This document shows positions 1 to 18,497 of a DNA stretch of 18,497 nt, piece by piece. The notes below the pieces were generated by a model. It searched no databases, was not told the DNA's origin, and saw nothing but the letters and a program-made list of their open reading frames with translations. A program made the translations under genes and the position numbers. How positions within the stretch are numbered: the stretch's first letter is position 1; the number at the start of each line of letters is the position of its first letter. Source of the DNA: Macrostomum lignano (lineage: Eukaryota); contig NIVC01005243.1 of assembly GCA_002269645.1 (NCBI GenBank), positions 1 through 18,497 of the forward strand. The letters run 5' to 3'.

Positions 1-790
1 GTTAAACGACTGTATTGTCTGTTTAGAGGCTGTATTGTCTGTTAAACGACTGATTGTCTGTTTAGAGGACTGTATTGTCTGTTAAACGACTGTATTGTCT
101 GTTTAGAGACTGCATTGTTGAAGAGTATTGTCTGTTTAGAGACTGCATTTCTGTTTAGAGACTGTATTGTCTGTTTAGAGACTGTATTGCCTGTTTAAGA
201 CTGTATTGTCTGTTTTAGAGGCTGTATTGTCTGTTAAACGACTGTATAGAGACTGTATTGCCTGTTTAGAGACTGTATGTCTGTTTAGAGGCTGTATTGT
301 CTGTTTAGAGGCTGTATTATCTGTTAAAACTGTATTGTCTGTTTAGAGACTGTATTGCCTGTTTAGAGACTGTATTGTCTGTTTAGAGGCTGTATTGTCT
401 GTTAAACGACTGTATTGTCTGTTTAGAGGCTGTATTGTCTGTTAAACGACTGTATTGTCTGTTTAGAGCTGATGTCTGTTAAACGACTGTATTGTCTGTT
501 TAGAGGCTGTATTGTCTGTTAAACGACTGTATTGTCTGTTAAACGACTGTATTGTCTGTTTAGAGACTGCATTGTCTGTTAAAGGCTGTATTGCCTGTTT
601 AGACATTGTATTGTCTGTTTAGAGACTATATTGTCTGCTTAAGGCTGTATTGTCTGTTTAGAGGCTGTATTGCCTGTTTAGAGGCTGTATTGTCTGTTTA
701 GAGGCTGTATTGTCTGTTTAGAGGCTGTATTGCCTGTTTAGAGGCTGTATTGCCTGTTTAGGGATTGCATCATTGTCTGTTAAAGGCCTG
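1..790. repeat. Minisatellite I, array 1 (20-bp unit GACTGTATTGTCTGTTTAGA, about 39 copies; runs off the window start)
   Basis: Direct tandem repetition with GAGGC/GAGAC/AAACGAC variants and many small indels in 50-290. Confidence 0.97.
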
Positions 791-837
791 TATTTATTCT
801 GTAATTTCTACTTTAAGTACTGTTACATTTATGTCCT

Positions 838-961
838 ATGAGTATAAGGAGGAACTTACGAAACATTCCTCGTAAATAGGATTTACTCAATGCACTCTCT
901 CAGGGCTATCAGTTCATTGAGACTCTACGCGACTTTGATTTCACTCTCAGCCATCAGACGC
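838..961. repeat. 124-bp duplicated element, copy 1 (downstream of the RPA-like gene)
   Basis: Aligns without gaps to 6044-6167 with 12 mismatches (about 90% identity, counted by hand). Confidence 0.95.
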
Positions 962-995
962 TCGGTCAAAAAAGTGGCGCGCCAACTGTGGCAAC

Positions 996-1130
996 TCACT
1001 GATACGAAGTGCTGTTCTGTACGCTGTGATCATCGAACGACATTCTGCTCGACTCATCCTGACCGTCGACACCTCCACTGCGGTGAAACTGACTCCGGTC
1101 ATCACCCGTCGACACTCGTCTGTATCGAAT
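996..1130 (-). CDS. Possible terminal exon of the RPA-like gene
   Basis: Strong acceptor TTTTTTTCTTCTCGCAG| at 1131. A phase-0 splice from the donor at 1382 gives IRYRRVSTG...STSYQ* (stop at 996). No recognisable domain; another frame is also open to 947. Confidence 0.4.
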   Translation of the reverse strand: MRYRRVSTGDDRSQFHRSGGVDGQDESSRMSFDDHSVQNSTSYQ

Positions 1131-1358
1131 CTGCGAGAAGAAAAAATTTATAAGGATATAAAATATGCGTAACAAGAAAGTCCTATTAAGCATGAATACA
1201 TAAAAGCAACACAATAAGTACTGTTCTCTTTGCTATTCAATTTGCGATTTTCAAAATAAATAGCTTAACTGAACACCTGTCTAACCTGGTAACCTAACAA
1301 ACTTTATTATATTTAATCTTAATACTAAAAGTGGTGCGTTGTTTGTCTGTATAATCAA

Positions 1359-2567
1359 CTAAATTTGTAGAAAATCACTCACCTTTTTGCCATTTCCGAA
1401 GTCCCTCACAATTTCCTTCGAGTGTTTGTCATAAAACTCAAACAAGGCAGCAGGCTCCCGAATTATGGTCACACTTTCGTCTCCAATCTCATCAGCACCA
1501 AGTCCTGGAGTAGGCACTGGAGCGGGCACAGGTTCAAACCGGGTATCGCCTTCCTTTGCATTCCTATACCAGTCAGCCAAGACTCTGGCTTCACCATCGT
1601 CACTGTTGCATTTTACGTCAGAGTTCGAGCATCCCAACGTGACGGAGCCCGAATACTCCTGCACCTTTGCTCTTCTTATGGACAAAACATCGCCGATGTT
1701 CCACCTGTCCACTTGAGCTGAGGACGAACCCCAAAACGTGCAGCTTACAGAGCCGAAGGTTCGGTCAACCAAAGTCACTTTGGCTACGTTAACCTTTTTC
1801 CCAGCACGCGTTCGGACTTCTTCAGACGGTTGCCTGGCGTCGATCACTCCAAGCACATCGACGATTCTGATAGTGAAAGGGAGCAAAGGGACTTTTTTTA
1901 ACTATTTGCACACTAACTTAAGCATCACATTAGATTTCTATTTGTACACTAACAGGAGCATCATGAAGCTAATAACCCAGGCTTCGTACAGTGTTGCGAT
2001 GATAAATATTTTCAAACACAAGACAAACTAACTGTCACCCAAAAACACGATTACATGTACTTTCACTCCGCGATATTTGAGCACTAATACATGACGAAAA
2101 CTACTAAATCAATTAGTCACTCACCTGTCCAATCCAGTCTGTTGCAGTTGATTAATGCTAGTGTAATCAATTACTGGATCTCGAGCAACCGGCACTTCGT
2201 TGCTTCTATAGATGAAGCCCTTGGAATCCACGGAAACGGTCATCTCAAGTGGATTGTCCGTACACTTGTACTCTGGCTTGGCAGTCTTCACCATCCCGCC
2301 GGATATGCGAACGGCTTCAGCATCGTTGCATACTTCCCAGATAGCTTGCAAATCCTTACCGAAGACGCTGACTCGCATCTCAGATGAGTCGTCCACCAAG
2401 ATGAACGAAAACACTTGGCCCTGACCTTTGTTGTTATTATACGTGTGAACGTCTTTCAGGTTCGTCACAAGGCCAGTGACAGGCGTAGGCATTTGCCCAA
2501 CTGTCAGACCGGCAATCCCATCCTTCTTCGACTTCTTTTTCAAAGGTGACTCTGAATAAGAGGCCAT
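1359..2567 (-). CDS. RPA70-like ssDNA-binding protein with two OB folds (DBD-A and DBD-B like); spliced, 3' end uncertain
   Basis: Exon 1 is 2567-2125 (MASYSESPLKKKSKK...VTNLKDVHTYNNNKGQGQVFSFILVDDSSEMRVSVF) and ends AG|GTGAGT. Intron 2124-1867. Exon 2 starts at 1866 in frame (R|IVDVLGVI...LVD...CTFWG...RAKVQEYSG...VLADWY). It ends either at the read-through stop at 1359 or at the AAG|GTGAGT donor (1382) spliced to a downstream exon such as 1130-996. Resemblance to RPA70 was judged from memory of the family. Confidence 0.87.
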
Positions 2568-2639
2568 TTTGCACAAAATATTATTCAACAATTGAAAAAA
2601 GAACTGATAAAAAGTATCAATCAAACTTTTTCTAAGCAA

Positions 2640-3390
2640 TGATAAGCTTTAACTGTAAGACAACAAAATTGGCTCAACAAATCACAAGCTATATATATGT
2701 AGAAATAAAAGTAGCCACGAAAAAAACACCACCTCCCCTCCAGCCCAGTACATTGTACTCAATTTTGCATTCATTTTTACTTTATTACACAATCTAATTG
2801 GCTGGACACACAACCCAACCCAATCACTCCAGTGCCCAGCATTAAAGCACACACTGCACCCTCTGATGTACGCTAAGGTCTCCTCACTTTTCTCACCTAA
2901 TCCTTTTGTTTGTTTGCTATCTCGTTTTATGGTGACACAATTCTCACCGACTGACTCAGCAAGTGTAGGCAATACTTTAAGAGTTCGCGGCCGCGTGTAC
3001 TTCACTGCACAAACAAAACTTGTATGGCGCGGCTGACTGGTTGAGCCATTTTCGCACCTTCTAAGCCGGGAAAGAAAAATAGGCGACCCTCCTCAAGTCA
3101 GGCTGCATGGCCACCAGTACGCTAGACAATTTTTAGGCCAATCGCCGCTCTAAAGCCCTGACCTGCACAACCGACCAATAGGAAGCCTCAGACTTGTACA
3201 GAAAACCACCGTAAGGCTCAGCGAAGCGACGACGCACAACCCATAACCCCTAATTTTATTCGCCCCTACACCTCAGTTTCAGTGCCTATATAGTCTGATA
3301 TAGTCTGATTCATATATTTAGAGTCATATATTTCTATATTAGAGTCTCAACAAATCATATTTTCTCAATCAAATCATCAACAAATCAACA
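2640..3390. promoter_or_regulatory. Putative bidirectional promoter between the RPA-like gene and the zinc-knuckle gene
   Basis: About 820 bp separate the divergent ATGs (2567 minus, 3391 plus). CCAAT motifs on both strands (about 2795, 3139, 3175) and TATA-like stretches (about 2690, 3286). The motifs are short and could occur by chance. Confidence 0.35.
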
Positions 3391-4003
3391 ATGCATATTA
3401 CACAAATATTTGGTGGCGGCGGCGGCGGTAGGCGAGGCGGCGGTCAGCGCGGCGGCTGGCAGCGCGGCAGGGGCGGCCCACGCGGAAAGAGCAGTGAGTA
3501 CCTTCCTAAGACACTGTAAATCTTGTGCTTTGAGTACATTCGAGTATAGTCTTAAATTTTATCTAATTGTAGCCTGTTACTGACTTTCATGCTACTCGTA
3601 TTATTACTGATAAATTTTGCAAAAATTTCCCTTCTTTTAATTGCCAGTCGTTTGTTTCTTCTGTGGAGGCCGCCACCGCGTTGCCAGCTGCAACGCGATG
3701 AAGGCCGCCGCCCGCCTTCTGCAGCAGCAACAGCAGCAGCAACAGCAGCAGCAGCAGCCGCAGCAGCAGCCGCAGCAACAGCAGCAGCCGCAGCAACAGC
3801 AGCAGCATCAGCAGCCGCAGCAACAGCAGCAGCATCAGCAGCCGCAGCAACAGCAGCAGCAGCAGCCGCAGCAACAGCAGCAGCATCAGCAGCCGCAGCA
3901 ACAGCAGCAGCATCAGCAGCCGCAGCAACAGCAGCAGCAGCAGCCGCAGCAGCAGCAACAGCAGCCGCAGCAACAGCAGCCGCAGCCAATGAATGAATTG
4001 TAA
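3391..4003 (+). CDS. Two-exon gene, 152 aa: Gly/Arg-rich (RGG-like) segment, CCHC zinc knuckle (CX2CX3HX4C), polyQ/P tail
   Basis: ATG at 3391 gives MHITQIFGGGGGGRRGGGQRGGWQRGRGGPRGKS. Donor A|GTGAGT at 3494, acceptor CTTCTTTTAATTGCCAG| at 3647. Phase 1 matches and gives ...GKSIVCFFCGGRHRVASCNAMKAAARLLQQQ...PMNEL*, stop TAA at 4001-4003. 103+356=459 nt. Confidence 0.72.
3722..3987 (+). repeat. CAG/CAA/CCG/CAT trinucleotide-derived repeat (polyQ with P/H; 27-bp QQPQQQQQH sub-unit)
   Basis: Directly visible; read as polyQ in the spliced frame. Confidence 0.95.
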
Positions 4004-4089
4004 ATTCCAAAATAAACTATGACTTTTTTGACTTTTGATTAAAATCCGCGATAGACTTATTTATTTTTTTGGACTTTTGAAACAATGGC

Positions 4090-4309
4090 GCACCAGTACA
4101 AAGTTTTGTGAACAGAATATTCTAATGCCATGAAATATTCAAAGTATAATTCATTCTCACCATAGCATGTCATGACAAAGAATGACCGTACATACACACT
4201 TACCATTTCATACTGGCTTACTTTGAAAGTAGAACAATACGAATCTGCATGAATAATTTCGCCGAACTATTAAACATTTCTAAGTTTTACGATTATTATA
4301 CACAGTACA
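4090..4309. repeat. About 220-bp dispersed repeat C, copy 1
   Basis: Shares TTTTGTGAACAGAATATTCT, TTCGCCGAACTATTAAACATTTCT and ACGATTATTATACACAGTACA, collinearly, with 18230-18448. Confidence 0.9.
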
Positions 4310-4914
4310 AAAAACTGTTTTATCCATTTTTAACTGCTATAACTAACAAAGAAGCAAACGGCGAATTAAATTTTAAACTATTAACAACCACAAATTGAAG
4401 TTTAAAAATTGAAACAAAAGTTAAACAAACACTTGTATTTATTCAAACAATATATGATCTGCTTCTGACTACTAACGCTGAGCAAGTTTAATATTTCGTA
4501 CAGATATTGAAAAATGTAATAATTAATTAACAAAAGGATAGACTGTCGCTTCAGCAGATGGTGCCATCGACAAGCAGCCAGTATAGCTTTAGCAGTACAA
4601 AAATGTACATGTATATGCCATCCTGACTACCTGCCGACTCGCGTCACTGCTCAATTGCATGCATTGGGTGTAAGCAAAGGTAGAGACATTCATTCTCAAA
4701 CCAAACATTAAGTCGCTCCGCTCTGCTTAAGGCTGCTACAGAGCTTGACTGCAAATGCTCCTTTTAGAGTCTGGAACCACAGGGTATATAGAGCAGCTCC
4801 TATACACCATTCACAAACTCTTTTAGCCCAGTTAAGATGCAGTCAACCTACTCTCAATGAGGGCTGCTTCATAAATTCCAATTATACATACATGTTTCAC
4901 CTGCTTATACCTGT

Positions 4915-6015
4915 ACTATTTCTGTTTACTGACTGTATTTTATGGTCTGTTCAGCGACTGTATTAGTGACTGCATTATTGTCTGTTTAGAGGCTGTATTG
5001 TCTGTTAAACGACTGTATTGTCTGTTAAACGACTGTATTGTCTGTTTAGAGGCTGTATTGTCTGTTAAACGACTGTATTGTCTGTTTAGAGGCTGTATTG
5101 TCTGTTAAACGACTGTATTGTCTGTTTAGAGACTGCATTGTCTGTTTAGAGACTGTATTGTCTGTTTAGAGACTGCATTGTCTGTTTAGAGACTGTATTG
5201 TCTGTTTAGAGACTGTATTGCCTGTTTAGAGACTGTATTGTCTGTTTAGAGGCTGTATTGTCTGTTTAGAGACTGTATTGCCTGTTTAGAGACTGTATTG
5301 TCTGTTTAGAGGCTGTATTGTCTGTTTAGAGGCTGTATTGTCTGTTTAGAGGCTGTATTGTCTGTTTAGAGGCCGTATTGTCTGTTTAGAGGCTGTATTG
5401 TCTGTTTAGAGGCTGTATTGTCTGTTTAGAGACTGTATTGCCTGTTTAGAGGCTGTATTGTCTGTTTAGAGACTGTATTGCCTGTTTAGAGACTGTATTG
5501 CCTGTTTAGAGACTGCATTGTCTGTTTAGAGGCTGTATTGCCTATTTAGAGACTGTATTGTCTGCTTAGAGGCCGTATTGTCTGTTTAGAGACTGTATTG
5601 TCTGTTTAGATACCGTATTGTCTGTCTAGTGACTGTATTGTCTGTTTAGGGACTGTATTGTCCGTTTAGAGACCGTATTGTCTGTAGAGACTGTATTGCC
5701 TGTTTAGAGGCTGTATTGCCTGCTTAGAGGCTGTATTGTCTGTTTAGAGACTGTATTGTCTGTTTAGAGACTGTATTGTCTGTTTAGAGACTGTATTGCC
5801 TGTTTAAAGGCTGTATTGTCTGTTTAGAGGCTGTATTGTCTGTTAAGAGGCTCTATTGTCTGTTTAGAGGCTGTATTGTCTGTTTAGAGGCTGTATTATT
5901 GTCTGTTTAGAGACTGTCTGCATAGTGACTGTATTATTGTCTGTTTATACCTGTACTACTATCTGTTTAGTGACTGTATGATCAGTGGCTGTAGTTTTGT
6001 CTGTTAAATGACTGT
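4915..6015. repeat. Minisatellite I, array 2 (same 20-bp unit, about 50 copies with degenerate edges)
   Basis: Same consensus as array 1, highly regular over 4975-5900. Confidence 0.97.
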
Positions 6016-6043
6016 ATATCATGTTCGTGTAAAACTGTTATAG

Positions 6044-6167
6044 ATGAGTATAAGAAAGAACTTATGAAACATCCCTCGTAAATAGGATTTACTCAATGTA
6101 CTCTCTCAGGGCTATCAGTTCATTGAGACTTCACGCGACTTTGATTTCATTCTCTACAGTCAGACGC
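6044..6167. repeat. 124-bp duplicated element, copy 2 (downstream of the RepHel stop)
   Basis: Aligns to 838-961; lies about 60 bp past the RepHel stop codon. Confidence 0.95.
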
Positions 6168-6225
6168 CAGACACTTCTCAAACACATCTCTTGGACTTGA
6201 ACTCACGAATAGCGTCCGAAAATGC

Positions 6226-6990
6226 TTAGTCTCCAGTCAGCACCTCTGGGTACACCACGTTCCTCGTCTTAGTTCCAGAAGTACGGACACGGACATTAGC
6301 AGCGTTCCTCGCTCGCGACAGAGCCGTATACAGCTGGCCATGAGTGAAGCAACCGACAGCGAGGTCCACGCCAACTGTGTCCAGAGACTGTCCCTGCGAC
6401 TTGTGGATCGTCAGGCAGAAGCTCGGCTTCACAGGGAACTGCAGCCGCTTGAAACTGACGGGGAGGTCCGCATTGCTTGGAATCAGCGGGATTCGCGGCA
6501 GAAGAATCTCGTCTCCCGTGAACTGGCCGGCGGCAATCTTGCATCTAAGCACGTTCTCGCCCATCGCGAGTATGATGAGCCGCGTACCATTGCACAATCG
6601 TGGCGGGTTGATGTTCCTGAGAAGAACTACTGGCATACCCTCCTTTAGCCTCAGCAAGTGAATCGGAAAGTTCGGGGCATCCAGCTGGTTGAGCAACTCA
6701 GGCGGGAAGTGCGTAGCGGCATCCTCATCGGCCACAGTGTCTATCGAGCGGTACTCCCGCAGGCTTCCGGGGAACATGCCCAGACACGTCTCATTGATGG
6801 CATCCACTGAGTCATTGTAAGGCGCCAGGATCGCTCGGCTTGCAAAGTAGCTGTCTCTCTCCACTGGTTCTTCAAACGATGGGTACACAAAATTGATTAG
6901 ATCAGTGAGAGGCCCTTCCGCAGAAATCACGATCTCGGCTGGCAGAGACACTTTCTCCTCCGCATCCTGCTTCATTGTTCCGGATCCGAT
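6226..6990 (-). CDS. RepHel exon 9: PIF1 helicase C-terminal motifs
   Basis: RAILAPYND, LRLKEGMPVVLLRNINPPRLCNGTRL, RIPLIP, RLQFPVKPSFCLTIHKSQGQSL, FTHGQLYTALSRA, TRNVVYPEVL. Acceptor CCACAG|ATC at 6991 and stop TAA at 6228-6226. Confidence 0.93.
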   Translation of the reverse strand: MGSGTMKQDAEEKVSLPAEIVISAEGPLTDLINFVYPSFEEPVERDSYFASRAILAPYNDSVDAINETCLGMFPGSLREYRSIDTVADEDAATHFPPELLNQLDAPNFPIHLLRLKEGMPVVLLRNINPPRLCNGTRLIILAMGENVLRCKIAAGQFTGDEILLPRIPLIPSNADLPVSFKRLQFPVKPSFCLTIHKSQGQSLDTVGVDLAVGCFTHGQLYTALSRARNAANVRVRTSGTKTRNVVYPEVLTGD

Positions 6991-9900
6991 CTGTGGAGGG
7001 TTAAAATGTCGAATATTTCATAACCTATACACACTTTTAAGCATAGACATTCCTAAATGACGCAAACTTAAAAAAATTGAGCTCAAAAACAAATCCGCGT
7101 CTAGTGTATCATTGTCAATCATTTAATAAACTGATGAAATCAGACTTACCTGCTTGAGTAGCTCGGTGTACATCTGATACGCTACAGAATCGGAACTGCT
7201 CAGCATCCGGATGTTTCTCGTCAGGCGATGCCGTTGGAAGTATTTCCACAGTGAGGATCGGCTAACACACGCCATGACACTGTTAGCACGAGTCCCATGC
7301 ACCACAACGGGTAGGAGCTGCCGGAAGTCACCAGCGCACACAAACACCAGTCCGCCAAATGGCGAGTCCTGCTTCCGCACATCTCGCAAGCACCGGTCGA
7401 CCGCCTCCAAATCCTTCCGGTTTGTCATAGAAATCTCGTCCCACACAATTAGACGCGCTGTGCGAAATACAGCAGCTTGTTTGGACTGCACTCCAACAGC
7501 GCACACGTCCTTGTTTGAGCGTAATACCCGAATTGGTATCTTGAACCTGACATGGAAAAATTTGGGTATCATACAGCAGAGGAAGTATTCACATATTTAC
7601 TTGTTTAATTATTCGTAAGTTACTAATAATTTACAAATTAAATATAAACAACTCACGTGGAATGCGCAGTTTGTCCACCTGGCAACAGAGTCGCTGCGAT
7701 TCCTGAAGCCGCAACGGCGAGAGCGACTTCACCCCGGCTGCGCACGAAGGCCAGCAAAACCTCCAGCAGGAAAGTCTTGCCAGTACCAGCGGGCGCGTCC
7801 AGGAAGTGCAAGCCGCCGTTGCCGCTCACAAGATCCTGAGTCACTGACTCGTACACGTCTTTCTGCTCGTCTGTCAGCATTGGTAAGCGTGCCTCAGTAA
7901 TCTGCGCTTGCTCAATCGTATCGAACTGCATCGGTCCATCTTGAGGCATCACGGAGGCCGCAGGCAAGCCGTACTCTGGCAGGCTTCTCCCACCCATGGA
8001 GGTCAGCATGCTCTGCAGCTCGCGGAGCGCTAGGTCAGTAATCTCCTCGGCACTTAAATCTCGATGGTGGAACCGCAGGTCCTCGCACATATCTTCGGCA
8101 AAAGAGCACCAAAGGTCGTTGCCATCCTCAGGCTCGCCCCATATGAGAATGACAGCCAGAATGTGTCTCAGGGCTCTTGGCATTCTTGACTGAACGGCCT
8201 CAGCTAGGCACCGCCGCCAGTGGTCATCTCGCTGCAGCAGACCAAGTGCCATGCAAGCAGCCTTGGCGCTCGGATGCACAACGCCGTCCACGGTCTGCAG
8301 CGCCTCGAAGCTGGTTGGTCCCTTGACTCGCAAAAGAAGCATGCGAACATAAAATAAATCACCAGTTCTTGGGCTCACCGTGTACATGCGTGCAACGTTT
8401 GTGTTCCGCACTACACCCGGGTGGCCATCGACTTTCGCGCCTCGCTTGGCCCGCCGCCACACTCTTTCACTGGCATGCCACACGAAGTAGGACGGCACCT
8501 CCGTGTAGAGCAAGGACCGAGCAAACTCGTCAGTACGGCACAGCTTGAAAAATGCTGTCAACGTAGAGTCCCTCGGCGTCCTGGCTCTAGCACTTGCGGT
8601 CTGCTCGTTGAAATACACGAGCTGCTCCTCCGACTTGTGAACGCAGAGCCGGATGACCGCCGGAAATCTGTCATGCACCTGATCAGAAGGTGGGAGAGAA
8701 ATAATCGCTTTTAAGTTTTTTCTGAATACAAAAAGCCACAGTTTTGCAATATTTACTCTTAAAATTTAAAATATTTATTACTTCAAAGCCCAAAATTGTA
8801 TTCACAGCTTCCATTGGGCCAATGTAGCGCGCAGACAGATACTCCTTGATTTCATCACGCGGCCTCTCTCCATCGTTTGCCGCTACCGTTTGCGTCGGCT
8901 GCTGACTACCCGCACTCTGTTCTGTCGCTTCAGCAGAATTCTGATTGGCATTGACTTTGAACGTTGCCATGTCGCCGCCCTTCAGCAAGTACTTGATCAC
9001 GTACTTGACCGACTTTACAGTGGCACAAACTTCAACGTTCATGTGGCACGCAAACTGGAGCAACAGTTCAGGGCTATAAGGCACAACCCACCTGTGGTTT
9101 AAGGAAAAAAACATTGTCAAACGTTTCCAACATAAAATACAAGAGGCACCTAATACTCATGACTCGCCTGTTGTCCATGCGAATGCTGCGGCCTTTGAAC
9201 AGTTTGTCCACTGTAAATCCACCCATCTCAGGCGACAGTCTGCGGTACAGTGGGTAGCCAGTATCGCTGGTCAGCGTCACCTGCTGGAACTCCTTCGGAA
9301 AGCCCTTGCTGCATTCGCCATTCTCCATGCACGGGCACGCTGGATTGTCCTTGCCACAAGGGCCATGGATCATGTGCGTTTTCACCAGCTCATACAGCAC
9401 AGGCTGCTGCTGTGGGTCCGGAATCTCGGCAGACACGATGTCATCGTATCGGTCCGGAGTCACCCGCTGGCCACTCGCTAGCCACAGCAGAAAGTGCACA
9501 TGGGGGAGACCTAAATTATCAAGAAAAGTATCAAGACATCTTTCAGTCCAATTATCCGATCTGTATCGAATTTGCATCACACAAACCCACCTGTATTTAG
9601 TATCTTTATAACGATATAACTATATAAATTTCATAAAACATAATACTGAGACTTGTACTCACCACGCTTTTGGTACTCTAGCGAGCAGACGTGCGCAGCC
9701 TCTTTCCCATAGCGCTTCGTTAGCTGGGCCAGCAGAGCTTTCTTCTTCATTTCAAAGACTCGGCTAACAATGTCCGGTCGGTGTTCAGCCCGCTGTCCAG
9801 GCAGCAGCTGGGCGCTGATCTCCGGCCAATTCGGATTGCATGTTGCCGTGACAAACAGGTCCGGCTTACCAAACTTGTGAACATAGGTCATAGCGTCCTG

Positions 9901-12900
9901 CAGCCTCTCCATCAGGTACCTTGGCCCGCCAACGAAGCTTGAGGACAGAAGCACATGTGCGGGCTTGCCTATGTCACTCGGATCTCTGTCCGTAGATCTG
10001 CCATCAGCTGCAAACAGAGCGTCCCGCAGACCGCTGTACGTCTCGCTGCGCAGGTCCTGCTGATGGGTCCGCAAATACAGCAGCCTCTCTGCCTCAATCT
10101 TTGCACACATGTCCACCAGGTACTGCTGAAACAACCTTCGGCCATAGTGCAGCACACTGAACTGGCCCGCTCGCACCATGATTTCGCTTGCATAGTATTT
10201 CATGGGGGTCAGTTTCTTGTCATTACTCATCCGCAACTCCGGGTGCCAGCCATCTTCGCCATTCGGGAACAGCAGCACATACTCCAGCGGGTCATATGAG
10301 CGGTGCGTCTCACTGATTCGCTGAGAACCGCCCCACGCAGTTGAATCACGACGTCCCGACTGGCCGGTGCGTCCTCATTGTCCTCAACGATCAGGATACC
10401 GACCTCATTTGCCGTAGGCAAGTTGTAGCGCCTGATTTTAAACGGAGTTTGTGGGACACAAATTCTGTACAAATTGAATCACGTACTTATTACGCATTTT
10501 TGCGAGTTCGAGTTACAATCAAAATTCATAATCTCATTTTGATTTCGCTTTCGTTTACATTTTTAAATTTCGTTATAACAAACACGCTAACTTACCGAAT
10601 GTGTTCCCCAGATGGTCGACGGTCAGGGTGAATCACAATTCGCGCATCTCCCAGCTCTGGGTCTTGGCTAATTCGCTCAGCAGCAGCCTTCAGGCTGCGG
10701 ACATAGCCGTTGCACTCGTGAAGCAGCGTCTGCAGCAGCTCCAGTAGTTCCGGCTTCACCTTTTGGCTGAGACTCTGGCGGCTTTCGAGTTCGCGATCAT
10801 TGAAATACACCTGCCATCCCTGAGCTTCAGCAGAATCCTCTGCAAACAGCGGCGCCGTGCGGTGATGCATCTGGCCGCTGATGATGAAGCTAGGACACCA
10901 GCCTGGCACCAACCGCAGTTTGGCACCCAGCGATGTCAGGTGCAGCGCCGAGTTGTAGCTCCTGATGTTGGCCAGGAACGCGGCACTCAATCTGTGCCGC
11001 CCCATGTACAGATCCGCCAGCACTTGAGGCACGGTGCGGCTGGGCAGCTTCACCTTGCCTTTGGCGCAGCAGAAATTCCTGGTCTCTGCGCGCCAGAGTA
11101 GAGCACCACATTCCTGGCATGCCCTGTCCATTGGGCCGCACTCATGGGCCGTGGCCTCTGGCCTCGGTATTCTGTCAGGCCTGTGATCGAATTATATGCG
11201 TGCACAAATGGTAACTATAATATAGACTGCCGATATTTATGAAATGTAAAGTGTATTATGTAGTGCAATATAAAAAATTACTGTGACCAGTAGCACAAAA
11301 AAGCCTACCTATTTTGAGCAGATCCTGCATCAGAATGACCTGCACCAAAATGACCTGACCCAGAAAGATCTGCCCCCTGCTCCGTTAAACTCGGCGCCTC
11401 TGTATCTGCAACGGGCTCGGAAACTGGCAGTGGATCAGTCACGCGCAACGACTCATAGTGCTCATGACGTAAAAGGATGCGCACAATTGCAGTGGGTGGC
11501 TGCACAGTGGACATGCAGTACTGCAATACACTGCCATTTGCCTGATAAATAACCAGGTCAACATTGAAAAAACGGCTTAAAAGTGGCACGACTTCATCAG
11601 GAACATAGGTGCCCTCAGAAAAAGAGTCGTTAATAATGGAATCAGCATTTTCCGGTAAAATAAAACCTTCGTCAATCAGTTCTGGCATTACCTGCACTGC
11701 ACGGCATGTCAGTTCATGCCTTAAAGACGCTGCATTGGTCTCAAGCGGAGTGCCCTGCAACTGGTCACATACTGCATGAAAAAAGCAATTTCCATCACCC
11801 GGGATCCGAACAACAGTTAGCGTATTGAATGGGACCACAGCTCGTGTGGCCAACTCACCGCTGCCAAACCTGAAAGATTGAAATTATACTTCTGACTCTG
11901 AAAAACTCATTAACAGTTAAGACATAAAAACTTTGACTCATTCTTAAAAATACATATTCTTAGAAACTCATTATCTTCAGTACAAATTCTTAAAATATGA
12001 TTCACAAATACTGTTTCTTAGAAACTAATTCTCGAAAATACAGATTCTTAGACAGTCATTCTTACAAATTAAGATTCTTAGAAAAGTTTGTTGCAAATGT
12101 AGATTCTTATAAACATTCCTAAAAATACGGGTACTTAGAAACTTAATAGTCACAACTACAGATTCCTAGAAATAGAGTACAGAATTCTTAGAAACAGAAA
12201 CCCTTTCTTACAAATACAGACTGTTAGAAACATTCCTAGAGTAACAGATTCTTAAAAACGTTTCTTAAAAATACACATTCCTACAAATACAGATTCTTAG
12301 AAAACACTTTCTTAAAAATACAGATTCTTAGAAATGTTTTTTTAAATGCAGATTCCTAGAAACTCTTTTTATCCAATTCTGATTCCTAGAAACGTTTCTT
12401 AAAAATACACCCTCTTTTAAAAACTCATATCTCTATAATAATTCAATAATTTTTCAAATTAAATTAAAATGGTCCTCTCACCTGTCAACTGAAACTCCTC
12501 GACGGCGAATTTGGTCGGCTTCCATTCGAGCTCTTCGCTGAGCCTCAGTTTCTGTGGCCCTGCGCTCAATTGTGCGCCGCCGATCTGCAGCCAGGCGCTC
12601 TTCGCGCAGAGCGTCGGTCTCCCTGGCCCTACGCTCAGTCTCCTGCTGCCGGAGTGCAGCCAGGCGCTCTTCGCGCTGAGTGTCGGTCTCCCTGGCCCTA
12701 CGCTCAGTCTCCTGCTGCCGGAGTGCAGCCAGGCGCTCTTCGCGCTGAGTGTCGGTCTCCCTGGCCCTACGCTCAGTCTCCTGCTGCCGGAGTGCAGCCA
12801 GGCGCTCTTCGCGCTGAGTGTCGGTCTCCCTGGCCCTACGCTCAGTCTCCTGCTGCCGGAGTGCAGCCAGGCGCTCTTCGCGCTGAGTGTCGGTCTCCCT

Positions 12901-13236
12901 GGCCCTAAGCTCAGTCTCCTGCTGCCGGAGTGCAGCCAAGCGCTCTTCGCGCTGAGTGTCGGTCTCCCTGGCCCTACGCTCAGTCTCCTGCTGCCGGAGT
13001 GCAGCCAGGCGCTCTTCGCGCTGAGTGTCGGTCTCCCTGGCCCTACGCTCAGTCTCCTGCTGCCGGAGTGCAGCCAGGCGCTCTTCGCGCTGAGTGTCGG
13101 TCTCCCTGGCCCTACGCTCAGTCTCCTGCTGCCGGAGTGCAGCCAGGCGCTCTTCTCGTTGAACAGCGGTCTCTTGCTGACGCTTCTTCTTGGCGTCTCT
13201 GCTCTTTTTTAAAGCGCTGGTGCCACGTCGAGCCAT
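6226..13236 (-). CDS. Helitron RepHel transposase (STPR repeats - OTU - Zn finger - HUH Rep - PIF1 helicase), 9 exons, about 1835 aa; one 1-nt frameshift (possible pseudogene or sequencing error)
   Basis: Exons (minus): 13236-12482, 11869-11309, 11180-10596, 10431-9663, 9510-9168, 9091-8782, 8678-7657, 7546-7150, 6990-6226. They sum to 5507 nt, or 5508 (1836 codons) with one G restored at 10331-10334. All junction phases match, and splicing rebuilds conserved motifs across junctions: EYQKRG|LPHVH, MDNR|WVVPY, ILGFE|VHDRFP, AHST|FKIP, LLKQ|IGSG. Confidence 0.93.
7150..7546 (-). CDS. RepHel exon 8: PIF1 helicase motifs II-IV
   Basis: LIVWDEISM (Walker B), PFGGLVFVCAGDFRQLLPV, LTRNIR. Acceptor GTCAG|G at 7547 and donor CAG|GTAAGT at 7149. 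Confidence 0.93.
7657..8678 (-). CDS. RepHel exon 7: Rep-helicase linker and PIF1 helicase motifs I/Ia
   Basis: STLTAFF, YTEVPSYFVW, ARMYTVSP, FYVRMLL, GPTSFEAL; Walker A FLDAPAGTGKTFL; AASGIAATLLPGGQTAHS. Donor AC|GTGAGT at 7656. Confidence 0.93.
8782..9091 (-). CDS. RepHel exon 6: Rep motif 3 (two catalytic tyrosines)
   Basis: WVVPYSP...HMNVEVC...SVKYVIKYLLKG (YxxKYxxK), DEIKEYLSARYIGPMEA. Acceptor CCACAG|G at 9092 and donor GAA|GTAATA at 8781. Confidence 0.9.
9168..9510 (-). CDS. RepHel exon 5: HUH motif 2 and Cys/His cluster
   Basis: (G)LPHVHFLLW, VKTHMIHGPCG...CPCMENGECSKGFPK, GYPLYRR. Acceptor TTTAG|G at 9511 and GC-type donor AG|GCGAGT at 9167. Confidence 0.88.
9663..10431 (-). CDS. 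RepHel exon 4: Helitron-like N domain and Rep motif 1; contains the frameshift
   Basis: RYNLPTANEV, then a frameshift, then SYDPLEYVLLFPNGEDGW, RLFQQYLVD, SSSFVGGPRY, FGKPDLFVTATCNPNWPEI (motif 1), EYQKRG. Donor G|GTGAGT at 9662. Confidence 0.9.
10596..11180 (-). CDS. RepHel exon 3: Zn-finger-like region (CxxC...CC) and conserved Helitron N-terminal region
   Basis: CQECGALLW...NFCCAKGKVKLP, FLANIRSYNSALHLTSLG, IISGQMHHR, HPDRRPSGEHIR. Acceptor ACAG|G at 11181 and donor CG|GTAAG at 10595. Confidence 0.9.
11309..11869 (-). CDS. RepHel exon 2: OTU-family cysteine protease (deubiquitinase-like) domain
   Basis: VVRIPGDGNCFFHAV (Asp/Cys box) and ILLRHEHYES (His box). Acceptor TTTCAG|G at 11870 and donor AG|GTAGGC at 11308. 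561 nt, phase 2-2. Confidence 0.9.
11890..12420. repeat. Degenerate approximately 29-30-bp tandem repeat filling RepHel intron 1
   Basis: About 16 copies of a CTTAAAAATACAGATTCTTAGAAAC-like unit. Confidence 0.85.
12482..13236 (-). CDS. RepHel exon 1: basic N-terminus plus ten 23-aa STPR-like repeats
   Basis: ATG at 13236 (MARRGTSALKK...). Repeat unit ETDTQREERLAALRQQETERRAR. Ends at AG|GTGAGAG donor, phase 2. Confidence 0.85.
12484..13173 (-). repeat. 69-bp coding tandem repeat (STPR-like), 10 units, the central 7 nearly identical
   Basis: Among the central units I saw only two differences, at about 12908 (R->L) and 12939 (synonymous). Confidence 0.97.
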
Positions 13237-13399
13237 TTTAGAGTTTCGATTTGAAATAGGAATTAAATTGAAGTTAGGAGTCAGAATGAAAATTAAGGAA
13301 TAAAATAGGAAAGAGTTGAAAAATAATATAGGAATGGGAAAGAAAAGTAAAGATAGCGCGAGAGGTTGTGTGAATATAGACAAAGATAAGAAGACTACC

Positions 13400-13570
13400 A
13401 ATACCTTTTAACTCAGCGCACCACCCACCCCAAAAGCTGTACATTGTTCAGTGTTCATATATACTCCAGCACCCGCTGCTAATTGGCCAAGCCCATTAAA
13501 GCTAAAGTTATTTCTACAAAACTGCTAATAAATTGGTCAAAGTCAAGAATCGTTTAACCAATGCGATGTA
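13400..13570 (-). promoter_or_regulatory. Putative RepHel promoter
   Basis: Two minus-strand CCAAT motifs (+ ATTGG near 13482 and 13533) and a TATATA-like stretch near 13457, upstream of the ATG at 13236. Positional inference only. Confidence 0.25.
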
Positions 13571-13792
13571 CAAGCATTGAAAAGTCGCCACTCTATGCGC
13601 CAGTGACTATTCTGAAATGAAAGTTAGGAGAAAACTGAGGGGTATCTTTAATCCGTCCAACCCTCAAACACCACCCCCCCCCCACTTCATTCTACCCAAG
13701 TCTGCCGCGTGGCGTATGCTGTTGCGTCACTCGCAAAATTGAGAAACCTTACCTGCACTCTCAAAAGTGGCGATCACAGACGGAAATTTCAG

Positions 13793-13962
13793 CTCTAGGC
13801 TAGCTCTCATCGAAGTTATAATGAATTTCTAGCACTTATATTCAACACTCACACCGAGTCATGTAGAGTAAAAGTCACACGAAGCAGTTGACATAATCAA
13901 TTTCTTAGGCAAGTCAGTACCAGTGTCTATAAAAGTTAACAATATGGTTACGCAATATAAAT
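13793..13962. repeat. About 165-bp dispersed repeat B, copy 1
   Basis: Shares CTCTAGGCTAGCTCTCATCG, CACACGAAGCAGTT and AGTTAACAATATGGTTACGCAAT with 17334-17494. Confidence 0.92.
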
Positions 13963-13970
13963 TGACTCTT

Positions 13971-14826
13971 ATATGATTTTTTTCATGACGCTTCTATGAT
14001 TTTTACATGACGCTTCTATGATTTTTTACATGACGCTTCTATGATTTTTACATGACGCTTCTATGATTTTTTAAATGAAGCTTCCATGATTTTTTAGATG
14101 ACGCTTCTATGATTTTTTAGATGACGCTTCTATGATTTTTTAGATGACGCTTCTATGATTTTTTAAATGAAGCTTCCATGATTTTTTAGATGACGCTTCT
14201 ATGATTTTTTAGATGACGCTTCTATGATTTTTTAGATGACGCTTCTATGATTTTTTAAATGAAGCTTCCATGATTTTTTAGATGACGCTTCTATGATTTT
14301 TTAGATGACGCTTCTATGATTTTTTAGATGACGCTTCTATGATTTTTTAGATGACGCTTCTATGATTTTTACATGACGCTTCTATGATTTTTACATGACG
14401 CTTCTATGATTGTTTACATGACGCTTCTATGATTTTTTTAAATGACGCTTCCATGATTTTAAAATGACTCTTCTACGATTTTTCACATGACGCTTCTATG
14501 ATTGTTTACATGACGCTTCTATGATTTTTTGCATGACGCTTCTACGATTTTTACATGACGCTCCTATGACTTTTTTAAATGACGCTTCTATGATTTTTAT
14601 ATGACGCTTCTACGATTTTTATATGACGCTTCTATGATTGTTGAAATGACGCATCTATGATTTTTATATGACGCTTCTATGATTGTTTACATGACGCTTC
14701 TATGATTGTTAACATGACGCTTCTATGATTTTTTACATGACGCTTTTATGATTTTTACATGACGCTTCTATGATTGTTTACATGACGCTTCTATGATTGT
14801 TTACATGACGCTTCTTTGATTGTCAT
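13971..14826. repeat. Minisatellite II, array 1 (22-23-bp unit ATGACGCTTCTATGATTTTT(T)AC, about 38 copies)
   Basis: Direct tandem repetition; an ATGAAGCTTCC variant recurs at 14075, 14167 and 14259 (92-bp higher-order period). Confidence 0.97.
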
Positions 14827-14846
14827 GTAAAAAATAAAAGTATTTT

Positions 14847-15900
14847 GTACTTTGATTGGGGAGCCAAATAAATGCAATACACGTTTTTTTAATAAGCTAC
14901 ATGTATCCTTGAAATCTTAAAAAATCTCCTGTCAAACCTTGTAAGCCTTGACATGTCAGTTATTCCCCCCCCCACAAGCTTTGACATATCAACTTCCCCC
15001 CTTGACATCTCAGCAATGCCCCCAATAAGCCTTGGAAATCTAAAAATATCTGTCAACCTTCTAACCCTAGCCTAACCCTAACCCTAACCTAACATTGAAA
15101 TTTCAGTAATTCTCTCTAAGAGTCACTATAGCACTACTACAGCATTATAGCGATTTCCTGCAAGCCTCGACATCGTAGGGATTCCCAAATGAATCTCTTA
15201 ACTTCGACATGAAGCTTCTTTTATTTTTTACATTACGCTTTTTTTATCAGCGATCCCTCCCCTGAGGAGGCATCAAATAATGTAATAAAAAGTTTTCAAT
15301 AAACTACATGTAGCTTCTGACTTTAGCCTTGAAATCTCATTTATACCCCGTGAGCCTTGACATCTCAGCTATTCCCCCCGTAAGCCTTAACATGTCAGCG
15401 ATGGCCTCCATAAACCTTGAAATCTAAAAAATCCCCTGTTATTCTGTTAACCTTGAAACCCGATAAAATATAACCCTCAACCCACACCTGACCTAAACCT
15501 AACTTTAACCCAACCTAAAGCCTTGAAATCTCAGCAATTCTTCTCCCCTAAGCCTTGACATTTTAGTGATTCCTTCTTTAAGAATCACAGCACTATAACG
15601 ATTTCCACCAAGCTTTGACATCGTAGCAATTCCCAAATGAATCTTTTAACTTGAACATGACTTTTCTTTTATGTATAGCTCGTACATACGCTCGTAGTGC
15701 TACTTTTATTTTTTACATGACTCTTCTTCTATAAGCGCCTCCCGTGGCGAGCCAACAAAGAATGCAATAAAAAAATTGAGTAAAGTACATGAACTTTGAA
15801 GTAGCTTCTGACTTTTGCTTTGACATCTCAAAACCCCCCCCCCCGTAATCTCAGCAGTTATTCTCTGAGAGCCTTTACGTCTCAGTTTTTCTCCCCAGCA
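14847..15900. repeat. Two and a half degenerate tandem copies of a 400-480-bp unit (AAGCCTTGACAT sub-repeats, CCCTAA-like tracts), homologous to 17870-18200
   Basis: Units start near 14847, 15256 and 15735 with shared ...AATGCAATA...AATAA.CTACATGTA. 14847-14938 closely matches 17879-17965. The segment CGACATCGTAG..ATTCCCAAATGAATCT..TAACTT is shared at about 15168-15210 and 15617-15660. Confidence 0.85.
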
Positions 15901-15929
15901 CAGCATTATAGCTGCATTTAATTTTTGAT

Positions 15930-17226
15930 TTTTATGATTTTCTATGATTTTTAAATGACGCTTCTACGATTTTTACATGACGCTTCTATGATTTTTTACA
16001 TGACGCTTCTATGATTTTTTACATGACGCTTCTATGATTGTTTACATGACGCTTCTATGATTTTTTAAATGACGCTTCTATGATTGTTTACATGACGCTT
16101 CTATGATTGTTTACATGACGCTTCTATGATTTTTTACATGACGCTTCTATGATTGTTTACATGACGCTTCTATGATTGTTTACATGACGCTTCTATGATT
16201 GTTTACATGACGCTTCTATGATTCTTTACGTGACGCTTTTATGATTTTCACATGACGCTTTATGATTTTTTAAATGACGCATCTATGATTTTTATATGAC
16301 GCTTCTATGATTTTTTTAAATGACGCTTCTATGATTGTTTACATGATGCTTCTATGATTTTTTAAATGACGCATCTATGATTTTTTTACATGACGCTTCT
16401 ATGATTCTTTACATGACGCTTCTATGATTGTTTACATGACGCTACTATGATTTTTTTACATGATGCTTCTATGATTGTTTACATGACGCTTCTATGATTG
16501 TTTACATGACGCTTCTATGATTTTTTCATGACGCTTCTGTGATTGTTTACATGACGCTTCTATGATTGTTTACATGATGCTTTTATGATTGCTTACATGA
16601 CGCTTCTATGATTGTTTACATGACGCTTCTATGATTGTTTACATGACGCTTCTATGATTGCTTACATGACGCTTCTATGATTGTTTACATGACTCTTCTA
16701 TGATTTTTTACATGACGCTTCTATGGTTTTTACATGACGCTTCTATGATTTTTACATGACGCTTCTATGATTTTTTATATGACGCTTCTATGATTTTTTT
16801 AAATGATGCATCTATGATTTTTATATGACGCTTCTATGATTTTTTACATGACGCTTCTATGATTGTTTACATGACGCTTCCATGATTTTTTAAATGACGC
16901 ATCTATGATTTTTATATGACGCTTCTATGATTTTTTTAAATGACGCTTCTATGATTGTTTACATGATGCTTCTATGATTTTTTAAATGACGCATCTATGA
17001 TTTTTATATGATGCTTCTATGATTGTTTACATGACGCTCCTATGATTTTTTACATGATTCTTTTATGATCGTTTACATGACGCTTCTATGATTTTTAAAT
17101 GATGCTTCTATGATTTTTAAATGACGCTTCTACGATTTTTTACATGACGCTTCTATGATTGTTTACATGACGCTCCTATGATTTTTTACATGACGCTTCT
17201 ATGATTCATTACATGACGCTTCTTTT
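15930..17226. repeat. Minisatellite II, array 2 (about 57 copies)
   Basis: Same unit as array 1; internal identical block at 16262-16385 and 16882-17005. Confidence 0.97.
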
Positions 17227-17333
17227 TAAAAAGTCTTTTAGTTTTCCTGACGTTGAAAAGCTTTAATTAAAAAAATTATACTCTATGAAAATTCGAACCA
17301 TCGTCGCTGCATTTAGCAGTTCAGTCTGTTCAC

Positions 17334-17494
17334 CTCTAGGCTAGCTCTCATCGTTTTGATAACATCAAATTTTGCACTTATATAATTCAACAGTTTAAAA
17401 TCCAAGCATAGAGTAAATCACACGAAGCAGTTATGACATAATCAGTTTCTCAGTCAGTCAGTATCAGTTAACAATATGGTTACGCAATTTAAAT
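17334..17494. repeat. About 165-bp dispersed repeat B, copy 2
   Basis: Direct-orientation diverged copy of 13793-13962. Confidence 0.92.
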
Positions 17495-17802
17495 CAAGTC
17501 TGGTGCTACGCTTCCACACTGCATTTTCAATTCAAGTCGGAGTTACAATTCAGTGATGATGCAATCTATTTCAGAACCAGAATTCAACCAGTCAGTTTTT
17601 TCTCTAGCATTCTTACAATGCATTTCAAGTCGAAAAGTTTGCTTGACCTTTGCAAAAAAGCATGTTTTTCGAATATTTAATGCCTTTAGCATCGAGCAAT
17701 TTCTTAGCCGCGATGCATGTACAGTCACGGGAAAATTTCTGATCGAACAGTGCAAGTTTGAACAAAATCGGTCCAGCCATTTTTTCTCTAATCGATCACA
17801 TA

Positions 17803-17840
17803 GATAGATAGATAGATAGATAGATAGACACAGACAGACC
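17803..17840. repeat. (GATA)n/(GACA)n microsatellite just inside the Helitron 5' end
   Basis: TAGATAGATAGATAGATAGATAGATAGACACAGACAGAC, about 20 nt from the minus-strand TC terminus. Confidence 0.95.
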
Positions 17841-17857
17841 ATTTTTAGTATATAGGA

Positions 17858-17886
17858 CTAGCAATCTACGCCCCCCGTTGGGGAGC
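17858..17886 (-). other. Helitron 3' terminus (GC-rich hairpin + CTAG) of an adjacent upstream element
   Basis: Minus strand GCTCCCC-AAC-GGGGGGC (7-bp stem, 1 mismatch), 8-nt spacer, CTAG, then T. This is the canonical Helitron 3' signature. Confidence 0.8.
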
Positions 17887-18229
17887 CAAATAAATGCAAT
17901 ACACGTTTTTTAATAAGCAACATGTAGCTAAGCCTTGAAATCTTAAAAAATCTCCTGTCAAACTTCTAACCATAACCCCAACCCTAACATAACCCTAAAT
18001 TGAATATTTTGTTCACGAGTTTTTGCATGATGCTTGCATTATTTTTTGCATGACGCTTCCATAAATATTTTTAATAGGCTACTACATGAGCTAAGTTATA
18101 AGCTACCCTAACCCTAGCCCTAAGCCAAATCTTAACGCTATACCCTGAACCTAACACTAAACCTTGAAACCCTAACACCAATCCTAACACTAACCCTACA
18201 GCCTGACATTTTCATAAGTTTGTGAAGCG

Positions 18230-18448
18230 CTTATGCACCAAATTTTTGTGAACAGAATATTCTCAGTGAAATGAAATATTTGAAGCTTTATTTATTCCCG
18301 GCATAGCACATCACTACAAAGAACGTGCATATACGCGTACCATTTAATACTGGCATACTTTAAGCGTAGGATGATACGAAACTGCGTGAATAAATTCGCC
18401 GAACTATTAAACATTTCTGTTAGTTTCACGATTATTATACACAGTACA
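18230..18448. repeat. About 220-bp dispersed repeat C, copy 2
   Basis: Direct-orientation diverged copy of 4090-4309 (offset about 14,140). Confidence 0.9.
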
Positions 18449-18497
18449 TGTACAAAGTAACAGTACTGTTCAACTGTACTGTTACGAGCTACAACAA

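Follow-up and report, generated by a model that had tools for sequence, protein, structure and literature searches.

The analysed stretch, hereafter called the window, comprises 18,497 nucleotides of a Macrostomum lignano contig (NIVC01005243.1). Two Helitron-type genes, RepHel and an RPA-like gene, are encoded on its minus strand, and each is followed by a 3' segment and an array of a 20-bp satellite designated as satellite I. The unit on which this study focuses is located within the 2.3-kb spacer between these two modules, on the strand opposite to RepHel and RPA. The context described in an earlier note on this DNA, namely RepHel and an RPA-like OB-fold gene on the minus strand together with 20-bp satellite arrays, was present in all its parts. 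The genome of M. lignano is more than half repetitive, with LTR retrotransposons accounting for 21% and simple and tandem repeats for 15% (PMC5730564). The features of the two modules are summarized below.

8 to 761, no strand assigned: satellite I, 20-bp unit, after the RPA module (detected by TRF; cut by the window start)
762 to 962, minus strand: 3' segment after RPA, starting 34 nt past the RPA stop and running into satellite I
996 to 2567, minus strand: RPA-like gene, three exons, two OB folds (Pfam REPA_OB_2 and OB-fold), TGA stop
4917 to 6005, no strand assigned: satellite I, 20-bp unit, after the RepHel module, with degenerate units at 4917 to 4975 (TRF and self-BLAST)
6006 to 6168, minus strand: 3' segment after RepHel, starting 58 nt past the RepHel stop and running into satellite I
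6226 to 13239, minus strand: RepHel gene, multi-exon, with STPR repeats, OTU, Helitron_like_N, PIF1 and Pif1_2B/UvrD_C (Pfam)

Genes and repeats of the Helitron modules

RepHel contains the Rep and helicase parts in one gene, as judged from the Pfam matches to Helitron_like_N (E = 4e-46) and to the PIF1-type helicase (E = 2e-35). The product of its last exon showed 94% amino acid identity to BOX15_Mlig024103g1 of M. lignano. The exons of the RPA-like gene were 53–59% identical to the M. lignano RPA-like proteins P0001 to P0004, with the same starting Met. The STPR-OTU-RepHel-RPA architecture has already been described for HLE1-clade (canonical) Helitrons (PMC11417382), and the HLE1 accessory layout, with STPRs and OTU upstream and RPA downstream, was found in the window. 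Literature searches returned no description of Helitrons in Macrostomum, nor any account of Helitrons that carry a knuckle protein as cargo.

The N-terminal part of RepHel (12586–13162, in the minus-strand ORF 12478–13401) is encoded by a 69-bp tandem repeat of 8.4 copies with 98% matches, which translates to 23-residue STPR repeats (PF21107, E = 7e-27). The STPR-coding repeat of L001, a paralogous RepHel copy of M. lignano, has only ~4 copies at 87%. Thus, the number of DNA-binding repeats varies between RepHel copies. AT-rich ~30-bp tandem repeats (28% GC) at 11936–12409, between the STPR and OTU coding parts, are presumably intronic.

Two arrays of a 23-bp satellite (13963–14821 and 15940–17223) are located beside the 5' side of the Helitron. 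Their flanking segments are repeated in a different arrangement, as 13788–13962 resembles 17329–17494 and 14856–14937 resembles 17878–17963. These arrays and their flanks may represent another repeat-carrying element family. Degenerate telomere-like tracts (CCCTAA/CCTAA variants) were observed internally at 15061–15093 and ~17960–18200, each coming after one copy of the repeated segment 14856–14937 / 17878–17963. Self-BLAST also detected a dispersed ~210-bp repeat at 4099–4309, just after the AATAAA of the spliced unit described below. Its second copy (18239–18448, 81% identity, same orientation) comes after the degenerate telomere-like repeats, near the window end. Neither the Rfam scan nor the tRNA scan of the window gave a match.

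The predicted spliced unit and its paralogue

The earlier note had proposed that a GTGAGT donor at 3494 and a CAG acceptor at 3647 join a Gly/Arg-rich exon in frame to a Cys/His knuckle, and these coordinates proved to be exact. The features of the unit are as follows.

3138 to 3292, plus strand: putative promoter-like stretch, with CCAAT at 3138–3142 and 3175–3179 and TATATA at 3287–3292, ~100 nt before the ATG (read from sequence)
3391 to 3393, plus strand: ATG of the spliced unit, with A at −3 and a stop in frame 17 codons upstream (read from sequence)
3391 to 3493 (103 nt), plus strand: exon 1, encoding MHITQIF and then a Gly/Arg-rich tri-RGG stretch, and ending one base into codon 35
3494 to 3647 (154 nt), plus strand: predicted intron, AT-rich, with the GTGAGT donor at 3494–3499, a TACTGAT branch-like site, a pyrimidine tract and the CAG acceptor at 3645–3647
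3648 to 4003 (356 nt), plus strand: exon 2, encoding the knuckle, a short Ala-rich linker and a Gln/Pro/His tail, with the TAA stop at 4001–4003
3653 to 3691, plus strand: knuckle CFFCGGRHRVASC, C-x2-C-x3-H-x4-C, single, 35 residues from the N-terminus
3721 to 3986, plus strand: CAG/CAA/CCG minisatellite (units of 27 and 78 nt) encoding the Q/P/H tail (TRF period 27, 9.7 copies, 88% matches)
4011 to 4016, plus strand: AATAAA, 8 nt past the stop, in surrounding DNA of 29% GC where it may occur by chance

The two exons together comprise 459 nt (103 + 356), which corresponds to 152 codons plus the stop. The predicted 152-residue product consists of MHITQIFGGGGGGRRGGGQRGGWQRGRGGPRGKS and IVCFFCGGRHRVASCNAMKAAARLL, which meet at the exon junction, followed by the Q/P/H tail. 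The frame of exon 1 reaches a stop after 42 codons if it is read without splicing. The knuckle frame opens just 7 nt ahead of the acceptor, and since a TAA at 3638–3640 closes it upstream, the acceptor sits exactly where it is required. The intron of the neighbouring RPA-like gene carries the same signals, a GTGAGT donor and a CAG acceptor preceded by a pyrimidine tract. The RPA-like gene and the unit are arranged head-to-head, with 823 bp from ATG to ATG. A common promoter of the unit, RPA and RepHel was considered and rejected, as the local alignment scores of their upstream regions were not above those of shuffles. Only weak AT-rich matches were obtained when terminal inverted or direct repeats were sought around the unit.

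When the window was translated in all six frames, a single C-x2-C-x3/4-H-x4-C motif was found, compared with 0.037 occurrences expected from composition-preserving shuffles. This instance, CFFCGGRHRVASC, confirmed the CX2CX3HX4C motif that had been claimed. Its X3 spacing is non-canonical and differs from the C-x2-C-x4-H-x4-C spacing of zf-CCHC (PF00098), and the Pfam profile of this family did not match the knuckle even at E ≤ 10. Because the X3 knuckles of P0126 go undetected by this profile as well, the missing match is weak evidence against the knuckle. P0126 is a Retrotrans_gag (Pfam) protein with four C-x2-C-x3-H-x4-C knuckles and was the second-best HMMER match. Its segment CFQCGGKHKVRDC aligned with CFFCGGRHRVASC without gaps and with identical spacing (phmmer E = 2.9e-6 among 1.84 billion proteins). 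A single-sequence AF2 model of the knuckle gave a beta-hairpin plus a helix with a pLDDT of 80.7. A Foldseek search with this model returned nothing significant, the best PDB match being a C2H2 finger (E = 5.7), and a PDB sequence search returned no match to the unit. The motif is a plausible X3-type knuckle that we do not class as a PF00098 member.

RGG occurs at residues 15–17, 20–22 and 27–29 of the product, together with two more RG. An RGG/RG box of the tri-RGG type consists of three RGG that are 0–4 residues apart, and the arrangement in the product agrees with this pattern; the definition of the motif reportedly goes back to Thandapani et al. 2013. At the DNA level, the RG part corresponds to a GGC-type tandem repeat with a 15-nt unit (3412–3477). 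The minisatellite that encodes the tail shows 92% identity between copies at the 78-nt offset, and it can be read through in every frame of either strand, giving low-complexity ORFs in the other frames and on the other strand. This minisatellite has expanded recently, and the Q-rich tail may be neutral. The Gly/Arg and Q/P regions announced in the earlier note are present, but both are encoded by tandem repeats, and the non-repetitive part comprises only ~50 codons.

Only these 50 codons are common to P0128 (UniRef A0A1I8JBM3), an M. lignano protein that was the best relative in the full HMMER scan with the 32-residue exon-2 peptide against 1.84 billion representatives. The first 50 residues of P0128 are MHITQIFGGGRRRGGSGRRGGWQRGSGPRGKS and IVCFFCGGRHRVASCN, separated by the exon junction, and they agree with the window product in the starting Met, in the position of the junction and in every residue of the knuckle. 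The N-terminus is 80% identical to the exon 1 product; the RG stretch differs by in-frame indels and substitutions, and P0128 keeps two RGG plus several RG. All four Cys/His ligands are identical between the two copies (n = 2 only). The homology ends right after ...SCN, where P0128 runs on into an RVT_1 fragment of the LINE type (positions 142–192, with the FADD motif) instead of polyQ. The database names A0A1I8JBM3 'Reverse transcriptase domain-containing protein', though its first 50 residues correspond to the RGG/knuckle unit. P0128 is probably a chimeric gene model spanning a truncated LINE insertion.

The shared Met, junction and knuckle indicate that the spliced frame is no accident of this locus. 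Judged from these two sequences, there are two or more copies of the unit, and their contexts differ; P0128 is the only paralogue known, and it is known as a protein sequence only. A hidden spliced gene at this position is upheld by canonical signals, a low chance expectation and a second M. lignano copy with the same junction and an identical Cys/His motif.

These data also bear on the possibility that low-complexity GGC and CAG repeats are joined here by splice-like sites and form no gene at all. The frame is indeed mostly repeat-encoded and open in several frames, and it has no Pfam or PDB matches. However, a Cys/His motif expected 0.037 times per window, an acceptor located 7 nt after the opening of the frame, and an independent gene model with the same Met, junction and knuckle largely refute such a chance ORF, which we regard as very improbable.

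Relatives outside M. lignano were sought in several collections. When the spliced N-terminus (62 residues) was used as the query of a word-indexed search, no relative was found among 5.8 billion proteins. Among the 1.84 billion representatives, HMMER found no relative of the exon-2 peptide except P0128 and the Gag-like knuckle protein P0126. A scan of JGI metagenome contigs gave 599 pattern matches, of which 0 were confirmed, and exact look-ups of 20 window-encoded sequences, including the spliced product, retrieved no identical entry. Look-ups for genomic contigs encoding window ORFs, P0001 or P0128 likewise returned none. Because relatives are lacking in both protein collections and in the JGI metagenome contigs, the family is considered to be lineage-restricted.

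Position of the unit relative to the Helitron

The earlier note had regarded the unit as apparently internal to the Helitron and as possibly a third element-encoded protein. We compared the window with other RepHel loci, namely L001, L002–L007 and L008, which represent three lineages only and none of which has the 3' architecture of the window. The nucleotide identity of RepHel was 80–92% to L001, extending from 6226 to ~13264, and 70–78% to L002–L008. The RepHel of L001 is interrupted by a ~4.3 kb insertion (L001 5737–10059) that consists mainly of 58-, 103- and 114-bp tandem repeats. The RepHel exons of L002, a Logan contig, were 59–87% identical at the protein level. Compared with the L002 ORFs, the window copy of RepHel showed one frameshift and no in-frame stops in the aligned segments, and one extra insertion of ~110 nt that is compatible with an intron.

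The similarity of RepHel copies stops at the stop codon in every comparison, and the downstream DNA differs in all four lineages. RepHel is followed by the 3' segment and satellite I in the window, by 23-, 18- and 16-bp satellites in L001 (10805–20804), by an RPA gene in L002 (5345–7249), and by a ~50-bp tandem repeat in L008 (1529–1704). From these sequences, satellites seem to be exchanged or seeded on the 3' side of this Helitron lineage. The 10 kb downstream of RepHel in L001 contained no trace of the unit, satellite I or RPA, and the unit was absent from both 10-kb flanks of L001 as well as from the RepHel contigs of L002–L007 and L008. In L002, the one relative that carries RPA, the RPA-like ORFs directly follow RepHel in the same orientation; they start ~400 bp past its stop, and the interval contains nothing else.

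The two 3' segments of the window share 80% identity over 186 aligned columns, with an ungapped core of 838–962 versus 6044–6168 (length ~125–200 nt), and the satellite I arrays at 8–761 and 4917–6005 are 81–86% identical. The RPA-side and RepHel-side modules of 3' segment and satellite are only ~80–85% identical. Segment and satellite together resemble a 3' UTR/satellite module common to both genes, which arose by duplication or recombination, and the window looks like two separate 3' ends, not like one element with an internal gene. Helitron ends (5'-TC ... hairpin ... CTRR-3', between A and T) were not located in the window, which is cut inside the left satellite array. No end composed of a hairpin, CTRR and T was found in 2600–4980, and no terminal sequence was common to the window and L001 or L002. 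Everything from RepHel to the second satellite array may therefore still belong to a single composite element.

A GC-rich hairpin was observed at 3663–3711, inside the knuckle-coding sequence. It has an 8-bp perfect stem with a GCGTTGCC/GGCAACGC-type core and a DNA dG of −17.9 kcal/mol (z = −2.9; 0/200 shuffles were equally stable), and the homology to P0128 stops inside its 3' arm. This hairpin was rejected as a Helitron 3' end because no CTRR + T was present at the right distance on either strand.

Known cargo provides a further standard. A survey of 404 genomes listed 20 domains that are stably carried by Helitron-like elements (RPA, OTU, EN, STPRs and 16 others); its main text does not contain the word 'zinc' and names no knuckle domain among the carried domains (PMC11417382). 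Stable cargo is defined there by its presence in most copies of a family at a conserved position (PMC11417382), and in the few comparators used here (three lineages) the unit did not show this distribution.

A protein that combines RGG with a knuckle is a plausible binder of single-stranded DNA or RNA. The unit could accordingly be conceived as a third protein stably carried by the Helitron, transcribed divergently from RPA and acting as an ssDNA/RNA chaperone or scaffold for the element. It is located between RepHel and RPA, each of which has a copy of the 3' segment and satellite downstream, and no element terminus separating the two genes was found. Helitrons are known to capture genes, including those for nucleic-acid-binding domains (PMC11417382), and Helentrons carry histone genes and hypothetical proteins (PMC4067079). 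However, the unit is missing from every related RepHel locus examined, RPA abuts RepHel in L002, and the window shows two apparent 3' ends. The unit also runs in the direction opposite to RepHel and RPA and has promoter-like and poly(A) signals of its own, its paralogue P0128 adjoins a LINE-type RT fragment in another context, and the adjacent RepHel copy carries a frameshift. In addition, no homologue was found in any other Helitron-bearing genome by the searches of 5.8 billion and 1.84 billion proteins. The claim that the unit is internal to the Helitron is thus left unsupported, and stable carriage by the element is improbable.

We also considered that a Macrostomum Helitron lineage acquired an intron-containing RGG/knuckle gene, head-to-head with RPA, in a composite element with a duplicated 3' segment and satellite. 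This is a speculative proposal to which we attach even less weight. If it were true, the element would have two single-strand nucleic-acid-binding accessories, a type not yet listed for Helitron-like elements. True Helitron cargo of this kind would extend the few accessory functions recognized in rolling-circle transposons by a knuckle/RGG protein, and it would point to the involvement of a chaperone while their DNA is single-stranded.

Interpretation and comparison with known systems

The explanation we prefer, with about an even chance of being correct, is that the unit belongs to a small gene family restricted to Macrostomum, or represents a 5' fragment of such a gene, and is located between two Helitron-derived modules. 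One module would be RepHel with its 3' segment and satellite I, the other RPA with its 3' segment and satellite I, and the unit between them would not be one of the genes conserved in this Helitron lineage. It may be host sequence that became enclosed by two insertions, or sequence captured during the formation of a composite element. If expressed, the unit would give a 152-residue protein whose only ordered part is predicted to be the single Cys2-His-Cys X3 knuckle after the tri-RGG box, a knuckle type seen in some retrotransposon Gag proteins. The most plausible ligand of such a product would be RNA or single-stranded nucleic acid. The gene reading extends to the 50 codons common to the paralogue, the rest being repeat-encoded, and the window copy could be a non-functional fragment.

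In the case of a non-functional fragment, only the promoter, exon 1, the intron and the initial 16 codons of exon 2 would be derived from a genuine gene or a retroelement Gag knuckle; the CAG minisatellite would keep the frame open by chance in the window, and a truncated LINE would adjoin the fragment in the paralogue. We consider this history a serious alternative, though less likely than the preferred one. It agrees with the end of the P0128 homology right after ...SCN and with the stable hairpin at this break, with a tail whose 27/78-nt minisatellite can be read through in every frame, with the abundance of satellites in the region and in this Helitron lineage, and with the match of the knuckle type to Gag-like knuckles. 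However, the stop is followed by AATAAA 8 nt on, P0128 is itself evidently a disrupted copy carrying an RT fragment, and no longer parent protein with this knuckle was found among the 1.84 billion representatives. RT or Gag remnants were sought near the unit, and none was found within the window.

Taken together, the evidence favours a small gene or gene fragment that is restricted to this lineage and is located where a highly repetitive flatworm genome is rich in satellites and Helitron sequences. The finding is of value for annotation, as ORF-based scans miss the unit and at least one paralogue has probably been mis-modelled as a reverse-transcriptase protein. The locus also illustrates the free remodelling of DNA downstream of RepHel in this Helitron lineage.

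Like the genes captured by Helitron-like elements, the unit is found among Helitron genes and satellites and would encode a nucleic-acid-binding module, as do many captured domains; it differs from stably carried ones in its occurrence among the few comparators, where it is not seen in most copies at a conserved position. It differs from the Gag-like protein P0126 in having no Gag domain, a single knuckle, an intron and no retroelement nearby. Its tri-RGG arrangement followed by a Q-rich tract resembles that of RGG/RG-box proteins with Q-rich low-complexity tails (FUS/EWS-type), whereas the unit is far smaller, is without an RRM or other folded RNA-binding domain, and has two low-complexity parts that are both young tandem repeats at the DNA level. 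Compared with the knuckles of retroviral and retrotransposon nucleocapsids and of CNBP-type proteins (PF00098), the unit has x3 in place of x4 and one knuckle only, outside a Gag or CNBP repeat context. It shares with them the ligand order Cys, Cys, His, Cys, the aromatic residues between the first two Cys, the Gly after the second Cys, the basic residues around the knuckle, and a basic Gly/Arg-rich neighbourhood.
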